From NCBI GenBank assembly GCA_947643225.1, contig CANRVH010000002.1, forward strand, positions 9,628-73,627: a DNA stretch of 64,000 nucleotides. Direction: 5' to 3'. This document shows positions 1-64,000 of this stretch, piece after piece (the stretch's first letter is position 1; each line of letters begins with the position of its first letter). The position numbers were made by a program, and so were the translations under genes. Origin of the DNA: an uncultured Clostridia bacterium. Its GTDB lineage: Bacteria > Bacillota_I > Bacilli_A > RF39 > UBA660. Under the pieces are notes generated by a model, which saw nothing but the letters and a program-made list of their open reading frames with translations, searched no databases and was not told the DNA's origin.

Positions 1-1743
1 TCTATTAGTAAAATTCCTTTTAATGGACCAGTTGCTGGAGTAAAAGTAGGTTATGTAAATAAAAAATATATCATTAATCCAACTCCAGAAGAATTAGAAA
101 ACTCTCTAATCGATTTAACTGTAGCAGGAACGAAAGAGGCTATTAATATGGTCGAATCAAGTGCCCATGAAGCCAGTGAAGAAATAATGTTAAAAGCCTT
201 AGAAAAAGGGCATAAAGCAATCAAAGAATTAATTGAATTTGAACAAGATATCATCAAAGAAATTGGTGAAGAAAAAATGGAATATGAACATCTAGAAATA
301 TCAGAACAGTTAAGAGAAGAAATCGATCATTTAGTGGCCACTCGTCTAAATAAGGCGCTACGTATTAAAGAAAAATTAGAAATGCACAAAGAAGTAGATG
401 CCATCAAGGAAGAAATAGAAGAAAAATATAAAGAAGAATTTGACTCAAAAATAAAAGAAGAAGAATTAATGCAACTTCTAACCAAAGTTCGTATAGTATT
501 AGATGATATAGAATACCTCGAATTCCGAAAAATTGTAGTAAACGAACATATTCGTGCAGATGGCCGAAAAATGGATGAAATAAGACCACTTTCAACAGAT
601 ATTGATATTCTACCAAGAACACATGGGTCAGCGTTATTTACTAGAGGAGAAACACAAAGTTTATCAATTACCACTTTAGGTGCTTTAGGAGAACATCAAA
701 TATTAGATGGATTAGAGATAGAAGATCAAAAAAGATTTATGTTACATTATAATTTTCCTCAATTCTCAGTTGGGGAAACGGGAAGATATGGAGCTCCTGG
801 ACGTCGTGAAATAGGCCATGGTGCCCTAGGAGAAAAAGCCTTAAAAGAAGTTCTTCCAACAGAAGAAGAATTCCCCTATACCATAAGAGTAGTATCAGAA
901 ATTTTAGAAAGCAATGGTTCATCCTCACAAGCTAGTATTTGTGCAGGATGTATGTCTTTAATGGCAGCAGGGGTTCCTATAAAAGCACCTGTTGCAGGAA
1001 TTGCGATGGGCTTAATTACCTCACCTGATGAAAAAAATTATACGATCTTAACCGATATACAAGGAATGGAAGATCATTTAGGAGATATGGATTTTAAAGT
1101 AGCAGGAACAAAAAATGGAATTTGTGCTCTTCAAATGGATATTAAAATAAAGGGAATAACTAAAAAAATCTTAGAAGAGGCACTAGAACAGGCAAAAAAA
1201 GCCCGTGAACAGATACTAGATGTTATAACAAAACAAATTAAAGAACCTAGAAAAGAAGTATCAAAATATGCTCCAAAGACTTTAACTTTTACCATTAATC
1301 CAAATAAAATAAAAGATGTAATTGGAAAAGGTGGAGAAATGATTACAAAAATCATTTGCGAAGCCTCTAATGTAACTGAAGTAAATAATATCAATGCAGT
1401 TAAAGTAGACTTAGAAGATGATGGACGTGTCATTATTTATCATACAGACCAAGAAATACTAGAAAAAACAAGAAAAATGATCGAGGATGTAGTACGTGAA
1501 GTAGAAGAAGGAAAAACTTATACAGCGAAAGTGATCAAAGTAGAAGATTTTGGTTGTTTTGTAGAAATTTGGCCTGGTTGTGAGGGATTAGTTCATATCT
1601 CCCAACTATCCGATAAAAGAGTAGAAAAATGCAGTGATATTGTAAAATTAGGTGATGAAATTATAGTCAAATCTCTAGGTGTAGATAAAAAGGGTAGATT
1701 AAACTTTTCTAGGAAAGAAGCATTAACAAAAACAAAAAAATAA
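1..1743 (+). CDS. pnp: polynucleotide phosphorylase (PNPase), 5'-truncated at window edge
   Basis: Frame 1 is open from nt 1 (SISKIPFNGPVAG...). It carries the RNase PH-like second core domain (RPLSTDIDILPRTHGSALFTRGETQ), a KH region (GKGGEMITKI) and an S1 domain (AKVIKVEDFGCFVEIWPGCEGLVHISQL). Stop TAA at 1741-1743. Confidence 0.9.
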   Translation, partial: SISKIPFNGPVAGVKVGYVNKKYIINPTPEELENSLIDLTVAGTKEAINMVESSAHEASEEIMLKALEKGHKAIKELIEFEQDIIKEIGEEKMEYEHLEISEQLREEIDHLVATRLNKALRIKEKLEMHKEVDAIKEEIEEKYKEEFDSKIKEEELMQLLTKVRIVLDDIEYLEFRKIVVNEHIRADGRKMDEIRPLSTDIDILPRTHGSALFTRGETQSLSITTLGALGEHQILDGLEIEDQKRFMLHYNFPQFSVGETGRYGAPGRREIGHGALGEKALKEVLPTEEEFPYTIRVVSEILESNGSSSQASICAGCMSLMAAGVPIKAPVAGIAMGLITSPDEKNYTILTDIQGMEDHLGDMDFKVAGTKNGICALQMDIKIKGITKKILEEALEQAKKAREQILDVITKQIKEPRKEVSKYAPKTLTFTINPNKIKDVIGKGGEMITKIICEASNVTEVNNINAVKVDLEDDGRVIIYHTDQEILEKTRKMIEDVVREVEEGKTYTAKVIKVEDFGCFVEIWPGCEGLVHISQLSDKRVEKCSDIVKLGDEIIVKSLGVDKKGRLNFSRKEALTKTKK

Positions 1744-1772
1744 AAGAAAGAAAAAGAGAAAAGGGATTAACA

Positions 1773-2477
1773 ATGAAAAAGGGATTAAAAATAATCATTT
1801 CAATAATAATCATTATACTTTTAGTTTATATTGGTTATAGAAATATCAATCTAAGAAAAATTGCAAGTACAAATTTAATTAAAGATGAACAAACCTCTTC
1901 CTTATATCATAGAATTTTACCAAATACAGTAAAAGGAGAATGGATAAACTGTTACTATAGTAATAAATCTCTAACAACAGAAGAAATTCCAAAGGAAATA
2001 AAATATAATATAGCTTACAAAAACACTAATAGTAGTGATAATAAAATAGCAGAAGAAAAAATGAAAAATTCCTATGAACGCATTTTTGGTGCCAATACAT
2101 ATCAAGCAGTCGAAAATTTTATTGGCGGGTGTAACACTTATACATATGATAAAAATACAAGAAGTTACAATAAAACAACAAATGAAATTTGTAAACCATC
2201 TAATATTTATATTTTATCAAAAATAGTAGATGCAAACATGACAGAGGATACTATGGAAATAACAGTAGTAATTGCTTATTTAGATAAAATAAAAAAAATA
2301 GTTTATAACAATTGTAATAAAGATCTAAGCATATGTAGTGACATATTAGAAAGTTCATTTAATGAGTTTGATGAAGCAAATTTAGATCCAAAAAAGTATA
2401 ATTTATCAAAATATAAATTTACATATAAGATGGTTAATGATGAATATTATTTTAAATCAGTTAAGAAGGCAAAATAG
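1773..2477 (+). CDS. hypothetical membrane-anchored protein (single N-terminal TM, Cys-containing extracytoplasmic domain)
   Basis: 234-aa ORF with GGA-rich RBS. Hydrophobic N-terminus IIISIIIIILLVYIGY. No recognisable catalytic motif. Confidence 0.5.
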   Translation: MKKGLKIIISIIIIILLVYIGYRNINLRKIASTNLIKDEQTSSLYHRILPNTVKGEWINCYYSNKSLTTEEIPKEIKYNIAYKNTNSSDNKIAEEKMKNSYERIFGANTYQAVENFIGGCNTYTYDKNTRSYNKTTNEICKPSNIYILSKIVDANMTEDTMEITVVIAYLDKIKKIVYNNCNKDLSICSDILESSFNEFDEANLDPKKYNLSKYKFTYKMVNDEYYFKSVKKAK

Positions 2478-2538
2478 ACTTCTTTTTTTTGTATTAAATT
2501 TCTTCCTTCCTTCATAAACTTTAACAAAGGAGAAATTT

Positions 2539-3126
2539 ATGAATATAGAAGAATATCGTAGAAAAAGAAACAAAAATATCCAAAAAAATAGTAAATTCAA
2601 AAAATATGTAACAGGTCTAATTAGTAGAGTATTAGTAACAATCATTCTTTTTTTAGTTACTTTAATTATGACAAAAAATAATGCCTCATTAAAAGATCTA
2701 ATTAATAAAAATGTATATACAAAAAATTTCAAATTCACAAAAGCAAGAAACATATATAATAAATATTTTGGTAAGCATTTTGCTCAACCAAAAGAAGTAT
2801 CACAAGTCTTCTCCGAAAAGATTAATTATACAAAAAGTAATCTTTATAAAGATGGAGTAAAATTAACAGTAGCCTCCAATTATCTAGTCCCTGCCATAGA
2901 AAGTGGAATAGTAGTATTCATAGGAGATAAAGAAGGGTATGGGAACACTCTAATTATAGAACAAATAGATGGAGTAGAGGTTTGGTATTCCAACATCGAG
3001 ATAAAAGATGTAAAGATGTATGATTATGTTGAAAAAGGATCTTTAATTGGAGAAGTAATAGATAAGAATCTATATTTATTATTTCAAAAAGATGGAAAGT
3101 ATTTAAACTATAAAGAATATCTCTAA
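2539..3126 (+). CDS. M23/LytM-domain protein, SpoIVFA-like (degenerate peptidase M23 C-terminal domain)
   Basis: N-terminal TM segment. C-terminal GYGNTLIIEQIDGVEVWYSNIE...YVEKGSLIGEV matches the M23 fold signature. It lies directly upstream of, and overlaps, an M50 SpoIVFB-like gene, as spoIVFA does in Bacillus. Confidence 0.55.
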   Translation: MNIEEYRRKRNKNIQKNSKFKKYVTGLISRVLVTIILFLVTLIMTKNNASLKDLINKNVYTKNFKFTKARNIYNKYFGKHFAQPKEVSQVFSEKINYTKSNLYKDGVKLTVASNYLVPAIESGIVVFIGDKEGYGNTLIIEQIDGVEVWYSNIEIKDVKMYDYVEKGSLIGEVIDKNLYLLFQKDGKYLNYKEYL

Positions 3127-3232
3127 TTACATCTATATTAGTCCATTAACGATTCTTTTTGCTTTTACTTCTGTCCTAATAGGGGCCTTCCTACCTTTTT
3201 TAATAATTTCAATTTTAATATCTATTCATGAA

Positions 3233-3871
3233 ATGGGACACTTCTTAACAGCCAAATATTATCAATTTGATATCGACAAAATCTACTTTTATCCTTATGG
3301 GGGAATATCAAAATTTAATTTAAAAATGAATGTTAGTCTCAAAAAGGAATTAATAGTTCTGCTTATGGGACCAATATTTCAAATTATAGCATATTTAATA
3401 TTAATCAATATAGATTTCTTTATAAATGACAAGTTACTAATCAAATCAGTTCACTATTCAATTTTAGCTTTTAACCTATTACCAATATATCCATTAGATG
3501 GGGGAAAGTTATTAAATATTTTCTTAAATTATAGGTTTAACTTTCAATTAAGTATGAAAATAGTAATTTTTTTATCCTATTTTGTTGTTTTCATTTTGTT
3601 TATTTATTTTTTTAAAACAGAATTTAGCCTAAATATAGTGTTAATGTTATGCTTTTTACTTTATAAAATAAAAGTAGAAAACAACAAAAGAAATTTTTAT
3701 TATGATAAATTCTTGTTAGAACGGTACTTGAATAATTACAGTTTTAAAAAAAAGAAAAAAGTCGCTTCTATAAATCACTTATATAGAGATAGATCACATC
3801 TTATAAAAGGGAAGAATAGATACTATACAGAAAAAGAAATACTTACTAAAAAATTTTCCCAAAAATATTGA
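3233..3871 (+). CDS. spoIVFB: site-2 protease, M50 family, SpoIVFB-like (pro-sigma-K processing protease-like); true start probably upstream, non-canonical
   Basis: HEMGH is at the very start of the ATG-ORF. NLLPIYPLDGGKLL and FLLERY motifs match B. subtilis SpoIVFB. The same frame is open upstream to 3107 and encodes the expected TM1 (LTILFAFTSVLIGAFLPFLIISILISIHEMGH), but has no ATG/GTG/TTG. Confidence 0.75.
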   Translation: MGHFLTAKYYQFDIDKIYFYPYGGISKFNLKMNVSLKKELIVLLMGPIFQIIAYLILINIDFFINDKLLIKSVHYSILAFNLLPIYPLDGGKLLNIFLNYRFNFQLSMKIVIFLSYFVVFILFIYFFKTEFSLNIVLMLCFLLYKIKVENNKRNFYYDKFLLERYLNNYSFKKKKKVASINHLYRDRSHLIKGKNRYYTEKEILTKKFSQKY

Positions 3872-3897
3872 CAGAAAAAATAATACTATGCTATAAT
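3868..3897 (+). promoter_or_regulatory. sigma-A-type promoter for tRNA-Ala (TTGACA-N18-TGcTATAAT)
   Basis: TTGACA at 3868-3873. Extended -10 TGCTATAAT at 3889-3897, about 33 nt upstream of the tRNA 5' end. Confidence 0.6.
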
Positions 3898-3929
3898 CAA
3901 TTTACTGGTTAAATAAATCAGTATTAAAT

Positions 3930-4005
3930 GGGGCATTAGCTCAGCTGGGAGAGCGTCACGTTTGCACCGTGAAGGTCAGCGGTTCGATCCCGCTATGCTC
4001 CACCA
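3930..4005 (+). tRNA. tRNA-Ala (anticodon TGC)
   Basis: Cloverleaf folded by hand. Acceptor GGGGCAT/ATGCTCC; D arm GCTC..GAGC; anticodon stem TCACG/CGTGA with loop TTTGCAC; T arm GGTTCGATCC; encoded CCA. Confidence 0.9.
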
Positions 4006-4115
4006 GATTGATAGGAAACTCGAACTTTTCGAGTATTAAGTAAAACGACTTGTCAAAAAGTCGTTTTTATGATATTATGAATATGTCAAGGAAACTTGCA
4101 TAAAATAAAAAAGGG
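4006..4115 (+). repeat. tRNA-adjacent ~110-bp repeat module, copy A (hairpin ACTCGAA..TTCGAGT; terminator-like hairpin AAAACGACTtgtcaaaaAGTCGTTTTT; conserved core ATATGTCAAGGAAACTTGCATAAAATAAAAAAGG)
   Basis: Near-identical to 49627-49738 (after tRNA-Arg) and to the inverted copy at 51873-51988. Starts at the first base after the tRNA CCA. Confidence 0.8.
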
Positions 4116-4205
4116 GAATACTTAACGCTCCAATGTTGAGTACTCGCCACTAATTTGTGTAAGCACTTAATTTACTGAATGTAAATTGAGTGCTTTTCTC
4201 TTATT
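4103..4205 (+). ncRNA. putative small antisense RNA (candidate type I antitoxin) A; convergent with peptide gene 4214-4297
   Basis: TTGCAT -35-like in the module core. Ends in an intrinsic terminator (GCACTTAATTTACtgaatgTAAATTGAGTGC + TTTTCTC, 4165-4203). No ORF. Its 3' end abuts or overlaps the 3' end of the minus-strand peptide gene. Boundaries are approximate. Confidence 0.3.
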
Positions 4206-4213
4206 ATAGATTA

Positions 4214-4297
4214 CTACTTTACTAAAGTAAAAAGTAAGGCTATGAGTAAGATGATAATTAAAATAAGAGATGAGATTAAAAAATCTTTCTTATGCAT
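4214..4297 (-). CDS. 27-aa hydrophobic peptide MHKKDFLISSLILIIILLIALLFTLVK (candidate type I toxin, Fst/SprA1-like)
   Basis: Hand-translated minus-strand ORF with RBS AGGAGG 8 nt upstream of ATG. Paralogous to the peptide at 51710-51793 (MNKKDFLIFALVIIIFLLLLLLFITLI). Not in the ORF track because it is under 60 aa. Confidence 0.5.
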   Translation of the reverse strand: MHKKDFLISSLILIIILLIALLFTLVK

Positions 4298-4420
4298 ATC
4301 ATCAGCCTCCTTTCTTACGAAAGTTGGCAAGCATTCAACTGCTAATATATTCCCTAAGTAAATTATAGCAAGAGATTTGCTGTATAACAATATGATTGAC
4401 TAAATTTTGTCAATTTAATA

Positions 4421-4458
4421 AAAAACACGCTTGTATATTGCCAAATCAATATACATTA
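4421..4458 (+). promoter_or_regulatory. conserved promoter/operator motif copy 1 (AAACACgCTTGtATATTGcCAAATCAATATACATTA), upstream of the DUF1653 pseudogene
   Basis: One of four copies of a ~30-bp motif. It contains the dyad ATATTG-N6/7-CAATAT and lies between -35-like and -10-like hexamers. Confidence 0.45.
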
Positions 4459-4480
4459 ACTAAAGAAAGGAAACAATATT

Positions 4481-4732
4481 ATGAATGAAATACAAGTAAA
4501 CAAGATTTATAAGCATTTTAAGGGGAAATTCATTAGAGTCGTATGTGTAGGACTTGATGCAGAAACAAAAAAAGAAATGGTAGCAATCGAAGAACTAGAG
4601 GAATCAGAAGGATATCCAAAAGGTCAAATATGATTTAGAGATAAAAGTGATTTTTTTAAAGAAGTTGATCATGAAAAATATCCAGATATAAAGCAAAAAT
4701 ACAGATTTGAGTTACAGGATGATATAAATTAG
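4481..4732 (+). pseudogene. DUF1653-family gene with in-frame TGA at the conserved Trp position
   Basis: Translates MNEIQVNKIYKHFKGKFIRV...GYPKGQI*FRDKSDFFKEV...KQKYRFELQDDIN. The stop aligns with W in the intact paralog at 8352-8576 (..NSPLWVRPYSLFLDEV..RFELQ). Good RBS. Confidence 0.6.
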
Positions 4733-4860
4733 TTGTTAAACGTCCTCTCTTATGGCACCCTATAGATAGGAAACTTGAACTTTTAATGTTTCGAGTTTTA
4801 ATATGCTTAAATTTATGATAAAATATCTATAGAAATCTAATTGATTTATGTCAATTTAGT

Positions 4861-4896
4861 AAACACACTTGCATATTGTCAAAATCAATATACATT
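4861..4896 (+). promoter_or_regulatory. conserved promoter/operator motif copy 2, upstream of the NUDIX gene
   Basis: AAACACACTTGCATATTGTCAAAATCAATATACATTA. The dyad ATATTG-N7-CAATAT ends ~16 nt before the GGAGG RBS. Confidence 0.45.
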
Positions 4897-4911
4897 ATTT
4901 GGAGGATAGTT

Positions 4912-5379
4912 ATGGAATATATAAAAATGATGCGAAAATATGTAGGACATTCGCCAATCATGATATGTGCTTGTGGATGTTTGATATTTAACGACAAAGG
5001 TCAAGTCTTGCTTCAGAAAAGATCTGATGATGGTTTATGGGGAAATCCAGGAGGTTCTATGGATTTAGGAGAAACTATATATGAAACCATTATTAGAGAA
5101 ATAAAAGAAGAAACAAATTTGCATATTAAAAAGGAAAATTTAAAAGTATTCAATATATATTCAGGAGAAGAACAACACCATATTTATCCTAATAAAGATG
5201 AAGTTTATTTTGTTAATATTATATTTGAAACTCACATTTACAATGGGGAAATAGTAAGCGATTTTGAGAGTTATGAATTAAAGTTTTTTGATCTTGATAA
5301 ATTACCATCTAATATCACTAAACCATTTGAGTCGGTGTCAAAAGATTTAAAAGAAAGAATACAAAATAGTGATATATAA
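4912..5379 (+). CDS. NUDIX hydrolase
   Basis: NUDIX box GGSMDLGETIYETIIREIKEETNL (GX5EX7REUXEEXGU). ATG at 4912 follows GGAGG; the track ORF at 4876 probably over-extends into the promoter. Confidence 0.75.
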   Translation: MEYIKMMRKYVGHSPIMICACGCLIFNDKGQVLLQKRSDDGLWGNPGGSMDLGETIYETIIREIKEETNLHIKKENLKVFNIYSGEEQHHIYPNKDEVYFVNIIFETHIYNGEIVSDFESYELKFFDLDKLPSNITKPFESVSKDLKERIQNSDI

Positions 5380-5625
5380 AATTTGTTGTACGTCCTCTCT
5401 TAGGACACCATAGGGAAATTAGCCGAACTAATTCGACTTTCAAAATATAAAGGTTAATTTTGGTTAATCTTGGTTAATCTTTTTTGTTAGTTTTGAAAGG
5501 AGTTTGATTAATTATGCAGACAGTAAAAGAAAAAATGAGTAAACCAAAGAAAAATATAATATTTGATTGCTAAATTATAATTAGGAAAATGATATAAAGT
5601 AGAAATTTATGGAAATGGTGGGAAT

Positions 5626-6177
5626 ATGACAATGATACAGGTAATAAAAAAAATAGATTCTTCCTTATTAGAAAATCAGTCTATAATGGAATATTTAAAA
5701 CAATTTAAAAAATACAAAATAGTAAATGAAGATATAGAAATAGACAATGGTGAAATAAATATATTATCCGAAAATGAGTTAATAAAAATAATATATATAA
5801 GGATTAGTGGGGGTAAATGGTGGAGTATATATAGATATCATTCAGATGGTACGAAATATGAACAGATAGATTCAATATTATTTGATGAAGTCAATGAAAA
5901 TGGATACAATAGAGTCATTAAATTTTCAGGACATATGGAAGATGATAATTATTCTTACATAACTTGTTCTTGTTTTTCGTATTTAGATAACGAGTTTATA
6001 AGAAGTTGGAAAAAAACTAGAGTAGTTCCTATACAAAATTTATATGAAATCCAATATTCTAAAGATATGAATTTAACAGAACTTATTTGTATGACTGATG
6101 CTATAAGTAATAATATTATAAGAAAAGAGGATCAAAAAGATACAAAAACATTAGTTTTAAAATTGGAAAAATTATAA
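5626..6177 (+). CDS. hypothetical protein (183 aa), islet cargo
   Basis: Clean ORF with RBS GGTGGGAAT. No recognisable motif. Confidence 0.4.
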   Translation: MTMIQVIKKIDSSLLENQSIMEYLKQFKKYKIVNEDIEIDNGEINILSENELIKIIYIRISGGKWWSIYRYHSDGTKYEQIDSILFDEVNENGYNRVIKFSGHMEDDNYSYITCSCFSYLDNEFIRSWKKTRVVPIQNLYEIQYSKDMNLTELICMTDAISNNIIRKEDQKDTKTLVLKLEKL

Positions 6178-6440
6178 TTATTAGGAATTGTTAATTAATT
6201 CTATTTCAAAAGTATAGTTAATTTTAAGTGATTTTTTATAAGTTCTTAAATGTCGTTATAACCTTTGTTTATAAGAGTTTACGACATTTTTATTTTTGGA
6301 AGATGTTCACATATATTTTTATAATTTCTTATATTTTTGCTTTCAAAAGTAGTAAATCAGTAGTAAAATAACTTAAAAATTTTACATGTACATCTTAAAA
6401 TAAAGCATTTTAATCAAAAACTAAACTTTTATAGGTAATA

Positions 6441-6629
6441 AATCTGCAATTGCATTAGATTATGTAGAAAATTTAGGGTATTTTATAGAAATAGAAGTTA
6501 AAAATTATGATGAGAGTGCTACGAACGAATATGATAAATTACTTAAACTAGCAAAAAAGTTAAGATTAAATTTAGATAACATTGATAAAAGAGGATATCC
6601 TTATCATCTTATTTATAATTCTAAATAAG
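6441..6629 (+). pseudogene. 3' fragment of an XRE-HTH::CYTH paralog (CYTH C-terminal remnant)
   Basis: Translates ..NKSAIALDYVENLGYFIEIEVKNYDESATNEYDKLLKLAKKLRLNLDNIDKRGYPYHLIYNSK*. About 90% identical to the C-terminus of the minus-strand gene 50733-51485. An upstream in-frame stop means only the last ~60 codons remain. Confidence 0.7.
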
Positions 6630-6673
6630 ATTTAAGAAACTACATAAGAAATGAAATGCACCCATTAGGATAG

Positions 6674-6937
6674 ACATTTAATAAAAAAGGCATTGAATTA
6701 ATAAGAAATAAAATAGATTCAGAAGAATTAAAAACGATAGGAAGATTAAAGAAAATCAGTTTTACAAGAGAAAGAAAAATGGGATTTACGAAACTAATGA
6801 AATATGTTCTAAATAAGAAAGGGCTAACTACGAGCATAGAAATAAATAATTCTTATAACGATATCAATGAAGAAGAAAATATATTCAATCAGTCATTATT
6901 AGACCAAGAGTTAAAATTAAATCCAGAGATTTTTTAA
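6674..6937 (+). pseudogene. possible transposase-like N-terminal fragment (no start, preceded by in-frame TAG)
   Basis: Open frame ..EMHPLG*TFNKKGIELIRNKIDSEELKTIGRLKKISFTRERKMGFTKLMKYVLNKKGLTTSIEI... reminiscent of IS4-type transposase N-termini (SFTRxRKLxF..L). Truncated after ~90 codons. The family assignment is uncertain. Confidence 0.25.
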
Positions 6938-7053
6938 ACATTAAATCGAGATTATATGTAGTTTTATAGAACAAGCCAAGAAAGTTTCCCTCAAAAAAGA
7001 TTCGCAAAATAAAAACACTTAATAATTTAAGTGTTTCAAAAAAGAGTCTAAAA

Positions 7054-7212
7054 CTAATGATAGTCTGAACTGCCCCTACATCCGCTTCCAGAAAATAAGA
7101 AGAAGAGTATAAATACAATTATAATTATCCAAAGCCAACTAGAGCCAAAACCATCATTATTGTTGTTATTACAATAAGGATAACAACAAACAGGATATCC
7201 GTATGTATACAT
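7054..7212 (-). CDS. YjcZ-family small sporulation-associated membrane peptide (52 aa)
   Basis: Hand-translated MYTYGYPVCCYPYCNNNNNDGFGSSWLWIIIIVFILFFLFSGSGCRGSSDYH. It has the Gly/Tyr/Cys-rich N-terminus plus single TM typical of the YjcZ family. RBS AAAGGAGA. Absent from the ORF track because it is under 60 aa. Confidence 0.5.
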   Translation of the reverse strand: MYTYGYPVCCYPYCNNNNNDGFGSSWLWIIIIVFILFFLFSGSGCRGSSDYH

Positions 7213-7387
7213 AGATTCAATTCTCCTTTCATTATAGTATATTACAAAAACGAATAAGATAATATAATAGACACCTATAAGAATGAAATACTTTTTTATG
7301 AGAAGATAAATTTAATATTAAAAACGATAATTATGGAAACAACTAATAAACTTTTTTTTCATGTCCATACTAATACTAGGTGATGAA

Positions 7388-8317
7388 ATGAAAATAAGAC
7401 TAGGCTATGCCTGTATTAGTGAAACATTAACCAAGGTGACCTCATCTAGCAATTATACCTATACAGCCTATCAAAAAGAAAAGAATAACTTAAAATTAGA
7501 CCAAATTATCATCTCTAATTTTTTAGATTTAGAAAAAATACTAACTTACAACATCAAAAATAATATCCATTTTTATCGCTTATCCTCAAATATTATTCCT
7601 TTAGCAACAAAAAAAGAAGTTGATTTTGACTATTTAGAACCTTATCAAATTTATTATAAAAGAATAGGTGCATTAATTAATAACCATCACCTAAGAGTAG
7701 ACTTTCATATTAGTGAATACTGTGTTTTAAATAGTGTAAATCAAGAAGTAGTCGAAAATAGTATAGAAATATTAAAATATCATTACCAATTACTGGAAGC
7801 TTTCGAAATAAAAAATAAAGTACTAATTATGCACATAGGAAGCAATGCATTTGGAAAAAAGAACTCTCTTGCTAGATTTATCCATAACTTTAAAAGTCTT
7901 CCAAAATACTTGCAAGAATGTATTGTAATAGAAAATGATGATAAGACATTTACCATAGAAGATTGTCTTAATTTAAGTAAGCAGTTAAAGATACCAGTAT
8001 GCTTTGATTATCATCATTTTAAATGCAATGAAAGTTCCCTTAGTTATGAAAAGATCATTCAAAGTTGGAAAACAACGCCAAAAATGCATTTTTCTTCTCC
8101 AAAAAGTAAATTAAAAAAAGAGTTTAGAAGTCATCATGATTATATCAATAGTGACGACTTTATTATATTTCTAAATGAAATCAAACATCTAAATTGTGAT
8201 ATTGATATTATGATAGAAGCCAAGAAAAAAGATGAAGCTTTATTTCGTCTAGTTAGAGAATTAAAATATAAAACAAATTATCAGTTTATTGATGAAACAA
8301 CATTAATTATTAAGTAA
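7388..8317 (+). CDS. uvsE: UV damage endonuclease UvdE/UvsE
   Basis: MKIRLGYACISETL N-terminus, ~310 aa, TIM-barrel endonuclease pattern. ATG at 7388 follows AGGTGA; the track ORF start at 7361 is probably too early. Confidence 0.65.
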   Translation: MKIRLGYACISETLTKVTSSSNYTYTAYQKEKNNLKLDQIIISNFLDLEKILTYNIKNNIHFYRLSSNIIPLATKKEVDFDYLEPYQIYYKRIGALINNHHLRVDFHISEYCVLNSVNQEVVENSIEILKYHYQLLEAFEIKNKVLIMHIGSNAFGKKNSLARFIHNFKSLPKYLQECIVIENDDKTFTIEDCLNLSKQLKIPVCFDYHHFKCNESSLSYEKIIQSWKTTPKMHFSSPKSKLKKEFRSHHDYINSDDFIIFLNEIKHLNCDIDIMIEAKKKDEALFRLVRELKYKTNYQFIDETTLIIK

Positions 8318-8351
8318 ATTATGATATACTATTTAACAGGAGGAACTAGAA

Positions 8352-8576
8352 ATGGAAGTAAAAATAAAGGGAATTTATAAGCACTATAAAGGGGATTATT
8401 ACATTGTAGAAGACATTGCTATCCATAGTGAAACATTAGAAAAAATGATTATTTATAGAGGACTATATGAAAATAGTCCTCTATGGGTAAGACCCTATTC
8501 TTTATTTTTAGATGAGGTAAATAAAAATAACCAAAAATATAGATTTGAACTCCAAGAAATAAAAAGCAAAAGATAA
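8352..8576 (+). CDS. DUF1653 family protein (intact paralog)
   Basis: YKHYKG..Y.V..IA.HSET.E..V.Y..LY...W.RP...F...V.....RFEL pattern. RBS AGGAGG. Confidence 0.6.
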   Translation: MEVKIKGIYKHYKGDYYIVEDIAIHSETLEKMIIYRGLYENSPLWVRPYSLFLDEVNKNNQKYRFELQEIKSKR

Positions 8577-8625
8577 GTGTAATAATAAAACAAAATTACT
8601 TCTATAATTGAATAGAGGTGATTTT

Positions 8626-9255
8626 TTGTATCAGTTAGAAAAGCTAAATTATTTATATCAGGATATCGAACCATATATTGATACTCACACAATGGCATTA
8701 CATTATAATAAGCATACGAAAAAATATTTAAACAATCTTAATGAATTACTCATAAAAAACAAATTCAATTTTTCCATTAGTATGGAAGATCTTGCTAAGG
8801 AAATCAATAAATATAGTTTTGAAGATCAAGATAGTATTCTCTTTAATTTAGGAGGAGTATTAAATCATCAACTATACTTCCAATGTATATCAGAAAAGAA
8901 AAAAGATCCTGAAGGAATATTAAGAAAAGACCTAATTGAAAAATATGGATCAATTCCAGCATTTATAAATGAGTTGATCAAAACAGCAATGAAATTAAGA
9001 GGAAGTGGATATACCTTTTTAGAGATGGACGAGAATAACAATTTAATCATCAAAAATAGAAAAGATCAAGATAGCCCATTATTTACTAAAAACATTCCTC
9101 TTTTCACTGTAGATCTATGGGAACATGCTTATTATATTAATAATGAAAATGATAAAGAAAAATATCTAAAAAATTTTTTTGAAGTATCAGATTTTACTTA
9201 TGCAAATAAAATTTATGAACAACAAAAAATGACTAATGAATCTTCTATTCGTTAA
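8626..9255 (+). CDS. sodA: Fe/Mn superoxide dismutase
   Basis: N-terminal YLYQDIEPYIDTHTMALHYNKH, then GGVLNHQLYF and DLWEHAYY. All four metal ligands (H, H, D, H) are present. Probable TTG start at 8626 after GAGGTG; the ORF is open from 8608. Confidence 0.7.
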   Translation: MYQLEKLNYLYQDIEPYIDTHTMALHYNKHTKKYLNNLNELLIKNKFNFSISMEDLAKEINKYSFEDQDSILFNLGGVLNHQLYFQCISEKKKDPEGILRKDLIEKYGSIPAFINELIKTAMKLRGSGYTFLEMDENNNLIIKNRKDQDSPLFTKNIPLFTVDLWEHAYYINNENDKEKYLKNFFEVSDFTYANKIYEQQKMTNESSIR

Positions 9256-9832
9256 TCATTTTTTTAATAGTCCTATAAAGAAAAGGTTTAAACTCTTCCA
9301 TTGCTATTGGCTTGTTTTTAGTAATGACGCTAAAACAGGTAGAGCCAACTAGTTCAATAATCATAAATAAAGTAATATCAGGATTTTCAAGTTTAATATT
9401 ATTTTCCTTTACCCCTTTTAAAAATAAATCTTTCACTCCCAAATTATTTTCATCAATAATCTCTGATATTCGATCACTATAAAGTCCAAAAGACAAATTT
9501 CTAGAAATAAATTTTAATAAATGCTGATTCTTAATTAATTCGTCAATAACATCATTAATAATAAAAATAATCTCTTCATCAAATTCCTTCTTCTTCTCTT
9601 GCTCAAGTTTTTCTAGGGCATGATGAAACAATTCATAAGATTGTTTAATAATTAACTGTTCTTGAAGGTCATACTTATCCTTAAAATATAAATAAAAAGT
9701 CCCTTTAGCAACACCAGCACGATCAACAATTTCCTGAATAGAAGTATTTTCTGTTCCTTTCTGTTGAAATAAAAAAAATCCTTCTTTTAAAATTTTTTCT
9801 CTTTTTTCATTTTTTCCATTAAAAACATTCAT
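9245..9832 (-). CDS. TetR/AcrR family transcriptional regulator
   Basis: N-terminal HTH TENTSIQEIVDRAGVAKGTFYLYFKDK. Divergent from the MMPL transporter gene. Confidence 0.8.
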   Translation of the reverse strand: MNVFNGKNEKREKILKEGFFLFQQKGTENTSIQEIVDRAGVAKGTFYLYFKDKYDLQEQLIIKQSYELFHHALEKLEQEKKKEFDEEIIFIINDVIDELIKNQHLLKFISRNLSFGLYSDRISEIIDENNLGVKDLFLKGVKENNIKLENPDITLFMIIELVGSTCFSVITKNKPIAMEEFKPFLYRTIKKMINE

Positions 9833-9962
9833 AAAATTCTTCCTTTTCTTATATAAATTATAGAACAGAAAAAACGGTTAGTCAATTTTTTAATCCCATA
9901 TTGACTGTTAGTCATTTTTGTGTTATAGTACATACTGACTATTAGTCAGAAAGGAAGATACA

Positions 9963-12038
9963 ATGAAAAAACTTGGAAATCTCGTGTGTAAACATAAATG
10001 GATGATCATAATGGCTACTTTACTTTTAATTATTCCCTCTCTAATAGGAATGGAAAAAACAAAGATTAATTATGATATTCTAGTTTATTTACCAGAAGAT
10101 ATCGAAACCTTAAAAGGAGAGAAAATTTTAACAGAAGATTTTAATATGGGAGCTTTCTCTATTACTATAGTTGAAAATATGGCTAGTAAAGACCTCTTGT
10201 CTTTAGAGGAGAAAATAAAAGAAATAAAAGGAGTAGATAAGGTCGTAAGTATTCATGATATAACAGGAACGACTATTCCAATAGAATTATTACCTAAAAA
10301 TATTCGAGAAAAAGTAGTCAAAAAAGATTCTGAATTAATGTTAATTACATTTAATCAATCAACTAGTGATGAGATTACTTTATCTTCAGTTGAAGAAATA
10401 CGCTCTTTAACAGAAGATACTTGTAAAATAGGAGGAATGAGTTCTATGGTTCTAGATACAAAAGAACTATTTAACAGTGAAATGACTCTCTATATTGCAA
10501 TAGCAGTAGTATTATGCATTTTTGTATTATTATTTTCTCTAGACTCTTATTTAGTACCATTTTTACTCATTTTAAATATTGGTATTGCAATTTTATTAAA
10601 TATGGGAACAAATATCTTTTTTAAAGAAATATGCTATATTACAAAAGCAATTAGTTCGGTATTGCAATTAGGAGTAACAACAGACTTTTCCATATTTCTA
10701 TATCATAAATATAAACAGGCAAAAAAGAAAAGTAAAGATAAGAATAAAGCCATGAGTAAGGCAATTTATGATACTTTAGTGAGTGTCTTTGGAAGTTCTT
10801 TAACAACAATAGCTGGTTTTCTTGCGCTATGTACGATGAATTTAACCCTAGGAAAAGATATCGGTATTGTTATGGCAAAAGGAGTTTTATTTGGACTTAT
10901 TTGTGTTGTTACACTGTTTCCGGCCTTACTATTAATCTTTGATAAACAAATCGAAAAAACGACTCATAAAGAATGGTTACCCAATTTTACTAAGGCAAAA
11001 GAATTTGTCATAAAACACTATAAAGTAATATTTGTCTTGTTTTTCATTTTATTAATTCCAGCCTATCTTAGTCAAGGTAAAACAAAGGTTTATTATAATT
11101 TAGATCAATCCATTCCAGATAATTATCAATATACTAAGGCAACAAAAGCACTAAAAAAAGATTATGGGATCGTATCTCAAGAAATTATATTGGTCAATCA
11201 GAAAATGAAAAATTCCACTATGAATCAAATGGTTTCAGAAATAAAAAAAGTAGAAGGAGTAGATGCTGTTATTAGTCCCTCTATTCTTACAAAATATGGC
11301 ATAAACGATAATTTGTTAAATGATGAGATCAAAAAGATTTATGAAACAGATAAGTACAAAATGGTTTTAATCAGCTCTAAATATGAAATTGCAACTAGTA
11401 AGTTAAATAAACAAATTAAAGAGATTCAAAAGATAGTAGATAAATATGATAAAAAGGCCATCATTGCTGGAGAAGGACCGCTAATGAACGACTTAGTGGC
11501 AATAACAGATGAAGACTTTCATAATGTCAATTATACTTCAATTATTATTATCTTTATTTTGATGATTATGGTTTTAAAGTCTATTTCACTTCCAATTATC
11601 CTAGTTACCATTATTGAGTTTGCAATTTTCGTTAATATGGGAATTCCCTATTTTACCGATACAACTCTACCATTTATTGCTTCCGTCGTAATTGGGACAA
11701 TTCAACTAGGAGCAACGATTGATTATGCCATTTTAATGACCACAAAATATTTAGAAGAACGAAAAAATGGAAAAAACAAATTTGAAGCTACTCGTAGTAG
11801 TTTAGATCACTCCATTAGTTCAATTTTTGTTAGTGGAATGTGTTTCTTTGCAGCAACAATAGGGGTAGGAGTAGTTTCTAAAATAGATATGATTGCCTCA
11901 CTATGTACCTTAATATCAAGAGGAGCAATAATCAGTATGATTGTTGTCATTACTGTAGTACCTGCATTCTTACTTGTTTTTGATTCATTAATTTGTAAAA
12001 CAACAAGAGGCTTTAAAAAGGAGGAAAAAGAAAGATGA
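9963..12038 (+). CDS. MMPL-family (RND superfamily) membrane transporter
   Basis: 691 aa with two blocks of ~6 TM helices separated by soluble domains. Next to a divergent TetR gene. Confidence 0.7.
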   Translation: MKKLGNLVCKHKWMIIMATLLLIIPSLIGMEKTKINYDILVYLPEDIETLKGEKILTEDFNMGAFSITIVENMASKDLLSLEEKIKEIKGVDKVVSIHDITGTTIPIELLPKNIREKVVKKDSELMLITFNQSTSDEITLSSVEEIRSLTEDTCKIGGMSSMVLDTKELFNSEMTLYIAIAVVLCIFVLLFSLDSYLVPFLLILNIGIAILLNMGTNIFFKEICYITKAISSVLQLGVTTDFSIFLYHKYKQAKKKSKDKNKAMSKAIYDTLVSVFGSSLTTIAGFLALCTMNLTLGKDIGIVMAKGVLFGLICVVTLFPALLLIFDKQIEKTTHKEWLPNFTKAKEFVIKHYKVIFVLFFILLIPAYLSQGKTKVYYNLDQSIPDNYQYTKATKALKKDYGIVSQEIILVNQKMKNSTMNQMVSEIKKVEGVDAVISPSILTKYGINDNLLNDEIKKIYETDKYKMVLISSKYEIATSKLNKQIKEIQKIVDKYDKKAIIAGEGPLMNDLVAITDEDFHNVNYTSIIIIFILMIMVLKSISLPIILVTIIEFAIFVNMGIPYFTDTTLPFIASVVIGTIQLGATIDYAILMTTKYLEERKNGKNKFEATRSSLDHSISSIFVSGMCFFAATIGVGVVSKIDMIASLCTLISRGAIISMIVVITVVPAFLLVFDSLICKTTRGFKKEEKER

Positions 12039-13825
12039 AAAGAAATAGAAAAAAAATAGCAGTAATATCTACTGCCTTAATAATTACACTATCTTGCAAT
12101 AAGGTAGATGCATTAACAAAAGATGAAACAGTATTTGGCAAGCTAGATTCAACAGGTAAAGTAAAAAATATTATTGTAAATGAACATTTATCTTGTACAG
12201 AACAAAATAGTAAGACAATAGAAGATGTAACTAATCTTAAAAATATCTTAAATATCAATGGTGATGAAAAATATCAATTAAAAGATAACTACTTAACTTT
12301 TAATAATGAAAATAACGAAATATATTATAGTGGAGATACTAATCAAGAACTACCAATTAAGATGAACATCACATATAGTCTTAATGGCAAAGAAATATCT
12401 TTAAAAAAGCTTTTAGGTAGAAAAGGAAAAGTTCAAATTAAGATTCATTATACGAATGAATCTAGTAAAATAGTAGCTGTAAATGGGAAGAACAAAACAC
12501 TATATACACCATTTGTTGTTACATTAGGAACAATAATTCCAACAGAAAAGGTATCTAATGTTAAAGTAAATAATGGAAAGGTAATATCTAATGGTAGTAA
12601 TCACATAGTAGTTGCTTTAGCAACACCAGGATTAAGCGATAGCCTAAATTCACCTAACCTTGAAGGAATGGATGATATTATAATTTCCTATGATACTGAT
12701 GATTTTAGCCTAAATAGTCTATATTCCGTAGTCAGTCCAAAACTAATTGATCAGGATGACCTTATTATTTTTGATAAACTAGATACAGTATATAGTCGTA
12801 TTGATACTTTAACAACTTCAACCAATCAATTAATTGAGGGAAGTAATAATTTAATGAATGGATTAATAGAGTATCACACAAAATATAAAGAATATCAGAA
12901 TGGAATGAAAAATTTATTAGAGGGTTCAAATACCTTGACAGTAGGCTATCAAAAGCTAGATGATGGTATTCAAATATTAAATAGTAATATTACAAAGATA
13001 GAAAACCTAGTAATAGGATTAGAACAATTATCTAATGGCCTAAATACTCTAAATCAAAAATCCACAGAATTAGATCAATTATCAACAAATATTATCCCCA
13101 TAGTAATAGGTTTACTTGACAGTAATGAAGGAAAAACATTAATATCAAGAAAAATCAGTGAAATACAAAATTTAATCAATCAAACTACAACAGCTCTAGG
13201 TCAAGCAACAACAGAAGAAGAAAAAAATAATCTTATAGAACAATTAAAAACTCTTAATATACAAAAACAGGCAATTAGTAATCTATCAACATACTTAAAT
13301 ACAATTAAAGATGGTATCACAGGTATTCACACAGGAATCAATCAAAGTTATACAGGAGTATCAGCAATTACCTCAAATCAAAGTAATATTCAAGAATTAA
13401 TTAATGGATTAAATGCCTTAAGCACAGGAAGTAAGGAATTTCATGAAGGTTTCGATATGTTAAATAGTTCTATATCTACAATAGGTTCCTATACAGAACA
13501 ATTCATGACCGCTAATGAAACGATAGTTGAAGGAAGTAAAAATTTAACAAATGGACTAATCAAGTATAATAATGAAGGAATTAGTAAAATCGTAAGTTAC
13601 ATCAATAAAGATATGAAAGAATTAACGTTAACAATGAAAGAACTAATTAATCTAGGAGAAAATTATTTTACCTATACAATGAAGAAAGAAAGTGATGAAG
13701 GTAGTACCAAATTTATACTTGTAGTAGATGGGGAAAAGAAAATGGAAAAAATTACTCCTAAACAAAAGAAGAAACCAACAAAAAAGACACTGTGGAATAA
13801 AGTAACCGATATATGGAAAAAATAA
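12035..13825 (+). CDS. N-terminally anchored extracytoplasmic repeat protein (YhgE/Pip-like coiled-coil repeats), translationally coupled to the MMPL gene
   Basis: Start ATGA overlaps the MMPL stop. Single N-terminal TM. Repeated L..G...L..G motif (LIEGSNNLMNGLIEY, LLEGSNTLTVGYQKL, IVEGSKNLTNGLIKY). Lys-rich tail. Confidence 0.4.
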   Translation: MKRNRKKIAVISTALIITLSCNKVDALTKDETVFGKLDSTGKVKNIIVNEHLSCTEQNSKTIEDVTNLKNILNINGDEKYQLKDNYLTFNNENNEIYYSGDTNQELPIKMNITYSLNGKEISLKKLLGRKGKVQIKIHYTNESSKIVAVNGKNKTLYTPFVVTLGTIIPTEKVSNVKVNNGKVISNGSNHIVVALATPGLSDSLNSPNLEGMDDIIISYDTDDFSLNSLYSVVSPKLIDQDDLIIFDKLDTVYSRIDTLTTSTNQLIEGSNNLMNGLIEYHTKYKEYQNGMKNLLEGSNTLTVGYQKLDDGIQILNSNITKIENLVIGLEQLSNGLNTLNQKSTELDQLSTNIIPIVIGLLDSNEGKTLISRKISEIQNLINQTTTALGQATTEEEKNNLIEQLKTLNIQKQAISNLSTYLNTIKDGITGIHTGINQSYTGVSAITSNQSNIQELINGLNALSTGSKEFHEGFDMLNSSISTIGSYTEQFMTANETIVEGSKNLTNGLIKYNNEGISKIVSYINKDMKELTLTMKELINLGENYFTYTMKKESDEGSTKFILVVDGEKKMEKITPKQKKKPTKKTLWNKVTDIWKK

Positions 13826-13830
13826 TTTAT

Positions 13831-13878
13831 ACTAAATTGATACACTCGTATTGGGTTAGTATATTTTTTTTGTTTTCT
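13831..13878 (+). terminator. intrinsic terminator (TATACTAA..TTAGTATA + T8)
   Basis: 8-bp stem followed by TTTTTTTT, immediately after the 13825 stop. Confidence 0.5.
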
Positions 13879-13901
13879 AATAAACTAATAGTGGTGATAA
13901 A

Positions 13902-14357
13902 ATGAAAATAAATGTGAAAAAATTAATTTTTTCTATTGTGATAACTTTCATAATAGGAGGATTTTTTGCAATATTTACTAACATGAACTTTTATAAAAAC
14001 CTAAATAAACCATTAGAAGTTCCTGCAATTATTTTTCCAATAGTATGGAGCATTTTATATCTACTAATGGGGATATCTTTATATTTAATTAGTTCTAGTA
14101 ATGATAAAGAAAAAAACAGCTCAATGCTAATTTATTATATTCAGTTAATTGTAAATTCACTATGGACTTTATTCTTCTTTGGATTTAAATGGTTCTTATT
14201 TAGTTTTCTCTGGATCATATTATTAATCATATTAGTATTAATTATGCTTTATCAATTTTACAAAATAAATAAGACTGCTTTTTACATCAATATTCCATAC
14301 TTATTATGGTTATTATTTGCAGCATATTTAAACTTCTCGATTTATAATCTTAATTAG
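13902..14357 (+). CDS. tspO: TspO/MBR family (tryptophan-rich sensory protein)
   Basis: 151 aa, 5 TM. N-terminal NLNKPLEVPAIIFPIVWSILYLLMGISLYL matches the TspO consensus (KP.w.PP..F..vWt.LY..MG). Confidence 0.6.
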   Translation: MKINVKKLIFSIVITFIIGGFFAIFTNMNFYKNLNKPLEVPAIIFPIVWSILYLLMGISLYLISSSNDKEKNSSMLIYYIQLIVNSLWTLFFFGFKWFLFSFLWIILLIILVLIMLYQFYKINKTAFYINIPYLLWLLFAAYLNFSIYNLN

Positions 14358-14687
14358 GCTCTTTAGAGTCTATTTATTATTTAATGAATAATTGAATAAA
14401 AGAAAATAAAAAAACTTTTCACATAAATTGAATAGTAGTAAAATAAAAACATTTTTTATCGAACATTTTAGTTCTAAAAAAGAAAAAGCTTAGCTCCTAT
14501 AAAAAACTTCAAGCTTCTTATTTTAATCTTTGTAAAATTTATTTTAGTTACAGATGTATAAATACATTAAATTTAGTTAACTCCTTTTAATAAAAAATGA
14601 AATTGATAAGATTTAGTTTATATTAAAAGTTAATTTTTAAATAATTAAGATGAAAAAATTATCTCTTAAGTCTAACTAATAGCAATT

Positions 14688-15695
14688 TTACCCTGAATTT
14701 TTTTCATATAACTCCCTTTTTCTTTTTATTTTTTGACTTGTCCTATTTCTTTCTTTATCAAATTCATTTGATAATAAAACAGGATACATAGAGAGAATTT
14801 TATTTGTACCTAAAATTGTTTCTACACGAATATCATTTGTTAAATTTTCATTTACATATCCAATGGGTTTATCCATTCGAAGTGAATAATAATTTACTAA
14901 ATTGAGGTGATTTGGATTTAAATTCGAAATTTTTTCTCTAACTTCATCCAATAGAATATTTAAGTCAAGGCAATTTATGAAATAAGATAATTTTGCATCT
15001 TTACCACCTTTTTTATGATGGGAAATGTGTTTTAATAACGCTGGATCAGAATCCCATAATAGACGGAAAATCCAATATCCACGATTCAAATTTTCTTGAA
15101 TTTCCTGCTCATCCATTTTTCCTAAAAAATAAGAAAAATAAAGTTTCATCTGTTCATAATCCTTAGCTTGATCTGGTTTAAATCTACCAGTTTTCATTGA
15201 CTTAAGAGTTTCGTAACCTTTTTCATAATGATGCTCAATCATATATGAAAAACATTCCTCAAAAAGTCCCTGTGTTATATATTTTTTATCATATTTTAAT
15301 GTATCCAAAATTTTCCTGCCTTGTTTATAATTACCTAATTGAAATTCAAGCCTAGCTAAATTAAGTTTTATACATTGTTTTGAATCATCGTTAATCATCT
15401 GATAATACTTTTTACTTTCCTGATAATTATTTTCGATAGTTTCCAACTTTGCCCAAGCAAGCAGGGTAGTTTCCTCTTTATATTCTGTTAAAATTTTTCT
15501 TGCATGCAAATAATCTCCCATCTTAACATACAAAGATGCTAAGTAATCTACAGATGATGATCTATAGATTGGATCATCTAAAGCCTTTATAAATAATTCA
15601 ATAGCTCTTTTTATATTCTTTGAGTCTTTGGAAAAAGAAACCGCTCTTTCAAATTCCATCTCTTTTCCTCTTTTTCCAAAATTAATCTCTTGCAT
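14688..15695 (-). CDS. TPR-repeat protein
   Basis: Multiple 34-aa TPR-like repeats (ASLYVKMGDYLHARKIL, ARLEFQLGNYKQGRKIL). Confidence 0.55.
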   Translation of the reverse strand: MQEINFGKRGKEMEFERAVSFSKDSKNIKRAIELFIKALDDPIYRSSSVDYLASLYVKMGDYLHARKILTEYKEETTLLAWAKLETIENNYQESKKYYQMINDDSKQCIKLNLARLEFQLGNYKQGRKILDTLKYDKKYITQGLFEECFSYMIEHHYEKGYETLKSMKTGRFKPDQAKDYEQMKLYFSYFLGKMDEQEIQENLNRGYWIFRLLWDSDPALLKHISHHKKGGKDAKLSYFINCLDLNILLDEVREKISNLNPNHLNLVNYYSLRMDKPIGYVNENLTNDIRVETILGTNKILSMYPVLLSNEFDKERNRTSQKIKRKRELYEKNSG

Positions 15696-16115
15696 TTTTA
15701 TCTCTCCCCTTATTTAATTATCTACTTATTCAACCTCCATGTTATCTAATTATTTAGAAAACAAACAAGAATACATATTAAATATCCAAAATTTTCTACT
15801 TTCTTTTAATTTCTTATACTTAAATAAGTTCTAAAAATGTTAAATAACATACTTGATTTTAGATCTTTCTTGTCGCTAGTTGTTCCATTCACATACACAT
15901 AATGCCTCTCTCTTTAACAGAGTGATATTATATCACTTTAAGAAAAAAAAAACAAGAAAAATCGGTCATTATTCACAATCATATTAAAAATGGAAAAAGT
16001 AAGAATTCCAACCGATTTTTAATTAATTCTAAAATCAATTCTTAATAAAAAATCAAAAGATAGTTATAGGACTATAAATAGTAATGAAAAATTATTATTG
16101 TTAATTGAAAATGTT

Positions 16116-16243
16116 TGACATCATATATAGTCTTGTGATAGAATCTAGTTGTTTGAAGCCTCATCTTCAAACCGCATTGAAAAGGTTTAAAAACGATATG
16201 TACCTTAAAAGCGAGTCTTAAGATTTTATAAAGGAGGTAAGTT
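16116..16243 (+). promoter_or_regulatory. rplU promoter plus probable ribosomal-protein L21 leader
   Basis: TTGACA (16116) followed by an extended TGtgaTAGAAT -10. Hairpin GTTTGAAGcctcatCTTCAAAC in the 5' UTR, typical of the Firmicutes L21 leader position. Confidence 0.45.
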
Positions 16244-16546
16244 ATGAACGCTGTTATTAAAGTTGGTGGTAAACAATACTATGTTACTGAAGGTAGCGAA
16301 ATTTTTGTAGAAAAATTAGATGCTAATGTAGGAGATAGTGTAGAGTTTAACCAAGTATTAATGATTGATAGTAAAGTTGGAAGTCCTTATCTTACAGGAG
16401 CTACAGTTATTGGCGAAGTAATAAAAAATGGAAAGCAAAAAAAGATTAGAGTTTTTAAATATAAAAATAAATCAAGATCTAATCGTAAAACACAAGGACA
16501 CAGACAACCATATACTAAAATTAAAATTACTAAAATTAGTGCTTAA
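16244..16546 (+). CDS. rplU: 50S ribosomal protein L21
   Basis: MNAVIKVGGKQYYVTEGSEIFVEKL, 100 aa, RBS AAAGGAGG. Confidence 0.95.
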   Translation: MNAVIKVGGKQYYVTEGSEIFVEKLDANVGDSVEFNQVLMIDSKVGSPYLTGATVIGEVIKNGKQKKIRVFKYKNKSRSNRKTQGHRQPYTKIKITKISA

Positions 16547-16548
16547 TT

Positions 16549-16851
16549 ATGATTTGTGTAAGTGTAGAAAAAGATAGTGCTAAATATAAAAAAATCACTA
16601 TAGATGGTCATGCTATGTATGATGATTATGGTAAAGATATTGTCTGTAGTGCAGTAAGTAGTATAGTAATTACTACTGTAAATGGCATTTTAGCACTAAA
16701 TATTGATAGCATAAGCCATAAAGAAGTAGAGGGTAATGTAGAAATCAATGTAATAAATGAAGATCATACCACTCGTGTATTACTTCAAAATATGCTTAAT
16801 CTTTTAAAAGAATTAGAAAAAAGCTATCCAAATAATATACAAGTAAAGTAA
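16549..16851 (+). CDS. prp: ribosomal-processing cysteine protease Prp (YsxB/DUF464)
   Basis: 100 aa between rplU and rpmA. Conserved His (GHAMY) and Cys (DIVCSAVS) dyad. Confidence 0.85.
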   Translation: MICVSVEKDSAKYKKITIDGHAMYDDYGKDIVCSAVSSIVITTVNGILALNIDSISHKEVEGNVEINVINEDHTTRVLLQNMLNLLKELEKSYPNNIQVK

Positions 16852-16863
16852 GGAGGATGAAAC

Positions 16864-17154
16864 ATGAAATTGATGTTGTTAGATATTCAATTATTCGCTC
16901 ACCATAAAGGACAAGGATCTACATCAAATGGACGTGATTCAGCAGGACGTAGATTAGGAGCAAAAGTTGGAGATGGACAATTTATTAGTGCAGGTTCTAT
17001 TATCTATCGTCAAAGAGGAACCAAAATATATCCAGGCATTAATGTAAGACGTGGAAATGATGATACGTTATATGCAACAATAGATGGTATTGTAAAATTT
17101 GAACGCTTAGGAAGAGATAAAAAACAAGCTTCTGTTTATGAAGTTAACGAATAA
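16864..17154 (+). CDS. rpmA: 50S ribosomal protein L27 with N-terminal pro-peptide
   Basis: [12 protein letters not shown]|[22 protein letters not shown]... The Firmicutes L27 cleavage motif (FA|) is processed by Prp. Confidence 0.95.
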
Positions 17155-17190
17155 AGGGAAATGGTTATATTTCCCTTTTCTTTTAATATA
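17155..17190 (+). terminator. intrinsic terminator after rpmA
   Basis: AGGGAAATggttatATTTCCCT followed by TTTCTTTT. Confidence 0.6.
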
Positions 17191-17214
17191 GAATAAGACC
17201 TAGGAGGAAATACA

Positions 17215-18693
17215 GTGGAAGGACTACAAGCATTATTAAAATACCAAAAAGAAATATCTGATATTCAACATACAATTAATATTTTAAATTGGGAATTAAA
17301 AGTTTCAGCGCCAAAAAAAGCGGAAGAAGAAATGATAAACTTGGTTGCTAATTATGAAAATAAATTATTTATACTTCAAACAAAAGAAGAATATGGTACC
17401 ATACTACAAAATACCATAAGAGATCAATCATTCATAGAATTAGAGGAACAGGAACAAAGATATATTTTAAATTTATTAAAACGTTATAATGAAAATAAAA
17501 AAGTACCTGCAGATTTTTACACTGAATATATAACATTACAGAATAGAACTAATATTATATGGAAAGAGGCAAAAGAAAAGAATGATTATGCCTTATTTAA
17601 ACCCTATCTAAATAAAATGATTCAAATGACAAAAGAGTACTATAGATATATTGATAATGAAACACCAAATCTATATGATGTTATGCTAAATCAATATGAA
17701 ACAGGAGTTACTAGTGATTTAATCGACCAATGGTTTACTGAATTAAAAGAAAGAATTCTACCACTAATTCGTAAAAATAGAAAGAAAAGAGTTTATTCAC
17801 CTAAAATAAAATATACAGAAACAGAATTAATAGAATGCGCAAAATATTTACTAGAATACATTGGTTTTGATTTAGAAAAAGGAAAACTAGGGATTTATCC
17901 ACATGGGTTTACAGAAAAAATAAGTCAAAATGACATTAGAATTGCCTTTAAACATACAGACGATCCTTTAGATTTCATAACAACAATTATTCATGAAGGT
18001 GGACATGGGATCTTTGAACAAGGCATTAAAGACAACTTATCTAGATATGAAAATGTAACAATTGATAATTTATACGCCCTTCATGAAAGCCAATCAAGAT
18101 TTTATGAAAATATCTTAGGTAGAAATATAAATTTTTGGATACCAATTTATGATAAAATTAGTAAAAAACTACATTTAGAAATGTCCTTACAAGAATTTAT
18201 AGAAACTCTTAATACAGTTACTCCAAATTTAATTAGAACAGAATCAGATGAATTGACCTACTGTATGCATATTATTTTAAGATATGAAATAGAAAGAGAT
18301 ATATTTAATGATCAAATAACTGTTGACCATATACCACAAATTTGGAATCAGAAAATGAAAGAATACCTAGATATTGATGTTGAAAAGGATTCGGATGGAG
18401 TTTTACAAGATGTTCATTGGTCGCAAGGGTCCTTCGGATACTTTCCATCGTATCTATTAGGAACAATATATGATGGGATATTTATAGAATTAGTAGAAGA
18501 AAATTTAGGAAACATAGATGAATTATTAAAAAACGCACAAATAAGAAAGATAACAGATTATTTATGTGATACAATTTATCAAAATGGTGGGGCATATCGA
18601 TCAGAAGAAATCATAAAAAAAATGTATAAAAAAGAAATTTCAGTAGAGCCAGTAGTAAAATATTTTGAAAAAAAATATGGAAAAATAAAATAG
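17215..18693 (+). CDS. carboxypeptidase Taq (M32) family metallopeptidase
   Basis: GTG start after AGGAGG. HEGGHGIFEQ (HExxH), HESQSRFYEN, DVHWSQGSFGYFPSY (M32 signature motifs). Confidence 0.8.
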   Translation: MEGLQALLKYQKEISDIQHTINILNWELKVSAPKKAEEEMINLVANYENKLFILQTKEEYGTILQNTIRDQSFIELEEQEQRYILNLLKRYNENKKVPADFYTEYITLQNRTNIIWKEAKEKNDYALFKPYLNKMIQMTKEYYRYIDNETPNLYDVMLNQYETGVTSDLIDQWFTELKERILPLIRKNRKKRVYSPKIKYTETELIECAKYLLEYIGFDLEKGKLGIYPHGFTEKISQNDIRIAFKHTDDPLDFITTIIHEGGHGIFEQGIKDNLSRYENVTIDNLYALHESQSRFYENILGRNINFWIPIYDKISKKLHLEMSLQEFIETLNTVTPNLIRTESDELTYCMHIILRYEIERDIFNDQITVDHIPQIWNQKMKEYLDIDVEKDSDGVLQDVHWSQGSFGYFPSYLLGTIYDGIFIELVEENLGNIDELLKNAQIRKITDYLCDTIYQNGGAYRSEEIIKKMYKKEISVEPVVKYFEKKYGKIK

Positions 18694-18827
18694 CAAAAAG
18701 CGAAATCAAAAACTATTAACGATGCTTTTTGCAAAAAGAGGGGGGATTTGATATGAATGAATTTGAAAGAATAATTAATCCAACACAGGCACTAGAAGAA
18801 AAAAGAGAACTTGCCCAGCTGAAATAG

Positions 18828-19508
18828 TTGAAATTAATAACAGATAGTTTATGGGGACAAAACTTAAATCAAGCATTCCTGAAAAATGGTCTAAAAATAG
18901 ATAATAGATTACTTGTAAAAATTTTAAATATGAACTCAACAGAATATTGCTATACCATATCTAACTATACTTTTGTATTTATTCCTTTAATAGAAAGATA
19001 TCAACAATTTGGATCTTTAGATAGAATATTCTTACATGAAAATAGACATGCAATTGAATCAGGTCAAAATTGTAAGATAGGATTGATGGATAAAGCAAAA
19101 AGATTAATGATGATTAACGAAATTAGAACAGAGAAACATGCAATAGAAGATAACCAAAACTTTCCTACAATATTTTCGAAAAAAGTTACTAATCCTAATA
19201 TAGTAGATTATGAGTTTCTTTTCAAACTTTGTGAGAATTTATTCGAAGACTACGAATATTTATTTGATCAATGTGCTATTGAAAATGATATTACTAATCT
19301 TGCTCAAGTTTTTAATATAGTTGAATTAACTACATATGATAAAATGCTTTTAGAGGCATATGACTCAATTCAAAGAAAAATAAGAATAGGAGCAGAGAAA
19401 CTTATGATTAGAGGTACACCTTATTTTAAAATGCTTGAAAAATTAAAAGAAAACGCTCAAAATAGTGGGTTCAAAGTATATAGTAAATCAAATAGAAATA
19501 TTACATAA
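18828..19508 (+). CDS. hypothetical protein; TTG start directly follows an in-frame 24-codon ATG-ORF (18753-18827)
   Basis: 226-aa ORF from TTG. Upstream, in the same frame, MNEFERIINPTQALEEKRELAQLK-TAG begins at 18753 with a strong RBS (GAGGGGGG). Confidence 0.45.
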   Translation: MKLITDSLWGQNLNQAFLKNGLKIDNRLLVKILNMNSTEYCYTISNYTFVFIPLIERYQQFGSLDRIFLHENRHAIESGQNCKIGLMDKAKRLMMINEIRTEKHAIEDNQNFPTIFSKKVTNPNIVDYEFLFKLCENLFEDYEYLFDQCAIENDITNLAQVFNIVELTTYDKMLLEAYDSIQRKIRIGAEKLMIRGTPYFKMLEKLKENAQNSGFKVYSKSNRNIT

Positions 19509-19527
19509 ATAAACGTAATAGAAAGGA

Positions 19528-20811
19528 GTGAATACAATGTTTATAGATGAGGTTAAGATTAAAGTAATAGCGGGAAATGGTGGGGATGGATGTTGTGCAT
19601 TTCGTCGTGAAAAATATGTTGAAATGGGAGGACCTTTTGGTGGAAATGGAGGTCATGGATCAGATATTGTTTTCCAAGTTGATGAAGGTTTGCATACATT
19701 ACTTGATTTAAGATATCAAAAAATGATCAAGGGAAAAAAAGGCGAAAATGGTAAAGGAAAAAACCAACATGGAAAAAGTGCTGATGATATTGTAATTAAA
19801 GTACCTCAAGGTACAGTTGTAACAGATTTAGATACTGGATTAATTATCTGTGACTTAAAACAACAAAATGATCGCTTTATAGTATGTAAAGGAGGGCGAG
19901 GAGGACGAGGCAATACCGCTTTTAAAACCCAAAGAAATACTGCACCTGACTTTTGTGAAAATGGAGAACCAGGAGAAGAAAAAGTGTTAAAAGTAGAAGT
20001 GAAGATGATTGCTGATGTTGGACTAGTTGGCCTACCAAGTGTTGGCAAAAGTACCTTTATTTCAGCAGTTAGTCGTGCTAAACCCAAAATTGCAGCATAT
20101 CATTTTACAACACTAGTACCCAATTTAGGTGTTACCAAAAGTAGAAATAACTATAGTTTTGTTCTTGCTGATTTACCTGGATTAATTGAAAATGCATCAA
20201 TGGGAGAAGGTTTAGGAGATAAATTTTTAAGACATATAGAAAGAACAAAAGTGATTGCACATGTCGTAGATATGGCAGCAGTTGAAGGAAGAGATCCTTA
20301 TGAAGATTTCATTTTAATTAATAAAGAACTAGAAAGCTTCAATCCTAAACTAATGAAAAAACCAATGATTATAATTGCCAATAAAATGGATATAGAAGAT
20401 GCCGAAAAAAAATTAGAAAAGTTCAGAAAAAAAGTAGAAGATATAAAGATATTTCCAATAAGTGCTGCTAGTAATAAGGGCTTACAAGATGTTATTGATT
20501 ATTTAGCAGAAATATTAAAAGAGATGCCTGAAGAAGAATTGTTCTCAGAAGATGAAATAGAAAGTCATGTTCTTTATAAGTTTAAGAAAGAAGAACCTTA
20601 TACAATTACTTTTGAAGATGGGGTATTTGTAATTCGGGGAGAAAAAATAGAAAAATTATTTAAAATGACTAAATTTTCAAGTGAAGAAGGAGCAAAAAGA
20701 TTTGCTCGTAAGTTAACTAAAATGGGTATAGATGATAAATTAGAAAAAATGGGAGCAAAAGAGGGCGATCAGGTTCGTATATTAGACTTTTACTTTGATT
20801 ATAGACAATAA
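19528..20811 (+). CDS. obg: GTPase Obg/CgtA
   Basis: N-terminal Obg fold (FIDEVKIKVIAGNGGDGCCAFRREKY), G domain GLVGLPSVGKST / DLPGLIE / NKMD, C-terminal OCT domain. Confidence 0.95.
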   Translation: MNTMFIDEVKIKVIAGNGGDGCCAFRREKYVEMGGPFGGNGGHGSDIVFQVDEGLHTLLDLRYQKMIKGKKGENGKGKNQHGKSADDIVIKVPQGTVVTDLDTGLIICDLKQQNDRFIVCKGGRGGRGNTAFKTQRNTAPDFCENGEPGEEKVLKVEVKMIADVGLVGLPSVGKSTFISAVSRAKPKIAAYHFTTLVPNLGVTKSRNNYSFVLADLPGLIENASMGEGLGDKFLRHIERTKVIAHVVDMAAVEGRDPYEDFILINKELESFNPKLMKKPMIIIANKMDIEDAEKKLEKFRKKVEDIKIFPISAASNKGLQDVIDYLAEILKEMPEEELFSEDEIESHVLYKFKKEEPYTITFEDGVFVIRGEKIEKLFKMTKFSSEEGAKRFARKLTKMGIDDKLEKMGAKEGDQVRILDFYFDYRQ

Positions 20812-20842
20812 GGAATAAATTGATTATTTATTCCTTTTTAAA
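20812..20842 (+). terminator. bidirectional intrinsic terminator between obg and the convergent gene
   Basis: AGGAATAAATtgatTATTTATTCCT followed by TTTT. Confidence 0.65.
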
Positions 20843-20849
20843 TACTATT

Positions 20850-21206
20850 TTATTGATTTTTAAGTAATTCTTTTTCCTCCTTTGTATAGGATATTTTTAA
20901 AATTTCTCCGATTTCAAGATTCTCAGTCGTATGAGGCTTCAACAGATAAATATAAAAAGTACCCTTTTTTCCAAAAAGAAACTTTTCACTAGGAGTATTT
21001 TTAGAAATTTTTAATATTTTATTATTTTTATCAGTAAAAATAACATCTACTTTTTGACAAAAAAGATAGGTATTAATAATTCTTTTCTTATAAAAACAAA
21101 TTCCATTTTCAATAGGTTCTAATCTAAAACGAAAACTTTTTATCTTTTCCGAAAAACTATTTAATAAATCGATTGATATCCTTTTCTTATCTATTTTTAA
21201 AATCAT
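20850..21206 (-). CDS. DUF192-like hypothetical protein
   Basis: 118 aa; GICFYKKRIINTYLFCQKVDVIFTD resembles the DUF192 core. Weak. Confidence 0.35.
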   Translation of the reverse strand: MILKIDKKRISIDLLNSFSEKIKSFRFRLEPIENGICFYKKRIINTYLFCQKVDVIFTDKNNKILKISKNTPSEKFLFGKKGTFYIYLLKPHTTENLEIGEILKISYTKEEKELLKNQ

Positions 21207-21306
21207 TAATATTCACCTAAATTAATCATAACATAAAGAAAAGAATATAACTAGAAAAACACTGAAATTTGTGCTATGATAAGAAATATGAAAGGGAGGG
21301 AAAGTT

Positions 21307-22032
21307 ATGAGTGGACATTCTAAATGGGCAACAATTCATCGTAAAAAAGGAGAATTAGATGCAGCACGTGGTAAAGTATTCCAAAAACTAGCTAAAGAAA
21401 TTTATGTAGCAGCTAAAAGTGGTAGTCCAGATCCTGATAGCAATGCATCCTTAAGAATGGTTATTGAAAAGGCAAGAGGAGCCAATATGCCTAAAGATAA
21501 TATCGAAAAAGCAATTCAAAAGGCAAAGGGCGGAGCAGAAAGTGAAAATTATGATGCTATTCGTTATGAAGGATATGGGCCAAGTGGTGTTGCGATTATG
21601 GTAGATTGCTTAACAGATAACAAAAATAGAACAGCAAGCGAAGTTAGAAGTAGTTTTACTAAAAGAGGTGGAAATCTAGGAACAAGTGGTAGTGTTAGTT
21701 ATTTGTTTGAACGCCGTGGAATAATTGATATTCCAAGTGACTATGATGAAGAAGAAATGATGATGACTGCACTTGATAATGGAGCACTAGATTTTATTGT
21801 AATGGATGATGCATATGAAATTATCACTCTTGCCGAAAATTTTATAAAAGTAAAAAAAGCTTTAGAAGAAATAGGAGTACAAGAATTCTTAACTAGTGAA
21901 GTTACCTTTATTCCAAATAATACAGTGGAAATAACAGATCCTGAACAAATAGAAAAAATTCATAATTTGATTACTCAATTAGAAGAATTAGACGATGTTC
22001 AAGATGTATACTGCAATTTAAAAGAAGATTAG
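21307..22032 (+). CDS. yebC: YebC/PmpR family transcriptional regulator
   Basis: MSGHSKWATIHRKKG N-terminus, 241 aa. Confidence 0.9.
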   Translation: MSGHSKWATIHRKKGELDAARGKVFQKLAKEIYVAAKSGSPDPDSNASLRMVIEKARGANMPKDNIEKAIQKAKGGAESENYDAIRYEGYGPSGVAIMVDCLTDNKNRTASEVRSSFTKRGGNLGTSGSVSYLFERRGIIDIPSDYDEEEMMMTALDNGALDFIVMDDAYEIITLAENFIKVKKALEEIGVQEFLTSEVTFIPNNTVEITDPEQIEKIHNLITQLEELDDVQDVYCNLKED

Positions 22033-22105
22033 AAACAAACGTTTGTAAAGAGCTTGCTTTAAAGCTCTTTTTCTACTATAATAAAAAAAGAAGAGAGTGA
22101 TGTAA

Positions 22106-22669
22106 ATGTATGGATATATAAAAGGAACCATAACAGAAATTAAAAGTAATAGTATTGTTCTAGAAAATAATGAAATTGGTTACTTGATTTATACAGCTAA
22201 TCCTTATGCTTTTAATGAAAATGAGATTTATAAGGTGTATTTATATCAAATGGTAAAGGAAGATGAATTAAGCTTATTCGGTTTCAAAAAAGAAGAAGAA
22301 AGAGAACTTTTTTTGAAATTAATAAATGTAAAAGGATTAGGACCAAAAATGGCACTTCCTATTCTAGCAACAGGATCCATACCTGGAATTATTGATGCCA
22401 TTAATAGAGAAAATATCCTTTATTTAAAGAAATTCCCTAAGATTGGAGATAAACTTGCTAAACAAATCATATTAGATTTAAAAGGAAAATTGGGAAATAT
22501 TTCAACAGATTCAAACATCGAAGAAACAACTAGTACTGTTGAATTGCGCGATGTATTATTAGGACTTGGATATAAAGAAAAAGAAGTAATTAGTGTGATT
22601 CCTAAAATACCAACAGAATTAGTAATAGAAGAACAAGTAAAAGAAGCTTTAAAATTACTCTTAAAGTAG
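22106..22669 (+). CDS. ruvA: Holliday junction helicase subunit RuvA
   Basis: MYGYIKGTITEI...LINVKGLGPKMAL (HhH), 187 aa, upstream of ruvB. Confidence 0.9.
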   Translation: MYGYIKGTITEIKSNSIVLENNEIGYLIYTANPYAFNENEIYKVYLYQMVKEDELSLFGFKKEEERELFLKLINVKGLGPKMALPILATGSIPGIIDAINRENILYLKKFPKIGDKLAKQIILDLKGKLGNISTDSNIEETTSTVELRDVLLGLGYKEKEVISVIPKIPTELVIEEQVKEALKLLLK

Positions 22670-22678
22670 GAGGATGGA

Positions 22679-23701
22679 TTGATGGAAAATGAAGATATTC
22701 TAAATAAAGAAGAAATAGAAGGAGACTTAAAATTAGATACTTCCATAAGACCAGAAAGAATAGATGAATATATTGGCCAAGAAGATGTAAAAGAAAATAT
22801 TAAAGTTTTTATAGAATCAGCTAAAAAAAGAGATGAAGTCTTAGATCATGTACTTCTATATGGTCCTCCAGGATTAGGAAAAACAACCCTTGCTAGTATT
22901 ATTGCCAATGAGTTGGGAAGTAATATTAAAACGGCAAGTGGTCCTAGTATTGAAAAAAGTGGAGACTTAGCAGCAATTTTATCCTCCCTTGAACCAGGCG
23001 ATGTTTTATTTATAGACGAGATTCATAGAATGCCTCGCTTTATTGAAGAAATATTGTATCCAGCAATGGAAGATTTTACGTTAGATATTATAATAGGAGC
23101 AGAGACAAATACAAGAAGTATCAAGATAGACCTTCCTCCCTTTACCTTAGTTGGAGCAACTACAAGAGCAGGAGATTTAACAGCACCACTACGAGATCGA
23201 TTTGGAATAACCTGTAAAATGCAATATTACACAAAAGAGGAATTATCTTTGATTATAAAAAGAACAGCTAGAGTATTAGAAACAGGTATCAGTAATGAGG
23301 CGGCTGAGGATTTAGCAAGCCGTAGTAGGGGAACACCAAGAATTGCTAATCGCTTATTTAAAAGAGTTAGGGACTTTGCTATTGTTGATAATAAAATAGA
23401 AATAGATAAAGAAATTTGTGATAAAGCATTAAAAAGGCTAAAAGTAGACCAATATGGATTAGATGGAACAGATCATGAACTACTACTCGCTATTATTAAT
23501 AAATTTAATGGGGGTCCAGTAGGAATTGAAGCCATTGCATCAGCAATCGGCGAAGAGGTAACAACAATAGAAGATGTTTATGAACCATATTTAATGCAAA
23601 ATGGTTTATTAAAAAGGACATCAAGAGGGCGGGTAGCGACCCCTAAAGCTTATGAAGTATTACAAATTAATTATCAAAAAAGTGTATTTGAGGAGATGTA
23701 A
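22679..23701 (+). CDS. ruvB: Holliday junction helicase RuvB
   Basis: Walker [17 protein letters not shown], sensor motifs, 340 aa. Confidence 0.95.
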
Positions 23702-23735
23702 AAATGAAAAACAATAGGAAGGAAATAAATATTTT

Positions 23736-24764
23736 ATGAAAGTAGAAGAATTCGATTACGATTTACCAGAAGATTTAATTGCTCAAACCCCTTTAAAAGA
23801 AAGATCTTCTTCAAGACTTCTCGTTCTAGATAAAACAACAGGGGAAATAGCTCATAGAAAATTCTATAATATTATAGATTATTTAAGACCAGGAGACACC
23901 TTAGTCCTAAATGATACAAAAGTATTGCCTGCTAGATTAATTGGCGAAAAAAAGGAAACAAAAGCAATTATAGAAATTTTACTATTAAAAAATATCGAAA
24001 AAAATCTTTGGGAGTGTTTGGTTAAGCCAGCTAGAAGAGTGAAAATAGGAACAATCGTTAACTTTGGAGATGGAAGATTAGTAGCAAAATGCATCAAAGA
24101 ATTTGATAATGGTATCCGTCATTTCGAACTAATATATGAAGGAATATTTTATGAGTTATTAGAAGAACTAGGAACAATGCCACTTCCTCCATATATTCAT
24201 GAAAAATTAAAAGATGATTCAAGATATCAAACAGTTTATGCCAAGGAACCTGGAAGTGCAGCAGCACCAACAGCAGGTCTTCATTTTACAAAAGAATTAT
24301 TAGAAAAAATTAGCGAAAAGAAAATTAAAATTTGTTATGTAACACTTCATGTTGGATTAGGAACATTTAGACCCGTTAATGTTGAGAAAATTGAAGATCA
24401 TAAAATGCATAGTGAATATTATATTATGACCAAAGAAGTAGCTAAAATACTGAATGAAACAAAAAAACAAGGAGGAAGAATTATTAGTGTAGGGACAACC
24501 TCAACTAGAGTATTAGAAACTATAACCAATAAAAATAAAGGAATATTTAAAGAAGAAAGCGGTTTCACTAATATTTTTATTTATCCAGGATATCAATTTA
24601 GAGGAGTAGATGCCTTAATTACTAATTTTCATCTACCAAAATCAACGTTATTCATGTTAGTATCTGCTTTAGCAAAAAAAGAAAACGTAATGAGTGCTTA
24701 TAAAATAGCTATTAAAGAAAAATATCGCTTCTTTTCTTTTGGCGATGCAATGTTTATTCATTAG
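23736..24764 (+). CDS. queA: S-adenosylmethionine:tRNA ribosyltransferase-isomerase
   Basis: [21 protein letters not shown]-terminus, 342 aa, upstream of tgt. Confidence 0.9.
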
Positions 24765-24826
24765 AAAAAAATTAAAATAAAAGCCAAAATTGATATAACG
24801 ATATAATATATAAAACGGAGGATTAT

Positions 24827-26480
<1,654 letters not shown>

Positions 26481-26565
26481 ATGACATCTTTTTTCTATAT
26501 TGTAAATTTATCCACACAAAAACCTCATTTCTTTATTTTCAAGAAATAAGGCTAATTCATTCCCT

Positions 26566-26898
26566 CTAAATAAAAAATATAGGTTTTTCACTATCTTCTA
26601 CTATACTATTTTGGCTTGTAGATTGTTCTGGAGTAGTAGTAACCACATTACTTTTTGTTGTTGGTTGATCATCTTTTAATGTATTAGCAATTTTAAACAT
26701 TGTTTTAGCATTATTAATAATTGGTTTAATTTGATATACAATAGGAATAGTTTGATTAATCACACCTAAAGTTTTTTGAGTATTAGAAAGAATACCTCCC
26801 CAATTTATACCTCTAAGTCCACCTAAGAGACCACGAGAAATAGCTGGTCTTGCGACATTAGACATATATTGACCATACATAAAAGGGTTATTATACAT
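26566..26898 (-). CDS. hypothetical protein (110 aa)
   Basis: ORF with RBS. Gly/Leu-rich N-terminus and Thr/Ser-rich C-terminus. No family assigned. Confidence 0.35.
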   Translation of the reverse strand: MYNNPFMYGQYMSNVARPAISRGLLGGLRGINWGGILSNTQKTLGVINQTIPIVYQIKPIINNAKTMFKIANTLKDDQPTTKSNVVTTTPEQSTSQNSIVEDSEKPIFFI

Positions 26899-27004
26899 AA
26901 ATTCACCTCTTTATTTTAGTATATGACAAATTTCATAAAAGTTTATCTTTAAAAATAAATAATAATTTGCTATAATTTATATAGAATAGATTGGGAGTGT
27001 ATAT

Positions 27005-28828
27005 ATGAATAATCAATCCAATGTTTTGTATATATTTAAATATAGTGCTCTTAATGAAAAGAATAAGCAAGTAAATGATTTTTTCCTTGCTGAAAGTTTA
27101 GACGAATGTAAACTATTTTTAGATATGTTAGGCTTTAAAAACATCAATGTTGTTCCCTTAAAACAAGGAGAAGCAATGCCCAATCTAAATAAAAAGTTAG
27201 ATCTAAATAGTATAGGAGTAGAATTTGGAAATTTAGCCAATTATATTCGTTATGGAACAGATATTCTTCAAAGCATAATGAGAATAGGAAAAGAATGCAA
27301 AAGTTCCAATAAAAATATTTACTTTAGATTATCGTATTTCTTATATAAAGGTGATTCACTAGCAAATGCTATGAAAAAACTTGGAAACGTTATTCCTCCT
27401 GAAATCATTAGTGAAATTGAAATCGGTGAGATAAATCACAATCTTTCCCGAAGACTGACTAATATTGTTAAAAAATATGCAAAAGTAAAAAAGGAAGGAC
27501 TATTTAGTAAACTTTTTAAAAAGAAAGAAGAAAATAAAGAAATAAATATAAATCAAACAGCAAATGATAATCTAAATGGAATTTCTAGAGAAGAGACAAA
27601 TACTAAAGATGCATTAGCACTATTTCCTTTTAAATACCGTGCAGTAATGGAAAATGGCAAAAAAACATCAGGATTTTTTAATGCAGAAAGTAAAGAAGAT
27701 TGTATTCATTTTTTAAAAGTACAGGGATATACAAATATTAAAGTTGAACCCCGAAAAAGTTATGATATAGAAATAGTATTGAATAAAAAGGTAAAAGTAG
27801 CAGATCTTGCCTTTGATTTAACTCAATTATCAACCTATTTAAAGGCAGGAATTCCTTTAGTTGAAGGGGTAACAATTTTAGCAAAGCAAGCAAAAAGTCC
27901 AGCTAGTAAAAATGCCTATGGAAAGTTAGTATATGATTTATTAAAAGGATATAATTTAAGTACCGCAATGGAAAAACAAGGAACCGCCTTTCCTAAACTC
28001 TTAATTAATATGATCAAATCTGCGGAAATGACAGGGGATCTTCCTACAATCTTAGATGATATGGCAGATTATTATGAAGACATTATTCAAACTAGAAAAG
28101 CAATGCAAAGTGCAATGACTTATCCTGTAATCGTTCTAATATTAGCGATTGCAGTATTAATCTTTATGCTAGTTGAACTTGTTCCACAATTTATTGTTTT
28201 ATATGAGTCAAATGGAGCAACCCTTCCTGGAATAACACTTGCAGTTATTGCCGCTTCTAATTTTATGCAAAATAACTATATAGTTTTATTATTGGGGCTT
28301 TTGATCCTGATTATGATTTTTTATTTATGTTATAAATACATTATTGGGTTTAGAAGAACAATACAGATAATATTAATGAAAATACCAGCTTTCGGCAAGA
28401 TTATTATTTATAATGAAGTATATAATTTTACCAAAACTTTTTCTTCATTAATTAATCACGGTGTATTTATTACAGATAGTATGGAGATTTTATCAAAAAT
28501 AACAAACAATGAAATTTATAAGGAAATCATTGCAAAGACTATGTCTAACTTAGCTAAGGGGGAAAATATCTCCAACTCTTTTAAGGGAGTTTGGGCATTT
28601 CCAACAGTTGCCTATCATATGTTAGTAACAGGAGAAAATACAGGACAACTCGGTTTAATGATGGAAAAAGTTTCCCAACATTATCAACAACTACATAAAG
28701 CAATGGTTGATCAATTAAAAAGTTTAGTAGAACCAGCAATGATTTTATTAGTAGCATCTATCGTTGGAGTAATCTTAATTTCTATTATTACACCAATGTT
28801 TGGTATATATAGTCAAATTCAGGGATAG
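27005..28828 (+). CDS. pilC: type IV pilus/T2SS platform protein PilC/GspF family (extended, 607 aa)
   Basis: Two T2SSF-like membrane repeats in the C-terminal 350 aa. Two N-terminal GspF-type cytoplasmic domains (..FKYSALNEKNKQVNDFFLAESLDEC.. and ..FKYRAVMENGKKTSGFFNAESKEDC..). Confidence 0.65.
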   Translation: MNNQSNVLYIFKYSALNEKNKQVNDFFLAESLDECKLFLDMLGFKNINVVPLKQGEAMPNLNKKLDLNSIGVEFGNLANYIRYGTDILQSIMRIGKECKSSNKNIYFRLSYFLYKGDSLANAMKKLGNVIPPEIISEIEIGEINHNLSRRLTNIVKKYAKVKKEGLFSKLFKKKEENKEININQTANDNLNGISREETNTKDALALFPFKYRAVMENGKKTSGFFNAESKEDCIHFLKVQGYTNIKVEPRKSYDIEIVLNKKVKVADLAFDLTQLSTYLKAGIPLVEGVTILAKQAKSPASKNAYGKLVYDLLKGYNLSTAMEKQGTAFPKLLINMIKSAEMTGDLPTILDDMADYYEDIIQTRKAMQSAMTYPVIVLILAIAVLIFMLVELVPQFIVLYESNGATLPGITLAVIAASNFMQNNYIVLLLGLLILIMIFYLCYKYIIGFRRTIQIILMKIPAFGKIIIYNEVYNFTKTFSSLINHGVFITDSMEILSKITNNEIYKEIIAKTMSNLAKGENISNSFKGVWAFPTVAYHMLVTGENTGQLGLMMEKVSQHYQQLHKAMVDQLKSLVEPAMILLVASIVGVILISIITPMFGIYSQIQG

Positions 28829-28848
28829 TAGGATAAAGGAGAAATTTT

Positions 28849-29613
28849 ATGGATACTTTGTATATCATTTTCTTTTTTATTTTAGGAAGTACTCTAGGTT
28901 CCTTCTTTGGGGTACTTGGAGAGCGACTTCCAAAAAAAGAAAATTTCACTACTAGCCACTCACATTGTAATAATTGTAATAAAACCTTGCATTTTTATGA
29001 TATGATTCCAATATTATCCTATTTATTGCATTTAGGAAGATGCAGGTATTGTAAAGAAAAAATCCCAACAATATTACCACTATTAGAACTAATAACAGGG
29101 CTTTTATTTTCTGTTAGTTACTATAGTTTTGGACTTAGTTATGACTTGTTGTTAGCTTTAGGAGTAGTCTCTCTTTTAGTGATTATTTTAGTAACAGATT
29201 TAACTTATTATATTATTCCCGATGAAGTAGTGATATTTTTTATTTTCTATTTTACTTTTATTCAGTTTTTTAAAGTAGGTTTTAATGAGACTTGTACTCA
29301 TATTACAACAGGACTTTTCCTTTTTTCTTTAATGTATTTTATCATGTGGCTTGGAGAAAAAATATTTAAGAAAGAAAGTTTAGGTGGAGGAGATGTTAAA
29401 ATTTTATTTGTTTTTGGATTAGTCTTAGAACCAATGTTAGGAGTACTAACGATTTTTTTAGGAAGTTTAATTGCCCTGCCTGTTGCGATTGTAATCTTAT
29501 TTACCAATAAAGAACATATGATTCCATTTGGACCATTTTTGACTATATCCTTTGCTCTGATTTTCTTTAGCAAAATTACAACTACAGATTTTCTTCACTT
29601 TCTTGGACTGTAA
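28849..29613 (+). CDS. pilD: prepilin peptidase (A24 family, PilD/ComC)
   Basis: N-terminal CNNC...CRYC zinc tetrad, multi-TM, catalytic Asp-containing loops. Next to pilC. Confidence 0.8.
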   Translation: MDTLYIIFFFILGSTLGSFFGVLGERLPKKENFTTSHSHCNNCNKTLHFYDMIPILSYLLHLGRCRYCKEKIPTILPLLELITGLLFSVSYYSFGLSYDLLLALGVVSLLVIILVTDLTYYIIPDEVVIFFIFYFTFIQFFKVGFNETCTHITTGLFLFSLMYFIMWLGEKIFKKESLGGGDVKILFVFGLVLEPMLGVLTIFLGSLIALPVAIVILFTNKEHMIPFGPFLTISFALIFFSKITTTDFLHFLGL

Positions 29614-29714
29614 TAAACAAATAGTTTGTTACTTTTTTCTTTTTTTATCTAAATCTTTTTACTTTTTACTTATTTTTAGATATAATGTTTTTAGTTTAAT
29701 AAAAGAGGTGAAAA

Positions 29715-32012
29715 TTGATGAAAGAGAAAAAAGAAAAAAAAGCTATCCAAGGAAAAAGGAAAGTAATAATAACTAGTATAGTTTTAGTAATACTAACAGT
29801 TACAATGTGTTTTTGTTTTCCACCATTATTTAAAAGTTTAAATTTTGGACTTGATTTACAAGGAGGATTTGAAGTTTTATATGAGGTGAAATCTATTGAT
29901 GGATCTAAAATGACAGATGAAAAGATGAACAGTACTTATAAAACATTGAGCAAAAGAATTGATAGTTTAGGAGTTAGTGAGCCAGAAATTATTATTGAGG
30001 GCAACAATAAAATCAGAGTAAAACTTGCAGGAGTTAAAAATGAAGATGATGCACGTAGGCAGTTAGCCACAGTTGCGACTTTATCCTTTAGAGATACAGA
30101 AGACAAACTCTTAATGACCAGTGATGTTTTAGCAAGTGGAAAGGCAAAAGTAACAGAAGATGCATCAGGTAATCCAGCTGTTTTGTTAAGTGTCAAAGAT
30201 AAAGATAAATTTTATGCTGTTACCAACAGAGTAAAAGATTATAAAGAAAATATGATTGTCATATGGCTTGATTATGATCCGAATACTAACCATTTCGCAA
30301 CAGAAAAAAATTCATGTGGAACAAGTGGATCGAATTGTTTAAGTGCCGCAACAGTATCACAAGGATTTGCTAGTGATGTAATCATCCAAGGAAATTTTAC
30401 AACAGAAGAAGTCAATAATTTAGTAGATTTAATTAATTCAGGAAGTCTTCCTTCAAAACTTACAGAAATATCTAGTAAAACAGTAGGGGCTAGTTTTGGA
30501 GATGAAACTCTACAAAAAACATTAATAGCAGGTATAATTGGTGTAATTTGCATAGTGATTATTTTAGTTTTAATTTACCATTTTGCAGGAATCGTTTCAT
30601 CAATTAGTATGATTATGTACACACTATTAGTCTTTTTCATTTTTTGGCTAATAGGGGGCGTACTAACATTACCAGGAATTGCAGCCTTAGTATTGGGGAT
30701 TGGAATGGCAGTAGATGCTAATGTCATTACTTATTCTCGTATTAAAGAAGAATTGTATAAAGGAAGAAGCTTAGAAATGGCTTTTAAAATAGGTTCAAAA
30801 GAAAGTTTTTCTTCTATCTTTGATAGTAATGTAACAACACTATTAGTTGCAGTAATTATGTTTATTTTTGGAGAATCTAGTGTTAAAGGTTTCGCAACAA
30901 TGTTAATGATCACAATATTTGTAACCATTATAACCATGATTATCATAACAAGATCACTTTTAAAAGTATTGATCAATACAGGTTATTTCAGTAATAAAAC
31001 AAATTTATTTATTCACGTTAAAGAAACAGAAATACCAGATATTAAAAAAGAGGAAAAACCTAAGGTTATTCCCTTTAGAAATACAAACTTTTTAAAACCA
31101 ACTAAAATTTTCGTTATTATCTCCTGCATAATATTGCTAGGAGGAGGAATCTTCTTAATCAGTCAAGGAGGCTTTAATCTGGGAGTTGATTTTAAAGCAG
31201 GAAGTGATATTAGTCTAGTAACAAAACAAAAAATAACAAAAAAACAAATTAAAGAAGACATGAAAGAGTTAAAACTAAAGGAAACAGAGATTACAATTAA
31301 TCAAGAAAATATTGATATCATGATTAGCAATGTTTTAAATGCCAATCAAGTAAAAAAAGTAAAAAATCACTTTACAGATAAATACACTGCTAAAGTAGAT
31401 ATTGGTGTTGTAAGTAATGTAGTGAAAGAACAGTTAATTAATAATGCCATTCTATCTGTTATAGTAGCTATATTAGGGATTATTATTTATATTTCTCTTA
31501 GATTCAAATTTAGTTATGGTCTAGCTAGTGTTATTGCCTTAATACACGATATTGGAATGATCTTTGCTATTTTTGCGATCACTAGATTAGAAGTATCTAC
31601 TATGTTTATTGCAGCAGTACTAGCAATTATTGGTTATTCTATTAACGATACAATAGTTTGCTTTGATAGAATTAGAGAAAATTTAGATAAAATTAATGAT
31701 AAAAAATTAACAAAGGAAAAATTAGAGGAAGTTACTAATCAAAGTATTAGGGAAACCTTTACAAGAACAATTTGGACTTCTCTTACTACAATTATTCCTG
31801 TTCTTACTTTAATTTTCTTAGGAAGCAGAGAAATATTAGAATTTAATATTGCCATGTTAATTGGGTTAATAAGTGGTACATATTCATCAATATTTATTGC
31901 AACAACCATTTTCTTATTAGTAGAAAAAAAGAATATCGGAAAAAAGAAAAAAATAAAAAAAGTATATAAAGATGATCTAGAAGAAAAAATGATTAAGGGA
32001 GTTAATTGTTAG
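29715..32012 (+). CDS. secDF: protein translocase subunit SecDF (fusion)
   Basis: 765 aa. SecD periplasmic domain plus 6 TM, then SecF periplasmic domain plus 6 TM. Confidence 0.9.
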   Translation: MMKEKKEKKAIQGKRKVIITSIVLVILTVTMCFCFPPLFKSLNFGLDLQGGFEVLYEVKSIDGSKMTDEKMNSTYKTLSKRIDSLGVSEPEIIIEGNNKIRVKLAGVKNEDDARRQLATVATLSFRDTEDKLLMTSDVLASGKAKVTEDASGNPAVLLSVKDKDKFYAVTNRVKDYKENMIVIWLDYDPNTNHFATEKNSCGTSGSNCLSAATVSQGFASDVIIQGNFTTEEVNNLVDLINSGSLPSKLTEISSKTVGASFGDETLQKTLIAGIIGVICIVIILVLIYHFAGIVSSISMIMYTLLVFFIFWLIGGVLTLPGIAALVLGIGMAVDANVITYSRIKEELYKGRSLEMAFKIGSKESFSSIFDSNVTTLLVAVIMFIFGESSVKGFATMLMITIFVTIITMIIITRSLLKVLINTGYFSNKTNLFIHVKETEIPDIKKEEKPKVIPFRNTNFLKPTKIFVIISCIILLGGGIFLISQGGFNLGVDFKAGSDISLVTKQKITKKQIKEDMKELKLKETEITINQENIDIMISNVLNANQVKKVKNHFTDKYTAKVDIGVVSNVVKEQLINNAILSVIVAILGIIIYISLRFKFSYGLASVIALIHDIGMIFAIFAITRLEVSTMFIAAVLAIIGYSINDTIVCFDRIRENLDKINDKKLTKEKLEEVTNQSIRETFTRTIWTSLTTIIPVLTLIFLGSREILEFNIAMLIGLISGTYSSIFIATTIFLLVEKKNIGKKKKIKKVYKDDLEEKMIKGVNC

Positions 32013-32033
32013 CAAGATAAAAGGGGTGAATTT

Positions 32034-34187
32034 ATGTCACATTCTAAAGATAAAATAACCTTTGATGAAGTGATAGAACAAGTAAAAACATATATTACAA
32101 GTGAACAAGAGATAAAAAATATCGAAAAAGCCTATCAACTGGCCTTTACCAAACATGATGGTCAATACCGAAAAAGCGGGGAACCTTATATTATTCATCC
32201 ACTCAATGTAGCAAAAATTTTAACAACAGTATATGCAGATAGTACAACAATTCAAGCTGGACTTTTACATGATGTATTAGAAGATTGTGATTGTACAAAT
32301 GAAGAAATGGAGAGTATTGTAGGCAGTGAGGTTACAAAATTAGTAGAAGGAGTAACCAAACTATCTAAATTACACTTTTCAACAGAAAATGAATACTTAA
32401 TTGAATATTATAAAAAAATCATTGTAGGAATGAGCGAAGATGTCCGTGTAATCATTATTAAACTTGCTGATAGGCTACATAATATGAGAACTCTTTGGGC
32501 TTTACCAGAAGAAAAAAGAGTAAAAAAAGCTAATGAATCTCTAGAAATTTTAGCTCCTATTGCCCATCATTTAGGAATTCATAAAGTTAAAAGTGAATTA
32601 GAAGATTTAGCGCTTCGTTATTTAAAACCAGAAGTTTTTTATGATATTGCAGAAAGACTAAATAAGACAAAACTAGAGCGAGACTGGACTGTTCATCAGA
32701 TGATGGAAGAGGTGAAAGATCTCCTTACTGAACATAATATTACTTTTGAAATGAAAGGACGTAGCAAAAGTATTTATAGTATTTACAATAAATTAGATAA
32801 AGGAAAAAAGTTTGGAGAAATATATGATTTACTTGCTATGAGAATTCTTGTTCATACGAAACAAGAATGCTATTTAGCACTTGGATTAATTCACTCAAAA
32901 TATAGACCAATGCCAAAAAGATTTAAAGACTATATAGCTATGCCTAAACCAAATATGTATCAATCTCTTCATACAACTGTTTTTGGTATTGATGGTTATT
33001 TATTTGAAATTCAAATTCGAACATACGAAATGGATGAATTAGCAGAAAATGGTGTTGCGGCACATTGGGCTTATAAAGAAAAGGAAAACACCAAAGCCAA
33101 TTTACAATCTAGTACAGAACAAAAACTACAATTTTTTAAATCAATAATTGATTTATCTAATGACAAAATGAGCAGTGAAGACTTTGTGAATAGCATAAAA
33201 GAAGAAGTGCTAAACAATAATATTTATTGCTTTACTCCTAAAGGAGATGTTTTTGAACTTCCAAAAGGAGCAACCCCACTTGATTTTGCTTATAAGATTC
33301 ATACCCAAGTAGGTGAAACTACAGTCGGTGCTTTAGTTAATAACACTATCGCCCCACTTGACTATGAGCTTCATAATAATGATATTGTAAAAATCATTAC
33401 TAATAAATCCTCTAAACCATCAAAAGAATGGATCAATATGGTTAAATCTACTGCTGTAAAGAATAAGATTAGAAGTTATTTTAGTAGAAATGAAAAAGAT
33501 ATTTATATAGAAAGAGGAAAAGAATCTCTTGAAAAAGAATTAAGAAAAAGAAAATTTTCTATCACTGAGTTCTTCAATCAAGAAAATACAGAAAAACTAA
33601 TCAAAGAATTTAAAGTAGAGAATATTAATGAACTATATTTAAATGTTGGAAATGGGAAACATTCTCCCAAAACAGTAATTAACATTATTCATAAACTAGA
33701 GGAAGATCAACAACCAAAAAAGATGCCTCATCAGATAGAACAGGATCTAGATACAGATATTATTGTATCAGGAATTGATAAAGTAAAAGTAAATATTGCT
33801 AATTGTTGTAATCCAGTATATGGAGATGATATTATTGGTTATATCACAAAAGGAAATGGAATTAGTATTCACCGTGTTGTTTGTCATAATTTATCTACTT
33901 TGGATGATCGTATAGTAGAAGTAAAATGGAATAAAAAATCTAATACTAAAAAATATTTAACTATTATTCTAGTTTATTGTAAAGACAACGAAAATTATAT
34001 GGCTGACATCATTCAAAAAACTAGCATGATAGGAATTTCAGTTGATTATATTAAAAATGTTACTGGTTCAAATCATTCCATTTATCAAGCGAATTGCTAT
34101 GTTTCTAGTAAAGAAAAATTAGATAAGTTATTTCTAGAATTAAACAAACAAAATTACATCGATAAAGTAGAAAGGATTATGAGATAA
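32034..34187 (+). CDS. relA: bifunctional (p)ppGpp synthetase/hydrolase RelA/SpoT
   Basis: HD domain (HPLNVA..LHDVLED), synthetase core (RSKSIYSIYNKL, GY.SLHT), TGS and ACT domains, 717 aa. Confidence 0.95.
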   Translation: MSHSKDKITFDEVIEQVKTYITSEQEIKNIEKAYQLAFTKHDGQYRKSGEPYIIHPLNVAKILTTVYADSTTIQAGLLHDVLEDCDCTNEEMESIVGSEVTKLVEGVTKLSKLHFSTENEYLIEYYKKIIVGMSEDVRVIIIKLADRLHNMRTLWALPEEKRVKKANESLEILAPIAHHLGIHKVKSELEDLALRYLKPEVFYDIAERLNKTKLERDWTVHQMMEEVKDLLTEHNITFEMKGRSKSIYSIYNKLDKGKKFGEIYDLLAMRILVHTKQECYLALGLIHSKYRPMPKRFKDYIAMPKPNMYQSLHTTVFGIDGYLFEIQIRTYEMDELAENGVAAHWAYKEKENTKANLQSSTEQKLQFFKSIIDLSNDKMSSEDFVNSIKEEVLNNNIYCFTPKGDVFELPKGATPLDFAYKIHTQVGETTVGALVNNTIAPLDYELHNNDIVKIITNKSSKPSKEWINMVKSTAVKNKIRSYFSRNEKDIYIERGKESLEKELRKRKFSITEFFNQENTEKLIKEFKVENINELYLNVGNGKHSPKTVINIIHKLEEDQQPKKMPHQIEQDLDTDIIVSGIDKVKVNIANCCNPVYGDDIIGYITKGNGISIHRVVCHNLSTLDDRIVEVKWNKKSNTKKYLTIILVYCKDNENYMADIIQKTSMIGISVDYIKNVTGSNHSIYQANCYVSSKEKLDKLFLELNKQNYIDKVERIMR

Positions 34188-34621
34188 TGAAAGTACTAAT
34201 ACAACGTAGCAATTATGCCAGTGTTACAATCTCTAATGAGATAGTAGGAGAGATTAAGGAAGGTTTAGTTGTTTTTGTAGCCTTCTGTGAAGGAGACAAT
34301 GAAGAAAAAATTGATTATTTAGTGAAAAAAATTATCAATTTAAGAATATTTCCAGACAAAAATGGTATAATGAACCAATCCATTTTAGATTATGGAGGAA
34401 GTATTTTATCGATTTCCCAATTTACCTTATATGCTGATACAGCAAAAGGAAACAGACCTAGTTATAAAAAAGCTCTTAATAAAGGATATAGTAAAGATCT
34501 CTATTTATTATTTAATCAGAAATTAAGAGCATATACTAATGTTGAAGAAGGAATTTTTGGAGCTGATATGATAGTTAACATGAATAATATTGGACCAACC
34601 ACAATAATGATAGAGAGGTAG
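34187..34621 (+). CDS. dtd: D-aminoacyl-tRNA deacylase
   Basis: SQFTLYAD and NIGPTT motifs, 144 aa. Start overlaps the relA stop (TAATG). Confidence 0.9.
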   Translation: MKVLIQRSNYASVTISNEIVGEIKEGLVVFVAFCEGDNEEKIDYLVKKIINLRIFPDKNGIMNQSILDYGGSILSISQFTLYADTAKGNRPSYKKALNKGYSKDLYLLFNQKLRAYTNVEEGIFGADMIVNMNNIGPTTIMIER

Positions 34622-34625
34622 AAAA

Positions 34626-35684
34626 ATGAAAGAAAATAAATTAAATTATCGCTTAATTAATATTACAGCCTTAATGTTATTACTATATATTACCGTTACT
34701 AATATAGGAACATGGTACAACATTTTTGGAGAACTAATTAGAATCATTTTGCCCTTTATCATAGCCTTTGCAATTGCATATAGCTTAACTCCAGGAGTAA
34801 AGTGGTTACAAAATAAGGGACTTCCTAAATGGCTTTCCGTAACACTAATCACCCTTATTGCTATCTTAATCATTACTTTTATTTTAGCAACAACACTCCC
34901 ATTATTATATGATCAATTAATTTCACTTTCTAAAAATTTTACTAAGATTTCTAGTACAATTAGTAATAAATTTGATTTAAACCTAGGGACAGTAGAAGGA
35001 AATATAGAGGATTATTTAGATCTTGCCATTAAAAATATTGGAAAGTTTATTAGTGATGGAACAGCTGACTTTGTTTCAAAATCAATTGGTGCACTAGGAA
35101 ATGTAATTGTAGGTTTTGTAGCATCCATTTACTTTTTAGCTTATATGGAGAATATTCGTAATGGTTTAAAAAAATTTTTAAAAAGCATTTCTAAAAGAAT
35201 GTTAAAATATGTTCAGTGCCTAGATATCGAGATAGGAAACTATTTAAAAGGATTAACAATTTTTATGGTGATTCAATTCTTTGAATATTCTATTCTTTTT
35301 AGAATAGTCAACCATCCAAACTGGTTAATTCTAGGGGTTCTTGCATGTATTACAACAGTCATTCCTTATTTTGGAGGATTAATTACCAACTTAGTTGCAC
35401 TTGCTTTGGCTAGTATAACTACACCATATACTTTATTCGGAACACTGATAATTTGCGTCATTTTCCCACAATTAGATGGTTATTTAATCTCTCCAAAGGT
35501 ATATGGCAAAACTAATAATGTTAATCCCCTAATTACAATTATGGCCGTAAGTGTTGGTGGGACACTGGCAGGAGTAATCGGAATTATTGCCTCTCTTCCT
35601 ATTTATCTACTAATTAGAACAACTTATAATTTCTTTAAAAGAGATTTAAAAGAAAAAGTAAAAGATCTTAAACAAGCCATTTAA
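34626..35684 (+). CDS. AI-2E family transporter (UPF0118/PerM-like)
   Basis: 352 aa, ~8 TM, family-typical size and hydropathy. Confidence 0.5.
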   Translation: MKENKLNYRLINITALMLLLYITVTNIGTWYNIFGELIRIILPFIIAFAIAYSLTPGVKWLQNKGLPKWLSVTLITLIAILIITFILATTLPLLYDQLISLSKNFTKISSTISNKFDLNLGTVEGNIEDYLDLAIKNIGKFISDGTADFVSKSIGALGNVIVGFVASIYFLAYMENIRNGLKKFLKSISKRMLKYVQCLDIEIGNYLKGLTIFMVIQFFEYSILFRIVNHPNWLILGVLACITTVIPYFGGLITNLVALALASITTPYTLFGTLIICVIFPQLDGYLISPKVYGKTNNVNPLITIMAVSVGGTLAGVIGIIASLPIYLLIRTTYNFFKRDLKEKVKDLKQAI

Positions 35685-35742
35685 GACTTTTCTTTTTAAC
35701 AAAATTATGATATAATAACAAATATATTTTTGAGGTGATTAG

Positions 35743-36786
35743 ATGAGAATATTTAACCAAGATATTGTAGCTATTCAAAGGCATATTGAGGATGCCATTA
35801 GCCAATTATCTGAATTAATAAAACCAGATAAATTCATGGAAGTCCTTTATTTGATTAATGGTTTAAATGAAAATATTATTTATCATAGTGATATAGATAT
35901 TTATCAATCAAATAGAGAAAAAATAGATTCTGCCTATGGGATAGTTAAACAGGTAGTAGGATATTGGAAAATAGGAAATAGATTTTCAAAAAATTCTCAT
36001 AATATTGCTAACAATTATGGAATTTTATCTTCAGTTTCAAGTAGGATACTATATGGTTTAGATAAGAAAATAGATGTAGATGAAAACATGCTAAAAAGGG
36101 AAGAATATACAGAAGAGGAAATGTATGCTATCATTGAAAAATATTATCAAAAACAATTCGATTTCGAGAGTCTAGATCTTCTTCGATATCTATCAGAACA
36201 TGGGTTCATTTATGATATAGATTTAGGAGAAGAATTTGCTGGACTTAGCATGAGTTCAAGTGTTCTGGGGAAATATTTTATTCTTATACCTAATCATCAC
36301 AATTTTAATACCATAGTAACCTTAATTCATGAACTGAAACATATAAAAGAATGGCAAAAGATAAACAATTTACATCGTTCATTGAAATATAAGACAAATA
36401 ATAATTTTTTAGAAGTAGGGGCCATGTATGCAGAAAAACAGTTTTTAGAACACTTAAGTAAAGATACAAGTTTCAAAAAACAAGCCATTAATTGTCATTA
36501 TATGAATTATATGGAATTACAAAATCAGTTAAAATCGATTCTTCATTTATATTCTTCATCTACTGAATTAAGTGTTGAAGATGAAATTTACCTAGTTAAT
36601 AGTATTTGTGGTAACATTTTTAGTGATATTTTACTATCTGCAGATAAAAATATTAAAAAACAATTTTATGAAAGTTTAAAAAAGAGAAAAAATTTATTTT
36701 TAGATTCATTTGACTTCGCAGCTTTTGGGCTTACAAATTATGGAGCAGCAGATAAGGTCATAAAACAATATCAAAAGTACAAATAG
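35743..36786 (+). CDS. hypothetical protein with HExxH motif (possible metallopeptidase)
   Basis: VTLIHELKHIKEW; no other assignable motifs. Confidence 0.35.
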   Translation: MRIFNQDIVAIQRHIEDAISQLSELIKPDKFMEVLYLINGLNENIIYHSDIDIYQSNREKIDSAYGIVKQVVGYWKIGNRFSKNSHNIANNYGILSSVSSRILYGLDKKIDVDENMLKREEYTEEEMYAIIEKYYQKQFDFESLDLLRYLSEHGFIYDIDLGEEFAGLSMSSSVLGKYFILIPNHHNFNTIVTLIHELKHIKEWQKINNLHRSLKYKTNNNFLEVGAMYAEKQFLEHLSKDTSFKKQAINCHYMNYMELQNQLKSILHLYSSSTELSVEDEIYLVNSICGNIFSDILLSADKNIKKQFYESLKKRKNLFLDSFDFAAFGLTNYGAADKVIKQYQKYK

Positions 36787-37039
36787 AACAGTTATAGAAG
36801 AAAAATTTAAATATTAAATAGATTTACTACACAAAAAAATAACAACCTTTTGTGAAATAGATGCCAAAGTCTTTAAATAACCACCTATTCTTTTAAAAAG
36901 AAAACTTAATGGAATACGATCAAAATAATGATCATGAGGATGCGACTTATTAAGCGATCAATCACTAGATATTACTAGTAAAGAAGTAATGAAATTTTTA
37001 GATAAAAAAATAGAAAATTGAGAAGAAATATTGTATAAT

Positions 37040-37225
37040 ATAATTAACTTCTAAATAAAAGGAGTAAATTTCAAAAATTAGAGAGATATGATTAGGTGAA
37101 AAATCAGGAAGTTGAAGATACTTATAGAAAATAGAAGCGTATCTACTGCGATAAAGTAAACTAAGTAAAAAATAAGGTGGCACCGCGGGAAATCACGCCC
37201 TTAGTAGCCATCTTTTTATATTAAT
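37040..37225 (+). promoter_or_regulatory. T-box leader upstream of hisS
   Basis: Conserved T-box AATAAGGTGGCACCGCGG at 37171-37188, followed by terminator-like structure and a T-run (CCATCTTTTTAT). Lies in the 450-nt leader of a tRNA synthetase gene. Confidence 0.65.
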
Positions 37226-37236
37226 AGGAGGCAAAA

Positions 37237-38592
37237 ATGATAACAAAACCAAAAGGAACAAATGATTTATATGGAAAAGAGTCAAAGATTTGGAAATACA
37301 TAGAAGAAGTAATGGATAGTATTATGGAAAAATACAACTATAATTATATAAGAACTCCACTTTTTGAATCAAGCGAGTTATTTCATAGAGGAATAGGGGA
37401 TTCTACTGATATTGTCACAAAAGAAACTTACGACTTTAAAGATCGCGGAGATCGAAATATGACTTTAAGACCAGAAGGGACAGCTGGAGTAGTTCGTAGT
37501 TTTATTGAACACAAAATGTATGGAGAATCTCTTCCTGTAAAAGTATATTATAATGGAACGATGTACCGTTATGAAAGACCACAAGCTGGAAGAGAAAGAG
37601 AACTTACCCAATTTGGAATGGAAATTCTAGGAAGTAATGATCCTCTAAGTGATGCCGAAATCATTTCAGTAGCAGTCAATATATATAAAATGTTAGGCTT
37701 AAAAAATATAAAGGTTGAAATTAATTCATTAGGAGATAAAGAATCTCGTGATCGCTATAGAGAAGCTTTAGTAAATTATTTTAAACCTCATATGAAAGAT
37801 CTATGTGAAGATTGTAATGAAAGAATTAATAAGAATCCTCTTAGAATCCTTGATTGTAAAGTAGATGATGAAAAAGATATCATGAAAAATGCTCCTACGA
37901 CGATTGATTACTTAAATGAAGAATCGAAAAAAAGATTTGAACAAGTAAAAGAATATTTAGATATCTTAGAAGTAGAATATGTAGTAAATCCTAAAATCGT
38001 TAGAGGACTTGACTATTATAATCATACGGTTTTTGAAATTAAGGTAGATACAGAAAGTATTAGTAATCTTGCTCTTGGTGCTGGTGGAAGATATAATGGT
38101 CTAGTAAAACAACTAGATGGACCAGACACTGCTTGTATTGGCTTTGCCACTGGCCTTGACCGACTAGTAATGGCTCTTAAAGAGCAAGTTGTAGAAGTTC
38201 CAATTAAAGATTATCTTGATTGCTTTATTATGTATGTAAATGAAGAAGAAAAAAAATATGCCACATATTTATCACAAGAGCTTAGAATGGCTGGCTTTAT
38301 TTGTGATACTGAATATACTAGTAGAAGTTTAAAAGCTCAATTTAAGCAAGCAGATAGATTAAATAGCAAATATTTAATTATCTTAAATAGTGAAGATATA
38401 AATAATGGTCAGGTTAAAATTAAAAATAATGAAACCAAAGAAGAAGATTTGATCGAAATAGAATATTTAATTTATTATTTAGATGAACATTTAACAGAAC
38501 AAGATAGTTTTCAAATAGATGATTTAATGCATGAACATTGCCATTGTGATGATGATTGTTGTGATGGAGCTTGCAAACATCACCATGAATAA
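37237..38592 (+). CDS. hisS: histidine--tRNA ligase with C-terminal Cys/His-rich tail
   Basis: Class II motifs (MYRYERPQAGRERELTQFGMEILG; GGRYNGLV). Ends ..HEHCHCDDDCCDGACKHHHE. Confidence 0.9.
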   Translation: MITKPKGTNDLYGKESKIWKYIEEVMDSIMEKYNYNYIRTPLFESSELFHRGIGDSTDIVTKETYDFKDRGDRNMTLRPEGTAGVVRSFIEHKMYGESLPVKVYYNGTMYRYERPQAGRERELTQFGMEILGSNDPLSDAEIISVAVNIYKMLGLKNIKVEINSLGDKESRDRYREALVNYFKPHMKDLCEDCNERINKNPLRILDCKVDDEKDIMKNAPTTIDYLNEESKKRFEQVKEYLDILEVEYVVNPKIVRGLDYYNHTVFEIKVDTESISNLALGAGGRYNGLVKQLDGPDTACIGFATGLDRLVMALKEQVVEVPIKDYLDCFIMYVNEEEKKYATYLSQELRMAGFICDTEYTSRSLKAQFKQADRLNSKYLIILNSEDINNGQVKIKNNETKEEDLIEIEYLIYYLDEHLTEQDSFQIDDLMHEHCHCDDDCCDGACKHHHE

Positions 38593-38618
38593 TAATTTAT
38601 TTTAAGGGGAAACGGTTT

Positions 38619-39575
38619 ATGATTAATTTAGAACAAGGTCTACTAAAAAAGAGTGAAGTAGAGATTAGAGAATTATACACAACAGAAAAAGTACCATATT
38701 TACTTTTATTGATTACAGAAGAAGACAATATTAGTGCAACTTCAACATATGATATAGAATTCTACAAGATGTATAAAAAGGCTACTAAGAAAGTAAAAGA
38801 AGGTAAATTAAATTGTGCTGATTCTAAAACAAAAGAATTATTAGAACTTGGAATTGAAGAAATATATGAGAGATTTAATTATCCAAAAGAAGTTTACACT
38901 GAAGGAGAAAATAGTTATACATATAATAAATTATATAGATTAATGAAAGATGCAAAAGAATTTCAGCAAATATCACTATATGATTGGAAAAGTGATTATA
39001 TCAGAAATTTGCAAAGTCTAGGGTATGAACTTTACACAACCTCTGATGATATGTTTTATGTAAAAATTGAACAAAAAAAGAGAACATCCAAAATAATATT
39101 ATGGGAAGATTTAAATGAACAGAGTAAGAAATATTTTGCAGTTAATGTATGTTTTACAATATTACTAAGATATTTTAATAGTGAGAAAAAAACAAACCTC
39201 GGTTATTTGAATACTAGTAGGGAGGATACGCCAAATATTAAAGAACCTAATATTAAGAATATCGATGAAGAAACTGTAGTTATTCTTATTGGCCAGTTTG
39301 AGTTCGATATAGAGAGGTTTACAAGACAATTGGTTCTTCCTTATGATGATTTTACTAAAAAATTAAATAAATATGGGAATAAAGATGAATTTGAGATTCT
39401 TGATTACCTATGTATAGAATATAATTATCCACGCTCAGAAATCAAAAAAAGAATCATAGAATGCAATTTAATAAAAGAAATGGAAAGAAATAATTCTGTT
39501 TTAAGTAACAACCCTAAACAGAAAACAAAAGGCAAATTACGAGAATTAATTGGATTTAAAAGAAGGAGTAGTTAA
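38619..39575 (+). CDS. hypothetical protein (318 aa) inserted between hisS and aspS
   Basis: Clean ORF with RBS; no known motif. The Bacillus hisS-aspS operon has no gene here. Confidence 0.4.
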   Translation: MINLEQGLLKKSEVEIRELYTTEKVPYLLLLITEEDNISATSTYDIEFYKMYKKATKKVKEGKLNCADSKTKELLELGIEEIYERFNYPKEVYTEGENSYTYNKLYRLMKDAKEFQQISLYDWKSDYIRNLQSLGYELYTTSDDMFYVKIEQKKRTSKIILWEDLNEQSKKYFAVNVCFTILLRYFNSEKKTNLGYLNTSREDTPNIKEPNIKNIDEETVVILIGQFEFDIERFTRQLVLPYDDFTKKLNKYGNKDEFEILDYLCIEYNYPRSEIKKRIIECNLIKEMERNNSVLSNNPKQKTKGKLRELIGFKRRSS

Positions 39576-40895
39576 ATGAAAAGTATAAGTATAAATAAAC
39601 TAAAAGATCATTATGAAGAGGAAGTTGTAGTAAGTGGCTTCGTCGATAATATTAGAAACTTACAATGGGTACAATTTGTAATATTAAAAGATAATACGAA
39701 TAAAGTACAAATAACAATTGAAAAAAGTGATGAGAACAATAGGAAAATGGTTGAACTAATTAATAATTTAACCCTTGAGAGTACAGTAAAAGTAACAGGA
39801 ATTATTAAAGAATCTCCTAAGGTAAAACTAAATGGAATGGAAATTATTCCAACAAAAATTGAAGTAACTAGTAGAAGTGAAGAAGAACTACCTTTTACTT
39901 ACAAAAATATAGAAGGGGTAAATTTAGATACGAGGCTTGACTACCGTTTTATTGACTTAAGAAGCGATAAAAATATTCTAATGTTTCAAGTACAATCTGC
40001 TTTTATCAGATATATGCGTGAATATTTATATCAAAATAATTTCATCGAAATTCATACTCCGAAACTAATTGGAGCAGCAAGTGAAAGTGGGGCAGAAGTA
40101 TTTGAAGTAAAATATTTCGATAGACTAGCTTATCTTGCTCAATCTCCCCAATTTTATAAACAAATGGCTATGGCAAGTGGAATGAATAAAATATTTGAAG
40201 TAGCACCAAGTTTTAGAGCAGAAAATTCAAATACATCTCGTCATGCTACAGAGTTTACCAGCTTTGATGTAGAATTTAGTTATATTGATTCATACGAAGA
40301 TGTAATGAATTTAGAAGCAGAAATGCTTACCTATGCACTTTCCAAATTAAAAGAAGAATATAACGAAAAAATAAAAGAAGTTTTTGGCGAAGAAATTATT
40401 GTTCCAACACTACCATTTCCTACAATGACACTAGAAGAAGTTTATAAGGAACTAGAAGAAAGATATAACTATAAAGTAGAAGAAAATGAAAAGACTGATT
40501 TAACAACGGAAGCAGAAAGATTGACATATAAATTAGCGAAGGAAAAATATAATCATGAATTTTTATTTGTCGTAGACTACCCAGCAGAAAAACGTGCATT
40601 CTATCACATGAGAAACGAAGAAGGTAAACTTCAAGGTTACGATCTAATATGGCGTGGTGTAGAGATTACTACTGGAGCTCAAAGAGAACATCGTTATGAG
40701 GAAATATGTAAAAATACAGAGAGTAAAGGCCTAAAAGAAGATGTTCAATTTTATTTAGAATTCTTTAAATATGGTTGTCCTCCACATGGTGGCTTTGCTA
40801 TAGGAATAGATAGAATTACTATGCTTCTTTTAAATATACCTAGTGTAAAAGAGTCGCAATTTTTATTTAGAGGACCAAATAGACTAAATCCATAG
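39576..40895 (+). CDS. aspS: class IIb aminoacyl-tRNA ligase, type-2 (archaeal-like) aspartate--tRNA ligase (AsnRS not excluded)
   Basis: 439 aa. N-terminal OB fold, FRAE motif (PSFRAENSNTSRHATEF), motif 3 GGFAIGIDRITMLLL. Position after hisS favours AspRS. Confidence 0.6.
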   Translation: MKSISINKLKDHYEEEVVVSGFVDNIRNLQWVQFVILKDNTNKVQITIEKSDENNRKMVELINNLTLESTVKVTGIIKESPKVKLNGMEIIPTKIEVTSRSEEELPFTYKNIEGVNLDTRLDYRFIDLRSDKNILMFQVQSAFIRYMREYLYQNNFIEIHTPKLIGAASESGAEVFEVKYFDRLAYLAQSPQFYKQMAMASGMNKIFEVAPSFRAENSNTSRHATEFTSFDVEFSYIDSYEDVMNLEAEMLTYALSKLKEEYNEKIKEVFGEEIIVPTLPFPTMTLEEVYKELEERYNYKVEENEKTDLTTEAERLTYKLAKEKYNHEFLFVVDYPAEKRAFYHMRNEEGKLQGYDLIWRGVEITTGAQREHRYEEICKNTESKGLKEDVQFYLEFFKYGCPPHGGFAIGIDRITMLLLNIPSVKESQFLFRGPNRLNP

Positions 40896-40978
40896 GTGGT
40901 ATGATAAAACCACTTTTTTCTTTTACATAAAAATTTTAATATGATAAAATAAAAATAGATAAGAGTAGGTGTAGTAGA

Positions 40979-41710
40979 ATGTTTGATAAATTATGTCATT
41001 GGTTTATGATTTTTTTCATTGCCTCAATAATTGGTTATTTTATAGAAATTTTTTTCTGTTCCATTCAAAGTAAAAAAGTAGTATTAAATAGAGGTTTTTT
41101 AATAGGTCCATATATTCCTATTTATGGGGTGGGAACCATTTTAGTGGCAATATTCTTATACCGATATAGAAATGATCCTTTCGTCTTCTTTTGGATGACT
41201 GTCATACTTTGTAGTTTTGTTGAATATTTAACCAGTTATATTATGGAGAAAATTTTTAAAGTTAGATGGTGGGATTATAGTCATGAACCCTTTAATTTAA
41301 ATGGAAGAATTTGTTTGCAGAACTCTATGATTTTTGGTATAGCAGGCTTACTTGTTATTTATACCCTATATCCTTTTCTTTGTCATATTTTAAATCTCAT
41401 CCCTTCACTGATTCTAGAAATTATCACTATCTTATTTGCTATGATTTTTTTAATAGACTTAATCATTACAACTACCGCTTTAATTGATGTAAGAAGTAAT
41501 TTAGCTAAATTTAAAGGCAAAGATGTGACTAATGAGGCTCGTGAAGAAGTAATTAAGAAAATTAAAAAGCATACATTCTTTATTAGCAAAATACTACAAG
41601 CCTTTCCTCATAGTAGTCAGTTTAATAGAGATGAATTTGACGAATTTAGAAAAATCGTTATAGAGTATAGGAGAAAAAGAAAAGAATTAAGATTAGAAAG
41701 AAAAAAATAA
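40979..41710 (+). CDS. integral membrane protein (PF06541/DUF1113-like)
   Basis: 243 aa, ~5 TM; ..RWWDYSHEPFNLNGRICLQNS.. resembles the 'putative ABC-transporter type IV' family. Confidence 0.35.
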   Translation: MFDKLCHWFMIFFIASIIGYFIEIFFCSIQSKKVVLNRGFLIGPYIPIYGVGTILVAIFLYRYRNDPFVFFWMTVILCSFVEYLTSYIMEKIFKVRWWDYSHEPFNLNGRICLQNSMIFGIAGLLVIYTLYPFLCHILNLIPSLILEIITILFAMIFLIDLIITTTALIDVRSNLAKFKGKDVTNEAREEVIKKIKKHTFFISKILQAFPHSSQFNRDEFDEFRKIVIEYRRKRKELRLERKK

Positions 41711-41994
41711 AGAAAAAGAAAACCAAGATCAGTTTAAACCGTTAGAAACTGAAAGACCAATACAAAAAATAGTGGTTAATAATGTACTAAAAAAGTAGGA
41801 ATAAAGGAAAAAAGAATAAGACATAAATCATACTTTTTAGGCGGAAAGCACTATGAACAAAAAGTTAATATTCAAATAATAATTTGATATAGAGAGTAAT
41901 TTTTTCTTAAAAATTATTGTCAATTAGGTGTAAAATTTTATGAAAAAAGGCAGCTATAACTATTCAATATGGTACTATTAATATAGAAAAGAGG

Positions 41995-43374
41995 ATGGAT
42001 ATGAAGATTAAAGATAATATCAATAAAAATATATTTAGAGGCTATGATATAAGAGGCATATACCCAAATGAGTTAGATGAAGAGACTGCTTATACAGTAG
42101 GTTTAGGATTTGGGAGCCATATTAAAAATCTAGGAAAAACAACTTGTATAATTGGCCATGATAATAGACTCTCTTCACCAGCATTATTTGAAGCATTAAA
42201 ACAAGGAATTTTAGAAACAGGAATAGATGTTATTTCACTTGGGCTTTGTACCACACCAATGTATTATTATGCCTGTATCAAATTACAAATATATAGTGGA
42301 ATAATGGTAACAGCAAGTCATAACCCTAAAGATGATAATGGATTTAAATTTGCTTTTGATGAATCAGGAAATTGTAAGGGACAAGAAATTCAAGACTTTT
42401 TAGCAATGATTCAAAAAGGTGAATTTGCAAGTGGTAGCGGGGAAGTTACCAACTACAATATTGAGAATGATTACTTAACCTTATTTAAGAAAAATTTACA
42501 CTTTGGTTCTAGAAGAATAAAAGTAGTAGCAGACCCAGGTAATGGAACAGCAAGTGTGATCCTGAAAAAACTTTATGATTTATTTCCAATAGATGTTACT
42601 TATATTAACATAGAAAGTGATGGAACCTTTCCTAATCATCATCCAGACCCTTGTGTTGAAGAAAATCTACAACAACTAAAAGAAAAAGTACTAGAAGAAC
42701 ATGCCGATTTAGGAGTAGGCTTTGATGGTGATGGGGATAGAATGGGATTAATTTCTAATACAGGAAAATTTATTCCAACTGATAAATATATGATTATCAT
42801 GATTCGCGATTTAATCGATAAAGTAGAAAAAAAAGAATTCTTATATGATGTAAAATGTTCTAAATCACTAAGCGACGAAATAGAAAAATTAGGGGCAAAA
42901 GGAATCTGTTATAGAACAGGTAATTCCTATACTAAAGCAAAAGTTAGAGATGAAGATTTACCTTTTGGAGGAGAATTATCAGGGCATGTCTATTTTAGAG
43001 ATAGATGGCCAGGTTTTGATAGTGGACTATATGCAGGACTTCGTATATTAGAACTTTTATCTAAAACTGATCAGACTATTGATGAATTATTAATAGGAAT
43101 TAACGAGTATGAGTCAACACCAGAAATAAAATTTAAAAGCAGTGATGACAAAAAATTTGAAGTTATTAATCAAGTAAAAAAATATGCTGATGATAGAAAA
43201 TACGAATATTTAGATATTGATGGAGTTAGAGTTTTATTTGATGATGGTTGGGCATTAGTGCGTGCTAGTAATACAGGTCCAAATATAACGGCAAGATTTG
43301 AGGCAAAAACAAAAGAGCGACTAGATCAAATCAAAGAGGAATTTACAGCTTTAATTCATGAATTAAATAGATAA
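41995..43374 (+). CDS. phosphohexomutase (phosphomannomutase/phosphoglucomutase family)
   Basis: FRGYDIRG N-terminus, active-site TASHNP, Mg loop DGDGDR. Confidence 0.8.
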   Translation: MDMKIKDNINKNIFRGYDIRGIYPNELDEETAYTVGLGFGSHIKNLGKTTCIIGHDNRLSSPALFEALKQGILETGIDVISLGLCTTPMYYYACIKLQIYSGIMVTASHNPKDDNGFKFAFDESGNCKGQEIQDFLAMIQKGEFASGSGEVTNYNIENDYLTLFKKNLHFGSRRIKVVADPGNGTASVILKKLYDLFPIDVTYINIESDGTFPNHHPDPCVEENLQQLKEKVLEEHADLGVGFDGDGDRMGLISNTGKFIPTDKYMIIMIRDLIDKVEKKEFLYDVKCSKSLSDEIEKLGAKGICYRTGNSYTKAKVRDEDLPFGGELSGHVYFRDRWPGFDSGLYAGLRILELLSKTDQTIDELLIGINEYESTPEIKFKSSDDKKFEVINQVKKYADDRKYEYLDIDGVRVLFDDGWALVRASNTGPNITARFEAKTKERLDQIKEEFTALIHELNR

Positions 43375-43421
43375 AAGGTGGACTACCTTTTTCTTGGTAA
43401 AAATTGATGGAGGGTAGTAAT

Positions 43422-45452
43422 ATGGCAGTTGTAGGAAAGGAATTAGAAAAGGAAAAGAAGATTCTGAAATTAACTACTAATCTTCTAAATGAAACACTAA
43501 ATAATCTAAAACAAGAAGTGAAAATAGGAGAGGAAGAGTTAAAAGAATTTAAAAAAGTAATTTGGAGTGATGTCCATTCCTTTGATGAGGGTGATATAGG
43601 CCAAGCAAAACTAATGACTTCAGATGAAGAGAGAAAAACATTACAAAAAGAGCAATATTATAAAAAGCTTCGTGGAATAAAAAACAAACCTTATTTTGGA
43701 TCCTTAGTCTTTATTGATGAAGATGGGGATGTGAATAATATTTATATTTCCCTAACTTATTTAAAGGACCAAAACTTAAATAATATCTTATATGATTGGA
43801 GAAGTCCAATTTGTAGTTTATTCTATGACTATGAAACAGGACCTTGCAGTTATCAAGCACCAGGGGGATTAATTAGTGGTAAATTAGAGAGAAAAAGACA
43901 ATATAAAATAGAAGAGAATATACTTCAAGGAGTTTTCGATAACTCCTTAAATATAGATGACGAAGTACTACAAGAAGTTTTATCCACAGAGTCAAGTGAA
44001 AGAATGAAAAATGTTGTAAATACCATCCAGCAAGAACAAAATAAAGTAATTAGAAACTTAGAAGATGAAGTGTTAATTGTTCAAGGAATAGCGGGAAGTG
44101 GCAAAACAACAGTTGCACTTCACCGAATCGCTTTCCTTTTATATCGACTAGAGAGATTAACTAGTAATAATATTCTTATTTTTTCACCCAATAATATTTT
44201 TACAGAATATATATCAGACGTATTACCCTCTCTTGGAGAGTGTAATACCTTGCAAACGACTTTTCAAGATTATTTATCATCCTTTATTAAAGAATATAAA
44301 GAAGTAGAGGACTTTACCGATTTCATTGCAAGGTATTATCGTTATGAAGAGACCAATCAAGAATTCATTCGTTATAAACAAAGTGATGAAATAATAAAGG
44401 ATATAGACAACTATTTAGATGATTATATCAAAAGATGTAAGTGTGTTAGTGATTTTACTGAAGGAATAAATAATAAAGTAACAAAAGAAGAAATCAATGA
44501 AATGCTTCATTATAAATATAATGTAATGCCTCTTTTTGAAAGAATAGAGGAAATCGCCAATCGCCTATCTTCGAATTTTTACCAAGGAAAATTGAAAAAA
44601 GCTACAACTTTTAAAAAACTAATATATAAAAATGTTAATTTCAAACAAGATTATCAAGAAATATATCTAAACTTTTTTCAATCAGACTATTGTAAAATCA
44701 AACTAAGTAAAGAAATGATGAAACAATTTGTTAAAAAGGATGCTATTAATTATGAAGATGCTTTAATTTTTTCCTATATAAAAGGAACTTTAGAGGGTTT
44801 TCCCTATGAAACAAATATCAAGCAAGTTGTTATTGACGAAGCTCAAGATTATAATAAACTTCAATACATTATTATAGCAAAAATTTTTAAAAAAGCGGAA
44901 TTTACCATTTTAGGAGATATCAATCAAAATATTAATCCTTATTATCAGTATGAGTCATTAGAAGAATTAAAAACAATATTTGCTAAAAATTCTCATTATA
45001 TTGAACTTCTAAAAACATATCGATCTTCTCCAGAAATCATTAATTATACCAATAAAATATTAGGCCTAAAACATGTTAATGCAATTAGAAAGGAAACTGG
45101 TAAACCAGTAGTAATTAGAAAAAATATTGAAAATTTAAAAAATAATTTAATTGAAGATATTGCATACTTTACGAACGAATATAAAAGTTGTGCGATTATT
45201 ACGAAAGATTTCAAAGAAGCAGAAAAGCTTTATCAATTAGTAAAAGATGAGTTTGACATTTCTTTAATTGATATTCAAACTAGAAAGTTCACAAAAGATT
45301 TAGTAATTATTCCAGCTTACATTGCTAAAGGTCTAGAATTTGATAGTGTCTTAGTCTATAATGATCGAGAAAACTCCTATCGAAAAAACGAACGAAATCT
45401 TTTGTATGTAGCTTGCACTAGATGCCAGCATGAATTATTGATTTATAATTAG
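43422..45452 (+). CDS. helD: DNA helicase IV / HelD-like UvrD-family helicase
   Basis: N-terminal coiled-coil region, Walker A GIAGSGKTTVALHRIAFL, UvrD-like C-terminal motifs. ATG at 43422 follows GGAGGG; the ORF is open from 43404. Confidence 0.75.
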   Translation: MAVVGKELEKEKKILKLTTNLLNETLNNLKQEVKIGEEELKEFKKVIWSDVHSFDEGDIGQAKLMTSDEERKTLQKEQYYKKLRGIKNKPYFGSLVFIDEDGDVNNIYISLTYLKDQNLNNILYDWRSPICSLFYDYETGPCSYQAPGGLISGKLERKRQYKIEENILQGVFDNSLNIDDEVLQEVLSTESSERMKNVVNTIQQEQNKVIRNLEDEVLIVQGIAGSGKTTVALHRIAFLLYRLERLTSNNILIFSPNNIFTEYISDVLPSLGECNTLQTTFQDYLSSFIKEYKEVEDFTDFIARYYRYEETNQEFIRYKQSDEIIKDIDNYLDDYIKRCKCVSDFTEGINNKVTKEEINEMLHYKYNVMPLFERIEEIANRLSSNFYQGKLKKATTFKKLIYKNVNFKQDYQEIYLNFFQSDYCKIKLSKEMMKQFVKKDAINYEDALIFSYIKGTLEGFPYETNIKQVVIDEAQDYNKLQYIIIAKIFKKAEFTILGDINQNINPYYQYESLEELKTIFAKNSHYIELLKTYRSSPEIINYTNKILGLKHVNAIRKETGKPVVIRKNIENLKNNLIEDIAYFTNEYKSCAIITKDFKEAEKLYQLVKDEFDISLIDIQTRKFTKDLVIIPAYIAKGLEFDSVLVYNDRENSYRKNERNLLYVACTRCQHELLIYN

Positions 45453-45489
45453 AAAATTTCCGTTAAAGCAAATGAAAAGATGTTATTCA

Positions 45490-46275
45490 TCAAAGAACAA
45501 CATCTTTTTCATTGATAAAACTTTCAATAATTAAATGGACAGCATCACTATACTCCAAATAGGTAAAATGGCTTCCCTCAGGAAAAACAATTAAAGCTGA
45601 ATCTTTAATCTTTTTATGAATAAAGTATCCATCTTTTAAAGGAGTATCAATATCTTTAGCTCCCCAAATAAGTAATACTTCACTAGAAATTTTTTCAAAA
45701 TATTCTTTTAGATCTTCATTCACAATATTTCTAAATGTAGATAACATATTAACTGGTAATGTATTATAATCAACAGAACCATATTTTTTTCTTAATTGAT
45801 CGAGTTTTTTTTCTTTATTTTTTTTGCAAAATTTTTGAATACAAACCTTTTTCAACTTGTAAATCTTTTCTTTAATGATCGTTTTTAATTTTTTTCTAGG
45901 CTTAATCCCTGCAGTATCCATATAAACCATTTTACTAATCTTTACCTGATAAACAGCAGTTAAAATTGTAGCAATTCTACCACCAAAGGAATGACAAATG
46001 AGAATAGGATCTGTGATATGAAGTTCTTCTAAAAAATCCTTAATCAAACTACTATATTGATAAATATCTAGATCAAAATTAGGAAAAGGACTATTTCCAA
46101 ATCCTGGATAATCTATAATATAAATTGTATAGTTATTTTTAAAATAATGAATCAATTTAAAAAAAGTATTTCTTGTTTCTCCCCAACCAGGTAATATAAC
46201 CATATTTTTTTCCCCTTTACCATATTTTTCATAGTAAAGTTCAAACTCCTCTTTTTCAAAATACATAATCTTCAC
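45490..46275 (-). CDS. alpha/beta-fold hydrolase
   Basis: Nucleophile elbow CHSFGG, 261 aa. Confidence 0.65.
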   Translation of the reverse strand: MKIMYFEKEEFELYYEKYGKGEKNMVILPGWGETRNTFFKLIHYFKNNYTIYIIDYPGFGNSPFPNFDLDIYQYSSLIKDFLEELHITDPILICHSFGGRIATILTAVYQVKISKMVYMDTAGIKPRKKLKTIIKEKIYKLKKVCIQKFCKKNKEKKLDQLRKKYGSVDYNTLPVNMLSTFRNIVNEDLKEYFEKISSEVLLIWGAKDIDTPLKDGYFIHKKIKDSALIVFPEGSHFTYLEYSDAVHLIIESFINEKDVVL

Positions 46276-46389
46276 CTATAGTAATTTATGCTAAAATATA
46301 GTTTATGCCCCAAAAAACATTTTGATGAAAAAAATCTATTTTTCTTTTATTTTTAAAAAAAATATCGTATTATTGATATAGGTGATTGC

Positions 46390-47700
46390 ATGAAAGAACT
46401 AACTACATTACCTGCTGATAGTTATACAGTAGTAAATAAGAGTATTATAAACAGCTTAGATAAAAATATTATTAGTATGTTATATCAACCAATAATTGGT
46501 CATACAGCAGTATCATTATATTTAACACTTATTAATGACTTAGATAAAGCAATGATGATGAGTAGTGATTATACTCACCATCACCTAATGGCAACTATGC
46601 AATTACGTCTTGAAGATATTGTCATTTCAAGGCAAAAACTAGAAGCAGTAGGACTATTAAAGACTTATTTAAAAACAGATAGTATTAATCATTATATTTA
46701 TTTAATTTATTCGCCTCTTCCTGCTAATGAATTCTTTACTCATCCGATATTAAATATCGTGTTATATAATAATCTAGGAAAAGAAGAGTATGATAAGTTA
46801 TTGAACTTTTATAAAATACCACGACTAAATTTAAAAGACTATCAAGATATTACAAAGAGTTTTTCAGACGTTTTTAGAACAACTCCTGGAAAAAGTGAAT
46901 TAATTGTTCCTGATATTGCCTCAAAAAATTCAAATTTTTTACAACTAAAAGAACAAATAGATTTTAATTTGTTAATTTCTAGCATTCCTAAAAATATGTA
47001 CAATGAAAAATGCTTTTCAAAGGAGACAAAAAAATTAATAAATTCTTTAGCCTTTACATATAATATAGATGACTTTACGATGCAAGGACTAGTAAAAGAT
47101 TGCTTAAATGAAAAAGGATTAATTGACAAAACTTTACTTCGTAAAAACTGTCGCAATTTTTATCAATTTGAAAATGAAGGCTCACTTCCTACAATTATTT
47201 ATAGAACACAACCTACCTATTTAAAAAAGCCTATCGGAGATTCCTCAAAATGGGCAAAAATGGTTTACACTTTTGAAAATACAAGCCCTTATCGTTTTTT
47301 ACAAGCTCAATATAAAGGAACGACCCCAACAGCTAGAGACTTAAAATTGATCGAATCATTACTAATTGATCAAAAATTAAATCCAGGGGTAGTTAATGTT
47401 TTAATATCTTACGTTTTAAAAGTAAATAACCAAAAATTAAATAAAAATTATATTGAAACTATTGCTGGACAGTGGAAAAGACTAAATATTGAAACAGTTG
47501 AAGATGCCATGTTAATAACCGAAAAAGAACATAAAAAGATGAAAAAAATATTAGAAAAGAAAAAAGATTCATCTAAATATGCAAAATATCCAAAGAAAGA
47601 AGAAACCTTACCAGAATGGTTTGATAAAGAACTAGATAAAGAAGAAATAACAAAAGAAGAAGAAGAAGAAATGGATCAATTATTAAGAAATATGGTGTAA
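46390..47700 (+). CDS. dnaB: replication initiation and membrane attachment protein DnaB (Bacillus-type helicase loader, DnaD-domain)
   Basis: N-terminus ..ISMLYQPIIGHTAVSLYLTL...PLPANEFFTHPILNIVLYNNLGKEEYDKL..ITKSFSDVF matches B. subtilis DnaB nearly motif-for-motif. Acidic C-terminal tail. Confidence 0.75.
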   Translation: MKELTTLPADSYTVVNKSIINSLDKNIISMLYQPIIGHTAVSLYLTLINDLDKAMMMSSDYTHHHLMATMQLRLEDIVISRQKLEAVGLLKTYLKTDSINHYIYLIYSPLPANEFFTHPILNIVLYNNLGKEEYDKLLNFYKIPRLNLKDYQDITKSFSDVFRTTPGKSELIVPDIASKNSNFLQLKEQIDFNLLISSIPKNMYNEKCFSKETKKLINSLAFTYNIDDFTMQGLVKDCLNEKGLIDKTLLRKNCRNFYQFENEGSLPTIIYRTQPTYLKKPIGDSSKWAKMVYTFENTSPYRFLQAQYKGTTPTARDLKLIESLLIDQKLNPGVVNVLISYVLKVNNQKLNKNYIETIAGQWKRLNIETVEDAMLITEKEHKKMKKILEKKKDSSKYAKYPKKEETLPEWFDKELDKEEITKEEEEEMDQLLRNMV

Positions 47701-47771
47701 ACCTTCACAAATATTTCACTTGAAAGAATAAACATCTTATGATATTATTAAAGAGTGCTAAGAGTTAAAGG

Positions 47772-48293
47772 GTGGAAAGTATGAAAAGTATAAAAGAAAA
47801 TTATGATTTAGAAAATGAAAATTTTTATTATATAATTGATGATATACTACAAAATCAAGAATTCCAAAAATTAAAGGAAATTAAACATCACGGAATAACT
47901 AGATATAATCACTTATTAAGAGTGGCTTACTATACATATGTTGTAAGTAAAAAGTTTGGTTTAAAATATGTAGAAGCAACAAGAGGAGCATTATTACATG
48001 ATTTTTTCTTTGATGAAACGAATGACAAAAAGACTTATCAAGCTTTGAAATCACATCCAGATTATGCTTTAAAAAATGCAACGAAATATTTTGAGTTAAC
48101 AGAATTAGAAAAAGACATTATAAAAAAACATATGTTCCCAATAACAAAATCAATCCCTCATTATAAAGAAAGTTATTTAGTAGATATCATTGATGATATA
48201 TGTGCTTGTTATGAAAGAACATATAGTATTAGAAATCAATTACAAACAGCTTCTACATTTTTGTTTGTATTGATTATGACGAAGCTAAAATAG
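47772..48293 (+). CDS. HD-domain phosphohydrolase
   Basis: HH...R..H...V (HLLRVAYYTYVV) and LLHD motifs. Confidence 0.6.
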   Translation: MESMKSIKENYDLENENFYYIIDDILQNQEFQKLKEIKHHGITRYNHLLRVAYYTYVVSKKFGLKYVEATRGALLHDFFFDETNDKKTYQALKSHPDYALKNATKYFELTELEKDIIKKHMFPITKSIPHYKESYLVDIIDDICACYERTYSIRNQLQTASTFLFVLIMTKLK

Positions 48294-48331
48294 AAGCACT
48301 TAAAGTGCTTTTTATTGTATAAGGAGGAATT

Positions 48332-49477
48332 ATGTACTGTAGGAATTGTGGCAATAAATTAGAGGAAGAGGATCTTTTTTGCCCAGAATGCGGGAGAAGA
48401 ATAAAAATCAAAAAAGAACCATTAATAGATTATAAAAACTTAGAGAAAAAATATCAAAAACAACTAATAGGATTAGCAGTATTATTAACAGTTATTCTAG
48501 TACACAATTTTTTAAATAATACTTTTTTTAGTGAAGAAGCAATTATTAAAAAATATGTAAAATCTTATGCTAATAAAGATTATATGAACATAATTGAACT
48601 ATCAGATATGAAGAAAAATAGATTCATAACAAATAAAAACATTCAAAAAAAATATGGCGATAGTACTCATAATAAGGTTGATATTAAAATATTGACTACA
48701 AATAAAAATAAAAAAGAACATACAAGAACAGTTAGTTATAAAACAAATGACTATTCAAATATAATCAATTTAAAAATTAAAAGAAAAGGACATAAATATT
48801 TAATCTTTAATAACTATGTAATAACATCTGCCAATCTAGTAGCAGAAAATGTTAAAATCACTATTCCTAAAGATTCTAAATTAATAGTCGATCATGTAGA
48901 ATTATCTAATCAAGATAAAGTATCAGAAAAAAAATTAACTACTACCTATAAAATAGATAGTATTTTAAAAAAGGATGTTACCATTTCGGTAAAATTGAAA
49001 AACGGTATAACAATAACGGATATAAAATCAGTATTTAATAATGAAGAAATTGATTATACAAAGCTAAATTACACTGAAATTGACAAGAAAAATACTCAAA
49101 AAATAACAAGTGATATAAAGAAAAGTATCCAAGATATAGTAACAAATGCAGTCGAAGAAAAAGAATTTAATACGATAAGAGAAAGTAATATATATACTGA
49201 AAGGTTAAAGAGTGATGTTCTATTTGAAGAAAATTACCATAAGCTAAAAGAAAAATATAAAAATAAATCAGTTACAGAATTTGAAACAACAAAAGTAAAG
49301 ATTAACAATATTAAATTAGATAAGGATAAAAATATAACTTTAAATGTGACTATTCAATATAAATATAAAGATAAAGAATCCAAATTACGTGAAACAACGA
49401 GAAGAATAAATATTACATTAAATCATAATTTATTAATTGATGAGCTTTATTTAAATAATCTATTTTATTTATTTTAA
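48332..49477 (+). CDS. zinc-ribbon membrane protein
   Basis: N-terminal CRNCGN...CPECG, one TM, Lys-rich extracytoplasmic domain. Confidence 0.5.
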   Translation: MYCRNCGNKLEEEDLFCPECGRRIKIKKEPLIDYKNLEKKYQKQLIGLAVLLTVILVHNFLNNTFFSEEAIIKKYVKSYANKDYMNIIELSDMKKNRFITNKNIQKKYGDSTHNKVDIKILTTNKNKKEHTRTVSYKTNDYSNIINLKIKRKGHKYLIFNNYVITSANLVAENVKITIPKDSKLIVDHVELSNQDKVSEKKLTTTYKIDSILKKDVTISVKLKNGITITDIKSVFNNEEIDYTKLNYTEIDKKNTQKITSDIKKSIQDIVTNAVEEKEFNTIRESNIYTERLKSDVLFEENYHKLKEKYKNKSVTEFETTKVKINNIKLDKDKNITLNVTIQYKYKDKESKLRETTRRINITLNHNLLIDELYLNNLFYLF

Positions 49478-49503
49478 AGACTAGTATTTCTATAAAAAAA
49501 TAG

Positions 49504-49531
49504 TTCAAAAACTAAAAAAATGTGCTATACT
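49504..49531 (+). promoter_or_regulatory. promoter for tRNA-Arg (TTCAAA-N16-TGtgcTATACT)
   Basis: Extended -10 TGTGCTATACT ends ~19 nt upstream of the tRNA. Confidence 0.5.
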
Positions 49532-49549
49532 TAAATAGTATATTTTTAT

Positions 49550-49626
49550 ATCCCCGTAGCTCACCTGGATAGAGCAAAAGTTTCCTAAACTTTAGGTAGT
49601 AGGTTCAAGTCCTATCGGGGATACCA
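49550..49626 (+). tRNA. tRNA-Arg (anticodon CCT)
   Basis: Hand-folded. Acceptor ATCCCCG/CGGGGAT; D arm GCTC..GAGC; anticodon stem AAAGT/ACTTT with loop TTCCTAA; T loop TTCAAGT; encoded CCA. Confidence 0.85.
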
Positions 49627-49738
49627 GATTGATAACAAACTCGAACTTTCGAGTAACAAGAGAAAGAACGACTTGTCAAAAAGTCGTTTTTATGTTACTA
49701 TGAATATGTCAAGGAAACTTGCATAAAATAAAAAAGGA
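49627..49738 (+). repeat. tRNA-adjacent ~110-bp repeat module, copy B
   Basis: GATTGATAacAAACTCGAACTTTCGAGTA...AACGACTTGTCAAAAAGTCGTTTTTATG..ATGAATATGTCAAGGAAACTTGCATAAAATAAAAAAGG. Same start position relative to the CCA as copy A. Confidence 0.8.
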
Positions 49739-49827
49739 TACATTTGATTGTGAGAATCAGATGTAATCCCTTGAAGGATAGCATCTGAAATCAACTAATG
49801 TTGAAATCAGATGCTTTGTCTATTTTA
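49725..49827 (+). ncRNA. putative small antisense RNA (candidate type I antitoxin) B
   Basis: No ORF. Terminator GCATCTGAAATCAA..TTGAAATCAGATGC + TTTGTCTATTTT (49781-49827) overlaps the stop of the minus-strand peptide gene. Contains GCATCTGA, complementary to ATCAGATGC in the peptide mRNA 5' UTR. Boundaries approximate. Confidence 0.3.
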
Positions 49828-49897
49828 GGAGTAAAATGATTACTACTAAAAATAGGAGTAATATTATAATAAACTGAAATAGTTCTCTTTTTGTCAT
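49820..49897 (-). CDS. 25-aa hydrophobic peptide MTKRELFQFIIILLLFLVVIILLLK (candidate type I toxin)
   Basis: Internal Met of track ORF 49820-50041, with RBS AAAGGTGGTGA. Charged N-terminus plus a single TM, like peptides A and C. Confidence 0.45.
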   Translation of the reverse strand: MTKRELFQFIIILLLFLVVIILLLK

Positions 49898-50034
49898 AAA
49901 TATCACCACCTTTCTTTTATCTTTGATAAATAGAAAGGGAAAGCATCTGATATTTTCAAACGTATCCATTAACATTATAGCAAACATTTGTTCTTCATAC
50001 AATAAATTTAATACTAAATGTTGTGATAATTTAG

Positions 50035-50060
50035 AAAACACACTTGCATATTGTCATAAT
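50035..50060 (+). promoter_or_regulatory. conserved promoter/operator motif copy 3 (AAAACACACTTGCATATTGTCATAAT), upstream of the MTase pseudogene
   Basis: Left half of the motif is conserved and the -10-like TGtCATAAT sits at the expected position. The right dyad arm is lost. Confidence 0.4.
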
Positions 50061-50102
50061 AAGCAAGATGCATTTGGGTATTAGTTAGAAGGGGAAATTT
50101 AT

Positions 50103-50669
50103 ATGACTTTTAAAGAAAAGGCTAAAAATTATGATAATGAATCAAGAGAAAAACGATCTCAAATCATTGCAGAAAAGATATTGAACATTGTTGGAGATAA
50201 ACAAAACTCTATGATGATGGAATATGGCTGTGCAACTGGATTAATATCGTTTCATTTATATGATAGATTTAAAAAATTAACTTTGATTGATTCTGAAGAG
50301 TAAATAATAAATATAGTAAGAAAAAAAGTTATTAATTATAATATATCTAATGTTATACCTATTAGAAAAGATTTAACAAAAGAAAAATATAATGTAGAAA
50401 AATTTGATGTTATTTTTACTTCATTGACACTTTATCACATAGTAGATGTAAAAAATATGATAAAGACATTTTATAGTATGTTAAATAAAGATGGTATATT
50501 AATTATAGATTTAGATAAAGAAGATGGTAGTTTTCATATGGATACAAAAGATTTTAGTGGTCATAATGGATTTGAACATAAATATATGGAAAATATATTA
50601 AAATCTGTTGGATTGTTTAATATTAAATCTGAAACATTTTTCAATAGCGAAAAGAAGATAAAAAAATAA
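50103..50669 (+). pseudogene. class I SAM-dependent methyltransferase interrupted by one in-frame TAA (50301-50303)
   Basis: Two track ORFs (50103-50303, 50424-50669) share one frame. Read through: motif I EYGCATG, post-I LIDSEE*, motif II FDVIFTS, motif III LNKDGILII. Confidence 0.6.
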
Positions 50670-50732
50670 AGTTATAATACCTCCTCTTTTAGGGTACCTT
50701 AAAGGATGACGTTCAACAACTTCCTTGTAATA

Positions 50733-51485
50733 CTATTTAGAACTATATATAAGATGATAAGGATATCCCCTTTTATCAATATTATCTAAATTTAGGTTTA
50801 AATCTTTAGCTAATTTAAGTAATTTATCATATTCGTTCATAGCGCTTTCATCATAATTTTTAACTTCTATTTCTATAAAATATCCTAAATTTTCTACATA
50901 ATCTAAGGCAATTTCATATTTATTTAAGTAAAAATATGTATCCCTTACTTTATTAACTATTGCGATTTCTTCCATTCCTAGAATTTTAAAAATTTTATCT
51001 AAATTAACTTCATTATCTATTTCAACTTCATATTCATCACAATACATATTGTTGTACCAATTTTTGTAATTTAGTATTTTTTTATTACCTCTTATTCCTA
51101 TTCTAAGCCATTCGTTTATCATTTTTTTACCATCATTTAGAAACCTTCTATGAGTCGGTTGATAATATGCATCAACTTGTTTACTCTCATTTAAAAATTT
51201 AGCATTATTTTTCATAAAAATTTCAATTTTATGAAATTCATTTTTTGAAAGTTTTATTTTTACCTCTGTTTCTATATCATTTTTCTTTGTATTTCCATGA
51301 ATTAAGTAACTAGCATTACAATTAAATAACTCGCTTAATTTAATTATAGTTTCTAAACTGGGTTCTGTTCTATTAGATTCCCAACTTGAAATTGTTTTAT
51401 CAGTTACAAAAATTTTATTTGCCAAATCATTTTGGGTCCATTTTTTATTTTTTCTCAAATCTGCTATTCGATTTCCTAAATTCAT
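50733..51485 (-). CDS. XRE-family HTH fused to CYTH domain (CyaB-like class IV adenylyl cyclase/triphosphate tunnel fold)
   Basis: N-terminal HTH (RIADLRKNKKWTQNDLANKIFVTDKTISSWESNRTEPSLETIIKLSELFN). CYTH motifs ETEVKIKL, VDAYYQPT, WLRIGIRGNKKILNYK, EYEVEID, RDTYFYL, LDYVENLGYFIEIEV. Start assigned to the internal ATG at 51485 (RBS GGTGA); the track ORF extends to 51632 across its own promoter. Confidence 0.65.
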   Translation of the reverse strand: MNLGNRIADLRKNKKWTQNDLANKIFVTDKTISSWESNRTEPSLETIIKLSELFNCNASYLIHGNTKKNDIETEVKIKLSKNEFHKIEIFMKNNAKFLNESKQVDAYYQPTHRRFLNDGKKMINEWLRIGIRGNKKILNYKNWYNNMYCDEYEVEIDNEVNLDKIFKILGMEEIAIVNKVRDTYFYLNKYEIALDYVENLGYFIEIEVKNYDESAMNEYDKLLKLAKDLNLNLDNIDKRGYPYHLIYSSK

Positions 51486-51550
51486 TTTTATCACCAAATT
51501 AATTGTATCATAATACAACATGTTATATGCTCTACATTTTGTAGAATGAT

Positions 51551-51587
51551 AGTCGTTATTTGATTTTGTCAAATTGCAAGTGTGTTT
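51551..51587 (-). promoter_or_regulatory. conserved promoter/operator motif copy 4 (AAAACACACTTGCAATTTGACAAAATCAAATAACGAC), upstream of the HTH-CYTH gene
   Basis: Dyad ATTTG-N7-CAAAT; TATCAT -10-like just downstream. Candidate autoregulatory site. Confidence 0.45.
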
Positions 51588-51709
51588 TCTATATTGAAAA
51601 AATTTAATATAAAACCGCCGATTTAAGAACAAATGTTTACTATAATAAATTTAGGAACGCTTAATAAGTTGGGTGGAGCCAAACTTCATAAAAGAAGGGA
51701 GGCGATATA

Positions 51710-51793
51710 ATGAACAAGAAAGATTTCTTAATCTTTGCTCTAGTAATTATTATCTTCCTTTTACTATTATTGTTATTTATAACTTTAATATAA
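51710..51793 (+). CDS. 27-aa hydrophobic peptide MNKKDFLIFALVIIIFLLLLLLFITLI (candidate type I toxin, paralog of peptide A)
   Basis: RBS AAGGGAGG. TATAAT -10 at 51643-51648. The 3' end abuts the hairpin TCCACCTAA..TTAGGTGGA. Confidence 0.5.
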   Translation: MNKKDFLIFALVIIIFLLLLLLFITLI

Positions 51794-51885
51794 AAGAAAT
51801 CCACCTAACTCTAGCATAGATTTAGGTGGAACCAAATACATGGTGACACTCAACACTGCAATATTGAATGTTCCTTTTATTTTAT
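51787..51885 (-). ncRNA. putative small antisense RNA (candidate type I antitoxin) C
   Basis: Minus-strand terminator TCCACCTAAatctatgctagagTTAGGTGGA + TTTCTTTTAT. The segment TTTGGTTCCACCTAAA can pair with 15 contiguous nt (2 G-U) of the peptide mRNA 5' UTR (TTGGGTGGAGCCAAA). Its 5' part (CAGTGTTGAGTGTC) is homologous to sRNA A (CAATGTTGAGTACTC). Confidence 0.35.
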
Positions 51886-51988
51886 GCAAGTTTCCTTGAC
51901 ATATTGACCATAACATAAAAACGCACCTTTATCAAGTACGTTTTTTAATTACTACTCGAACTCTCACTATTTTATGTATTCGAGTTTT
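51873..51988 (-). repeat. repeat module, copy C (inverted orientation, no adjacent tRNA)
   Basis: Reverse complement carries ACTCGAA..TTCGAGT, then AAAAAACGTAC..GTGCGTTTTTATG and the identical core ATATGTCAAGGAAACTTGCATAAAATAAAAGG. Confidence 0.75.
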
Positions 51989-52088
51989 AATTTGAACAAA
52001 ATATGATATTGCCAATAAATATTTTGCTAATAATAAAAAATATGATATGATATAAAACATCAAATAAAGGGGGAGGAATGAAAAAAGT

Positions 52089-52433
52089 ATGAAAATTTAT
52101 AGGGATATACCTCTTTTTTTAAGAAAAAGAGGAGGTCACGAATTTAATAGTTTAGCAGACGATCTATCTGAAGAAGGAAAATATTTCTATTTATTTGCTG
52201 AAGATGCAATTATACAGGGAAATGATTTACTTGGAAAGTATCATAGATTAACAATAGATACCTTTCTAGTTGTCGAATATGACATTCCAAAAGAAATAAT
52301 TTTAAAAAACATTGGATATGGTGATTATACTGAAGGAATTAATCCCTTATATTTAATAGAATCGTATATTGAAAGGAGTGACTTAGGTAACAAAAAAACA
52401 ACCACATATGAAATACCTGACGAAAAGAATTAA
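52089..52433 (+). CDS. hypothetical protein (114 aa)
   Basis: Clean ORF with RBS GGGGGAGG; no motif. Confidence 0.4.
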   Translation: MKIYRDIPLFLRKRGGHEFNSLADDLSEEGKYFYLFAEDAIIQGNDLLGKYHRLTIDTFLVVEYDIPKEIILKNIGYGDYTEGINPLYLIESYIERSDLGNKKTTTYEIPDEKN

Positions 52434-52498
52434 AGATTTTAAGTCAATCTTTAAAAGATTCTTTAAAATTAACACAGGAATATATAAGTTTATCTGAT

Positions 52499-52846
52499 AT
52501 GTTTTTTTATCTTGATTGCTTTGACACTCATGATTTAAAATCAATAATAGATAATGAAGAAAAAATTCAAAATACAATTATAGATAGCCCATTTTATCAA
52601 AGTTTTATGAATGAAAATGGAGAGCTAATTGAATCACCTTACATTACTGGAAAAATAATACCAGTCAACATGAATTTTATGTCTCACAAATTAAAAAATG
52701 ATGATGAAATTACTAAGTATTATCAAAGCAAAGGAATAAATTGTGATTTTTCTAAAGAACAACAAGAATATAAAGATGAATTATTATATTTTATAAAGAA
52801 ACAAGAAAAAGTAAAAGTAAAAAGTTTGTTAGAAAAGAAAAAATAA
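52499..52846 (+). CDS. hypothetical protein (115 aa)
   Basis: ORF after 52089-52433 on the same strand; no motif. Confidence 0.35.
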   Translation: MFFYLDCFDTHDLKSIIDNEEKIQNTIIDSPFYQSFMNENGELIESPYITGKIIPVNMNFMSHKLKNDDEITKYYQSKGINCDFSKEQQEYKDELLYFIKKQEKVKVKSLLEKKK

Positions 52847-52994
52847 CATGCACTTTTTATTAAATTGACTAATAATTCTAATTTTTATTGAAAGCAAATA
52901 ACTTCAAAAAAAGTAGTTTTTATGCTATGATAACGATATCGAAATATCTTTTATCAAAAAGAAATATTTAAATGGTCTTAATTGAAATAACAAA

Positions 52995-54614
52995 GTGGTG
53001 ATGCAAGGAATGAATACAAATATTAATTTTATTTTTAGGAGTCTCAATAAAAAGAAGATAATTGTTTGTTTATTGATAGAGGCATTTTTAGACTTTATTT
53101 ATTTTTTAGTTCCCTTTGCTTTCACATTATTTTTAACTTTACCTTTTACCATTGAAAAGGCAGTCATTGTAATAGCAATATTTATGATCTCTAAAACATT
53201 TCGTGTTGCAGGAAACTATTTATTAAGAAAATATAGGGATAATTATTTATATGAACATTCAAAGATACAATATCAAGAATATTATAAAAAATTAAGTAAA
53301 TTACCTGTAGAAACGATATCAAAGTATCAAACTGGATATTTTGAAAATATAATCGAGAAAATTAGTGGATTAGTAAGAAACATATTACAGGCAGAGTATA
53401 TAAGTATAGTAATAACTTTTATTTTCTTGTTTTATACATTATATAATCAGTCAATACTACTATTTATCAGTTCATTTATTACAAGTAGTATTTGTATAGT
53501 TTTAAGCATTAGAATATTACAAAAAGCAAATAAACAAGTGGAAAAATTATATGACCAAGAGTATCAATATTCATCAAATTATAATGATTATATTAATAAT
53601 ATTCGTACAGTTAAACTATTAAATAACAATAATTACTTTGCTAATAAAATTGGTAAGGAAGGTAAAAAATGTTATCATGAAGAACAGAAATATGTTAAAT
53701 ATTATTCTTTAGAAGAAGTTTTACGCAATATATTAATCGTTATTCCATTTTTTCTTGGTTTAATAAAAGCTACTATTGACCTAGAAAAGGGGATTGATAC
53801 ACTAGGAATTATTACTTTTTATATTTCGCTACATATCGAAATGGGATTTATATTTGAAGAGTTATCTGGAACAATAATCAATTGGTACGAGTTGAAAGCA
53901 ATAAAAAACAAATTAAATTGTATATTTAAAGATTTAGATTATAGAAAAGAGCTGAAAACCTTTCATAAAATTGAGTTATCTAATATTATAATAGAGTATC
54001 CCAAATCAACGTTAAAAATAGGAGTAGATCACTTAATCATAAATGATAATGATAAAATATCGATTACAGGTCAATCAGGCCAAGGGAAAACTTCTATAAT
54101 TAATTTAATTTTAGGCAACATTAATTCGTATAAAGGAAAGATTTTAATTGATGGTAAAAATTTAAAGTATGTAAAGTTAGATATTGGTGTTGTAAGTCAA
54201 GAAATAGAATTATTTAATATGTCTATCAAAGATAATTTATGTCTAGGAAGAAGAATACCAGATGAAGAAATTAAAAAATATTTGAAGGAACTTGAATTAG
54301 ATGAAATACTAATGTTTGAAGACGGAATTAATACAGTTATTGGTGAAAAAGGATTAAAATTATCTACTGGTCAAAAAAGAAGAATAAATATATTAAGAAG
54401 TTATTTAATGAAAAAAGATATCTATATTTTAGATGAACCAACCTCTAATTTAGATAGTCACACAGAAGAAATAGTAATTAACTTTATCCTAAAATATTTT
54501 AAAGATAAAACCTTAATTATTGCTACACATAATAAGAAAATAAATACAATATGTAATCAATTTTATACCTTTAAAAATCACAAATTAATAAAAATCGATC
54601 ACTTTGCTTCTTAG
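52995..54614 (+). CDS. ABC exporter, fused permease-ATPase (type I exporter; no C39 peptidase domain)
   Basis: N-terminal 6-TM domain. Walker A GQSGQGKTS, signature LSTGQKRR, Walker B ILDEPTSNLD. Confidence 0.8.
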   Translation: MVMQGMNTNINFIFRSLNKKKIIVCLLIEAFLDFIYFLVPFAFTLFLTLPFTIEKAVIVIAIFMISKTFRVAGNYLLRKYRDNYLYEHSKIQYQEYYKKLSKLPVETISKYQTGYFENIIEKISGLVRNILQAEYISIVITFIFLFYTLYNQSILLFISSFITSSICIVLSIRILQKANKQVEKLYDQEYQYSSNYNDYINNIRTVKLLNNNNYFANKIGKEGKKCYHEEQKYVKYYSLEEVLRNILIVIPFFLGLIKATIDLEKGIDTLGIITFYISLHIEMGFIFEELSGTIINWYELKAIKNKLNCIFKDLDYRKELKTFHKIELSNIIIEYPKSTLKIGVDHLIINDNDKISITGQSGQGKTSIINLILGNINSYKGKILIDGKNLKYVKLDIGVVSQEIELFNMSIKDNLCLGRRIPDEEIKKYLKELELDEILMFEDGINTVIGEKGLKLSTGQKRRINILRSYLMKKDIYILDEPTSNLDSHTEEIVINFILKYFKDKTLIIATHNKKINTICNQFYTFKNHKLIKIDHFAS

Positions 54615-54784
54615 GACAAAGATTATATTTTAACTAAAATCAACTAGAAAACAGAAATAATTATTATATAAATAAGACTAAACTCTGGTAAAGAGTTTGG
54701 CAAAATAGGCCACAGTAAATAGATAGTAATACGAATTAGCAATAACAGGAAATAAACTTCATAAAAGGTAATGGAGGTATAAAA

Positions 54785-55804
54785 ATGAATAAGTTTACAA
54801 ATATCAATAGCAAAAAAATAAAAAATAAAAAACTCCTATTTTTAATGATAGGAATATTTTTAATTGGAGTATCCTTCATTTTTTTATATACTAGTCAAAA
54901 AGCAAAAAATGATGCCGATAAAGAAATAACAAACCTAAATTCCATTATTATTTCATCTAAGGAAAAAGAAGATAAATTAGCCTTTTTAAATATCCAATCT
55001 AAACCATATAAATTTGCTGTATATGATGATACAAAAAATAGTTATTATATTGTATCAGATGGTCAGTATTTATATGTTGTCTTTATGTCACCTGAAGACT
55101 ATCAAAAATTAGACAAAAAAGATACTCATAATAGTCCAGTGCGAGTAAAAGGAGTTACTAAAACAACAACTAAAGAGATAAAAAAGCTAGCAATAGAAGC
55201 CTATAATAGAACACTTCAAGAAAATGATAAAAAATTAACCATCTCAGATTATGATCATTATTTTGGTGCTGTATATTTAGATATGATTACAACATCAACT
55301 ACAACATCTTTAATTTTTCTTTCCATATTTTTCTTCATTGCTTTTTTTGGAGCAGTATTTGCTTTGTCAAATCTTTTCGAATTAATAGGAATAGCATATT
55401 CTATTAAAAAGTTAGAGGTTGCTAAAATAGAAGAGCTTGATCAAGAAATGAATAGTTCAGATACTATTTTCTATAACAAAGCAAATTTATATCTAACTAA
55501 AAACTATATCATTAGTTTTGAAAACAGATTAAAAGTAATTAATTATAAAGATATCTTATGGATTTACCTATATGAACAAAGAACAAATGGTATAAAAACA
55601 ACACAAAGTATCAAAATCTTAACAAATGATGGGAAAATATCAACTATTGCGACAATTGCTTTGATAACAAAGAAAAAGAAAAAAATGTATAATGAAATTT
55701 GGAATACCATCATTAATAAAAATGATCAAATCTTAATTGGCTTTACCAAAGAAAACATTGATGCTATGAATCAAAAAGTGAAAGAAATAAAAAATAAAAA
55801 TTAA
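54785..55804 (+). CDS. hypothetical membrane protein (2 TM, 339 aa)
   Basis: TM near residue 20 and a long hydrophobic segment near residue 180 (LIFLSIFFFIAFFGAVFALSNLF). No motif. Confidence 0.4.
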   Translation: MNKFTNINSKKIKNKKLLFLMIGIFLIGVSFIFLYTSQKAKNDADKEITNLNSIIISSKEKEDKLAFLNIQSKPYKFAVYDDTKNSYYIVSDGQYLYVVFMSPEDYQKLDKKDTHNSPVRVKGVTKTTTKEIKKLAIEAYNRTLQENDKKLTISDYDHYFGAVYLDMITTSTTTSLIFLSIFFFIAFFGAVFALSNLFELIGIAYSIKKLEVAKIEELDQEMNSSDTIFYNKANLYLTKNYIISFENRLKVINYKDILWIYLYEQRTNGIKTTQSIKILTNDGKISTIATIALITKKKKKMYNEIWNTIINKNDQILIGFTKENIDAMNQKVKEIKNKN

Positions 55805-55971
55805 ACCCTTGTTTCTAAAAAAGAGATACAAGGGTTTTAGTAAAACAGAAAAAAGATAGACTAAGATATAGAAATATATTTCGAGATTATAATAATTTTA
55901 GTGAACATATCATGGTATAATCAAAATGAGATTAAAAAAGAATACAAAATTTAATAAAAAAGGAGCCAAAA

Positions 55972-56634
55972 ATGAAAAAAATTCTAATTATAGAAGATGA
56001 TCAAAGTTTATGCACTGAATTATCAACTTTACTAGAAAATTCAGGTTATAATCCCATCATTCTAAAAGATTTTCAAAATGTTAAAGAAGAAATCAAAAAA
56101 AATTTACCTGATTTAATTTTATTAGATATCAATATTCCTTACACTAATGGAGAATTGTTATTACAAGAAATTCGCAAAGAGTGGAATATGCCAATTATTA
56201 TGGTAACAAGTAGAAATAATGAACTAGATGAGGTTTTATCTATTTCTTATGGAGCAGATGACTATATTACTAAACCATACAATCCCACAATCCTTCTTTT
56301 AAGAATAGGAGCGATATTTAAGAGAATAGAAAAAACATCAATTATAGAAAAATACAAAGAACTGAATATTAATATGCAAAAGGGAATAATTTCCAAAGGT
56401 AATCAAGAAATAACTTTAACAAAGAATGAGATGATCATCTTTAATTATTTATTAACTCACCAAAATAAAATTGTAACTAGAGATGAATTAATGACTGATT
56501 TATGGAATAATAACGAATATATAAATGATAATGCTTTAACAGTAAATATCAGTAGATTAAGAAGCAAATTAAGAGATATAGGATATAAAGATATGATTGA
56601 AACGAGAAAAGGACAAGGGTATATTTTAACATGA
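55972..56634 (+). CDS. OmpR-family response regulator (BceR-like)
   Basis: Receiver domain (DDD...LLDINIP..T..K) and winged-helix C-terminus, 220 aa. Confidence 0.85.
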   Translation: MKKILIIEDDQSLCTELSTLLENSGYNPIILKDFQNVKEEIKKNLPDLILLDINIPYTNGELLLQEIRKEWNMPIIMVTSRNNELDEVLSISYGADDYITKPYNPTILLLRIGAIFKRIEKTSIIEKYKELNINMQKGIISKGNQEITLTKNEMIIFNYLLTHQNKIVTRDELMTDLWNNNEYINDNALTVNISRLRSKLRDIGYKDMIETRKGQGYILT

Positions 56635-57647
56635 AATTAAAAGAATATTTAAAAGATCAACTATCATTTATCATCACATTTATTTTAAATATAATGATTA
56701 TCTTATTAATGCTAACAACTTTTAAAGTAGAAAAAAATCTAATAATCGCTATTATATTCATATTACTAATCAGTAATTTATACTATCTTTTCTTTAACTA
56801 TTTTCGAAAAAAAGGGTTCTATCAGGAATTACTCAATAACATCGAATTACTAGATAAAAGTTATTTAGTTTTAGAAACCCTCCAAAAACCATCCTTTTAT
56901 GAAGGAAAGTTATTACATCAGGCATTGTATGATATTAATAAATCAATGAATGAATATGTAAAAAACTTAGAAATTCAGGTAAATGACTTCAAAGAATACA
57001 TTGAAATGTGGATTCATGAAGTAAAAGTTCCCTTAGCAAGTTTAACCTTAATGCTTCATAATAATAAAAAGGAAGAAAAAAACTTAAATGAACAACTGAG
57101 AAGAATAGAAGATTACTTAGAACAAGTCTTATACTATGTAAGAAGTGAAAATGCTGAAAAAGATTATTTAATTAAAGAGACAAAATTAGAAAAAATCATG
57201 AATAGTATCGCTTTAAAAAACAAAGATGATTTATTAGAAAATAAAATAGATTTAATTGTAAAAAATATAGATTATCAAGTTCTTACTGATTCAAAATGGT
57301 TAGAATTTATGATGAATCAAATCATCAACAACAGTATTAAATATAGAAAAAAAGAAACGAATTCTTATATTAAAATATCTGCCATTGAAAAAGAAAAAAA
57401 AGTAGTTTTAACAATAGAGGATAATGGAATAGGAATACCTCAATCAGATATAAATAGAGTATTTGAAAAATCATTTACTGGACAAAATGGAAGAAAAAAA
57501 TCAAAATCAACGGGAATGGGTTTATTTATCGCTAACAACTTATGTCATAAACTAGGGCATAAAATCATGATAGAATCAGTTGAAAATCATTATACTAAGG
57601 TATCCATCATCTTTGTTAAAAATAAGTATTATGATGTGACAAAGTAA
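56631..57647 (+). CDS. intramembrane-sensing histidine kinase (BceS-like)
   Basis: Two N-terminal TM with a minimal loop; H box MWIHEVKVPLAS; HATPase N/G boxes (EDNGIGIP, GMGLFIANNL). Confidence 0.8.
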   Translation: MKLKEYLKDQLSFIITFILNIMIILLMLTTFKVEKNLIIAIIFILLISNLYYLFFNYFRKKGFYQELLNNIELLDKSYLVLETLQKPSFYEGKLLHQALYDINKSMNEYVKNLEIQVNDFKEYIEMWIHEVKVPLASLTLMLHNNKKEEKNLNEQLRRIEDYLEQVLYYVRSENAEKDYLIKETKLEKIMNSIALKNKDDLLENKIDLIVKNIDYQVLTDSKWLEFMMNQIINNSIKYRKKETNSYIKISAIEKEKKVVLTIEDNGIGIPQSDINRVFEKSFTGQNGRKKSKSTGMGLFIANNLCHKLGHKIMIESVENHYTKVSIIFVKNKYYDVTK

Positions 57648-57653
57648 ATTTAT

Positions 57654-57680
57654 CTTACAAAATTGTAAGATTCTGTAAGA
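57654..57680 (+). promoter_or_regulatory. candidate response-regulator operator upstream of the bceA-like gene (CTTACAAAATTGTAAG palindrome plus TGTAAGA half-site)
   Basis: Near-perfect 16-bp palindrome followed 4 bp later by a third half-site, ~60-85 nt upstream of the ABC ATPase start. Confidence 0.4.
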
Positions 57681-57740
57681 TAAAACAAACGACAAGAAGT
57701 AGTATTTCATCTAATATGGTAAATAAGGAGGAGAAATATT

Positions 57741-58508
57741 ATGGAAAATATTTTAAAAATATCACAAATAGAAAAATATTATGGAAACAGATCATCCTTA
57801 ACAAAAGCAATTGATAACATCTCATTCGAAGTAGAAAAAGGAGAATTTGTAGCCATTATGGGTGCATCAGGAAGTGGAAAAACAACGTTATTAAATGTCA
57901 TTTCAACAATTGATAAAGTAACAAGTGGTCATATTTATGTAGCGGGAGAAGATATCACCAAATTAAAAGGAAATAACCTAAATAAATTTAGAAGGGAAGA
58001 ATTAGGATTTATTTTTCAAGACTTCAACCTATTAGATACTCTAACTGCTTATGAAAATATCGCACTAGCTTTGTCCATTCAAAATAAAGATGCAAAAGAA
58101 ATAGACAAAAAAATCAAAAAAGTCGCAGAAGATTTAGACATTAAAAACATTTTAAAAAAATATCCCTATCAAATGAGTGGAGGACAAAAGCAAAGGGTTG
58201 CATCAGCAAGAGCGATTATCACTGATCCTAAACTTGTTTTAGCTGATGAACCAACAGGAGCTTTAGATTCAAAATCATCAAAAATGCTGTTAGAAAGATT
58301 TAACTATTTAAATAAAGAATTAAAAACAACAATTCTAATGGTTACTCATGATGCCTTTACCGCCTCTTATGCTTCACGTGTAATTTTCATTAAAGATGGC
58401 AAAATATTTAACGAAATAAATAGAGGAAATGGTTCTCGAAAAGAGTTTTTTGATTCAATTATCAATGTTGTAACTTTACTTGGTGGTGACTTAAATGATG
58501 CTCTTTAA
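57741..58508 (+). CDS. ABC transporter ATP-binding protein (BceA/MacB-type)
   Basis: Walker A GASGSGKTT, signature MSGGQKQR, Walker B LADEPTGALD. Confidence 0.9.
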   Translation: MENILKISQIEKYYGNRSSLTKAIDNISFEVEKGEFVAIMGASGSGKTTLLNVISTIDKVTSGHIYVAGEDITKLKGNNLNKFRREELGFIFQDFNLLDTLTAYENIALALSIQNKDAKEIDKKIKKVAEDLDIKNILKKYPYQMSGGQKQRVASARAIITDPKLVLADEPTGALDSKSSKMLLERFNYLNKELKTTILMVTHDAFTASYASRVIFIKDGKIFNEINRGNGSRKEFFDSIINVVTLLGGDLNDAL

Positions 58509-60537
58509 ACTTTCTTTAAAAAACATTACCAAAAGTATTAAAGACTATGCCATCTACTTTTTTACCTTAATACTTGGAGTAGCAATATTTTATGTTTTTA
58601 ATGCTTTAGACTCCCAAACAGTAATGATGAATGTTTCTAAATCCACCTACGATATTATTAAATTAATGAATAATATGTTAGCAGGAGTCAGTGTATTTGT
58701 CTCTTTCATATTAGGATTTTTAATTATCTATGCAAGTAGATTTCTAATCAAAAGAAGAAATAAAGAATTTGGAATTTATTTAACCTTAGGAATGAGTCGA
58801 AGAAAAATATCTATAATTTTATTTATTGAGACCCTAGTAATAGGAATATTTTCATTAATTGTAGGTCTTGGAATAGGATTCATCTTATCGCAATTTATGA
58901 GTATATTAGTCGCAAATATGTTTGAGGCTGACATTACAAATTTTAAATTTATCTTTTCAACAAGTGCTTGTATTAAATGTCTAATTTATTTTGGAATCAT
59001 GTATTTACTTGTTATGATCTTTAATACGATTAGTGTTAGTAAATGTAAATTAATTGACTTATTATACTCTAATAAAAAATCTGAAAAAATAAAATTGAAA
59101 AATCCACTTTTATGCACGATTATTTTTATAATATTTGCAACTATTCTAGGAATCGCTTACTATTTAGTAACAGGTGGAGTAGATAAATTGCAAAGTGCTA
59201 GTCAAATATTGCTTCCTATGGTTATGGGAGTAGTATCTACTTTCTTTATTTTTTGGTCACTCTCAGGCTTACTTCTTAGAATATTTACTAGTATGAAAAA
59301 GACTTACTATAAAGGGTTAAACAGCTTCACGCTAAGACAATTTAGTAGTAAAATTAATACTACTGTCTTTTCAATGACAATCATTTGTTTAATGCTATTT
59401 GTTACAATTTGCGTTCTTTCATCTTCTTTATCCATTAAAAATTCTATGACTAAAAACCTAGAAGAGTTAGCACCTGTAGACATACAATTGACCAAAATAA
59501 TAGCACCGGACATAGAAAATAAAGAGATTGTTATTGATTACGATTTATCAATAAAAGAAACTTTAGAAAAAAATCATTTTGATACAAAAAATAATCTAAA
59601 AGATTTAATTGAATTTAATATTTACGAAGAAGATAATTTGACTTTAGGAAATACATTAGGAGAAAGTTTTTCAAAAATTTACGCTAAATATAAAAATTTA
59701 CAATACGATAGTGTAGAAACAGTTATGAAAATTAGCGACTATAATAAAATTGCTAAATTATATGGAAATAAGCAATATCAATTAAAAGAAAATGAATATC
59801 TAATTATTGCCGATTTTAATAGTATGATTGAAGTGAGGGATGAGGTCTTAAAAGAAGGTCAAAAGTTAATAATAGGAGGAAAAAATTACTATCCAAAATA
59901 TAAAGAATGCCAAAATGGATTTATAGAAATTTCTTCTAATCATATTAACGATGGAATTATCTTAGTACCAGATCATGCCATAGAAAAATTAAAAGTAGGT
60001 TATAAAGGTTTAATTGCTAATTATAAAGAAAAAAGTAAAGAGAAAAGGGTAAAAATAGAAAGCGAGTTACATGAGATCATCGAAAAAATTTGGGATAATA
60101 CTAGTTTAACCACACTAAATACAAAACTTGATATAGCTGAATCGAGTATTGGATTAGGGGCTTTGGTAACTTTTATTGGTCTTTATTTAGGAATCATTTT
60201 CTTAATTAGTAGTGCAGCCATTTTAGCCTTAAAAGAGTTATCAGAAAGTAGTGATAACAAGGAAAGATTTAGAATGCTAAGAAAAATAGGGACGGATGAG
60301 AAAATGATTAATCAAGCACTATTTAGACAAATTGCCATCTTCTTTATGTTTCCTTTAGTAATAGCAATAATTCATTCCATTTTTGGAATTATGTTTTGTA
60401 ACTTCATTTTAGAAACTTTTGGGAATGACCAATTGCTTCCGTCAATTATTATGACAGCAATATTTATTATTATCATTTATGGAGGTTACTTCTTAATTAC
60501 TTATATCTGTAGCAAAAATATTATTAGAGAAAGATAA
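58495..60537 (+). CDS. ABC transporter permease, FtsX-like (BceB-type, 10 TM with large extracytoplasmic domain)
   Basis: 680 aa. 4 TM, a ~220-aa extracellular domain, then 6 TM. Overlaps the ATPase gene by 14 nt. Confidence 0.8.
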   Translation: MMLFKLSLKNITKSIKDYAIYFFTLILGVAIFYVFNALDSQTVMMNVSKSTYDIIKLMNNMLAGVSVFVSFILGFLIIYASRFLIKRRNKEFGIYLTLGMSRRKISIILFIETLVIGIFSLIVGLGIGFILSQFMSILVANMFEADITNFKFIFSTSACIKCLIYFGIMYLLVMIFNTISVSKCKLIDLLYSNKKSEKIKLKNPLLCTIIFIIFATILGIAYYLVTGGVDKLQSASQILLPMVMGVVSTFFIFWSLSGLLLRIFTSMKKTYYKGLNSFTLRQFSSKINTTVFSMTIICLMLFVTICVLSSSLSIKNSMTKNLEELAPVDIQLTKIIAPDIENKEIVIDYDLSIKETLEKNHFDTKNNLKDLIEFNIYEEDNLTLGNTLGESFSKIYAKYKNLQYDSVETVMKISDYNKIAKLYGNKQYQLKENEYLIIADFNSMIEVRDEVLKEGQKLIIGGKNYYPKYKECQNGFIEISSNHINDGIILVPDHAIEKLKVGYKGLIANYKEKSKEKRVKIESELHEIIEKIWDNTSLTTLNTKLDIAESSIGLGALVTFIGLYLGIIFLISSAAILALKELSESSDNKERFRMLRKIGTDEKMINQALFRQIAIFFMFPLVIAIIHSIFGIMFCNFILETFGNDQLLPSIIMTAIFIIIIYGGYFLITYICSKNIIRER

Positions 60538-60644
60538 AACAAGGGAGGAAACGGAAACAATAACAAAAAAATATTAGTATTAACCCTTTCTATTTATTAT
60601 TCTATTAACTATTGTTCTATTATTTAAAAAAGAAAAAGAAAGAT

Positions 60645-60675
60645 GAGGATTAGTAAAAAAAACTAATCCTTTTAT
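60645..60675 (+). terminator. intrinsic terminator after the Bce-like operon
   Basis: AGGATTAGTaaaaaaaaACTAATCCT followed by TTTTAT. Confidence 0.6.
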
Positions 60676-61150
60676 GAGAACAAACAATTTTAGTGACTTA
60701 AGCAGAGACATTTTTCTAATAATCATCTCTATATTTACATAAATATGGATTGATGGGCAAATTTAGAGTACTAATAGGTTTGCTTTTATTCTTTATTACC
60801 TAACCATTTATTGTCTAGTCTATCGTTAATCTGTAGAAGACGAAACAAAATAAGCGTCTAGAAAATGATATCATTCACCTTAATCTTTAATATTAAAAAA
60901 GATAAATATTAGATAACAGACCTAAAAAGAACTATATTTCAATGATAGTTTTTTTCTGTAATTTATCTATAGTCTTATTATCAATTAAAAATAAAATTAA
61001 TAAATCCACAATAAAATTTTAGAGGAAAGTTTGATTTTCTCTTTATCAACCTCAAAATATAAAATGTTAACAACAGTTGACAAAATTCATCACAAAGTTG
61101 GTAGATGTAAACTTAAAAAAATAGTAAAATTTTATTGAAAGGAGAAATTT

Positions 61151-61759
61151 ATGAATTTAGGAGAAAAACTATATCAACTTAGAAAAGCTAAAAATTTATC
61201 ACAAGAAGAGACAGCCGAAAAATTAAATGTTACAAGACAGACAATTTCAAAATGGGAAACGAATCAAAGCACACCAGATTTTGATAAAATTCTTCCCTTA
61301 TGCAAATTATATGAAATTTCAACAGATGAATTATTAACAGATCAAATAATTGAAAAAGACAGAATTATGGAACCAAATAACCAGAATGAAGAAAAAATAA
61401 AAAGAGCAAGAGCAGTAAGTACAAGTGTTTTTTTGTATTTCATTTCAATAATTTGGATTATCATAGCAGAATCAATAGAAGAAATAACTGAAAATCTCTT
61501 AGTAGGAATTTTTATGTTCATATGTGCCATTGCAACAGTTAATTTAATTTATCAATTTATGAGTACTTCTAATAAAATTAATCAGAAATCTAAAAAAAAA
61601 TATAAAGATATAGATAGTATAATAGCAATAACTTTTTTCCTTATCTATATGATAATAAGTTTTATAACTATGGCATGGTATATTACTTGGTTAATTTGGA
61701 TCGTATATTTATTAGTAACAAAAATTATTCACTTAATACTAGAACTAAGGGAGAAGTAA
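61151..61759 (+). CDS. XRE-family HTH protein with C-terminal transmembrane segments
   Basis: HTH LYQLRKAKNLSQEETAEKLNVTRQTISKWE, then 3-4 TM. Confidence 0.7.
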   Translation: MNLGEKLYQLRKAKNLSQEETAEKLNVTRQTISKWETNQSTPDFDKILPLCKLYEISTDELLTDQIIEKDRIMEPNNQNEEKIKRARAVSTSVFLYFISIIWIIIAESIEEITENLLVGIFMFICAIATVNLIYQFMSTSNKINQKSKKKYKDIDSIIAITFFLIYMIISFITMAWYITWLIWIVYLLVTKIIHLILELREK

Positions 61760-61760
61760 A

Positions 61761-62600
61761 ATGAAAGAGCGAAAAACAATAAATATAATTTTAATTATCT
61801 TCTTAACATTAATAGCAGGGTCAATCATGATTTTGATGTTTGCTATAATAAAGGAAAGAAAAAATTTTGTATCTTTTATTAAAGAAGAGAAGAAAAGTAT
61901 AATATTTGAAAAAACCTATAATCCTATAAATATCAAAAAATTGAAAATTAATAATAAAGTTTCTGATATCGAAATCAGAAATTCCAAAGAAAATCAAATA
62001 AAAGTAATAATATATGGAAAAGAACAAGAAAAAATAACAAGTGATTTAGAAAATAATGTCTTAAATATTACTAAAAATAGTGAAGGAAGAATTTGTTTTG
62101 GATTTTGTATTTATGAAGAAGATAAAGTTATTATTTATCTTCCGAAAGAAATAAAATTGCTTTTAGAAATACAAAATAGATCAGGAGATATGATAATAGA
62201 ACAGTTTCCCAATTTAGAATTAAATATTCATAACACTAGTGGGAATATTGAAGTAGAAAAAATAAATAAAATTAATATCAACTCAATTAGTGGAGATATC
62301 ATCTTAAATGAAGCTTCAGCAATTAAAATTAAAAATAGAAGTGGAGAAATAACTATAGATCAAATTTTAACTTTAGCTAATATAGAAACAGCAAGCGGAG
62401 ATATCGAGGTAACAAACCTTAATATGTTAGAAAATTCTAGTATGAAAGCAACATCAGGTAACATTACTATTTTAAACATAAACGATATAGCCATATTGCC
62501 TCATACTCGAAGTGGAGACATGCAAATAAAAAGGAATAATCAAAAGGCTAAACCTACATTAAATATCTATACAACAAGTGGAGATATTACAATAAAATAA
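61761..62600 (+). CDS. DUF4097 (putative adhesin / LiaG-YvlB-like beta-repeat) protein
   Basis: N-terminal TM, then repeated SGDI/SGNI/SGEI beta-strand units (TSGNIEVEK, ISGDIILNE, RSGEITIDQ, ASGDIEVTN, TSGNITILN, TSGDITIK). Coupled to the upstream HTH gene (ATGA overlap). Confidence 0.7.
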   Translation: MKERKTINIILIIFLTLIAGSIMILMFAIIKERKNFVSFIKEEKKSIIFEKTYNPINIKKLKINNKVSDIEIRNSKENQIKVIIYGKEQEKITSDLENNVLNITKNSEGRICFGFCIYEEDKVIIYLPKEIKLLLEIQNRSGDMIIEQFPNLELNIHNTSGNIEVEKINKININSISGDIILNEASAIKIKNRSGEITIDQILTLANIETASGDIEVTNLNMLENSSMKATSGNITILNINDIAILPHTRSGDMQIKRNNQKAKPTLNIYTTSGDITIK

Positions 62601-62668
62601 AAAAATAACAAAATTGCAATATTCATAAAGATAAATTTGATATATAATGAAAGAGAGTTAGGAAGTGC

Positions 62669-63241
62669 ATGATGAAAAAAGAAAAAAAACTAAAAATCAT
62701 TTTTAAAGCTATAACAGTTATAGTAACAATATTACTAATTATATTTATTATTTATGCTCTTAAATTAGGAATTTTTAAGGACCAAGAAATTTTGATTAAT
62801 TATATGAAAAAATTTGGTTTTTTCGCTCCATTATTTTTTCTTTTTTTACAAATTATTCAAGTTGTCTTTCCTGTTATCCCTGGTGGTGCAAGTTGTCTAG
62901 CAGGTGTCCTAGCTTTTGGTCCAATAATGGGATTTATTTATAATTATATCGGATTGACAATAGGATCACTTTGCGCTTTTCTTCTATCAAGAAAATGTGG
63001 TCTAAATTTAGTAAAGAAACTTTTCAAAAAAGATACAATCGATAAATATTTAAAATATATTAGAATAAATAAATTTGATCAACTTTTCTTTTGGGGGATT
63101 CTCCTTCCAGGGTTTCCAGATGACTTATTATGTTATGTTGCTGGTTTAAGTAAGATGAAATTAAAAAAGTTTACAATTATCATTTTAATAGGAAAACCAT
63201 TAGCATTAATTTTTTATAGTATTTTCATAAAATTACTTTAA
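62669..63241 (+). CDS. DedA/TVP38 (SNARE-associated) family membrane protein
   Basis: VFPVIPGGASCLAGVLAFGP and LLPGFPDDLLCYVAGLSKM motifs. Confidence 0.7.
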   Translation: MMKKEKKLKIIFKAITVIVTILLIIFIIYALKLGIFKDQEILINYMKKFGFFAPLFFLFLQIIQVVFPVIPGGASCLAGVLAFGPIMGFIYNYIGLTIGSLCAFLLSRKCGLNLVKKLFKKDTIDKYLKYIRINKFDQLFFWGILLPGFPDDLLCYVAGLSKMKLKKFTIIILIGKPLALIFYSIFIKLL

Positions 63242-63283
63242 AGTATAGATATACATGTTATAATAAAATAGAGGTGAAATAAA

Positions 63284-63961
63284 ATGAGAAATCTAAATAA
63301 AATATTATGGGGGTTAACATTTGTAGTAATAGGAGTAATAATTGGTACAAATAGTTTAGAAATAACAAATATTAACATCTTTTTTGATGGTTGGTGGACC
63401 TTATTCATTATTATTCCTTGTTTTATTGGATTATTTGATGAAAAAAAGGAGTTAATCAATCATCTAATAGGTTTATTAATAGGAGTATTATTGTTGTTAT
63501 CAACAAGAGGAATAATAGAATTTGAAGTAGTTGCAAAGTTAATTATTCCAATAATCTTTATTCTAATAGGATTAAGTATTATTTTTAATAATACAATAAA
63601 AAGTACAGTAATGAAAAAAATAAAAGAGGAAAATAAAAATGGATTAGATACGATTACTGCAACCTTTTCAGAACAAAAAATAGACAAAGATAATGAAGAA
63701 TTTCAGGGAGCTGCCTTAGATTCTGTATTCGGAAATATCGTTTTGGATTTAAGAAAGGCAAAGCTTAAGGATGAAACTGTAATCGATATTAGTGCTATAT
63801 TTGGAGGGGCTGTAATCTATGTTCCTCAAGATGCCAACGTTAAAATAAAATCAACTCCAATATTTGGAGGAGTTTCCAATCATAGTCTAAAATCAAAAGA
63901 TAATAAAAAAACAATTTATATTTCTGCTTTTTGTATGTTTGGAGGAGTTGAGATAAAATGA
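63284..63961 (+). CDS. LiaF-like cell-wall-active antibiotic response protein (DUF2154 C-terminal domain)
   Basis: 4 N-terminal TM; C-terminal ..GNIVLDLRKAKL..ISAIFGGAVIYVPQDANVKIKSTPIFGGV..FGGVEIK, a beta-repeat typical of LiaF/YvqF. Confidence 0.6.
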   Translation: MRNLNKILWGLTFVVIGVIIGTNSLEITNINIFFDGWWTLFIIIPCFIGLFDEKKELINHLIGLLIGVLLLLSTRGIIEFEVVAKLIIPIIFILIGLSIIFNNTIKSTVMKKIKEENKNGLDTITATFSEQKIDKDNEEFQGAALDSVFGNIVLDLRKAKLKDETVIDISAIFGGAVIYVPQDANVKIKSTPIFGGVSNHSLKSKDNKKTIYISAFCMFGGVEIK

Positions 63962-64000
63962 CAGGAATTCAAAAAGGAATCAAAATTTTTGCAATTTGTC

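Follow-up and report, generated by a model that had tools for sequence, protein, structure and literature searches.

A helix-turn-helix protein with a CYTH triphosphate-tunnel domain and a predicted operator of its own in uncultured gut Bacilli

In the 64-kb stretch of DNA that we analysed (the window), one gene encodes a protein in which an XRE-type helix-turn-helix (HTH) is followed by what looks like a CYTH domain. CYTH proteins, or triphosphate tunnel metalloenzymes (TTMs), are found in all domains of life, but what they do in the cell and which substrates they truly act on is largely unknown (PMC8233210). The question raised by this locus is what such a tunnel does when it is attached to a DNA-binding domain. 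A first-pass annotation, made from the sequence, had offered two answers: regulation by a ligand sensed through the triphosphate tunnel, or a regulator that makes or degrades a signalling nucleotide.

Two domains and the class of the CYTH tunnel

The ORF listing of the window places the start of the gene at an ATG at 51485 and its stop, TAA, at 50733-50735. Full-length orthologues with 66-95% identity occur across many MAGs, and the exact sequence of the window's protein is not on record. A longer ORF of 299 aa with a TTG start is not real, since the orthologues begin at MNLG and the conserved operator and -10 element described below fall within the extension. The coordinates of all features are collected in Table 1.

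Table 1. Features of the HTH-CYTH locus and of the related tRNA-Ala islet, in window coordinates
Feature	Position	Strand	Basis or remark
HTH-CYTH coding sequence, 250 aa + stop	50733..51485	-	ORF listing, translation, full-length orthologues
XRE/Cro-C1 HTH domain, aa 1-65	51291..51485	-	Pfam HTH_3 and HTH_19, family profile, model
CYTH / triphosphate tunnel metalloenzyme domain, aa 71-241	50763..51275	-	Pfam, family profile, Foldseek
Shine-Dalgarno GGTGAT, 4 nt before ATG	51490..51495	-	Read from sequence; conserved in orthologous loci
Extended -10 TGATACAAT, proximal promoter	51502..51510	-	Exactly 20 nt downstream of palindrome
Perfect 15-bp palindrome TCTACA-N3-TGTAGA, predicted operator of own HTH	51531..51545	.	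Conserved position
Upstream copy of repeated 'post-tRNA' module	51560..51984	-	Self-blastn, alignment to 4002-4449 and 49623-50100
Module copy downstream of tRNA-Ala	4028..4449	+	blastn vs 51960-51560, 68%
Truncated second HTH-CYTH gene, last 64-66 codons + stop, tRNA-Ala islet	6437..6628	+	tblastn, blastn

Pfam profiles over both domains and the AlphaFold2 fold bore out the two-domain call of the first-pass annotation. HTH_3 (PF01381) matched aa 7-61 (E 2.7e-15, 56.6 bits, cut-off 23), and CYTH (PF01928) matched aa 71-241 over profile positions 2-179 of 179 (E 1.2e-18, 68 bits, cut-off 23.2). With a profile of the HTH-CYTH family we found the N-terminal domain of the P22 C2 repressor (E 1e-11) and ICEBs1 ImmR. 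The AlphaFold2 model of the 250-aa protein (pLDDT 89, pTM 0.78) predicts five HTH helices (residues 3-13, 18-25, 29-36, 44-54 and 58-63), followed by a β-barrel of eight strands with a terminal helix at 241-247. The linker between the domains is very short, about 6-8 residues (aa 64-71).

The best sequence and fold matches of the barrel are the archaeal-type TTMs SaTTM (Saci_0718, PDB 7NS8-7NSF), PH1819 (2EEN), PH1012 (2DC4) and Pfu-838710 (1YEM). Foldseek superposed it on these four with E about 1e-12 and a target-normalised TM-score of 0.77-0.80, and the family profile matched SaTTM (7ns8) with E 1.2e-20. The ExExK and DxY motifs, the Lys/Arg phosphate clamp and the ExE two-metal site are common to all of them. 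However, the archaeal proteins are single-domain proteins of about 180 aa without a DNA-binding domain, and their identity to ours is only 27-30%.

All CYTH signature blocks that had been listed from the sequence were present: E72-T-E74-V-K76, D105-x-Y107, W126-L-R128-I-G130-I-R132, K141, E151/E153/E155, K179/R181, D195 and E205-I-E207. Most of these residues are invariant in 80 orthologues, with E74, K76 and D105 conserved in at least 90%; E72, W126, R128 and E207 are invariant in the 80 close orthologues. Residue equivalences were taken from a HMMER alignment to SaTTM, combined with the roles given for SaTTM in PMC8233210. Accordingly aligned, E5/E7/K9 of SaTTM correspond to E72/E74/K76, R56 to R128, K69 to K141, K110/R112 to K179/R181, E135/E137, the ligands of metal 1 and metal 2, to E205/E207, and its DxY to D105/Y107. 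By this alignment the triphosphatase-type set of predicted metal ligands is present and the acidic tunnel residues, whose retention had been proposed as a check, are retained (E72, E74, E205 and E207). The predicted phosphate-binding residues K76, R128, K141, K179 and R181 are present as well, and the protein has an aromatic C-terminal plug, G-Y-P-Y-H.

Is the barrel a class IV adenylate cyclase (AC-IV)? True AC-IV enzymes are distinguished by HFxxxxExExK, by ExA on the last strand and by a small residue that replaces the first Arg (PMC8233210). None of these three was found in our protein. The segment before ExExK lacks the HF motif and reads T66-K67-K-N-D-I-E72, the last strand carries E205-I-E207 in place of ExA and is invariant there in the family, and the first Arg of xRxR is not a small residue, as R128, the gate-keeper Arg, is kept. 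The protein does pass the NCBIfam model TIGR00318 'class IV adenylate cyclase' (cyaB), marginally, at 61.5 bits against a cut-off of 57.95 (+3.5 bits), and a relative with 75% identity bears the name 'predicted adenylyl cyclase CyaB' in one source. CyaB of Yersinia pestis (2FJT/3N0Y), which has superfamily and fold in common with our protein, is also among the fold matches. However, this fold match is weaker, and SaTTM and PH1819 matched much better than AC-IV (E 1e-20 vs 7e-5; target-normalised TM-score 0.8 vs 0.65). Together with the P. furiosus protein they belong to 'cluster 3' of Vogt et al. 2021 (PMC8233210), in which SaTTM has been tested and proven not to be a cyclase. Archaeal CYTH proteins, SaTTM among them, have likewise been annotated as adenylyl cyclases.

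On the published discriminating motifs we class the CYTH domain as a triphosphatase-type tunnel, nearest to SaTTM, and not as a class IV adenylate cyclase. The same motifs make cAMP synthesis by the protein very unlikely, and the TIGR00318 pass and the CyaB name are probably over-annotation. This corrects an annotation error, the naming of HTH-CYTH proteins as CyaB adenylate cyclases, and our protein should not carry the cyclase annotation. As for the earlier suggestion of a signalling nucleotide, its making by a cAMP cyclase fell with the three discriminators; the protein may still degrade a triphosphate compound.

Mammalian thiamine triphosphatases (ThTPase; mouse 5A64, human 3BHD) have an aromatic residue at the first position of W/YxRxR and an ExE motif, as our protein does. 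They differ in reading WxRxR where it reads WxRxGxR, their fold similarity to it is low (TM-score about 0.5, 13-16% identity), and Vogt et al. 2021 (PMC8233210) place ThTPase in a cluster of its own, cluster 8, separate from that of SaTTM and PH1819. In our protein this region is W126-L-R128-I-G130, with the invariant Trp present and the second Arg absent. Trp126 aligns with A54 of SaTTM, which is equated with mouse W53 in PMC8233210, so that the mapping to mouse is indirect. SaTTM thus has Ala at the position of Trp126. Of the two arginines (xRxR) that bind the β and γ phosphates in triphosphatase-type TTMs, the second of SaTTM (R58) is replaced by Gly130 in this lineage. R132 lies two positions further and, from the alignment, may or may not compensate for Gly130; relatives have S-x-R-x-R or R-x-R at the xRxR position.

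The predicted operator and its promoter

Upstream of the gene we found a perfect palindrome, carried on the sequence TCTACAAAATGTAGA, which occurs only once in the 64-kb window. The palindrome is carried by all 42 distinct orthologue loci. In each of 28 loci the palindrome occurs once and in the same place, 46-64 nt ahead of the start codon; it is perfect in 23 of them and has one mismatch in the other five. The motif TGnTAnAAT lies at +20 from the palindrome in 22/22 loci, which were found via protein similarity and independently of this geometry. The sequence of the 20-nt spacer between the palindrome and the -10 is not conserved, and no -35 element is recognisable at the HTH-CYTH promoter. 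Since the palindrome lies 20 nt upstream of an extended -10, it would be centred near -43. The 5' UTR would be only about 9-14 nt long.

A metagenome search for the arrangement operator-N20-extended -10 gave 39 matches. Among those on low-GC contigs, 20 precede an HTH-CYTH gene, 19 of them recognised by the downstream ORF and one (L051) by tblastn. The identity of the downstream ORF to HTH-CYTH goes down to 32%. Two metagenomic promoters of the same geometry, L041/L067 and L048, precede other genes, and these could be either regulon members or remnants. The L041-type operon comprises oxidoreductase, kinase, radical SAM and nucleotidyltransferase genes.

There is no second perfect operator in the window or in the gene-carrying loci. 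Allowing up to two mismatches, we observed 3 further sites in the window against 3.85 expected, which is the chance level. A regulator with itself as sole target is odd. A consensus promoter scan was uninformative in DNA of 25% GC (27 sites vs 21 expected). The conserved site before the gene most likely means that its expression is self-regulated and responds to a triphosphate compound.

Spread of the family and a proposed sensing mechanism

Both domains were present in 120/120 homologues among the matches listed. These homologues come from uncultured gut Bacilli, and the fused proteins form at least 15 clusters at 50% identity, reaching down to 33% identity. The fusion had been called unusual from the single sequence; this is apt in so far as the fusion is uncharacterised, but it is not rare and is common in gut metagenomes. 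In the literature and solved structures that we searched we found no HTH-CYTH architecture, the founding CYTH paper (Iyer and Aravind 2002) being outside this coverage. A CYTH/TTM domain acting as the sensor of a one-component regulator was not found described in that literature either.

Four of the 15 distant fused clusters have substitutions at the metal-2 and water-activating ligands (K or S for E207, and K for E72 or S for E74). At the same time Y107, K141, K179, R181, D195 and E205 are invariant and the HTH is kept. These lineages, which by alignment keep phosphate-binding and lose catalytic residues, together with the conserved predicted operator argue for the earlier suggestion that the triphosphate tunnel senses a ligand. 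About 5 of the 42 HTH-CYTH copies are truncated or frameshifted, which speaks for a dispensable accessory gene more than for a core regulator.

The reading that we favour, and hold to be fairly probable, is that of a stand-alone, autoregulated one-component regulator whose tunnel senses a triphosphate ligand and here probably also hydrolyses it. A dimer of the protein would bind the palindrome centred at about -43 and so control its own promoter. The CYTH tunnel would bind a triphosphate-bearing ligand with Mg2+ and, in this lineage, would probably hydrolyse it. The transition of the tunnel from open to closed would order the linker between HTH and CYTH, reposition the two HTH domains and change the occupancy of the operator. 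For both the dimer and the allosteric route we draw on the analogy of SaTTM, a homodimer whose N-terminal residues M1-E5 are disordered while the tunnel is open and become ordered in the closed form with bound ligand. Since the SaTTM segment that orders on closure lies just before ExExK and corresponds here to the linker, we propose the linker as the coupling route. Occupancy of the operator may either activate, its position being class-II-like, or repress. The invariant Trp126 and the aromatic plug suggest an organic triphosphate (NTP or thiamine triphosphate) rather than bare PPPi; the position of Trp126 is that of thiazole-ring stacking in thiamine triphosphatase (PMC8233210).

A more far-reaching version, which we put forward only tentatively, is that the protein would be the first transcription factor based on a triphosphate tunnel. 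Binding of one specific triphosphorylated metabolite, and then its slow hydrolysis, would close and reopen the tunnel and thereby drive the HTH on and off the -43 site of the extended -10 promoter, from a class-II-like activator position. If true, this would be a self-resetting, enzyme-timed autoregulatory switch that reports PPPi, NTP or thiamine triphosphate in reduced-genome gut Bacilli, and it would identify the physiological ligand that has long been sought for the archaeal-type CYTH clade.

BirA, NadR and NrtR are one-component regulators derived from enzymes, and the Nudix domain of NrtR has lost catalysis. From their substituted residues, some of the fused CYTH lineages appear to resemble NrtR in this loss. 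The sensor folds and ligands of these three regulators and of the XRE-cupin regulators differ from those of HTH-CYTH. XRE/Cro-C1 repressors (the P22 C2 N-terminal domain, ICEBs1 ImmR and SinR) combine a five-helix HTH with a short palindromic operator at their own promoter, as our protein does with its predicted operator, but their partner is an S24 peptidase, a SinR-type oligomerisation domain or a metalloprotease where ours is a CYTH barrel. XRE-cupin regulators such as PsdR (PMC7901475, PMC10965056) join a DNA-binding domain to an enzyme fold that reads a small molecule, which is what we propose here. The favoured one-component regulator would add a new sensor fold to this kind of protein, in uncultured gut Bacilli with almost no regulation understood. 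Moreover, the fusion of CYTH to a DNA-binding domain with a defined 15-bp operator means that the in vivo ligand of the tunnel could be read via operator binding or reporter output.

Gene neighbourhood, alternative readings and a relic copy

All-against-all clustering of the neighbouring ORFs in 19 loci gave no shared neighbour gene, and the Pfam contexts of four annotated sets of HTH-CYTH loci differ completely. A conserved partner (toxin, enzyme or transporter) was rejected on these two results. We also rejected an XRE-class type II antitoxin (HipB, HigA or MqsA-like), there being no conserved adjacent toxin in the 19 loci or the annotated contexts.

The gene is preceded by a copy of a repeated 'post-tRNA' module, which contains a hairpin, a terminator, a small hydrophobic-peptide ORF at 51710-51793 (+) and a promoter box. 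Unrelated genes (a methyltransferase pseudogene, DUF1653 and Nudix) have the module in front of them too, which shows that it has no specificity for HTH-CYTH. The divergent gene of the 27-aa hydrophobic peptide occurs in no relatives but the closest, L016 and L017/L051, and on both grounds the peptide was rejected as a specific partner. Searches of the module and its peptides against Rfam and Pfam gave no significant match.

Such surroundings bear on a second reading, in which a small integrative element or prophage directed at tRNA and tmRNA 3' flanks has the gene as its immunity repressor, or has left it behind as a remnant, and CYTH is the induction sensor. The HTH is nearest to the repressor domains of P22 C2 and ICEBs1 ImmR. 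In 9 of about 42 distinct loci the 1.1 kb or so upstream of the gene contain a tRNA or tmRNA on the same strand, of varying identity (Lys, Thr-cgt, Thr-ggt, Met, Glu, Gly, Trp, and tmRNA twice); the relic described below is also behind a tRNA, tRNA-Ala. Direct repeats of a tRNA-3'-end-like GATTGATA-hairpin module flank the gene in L014 and L017/L051, Bro-N and DUF4177 genes are divergent in L019, and truncated or chimeric copies of HTH-CYTH are frequent. However, the repeated module is found before unrelated genes too, and the loci have no integrase, recombinase, Cro-like partner or phage gene as a consistent neighbour. Within species the surroundings are stable, with one context in 16/24 contigs for P0079 and in 10/23 for P0034. 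No full-length match was found in 50,697 phage records, IMG/VR or 72,556 plasmids (PLSDB). For want of such a match in the phage records and IMG/VR, and with CYTH as the C-terminal domain, a phage CI/C2-type repressor was rejected. We consider a mobile-element origin unlikely.

Equally improbable, in our judgement, is a single-gene stress or anti-phage effector, in which the HTH represses its own gene and CYTH, once de-repressed, depletes an essential triphosphate (NTP, dNTP or thiamine triphosphate). The gene sits in variable islets beside tRNAs, its catalytic residues are intact in this lineage, and pseudogenisation is frequent. One locus resembles a defence island, with Abi_2, YefM/YoeB, Peptidase_S24 and DUF2357. 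Jumbo phages have been reported with CYTH triphosphatases that are thought to act on nucleotide pools (PMC7824862), which also speaks for an effector. However, most contexts are housekeeping junctions, and an identity of 66-95% across many MAGs is unusually high for a defence gene. PADLOC and PHROGs match the HTH portion only: all 19 matches in PADLOC-DB 2.0 are confined to the N-terminal ~100 residues and stop short of the CYTH core, and a known anti-phage system was thus rejected. Several fused lineages without the catalytic glutamates keep the fusion, which would be unexpected if the protein acted by hydrolysis.

A DNA-tethered class IV adenylate or nucleotidyl cyclase, making cAMP or another cyclic nucleotide under the control of the HTH, is highly implausible, as the TIGR00318 score, the CyaB name and the Yersinia structures in its favour stand against three failed discriminators and the far better SaTTM/PH1819 matches.

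The first-pass annotation had also described a second, decayed copy of the CYTH 3' end in the tRNA-Ala islet. The copy is real: tblastn placed it at 6428-6625 (+) with 58/66 residues identical (E 8e-23), and blastn aligned 6437-6627 with 50924-50734 at 90.6%. It is in frame and without internal stops. It lacks a start codon, and the open frame has a stop codon directly in front of it, so that the copy is truncated rather than heavily decayed. A copy of the post-tRNA module lies behind the same tRNA-Ala, which means that the relic was once arranged as tRNA - module - gene.

The HTH-CYTH protein and its CYTH class

The fusion of an XRE-type HTH with a CYTH domain, claimed in the first-pass annotation, was confirmed. 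Both domains scored far over the curated Pfam cut-offs (HTH_3 at aa 7-61, E 2.7e-15; CYTH at aa 71-241, E 1.2e-18, whole profile length covered). The AlphaFold2 model, with 80 orthologues as input (mean pLDDT 89, pTM 0.78), shows five helices and then a beta-barrel with a terminal helix. In the PDB, the best Foldseek matches of the barrel were the Sulfolobus triphosphatase SaTTM and Pyrococcus PH1819, PH1012 and Pfu-838710 (E ~1e-12, target-normalised TM-scores 0.77-0.80); class IV cyclases, Bacillus CYTH proteins and thiamine triphosphatases scored lower. Sequence and Foldseek searches of the PDB found no solved chain with both domains.

The fusion had also been called unusual, which does not hold for its rarity. 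Among 5.8 billion proteins we found 581 matches, and both Pfam domains were present in all 120 of the matches listed (66-95% identity). When 1.84 billion representatives were searched exhaustively with HMMER, at least 15 more clusters with the full-length fusion came up (33-55% identity); the closest stand-alone CYTH proteins there were ~45% identical. Every genome match came from a MAG, labelled uncultured Erysipelotrichaceae, Bacilli, Tenericutes, Clostridia, Muribaculaceae or just uncultured bacterium, and the full architecture was absent from the phage records, IMG/VR contigs and plasmids searched. What stands is that no paper describing it was found in a literature search whose reach did not include the founding CYTH paper. 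HTH-CYTH is a widespread, so far uncharacterised variant of a known design principle.

True class IV cyclases carry HFxxxxExExK, ExA in the last strand and a small residue for the first Arg of xRxR; W/YxRxR marks thiamine triphosphatases, and the other members are triphosphatases (Vogt et al. 2021, PMC8233210). Using HMMER alignments to SaTTM and the residue roles from PMC8233210, we mapped SaTTM E5/E7/K9 to E72/E74/K76, R56 to R128, K69 to K141, K110/R112 to K179/R181 and E135/E137 to E205/E207. The two-metal triphosphatase set is intact and the catalytic acidic residues of the tunnel (E72, E74, E205, E207) are retained. The mapped residues are mostly invariant in the 80 orthologues, with E74, K76 and D105 at least 90% conserved. 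Two lineage-specific positions differ from SaTTM: an invariant W126 (Ala54 in SaTTM) where thiamine triphosphatases are defined, and G130 at the second Arg (Arg58), with R132 two positions on. At the aromatic position of W/YxRxR, as mapped indirectly through SaTTM A54, the protein has Trp, but it has Gly for the second Arg.

That the protein is an adenylate cyclase, an option in the first-pass annotation, is very unlikely. It passes NCBIfam cyaB marginally (61.5 vs cut-off 57.95 bits), and the sole name for its relatives, in one source, is 'predicted adenylyl cyclase CyaB'. However, the HF motif is absent before ExExK (T66-K67-K-N-D-I-E72), the last strand has E205/E207 and the first Arg is present as R128, therefore all three class IV features fail. 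The cyaB pass would be best seen as over-annotation.

The predicted operator and promoter

When upstream regions were aligned by eye, the palindrome TCTACA-N3-TGTAGA stood 5' of every orthologue, even amid unrelated upstream DNA. Of 28 loci, 23 had exactly one copy, a perfect one, and the other five a copy with a single mismatch. An extended -10 (TGnTAnAAT) lay exactly 20 nt 3' of it in 22/22 loci, which had been picked through the protein alone; in these loci the spacer sequence was not conserved and no -35 hexamer was recognisable. With 15-21 nt between the end of the -10 and the start codon, the leader is very short. By standard numbering the palindrome covers about -50 to -36, which we take to fit class-II activators such as lambda CI at PRM. 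The simplest reading of this arrangement would be that the protein regulates its own gene through its HTH; the position is activation-like, yet repression is equally possible.

A metagenome scan for operator-N20-TGnTAnAAT gave 39 matches. Among those on low-GC contigs, 20 lie ahead of an HTH-CYTH gene, recognised from the ORF downstream in 19 cases (to 32% identity) and by tblastn in locus L051; the exceptions were L041/L067, L048 and L044. In loci L041 and L067 the same arrangement precedes an operon that lacks this gene and encodes a GFO_IDH_MocA oxidoreductase, an AAA_18 kinase-like protein, a MiaB-like radical SAM enzyme and a nucleotidyltransferase, a candidate regulon member. On contig L048 an unrelated 192-aa ORF follows a promoter near-identical to the HTH-CYTH promoter of L055, and no HTH-CYTH homologue was detected anywhere on that contig. 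The match on L044, a short marine TARA contig, has no downstream ORF and is probably chance.

Ligand binding and catalysis

In an alignment of 15 distant fused clusters, Y107, K141, K179, R181, D195 and E205 were invariant. The metal-2 and water-activating ligands were replaced in four of the 15, and all four kept the HTH: residues 72/74/76 of the first strand read K/E/R in P0127, K/E/K in P0138, E/E/K in P0155 and E/S/K in P0205, and residues 205/207 of the last strand read E/S in P0127 and E/K in the other three. Since the binding residues stay while the catalytic ones go, the alignment argues that ligand binding is what selection maintains in the fusion. Catalysis is probably retained in the window's own lineage.

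SaTTM is a homodimer whose N terminus (M1-E5) gains order on tunnel closure around the substrate (PMC8233210). Its counterpart in the HTH-CYTH protein is the short, conserved linker between the domains, modelled with pLDDT 68 between helix 58-63 and strand 74-79. By analogy, tunnel occupancy could act through the linker on HTH geometry by a direct mechanical route. Ligand sensing through the triphosphate tunnel, suggested in the first-pass annotation, is thus supported and sharpened by the predicted operator at the gene's own promoter and by binding residues that outlast catalytic ones. From its sequence, the protein is best described as a putative autoregulated XRE-TTM (triphosphate tunnel metalloenzyme) one-component regulator.

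Genomic surroundings, repeated module and relic

Clustering of all ORFs from 18 genome loci and the window gave no family common to the loci beyond the HTH-CYTH gene, and its Pfam-annotated surroundings are entirely different from one context to the next: the gene stands between Bro-N/DUF4177 and DapF/GatCAB, between Abi_2/HtrA and YefM-YoeB/DUF2357, between SmpB/tmRNA and ThyX, or between FtsY/DUF87 and DUF4026. The gene is therefore a solo unit. Its position is stable within species. A same-strand tRNA or tmRNA, its identity varying by locus, lies at most ~1.1 kb upstream in 9 of ~42 distinct loci (rough chance expectation 2-3%). We infer that tRNA-flank islets carry the gene as accessory cargo and that these islets are reshuffled by recombination between the repeated modules. 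Truncation or a frameshift affects about 5 of 42 operator-linked copies, and chimeric derivatives occur too. Internally deleted, chimeric or frameshifted derivatives, frequent in metagenomes, include proteins P0133, P0142, P0193 and P0203 and loci L016, L017/L051, L045, L046 and L060; L051 has an IS1595-type transposase ~1.3 kb 3' of the gene.

Positions of features in the window and in compared loci
Feature	Position (strand)	Remark
HTH-CYTH gene	50733-51485 (-)	250 aa, N-terminus MNLGNRIADLRK
Predicted operator	51531-51545	sole perfect site in the whole 64 kb
Module copies (~480 nt)	4002-4449 (+); 49623-50100 (+); 51560-51984 (-)	third upstream of HTH-CYTH gene
Module small ORFs	4214-4297 (-); 49820-49897 (-); 51710-51793 (+)	25-27 aa, one per copy
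tRNA-3'-end-like motif CCTCCTCTTTTAGGGTACC	50680-50698; L014 6771-6816; L017 6770-6817; L051 3281-3328	
ORFs of the tRNA-Ala islet	4481-6177 (+)	
DUF1653 fragment	4481-4633 (+)	in islet
NUDIX hydrolase	4876-5379 (+)	in islet
183-aa ORF	5626-6177 (+)	in islet; no family match
Repeated promoter box	4405-4458; 4846-4897	
HTH-CYTH relic	6437-6627	aligned to 50924-50734
Methyltransferase-like gene	50103-50669 (+)	two ORFs (66 aa, 81 aa)
Two adjacent ORFs	52089-52846 (+)	114 + 115 aa; no Pfam match
Second XRE-type HTH protein	61151-61759 (+)	202 aa
L041 operator, promoter and operon	2578-3490 (-)	
L048 promoter	23-66 (+)	

The segment upstream of the HTH-CYTH gene is an inverted copy of the module behind tRNA-Ala and tRNA-Arg; the module is not specific to HTH-CYTH, since it also lies 5' of unrelated genes. 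It starts at the tRNA 3' end (CCA-GATTGATA); next come the hairpin ACTCGAAC..TTCGAGT, the bidirectional terminator CGACTTGTCAAAAAGTCG-T5, a small ORF in antisense and finally the promoter box TAGAAAACACACTTGCATATTGTCATAAT, which leads into variable genes. The hairpin was also found behind tRNAs of other identities (L008, L011, L013, L014, L016, L017). The three small ORFs are paralogous, each with a near-consensus promoter TTGTAT-N17-TATAAT. Their peptides have a short charged N-terminus and then ~20 hydrophobic residues (e.g. MNKKDFLIFALVIIIFLLLLLLFITLI); they gave no Pfam or Rfam match and resemble type I toxin peptides. In L014 and L017/L051, CCTCCTCTTTTAGGGTACC stands just 3' of the HTH-CYTH gene and continues into another GATTGATA-hairpin module, which places the gene between direct repeats. 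In the window this motif instead lies 3' of the SAM-methyltransferase-like gene, a probable pseudogene with a weak Methyltransf_23 match; this gene runs towards the HTH-CYTH gene and is driven by the module behind tRNA-Arg.

The second CYTH 3' end noticed behind tRNA-Ala is real (90.6% identity, 58 of 66 residues matching). It was called decayed and is more exactly a truncated relic: its similarity is bounded by the stop codon and by codon ~185, and it has no start codon. The three islet ORFs stand in for the promoter and first ~184 codons of this copy.

Two adjacent ORFs separate the inverted module from an ABC transporter gene. The second XRE-type protein of the window shares 36% identity over 70 residues with the HTH of the HTH-CYTH protein and differs in its C-terminal part.

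Follow-up and report, generated by a model that had tools for sequence, protein, structure and literature searches.

In the type I toxin-antitoxin (TA) pairs hok/Sok and aapA1/IsoA1 the antisense RNA is directed against the 5' portion of the toxin mRNA, the closed form of which is activated by 3' trimming. In SprA1, the functional trans pairing covers both the Shine-Dalgarno sequence (SD) and the start codon, and the overlap between the two RNAs is short. A polar or charged C-terminal tail is common in known type I toxins, and the C-terminus of BsrG is polar and Lys-rich. In the bsrG mRNA nucleotides 1-35 pair with nucleotides 232-262 (helix P1), and the SD is found in a short helix; SR4 is complementary to the 3' end of this mRNA, and acts through RNase III (PMC3834814). 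Toxins of the Fst/Ldr type are recognized by a PXXXG-containing transmembrane helix, a conserved Trp residue and a C-terminal tail bearing charges (PMC7472228).

Locus C, one of three related loci (A, B and C) residing in the 64,000-nt stretch of DNA analyzed (the window), is best read as a chromosomal type I TA-like module, belonging to a family absent from the family libraries searched and featuring a bsrG/SR4-like RNA architecture (probability of about 0.7). As in bsrG/SR4, and in txpA/RatA, bsrE/SR5 and yonT/SR6, the mRNA of a small hydrophobic peptide is complementary, in its 3' portion, to a convergent sRNA, predicted in the case of locus C. Further features shared with bsrG/SR4 are a long helix, formed by the first ~35 nt of the mRNA and a segment located just upstream of the terminator, an SD held in a short local helix, and an sRNA made up of independent stem-loops, the terminator hairpin of which is near the toxin stop codon (PMC3834814). 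The 3' complementarity expected of bsrG/SR4-type pairs spans ~75-125 nt; about 95 nt were found at locus C between the predicted staggered terminators. The two systems differ in several respects. No sequence similarity to bsrG/SR4 was detected in either the peptide or the RNA of locus C (no Pfam, NCBIfam or Rfam hit, E up to 10). Peptides of the family are 24-30 aa long, with a charged N-terminus and a C-terminus which is little or not at all polar, whereas BsrG is 38 aa long; the sRNAs measure ~110 nt vs. the 183 nt of SR4. In contrast to bsrG/SR4, the 5' UTR in the family is a near-copy of the sRNA middle hairpin, at least five toxin subfamilies have in common a single invariant stem-loop at the sRNA 5' end, and the loci are chromosomal, often adjoin tRNA genes, and none resides on prophages.

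The par locus of Enterococcus faecalis pAD1 (fst/RNA II) shares with locus C convergent promoters, a direct repeat in the DNA yielding complementarity between sRNA and 5' UTR outside the overlap, an intramolecular helix in which the very 5' end of the toxin mRNA is sequestered, and a 5' stem-loop sequestering the SD (PMC7472228). The shared bidirectional terminator of par is however absent from locus C, where two staggered, one-way terminators and a 95-nt overlap are predicted, and the 15-nt direct repeat of locus C (D4) ends 12 nt upstream of the SD, apparently outside the translation initiation region. Unlike Fst/Ldr toxins, the peptide of locus C lacks the PXXXG motif, the conserved Trp and the charged C-terminal tail. 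With hok/Sok and aapA1/IsoA1, locus C would share a toxin mRNA closed by long-distance 5'-3' pairing, as well as SD sequestration; yet the sRNA would target here the 3' partner of the closing helix, overlapping the 3' UTR and not the leader, and masking the 3' UTR leaves the predicted accessibility of the SD unchanged. In both locus C and the sprA1/SprA1AS pair of Staphylococcus aureus the two RNAs overlap at their 3' ends, and are complementary also outside the overlap, at the 5' part of the toxin mRNA. At locus C, however, the trans site precedes the SD, pairing there is energetically unfavourable, and a long overlap is predicted.

Layout of locus C and predicted pairing of the toxin mRNA 5' region

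Promoter, RBS, 27-aa ORF and SL3 terminator were all found where the original prediction had placed them (Table 1). The + strand toxin mRNA is predicted to be ~230 nt long, extending roughly from 51653 to 51885, and would encode a single-helix membrane peptide, presumed to be the toxin; both its start and its 3' end are placed according to promoter and terminator geometry. The -35 of the toxin promoter is weak at locus C (CCGATT); TTGTAT and TTGTTA, both at 17-nt spacing, are found at loci B and A, respectively. In related cassettes the 5'-terminal pairing segment begins mostly 4-7 nt past a -10-like box. The SL2 region, which read on the - strand is the middle hairpin of the sRNA, contains C·A mismatches on the sense strand (mean -7.7 vs. 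-9.7 kcal/mol); the hairpin being weakened by these mismatches, the mRNA may extend up to the following hairpin.

Table 1. Predicted features of locus C and its paralogs, by position in the window
Feature	Position	Strand	Evidence or remarks
Toxin mRNA -10 box TATAAT	51641..51646	+	sequence; exact TATAAT in 65 of 85 related cassettes
R1 AGGAACGCUUAAUA, predicted extreme 5' end of toxin mRNA	51653..51666	+	inverted repeat I7, MFE fold
R2 UUGGGUGGAGCCAAA, mRNA site named in the original prediction	51669..51683	+	repeats D4, I13; folds
Local 5' UTR hairpin, CUUC/GAAG and GCC/GGC	51684..51709	+	fold; partly sequesters the SD AAGGGAGG
SD AAGGGAGG	51695-51702	+	7 nt ahead of ATG
Toxin-like ORF, 27 aa MNKKDFLIFALVIIIFLLLLLLFITLI	51710..51793	+	stop codon 51791-51793
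SL2 region, then UUUUAUUUU	51845..51884		on the + strand, likely terminator/3' end of toxin mRNA and partner of R1/R2
Predicted antitoxin sRNA, ~110 nt	51788..51900	-	fold z = -5.2, alignment, covariation, covariance model
SL3 terminator hairpin TCCACCTAA...TTAGGTGGA	51800..51830	-	inverted repeat I2; all 8 pairs covary
sRNA promoter	51907..51935	-	TTGATA (51935-51930), 17 nt, TG-n-TATGGT (51912-51907)
Imperfect hairpin AAAAACGCAC...GTACGTTTTTT	51917..51946	unstranded	loop region holds the sRNA -35
Paralogous locus A	4085..4355	-	toxin ORF 4297-4214 (-) MHKKDFLISSLILIIILLIALLFTLVK; sRNA 4085-4202 (+)
Paralogous locus B	49708..49970	-	toxin ORF 49897-49820 (-) MTKRELFQFIIILLLFLVVIILLLK; sRNA 49708-49822 (+)

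In the predicted fold of the locus C mRNA (MFE, z = -6.25) R1 pairs in cis with 51862-51875, immediately ahead of the mRNA U-tract, a pairing that each of the four subfamily consensus folds retains. The 5' half of R2 (from 51668) pairs in cis with the terminator hairpin of the mRNA, at its 5' arm (51847-51854); alternative partners of R2 are residues 51800-51810 in cis and the sRNA segment 51836-51822 in trans. Cognate and control duplex energies were computed on alignment-defined segments. The duplex between the 5' UTR and its own SL2 region is worth -32.3 kcal/mol, vs. -17.0 with partners taken from other subfamilies (controls), and 90% of cognate pairs fall beyond the 5th percentile of the controls. 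The four subfamily consensus folds keep 13-30 long-range pairs, with 115 G·U vs. 21 A·C. As shown by covariation, the predicted mRNA is closed by pairing of its first 25-30 nt (R1 and R2) to the last 30-40 nt preceding the U-tract.

An anti-SD (for instance CCUCC, CCUCU or CCCUUUC) follows R2 across the family, and the unpaired probability of the SD core is ~0.15. Gating of the RBS by the 5'-3' closure was considered and rejected, the SD being unpaired with a probability of 0.147 in full-length mRNAs vs. 0.165 when the 3' UTR is masked (Wilcoxon p = 0.43). Since predicted SD accessibility is unchanged by 3' UTR masking, an SR4-like effect on translation finds no in-silico support.

The original prediction assigned the main role to the pairing of the sRNA with the 5' UTR. 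The 15 contiguous pairs (13 Watson-Crick, 2 G·U) between mRNA residues 51669-51683 (UUGGGUGGAGCCAAA) and the - strand RNA UUUGGUUCCACCUAA (51836-51822) were indeed retrieved; the duplex has an energy of -22.7 kcal/mol, and when the UTR was dinucleotide-shuffled 3000 times, runs of at least 15 pairs arose 3 times (P about 0.001). It is nevertheless unlikely that the locus works in a par/Fst- or SprA1-like manner, the sRNA linker and the 5' arm of its terminator pairing with this site and blocking or remodelling translation initiation. SprA1AS is a precedent for pairing away from the overlap. The match of locus C runs 6 nt past the hairpin stem into the linker, a stretch unexplained by the cis partner 51800-51810, and gapped versions of the pairing are retained in related subfamilies. 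Cognate pairs are also slightly favoured over controls (-15.7 vs. -11.0 kcal/mol), and among transitions between the repeat copies those giving G·U in trans outnumber those giving A·C (111 vs. 35). A further precedent is provided by par RNA II (PMC7472228). Against such a mechanism, the net cost of the pairing is +5.4 kcal/mol once both sites are opened, and about +0.7 even on the nascent mRNA; the sRNA site sits within the terminator stem of the sRNA itself, and the mRNA site is occupied by the conserved 5'-3' helix. Family-wide, the pairing is weakly above controls (z = -1.35), with 29% of cognate pairs beyond the controls' 5th percentile vs. 90% for the cis helix. The equivalent contiguous runs measure 7 bp at locus A and 9 bp at locus B only. 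The site, moreover, leaves the SD uncovered, and the G·U bias would follow just as well from the Watson-Crick complementarity of R2 to the SL2 5' arm.

In the bsrG/SR4-like reading, ~95 nt of the toxin mRNA 3' UTR have their full complement in the sRNA, and the cofold of the two RNAs reaches -198.9 kcal/mol vs. -102.8 for the two apart. The 15-bp match would arise because the 5' UTR mimics the sRNA, both being complementary to the same 3' UTR, and may add a secondary contact. Of the original prediction, the type I TA-like nature of the locus is retained (small hydrophobic peptide gene, convergent antisense RNA, three paralogs), whereas 5' UTR pairing is unsupported as main mechanism. The prediction was meant to fall if the complementarity were only the mRNA's own 5'-3' fold, a separate antisense transcript were missing and the peptide were non-toxic: the complementarity does coincide with that fold, but a separate transcript is strongly indicated, as detailed below.

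The peptide and its homologs

The peptide of locus C, at 27 aa within the size expected of type I toxins (<60 aa), has a charged N-terminus, followed by one transmembrane-length stretch of ~22 consecutive hydrophobic residues, and ends with ITLI, with no polar or charged tail. Pro, Gly and Trp are absent from all three peptides of the window, the C-termini of which carry 0-1 charged residues. Hydrophobic ORFs of 24-30 aa with a GGAGG-type SD and constant upstream spacing were found in 86 of 108 full cassettes. The family ORF bears a coding signature: variable sites number 77, 35 and 87 at the three codon positions, T occupies the second position in 83% of the core codons, and codon differences are 2518 synonymous vs. 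3756 nonsynonymous. At least five divergent peptide subfamilies can be distinguished, hydrophobicity being their sole common trait.

No Rfam, Pfam, NCBIfam or PHROG match was obtained at the locus. Peptides monitored against Pfam and NCBIfam (E up to 10) and PHROGs gave noise-level transmembrane matches only, HMMER being weak at such lengths, and the Fst_toxin Pfam did not match the peptides of the window. None of eight family peptides was present in a collection of 15 billion proteins searched by exact look-up. Rfam, applied to the whole window with gathering thresholds, and to the 51000-52500 region with E up to 10, detected two tRNAs and an L21 leader only, and nothing at locus C at E up to 10.

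It is improbable that these ORFs encode a non-toxic small membrane protein controlled by a cis-antisense regulator, rather than the toxin of a TA module. [quoted passage not shown] Such a product would account poorly, however, for the hallmarks typical of type I toxin loci, for cassettes present in multiple copies and at times in tandem, for the frequency of antisense-only copies and of disrupted ORFs with a retained sRNA, for the several layers acting against translation (SD sequestration and closed mRNA), and for the existence of at least five divergent peptide subfamilies alike only in hydrophobicity.

The predicted convergent antisense RNA

The predicted sRNA is made up, in 5' to 3' order, of SL1 (GUCAAGGAAACUUGC, 51900-51886), an A-rich linker, SL2, a small hairpin and the SL3 terminator. 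Its start, predicted at 51900, and its 3' end are set by promoter and terminator geometry. The sequence CAGTGTTGAGTGTC, originally taken as the 5' part of the sRNA, corresponds rather to the 3' arm of the middle hairpin. The sRNA of locus C scores 89.9 bits with the covariance model, the training set of which includes the locus C sequence itself. The sRNA promoter consensus, drawn from 106 distinct upstream sequences of the family, reads TTGnnA, 17 nt, TGtTATTAT, 6 nt, G(+1), and a hairpin followed by a U-run is located ~100-120 nt from the predicted sRNA start in 110 of 114 loci.

Across the family 13 of the 14 pairs in SL2 and SL3 covary. Paired cells make up 95.9%, vs. 84.4% after shuffling and 25-40% after sliding of the partner. 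G·U pairs valid on the sRNA strand (144 + 81, 225 in all) exceed those of the opposite kind (1 + 15, 16 in all) ~14-fold. A U-run follows SL3 on the sRNA strand only; in locus C it is the reverse complement of 51786-51799, and covers the toxin stop codon (51791-51793), in agreement with the overlap originally noted. The U-run after SL2 is found on the mRNA strand (7.7 of 9 residues are T, vs. 2.7 of 9 on the sRNA strand). The two RNAs appear to end at two staggered, one-way terminators. An invariant 31-nt block, placed beyond the mRNA U-tract, is common to loci A, B and C, confirming the three paralogous copies formerly recognized in the window. Orphan sRNA copies devoid of a toxin ORF exist, and peptide ORFs are frequently disrupted while the sRNA is kept. 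A separate antisense transcript is therefore strongly indicated at locus C. The notion that no antisense RNA is made, complementarity and hairpins being the fold of a longer + strand mRNA, agrees with the strong and conserved 5' UTR/3' UTR pairing and with the predicted status of the - strand transcript, but is highly improbable in view of the strand-specific G·U pairs and SL3 U-run, the extended -10 promoter kept at constant distance, the location of the 31-nt block, and the persistence of sRNA-only loci.

Predicted mode of action and family spread

Both transcripts, peptide toxicity and the involvement of an RNase are predictions, and the steps proposed are drawn by analogy from bsrG/SR4. 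The closed form of the mRNA would be stable and poorly translated. The sRNA would bind the 3' UTR, with complementary loops as the probable site of first contact, and the resulting long sRNA-mRNA duplex, a potential RNase III substrate, would displace the 5' end of the mRNA. The toxin mRNA, once opened, would be degraded and/or left untranslated. The feature pointing to RNase III-dependent decay is the length of the duplex.

A broader reading, which combines a modular antitoxin, a 5' UTR acting as competitor and spread along tRNA flanks, is possible but doubtful when taken as a whole. SL1 (GUCAAGGAAACUUGC) and the A-rich tract form a 5' handle that does not vary among more than 100 species, nor among at least five toxin subfamilies which look unrelated; this invariant handle might recruit a host RNase or chaperone, or protect the 5' end, while the variable body of the sRNA would recognize the cognate 3' UTR. 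The 5' UTR would serve as a built-in antitoxin mimic, competing with the sRNA for the same 3' UTR segment, and the sRNA/mRNA ratio would decide whether the mRNA is closed and stable, or opened and destroyed. The 3' flanks of tRNA genes may be preferred sites for the spread of the cassettes.

The 20-nt motif at the 5' end of the sRNA was found in at least 119 loci in genome bins of gut Bacilli (one genome per species); as related loci were all retrieved with the sRNA's own 20-mer, conservation of the motif is in part due to ascertainment. Cassettes are multi-copy, and in places arranged in tandem. They look like a new family of type I TA modules, residing in many uncultured gut Bacilli; record labels and a low G+C content point to Bacilli of the RF39 type, with reduced genomes. 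The cassette had no match by blastn in plasmid and phage collections, nor had the sRNA 20-mer in IMG/VR viral contigs. If the bsrG/SR4-like reading is true, a large family, with several copies per genome, is added in a common but uncultured gut lineage, along with ~100 natural variants of a bsrG/SR4-like RNA design, enough for the interplay of 5'-3' closure and antisense binding to be tested by covariation. Covariance model and peptide patterns could be used to annotate such loci in metagenomes.

A candidate fourth copy in the window (57902-58017) scored 18 bits with the covariance model and adjoins a small hydrophobic ORF (58150-58079), but was rejected, as it falls within a gene for an ABC ATPase encoded on the opposite strand. 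The upstream block CAATATGCAAGTGTGTTTTCTA was similarly discarded as an obligatory part of the cassette, being found in only 12 of 85 related cassettes. The unit falls short of 51988, the limit originally proposed: the 51947-51992 interval lies outside it, and is a relic of a hairpin found next to tRNA genes at loci A and B. The imperfect hairpin at 51917-51946 has as counterpart at these two loci a stronger hairpin, AAAACGACTTTTTGACAAGTCGTTTT, and may function as a back-stop terminator.

Locus C and its paralogs in the window

All the elements that the original prediction had listed for locus C, a cassette in which a + strand toxin-like ORF converges with a - strand unit encoding a putative antitoxin sRNA, were found by sequence inspection within the interval 51640-51988. 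The T-rich run of the terminator hairpin occurs on the - strand only, and spans the ORF stop codon. The claim of three copies in 64 kb is also borne out. Loci A and B, the paralogous cassettes, align with locus C over ~450 nt (mean column identity 72%) and share with it a 31-nt invariant block (TTTTATTTTATGCAAGTTTCCTTGACATATT), and the family covariance model recovers the same three loci as its only significant matches in the window, all three being in the training set.

Loci B and C are inverted (49700-51900) and 1.5 kb apart, with toxin promoters pointing away from one another. The interval hosts a HTH-CYTH gene (50733-51485, - strand) and two short neighbouring ORFs (50103-50303 and 50424-50669), which may be one broken gene; the former holds the string EYGCATG, similar to methyltransferase motif I.

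Features of locus C and related elements in the window (R1 and R2, successive pairing segments of the toxin mRNA 5' UTR; SL2, middle hairpin of the sRNA)
Feature	Position	Strand	Remarks
-10 box TATAAT	51641-51646	+	from sequence
R1	51653-51666	+	complementary to SL2 3' arm, 51862-51875, directly before mRNA U-tract
R2		 	after R1; complementary to SL2 5' arm, 51847-51854
Ribosome-binding site AAGGGAGG	51695-51702	+	from sequence
Toxin-like ORF, 27 aa, MNKKDFLIFALVIIIFLLLLLLFITLI	51710-51793	+	from sequence
Terminator hairpin (inverted repeat I2)	51800-51830	-	from sequence
GUUGAGUGUC-like word, locus C copies	51668-51677, 51822-51831, 51845-51854
Locus A ORF	4297-4214	-	from sequence
Locus B ORF	49897-49820	-	from sequence
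tRNA-Ala	3930-4005
tRNA-Arg	49550-49626

Predicted antisense RNA and toxin mRNA folds

Among 106 distinct upstream sequences, the strand opposite the family ORF carries a conserved predicted sRNA promoter (TTGnnA, 17 nt, TG-n-TATTAT, 6 nt, G(+1)). The locus C version is TTGATA, 17 nt, TGtTATGGT, with a predicted start at 51900 and an invariant stem-loop (GUCAAGGAAACUUGC) at the RNA 5' end. A hairpin and a U-run are found ~100-120 nt downstream of the predicted start in 110 of 114 loci. In the alignment of 101 distinct sRNAs, SL2 and the terminator hairpin SL3 are two covarying helices, 13 of 14 pairs featuring changes on both sides; 95.9% of the cells are paired, vs. 84.4% in column shuffles and 25-40% with slid partners, and the covariation score is 0.509 vs. 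0.273. The most decisive result for an antisense RNA is the strand test. In the SL2 and SL3 column pairs, 225 cells read as G·U on the antisense strand but as C·A mismatches on the mRNA; the reverse holds for 16. Each hairpin is more stable in its antisense than in its mRNA version, and the predicted fold of the locus C sRNA has a z of -5.2. U-runs follow SL3 on the sRNA strand only (5.4/9 vs. 2.65/9), and SL2 on the mRNA strand only (7.7/9 vs. 2.7/9); the hairpins are therefore likely staggered one-way terminators, with transcripts overlapping over ~95 nt, the starts and ends at locus C being those predicted from sequence. On the mRNA strand, SL2 carries C·A mismatches in ~24% of the cells family-wide, yet the best U-tract comes next; the distal R1 helix, instead of the local SL2 hairpin, may act as the terminator stem. 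The mRNA may read through a weak terminator as far as the next hairpin (51917-51946).

Of 85 cassettes, 65 have an exact TATAAT. R1 starts a few nt, mostly 4-7, past a -10-like box, and so lies at or next to the predicted mRNA 5' end. When R1 and R2 pair to SL2, the predicted fold of the locus C mRNA has a z of -6.25. Throughout the family, the 5' UTR pairs to its own SL2 region at -32.3 kcal/mol, vs. -17.0 with partners from other subfamilies, 90% of the cognate pairs falling past the 5th percentile of controls. In each of four subfamily groups the consensus fold retains 13-30 long-range 5'-3' pairs, with G·U outnumbering A·C on the mRNA strand (115 vs. 21) and 4-7 pairs per group showing more than one Watson-Crick type. 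An anti-Shine-Dalgarno (SD) sequence directly follows R2 in all subfamilies, and the SD core is predicted to be ~85% paired. The same pairing was predicted with the 3' UTR masked, and the idea that 5'-3' closure gates translation was therefore dropped.

The original prediction had the sRNA pairing in trans with the 5' UTR, at R2. The contact is real in the sequence: mRNA residues 51669-51683 and - strand residues 51836-51822 form 15 contiguous pairs (13 Watson-Crick and 2 G·U; -22.7 kcal/mol), and of 3000 dinucleotide shuffles of the locus C UTR, 3 gave a run of at least 15 pairs. It is not the best-supported mechanism. Opening the two sites at locus C costs 12.1 and 16.0 kcal/mol, which leaves a net +5.4; family-wide, trans pairing (-15.7 vs. 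-11.0 kcal/mol in controls; z = -1.35; 29% beyond the 5th percentile) is weaker than both alternatives in cis, within the toxin mRNA, and the overlap duplex is predicted to bring the two-RNA energy at locus C from -102.8 to -198.9 kcal/mol. The 5' UTR (R1 plus R2) in effect duplicates SL2 and the linker of the sRNA, and both are complementary to one common 3' UTR stretch. The similarity of R2 to the SL3 3' arm accounts for the 15-bp match to the sRNA and for an 11-bp match in cis to 51800-51810. Transitions between repeat copies yield G·U more often than A·C (111 vs. 35), an excess that the Watson-Crick complementarity of R2 to an SL2 arm explains equally well. Pairing of the sRNA to the 5' UTR may be a secondary contact. 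A GUUGAGUGUC-like word recurs three times per cassette family-wide, in the 5' UTR and in the 3' arms of SL2 and SL3, as if both sRNA hairpins and the UTR had come from internal duplication of a single unit.

Related loci, peptides and known systems

Scanning one genome per species with a 20-mer taken from the invariant block matched at least 119 loci. Among the matches listed, all come from genome bins of animal and human guts, labelled mostly Bacilli, Tenericutes or Erysipelotrichaceae, in a few cases Clostridia, Roseburia, Muribaculaceae or Bacteroidaceae; some bins are named Candidatus Ventrenecus, Onthousia or Faecimonas. The G+C content of the window is 27%. Relatives having been gathered by a 20-mer of the sRNA itself, motif conservation partly reflects ascertainment, although it also reaches 80-100% at flanking positions beyond the 20-mer (-10 box, TG and A-rich tract). 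The cassette had no match in plasmid and phage collections, nor the 20-mer in viral contigs.

A hydrophobic ORF of 24-30 aa, preceded by a GGAGG-type ribosome-binding site, is found at a constant distance upstream of the 20-mer motif in 86 of the 108 complete cassettes among the matches listed. At least five peptide subfamilies can be distinguished (MxKKDFLI.., MTKRExSQFIIILLLF.., MKTKTFIxKVLKLIAIILFLL..IKK, MRKxEKYLCTIIILLIIV..IKIVPTV and MKKKDLLISFLILIIILLIVSLMIL.IKK). The ORF has the substitution pattern of a coding sequence: codon positions 1/2/3 hold 77/35/87 variable sites, T occupies the second position in 83% of core codons, codon differences are 2518 synonymous vs. 3756 nonsynonymous, and ~70% of residue changes swap one hydrophobic residue for another. 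About 20 cassettes retain the antisense unit, with the ORF lost or disrupted by deletion, a stop codon or loss of the start codon, or lacking altogether, a pattern expected of toxin-antitoxin decay. Five loci (L016, L037, L056, L067 and L071) host two cassettes 330-1200 nt apart, sometimes of differing peptide subfamilies; in L071 (spacing 331 nt) the second toxin promoter directly follows the first sRNA promoter.

No Rfam match was found at locus C, even at E up to 10, nor did the peptides match Pfam, NCBIfam or PHROG; eight family peptides are all absent from a collection of 15 billion proteins, and literature searches did not find the cassette family. In the Bacillus subtilis type I system bsrG/SR4, nt 1-35 of bsrG mRNA pair with nt 232-262 in helix P1, the SD resides within a 4-bp helix, and SR4, complementary to the bsrG 3' end, both changes the SD helix and promotes decay through RNase III (PMC3834814). 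The cassettes match this architecture (5'-3' closure, SD helix, 3'-overlapping sRNA). They differ from par/Fst, as they lack its bidirectional terminator, their direct repeat leaves the initiation region uncovered, and the window peptides miss the PXXXG, Trp and charged tail signature (PMC7472228). The cassettes are therefore classed as a new family within a known type of system, which by comparison of architectures would be bsrG/SR4-like in working, not a bsrG/SR4 member by sequence.

tRNA flanks and upstream blocks

A tRNA gene (Leu, Thr, Met, Arg, Ala or Lys), always co-directional with the sRNA, lies ~76 nt past the sRNA promoter in 44 of 115 cassettes. At loci A and B the spacer is conserved as far as the tRNA CCA end. 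Spread into tRNA 3' flanks may explain the linkage, as may tRNA-to-sRNA read-through. At locus C, a hairpin (51947-51992; ACTCGAA..(18 nt)..TTCGAGT) is the counterpart of the tight hairpin adjoining the tRNA at loci A and B, and is not followed by a tRNA gene, suggesting that locus C duplicates a tRNA-linked copy.

A 22-nt block is found ~60 nt upstream of the toxin -10 box. Four copies reside in the window (4419-4440, 4857-4878, 50032-50053 on the - strand, 51570-51591 on the + strand), and the block was detected in 12 of 85 cassettes elsewhere. At locus C, the block and following residues (51575-51625) form a direct repeat, 74-76% alike, with the region of the sRNA promoter and 5' end (51885-51931), which suggests a relic of a tandem neighbour. 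In a solo junction (4760-4880, - strand), the block copy CAATATGCAAGTGTGTTTACTA (4857-4878) directly precedes what looks like the remains of the ACTCGAA...TTCAAGTTTCCTATC hairpin, usually placed between cassette and tRNA, with no ORF or sRNA in between; a cassette may have been lost from this site, or never inserted there. An Rfam match to L21_leader (16159-16228, + strand), at 38.1 bits barely over the gathering score (36), is unrelated to the cassettes and marks an ordinary ribosomal-protein leader.
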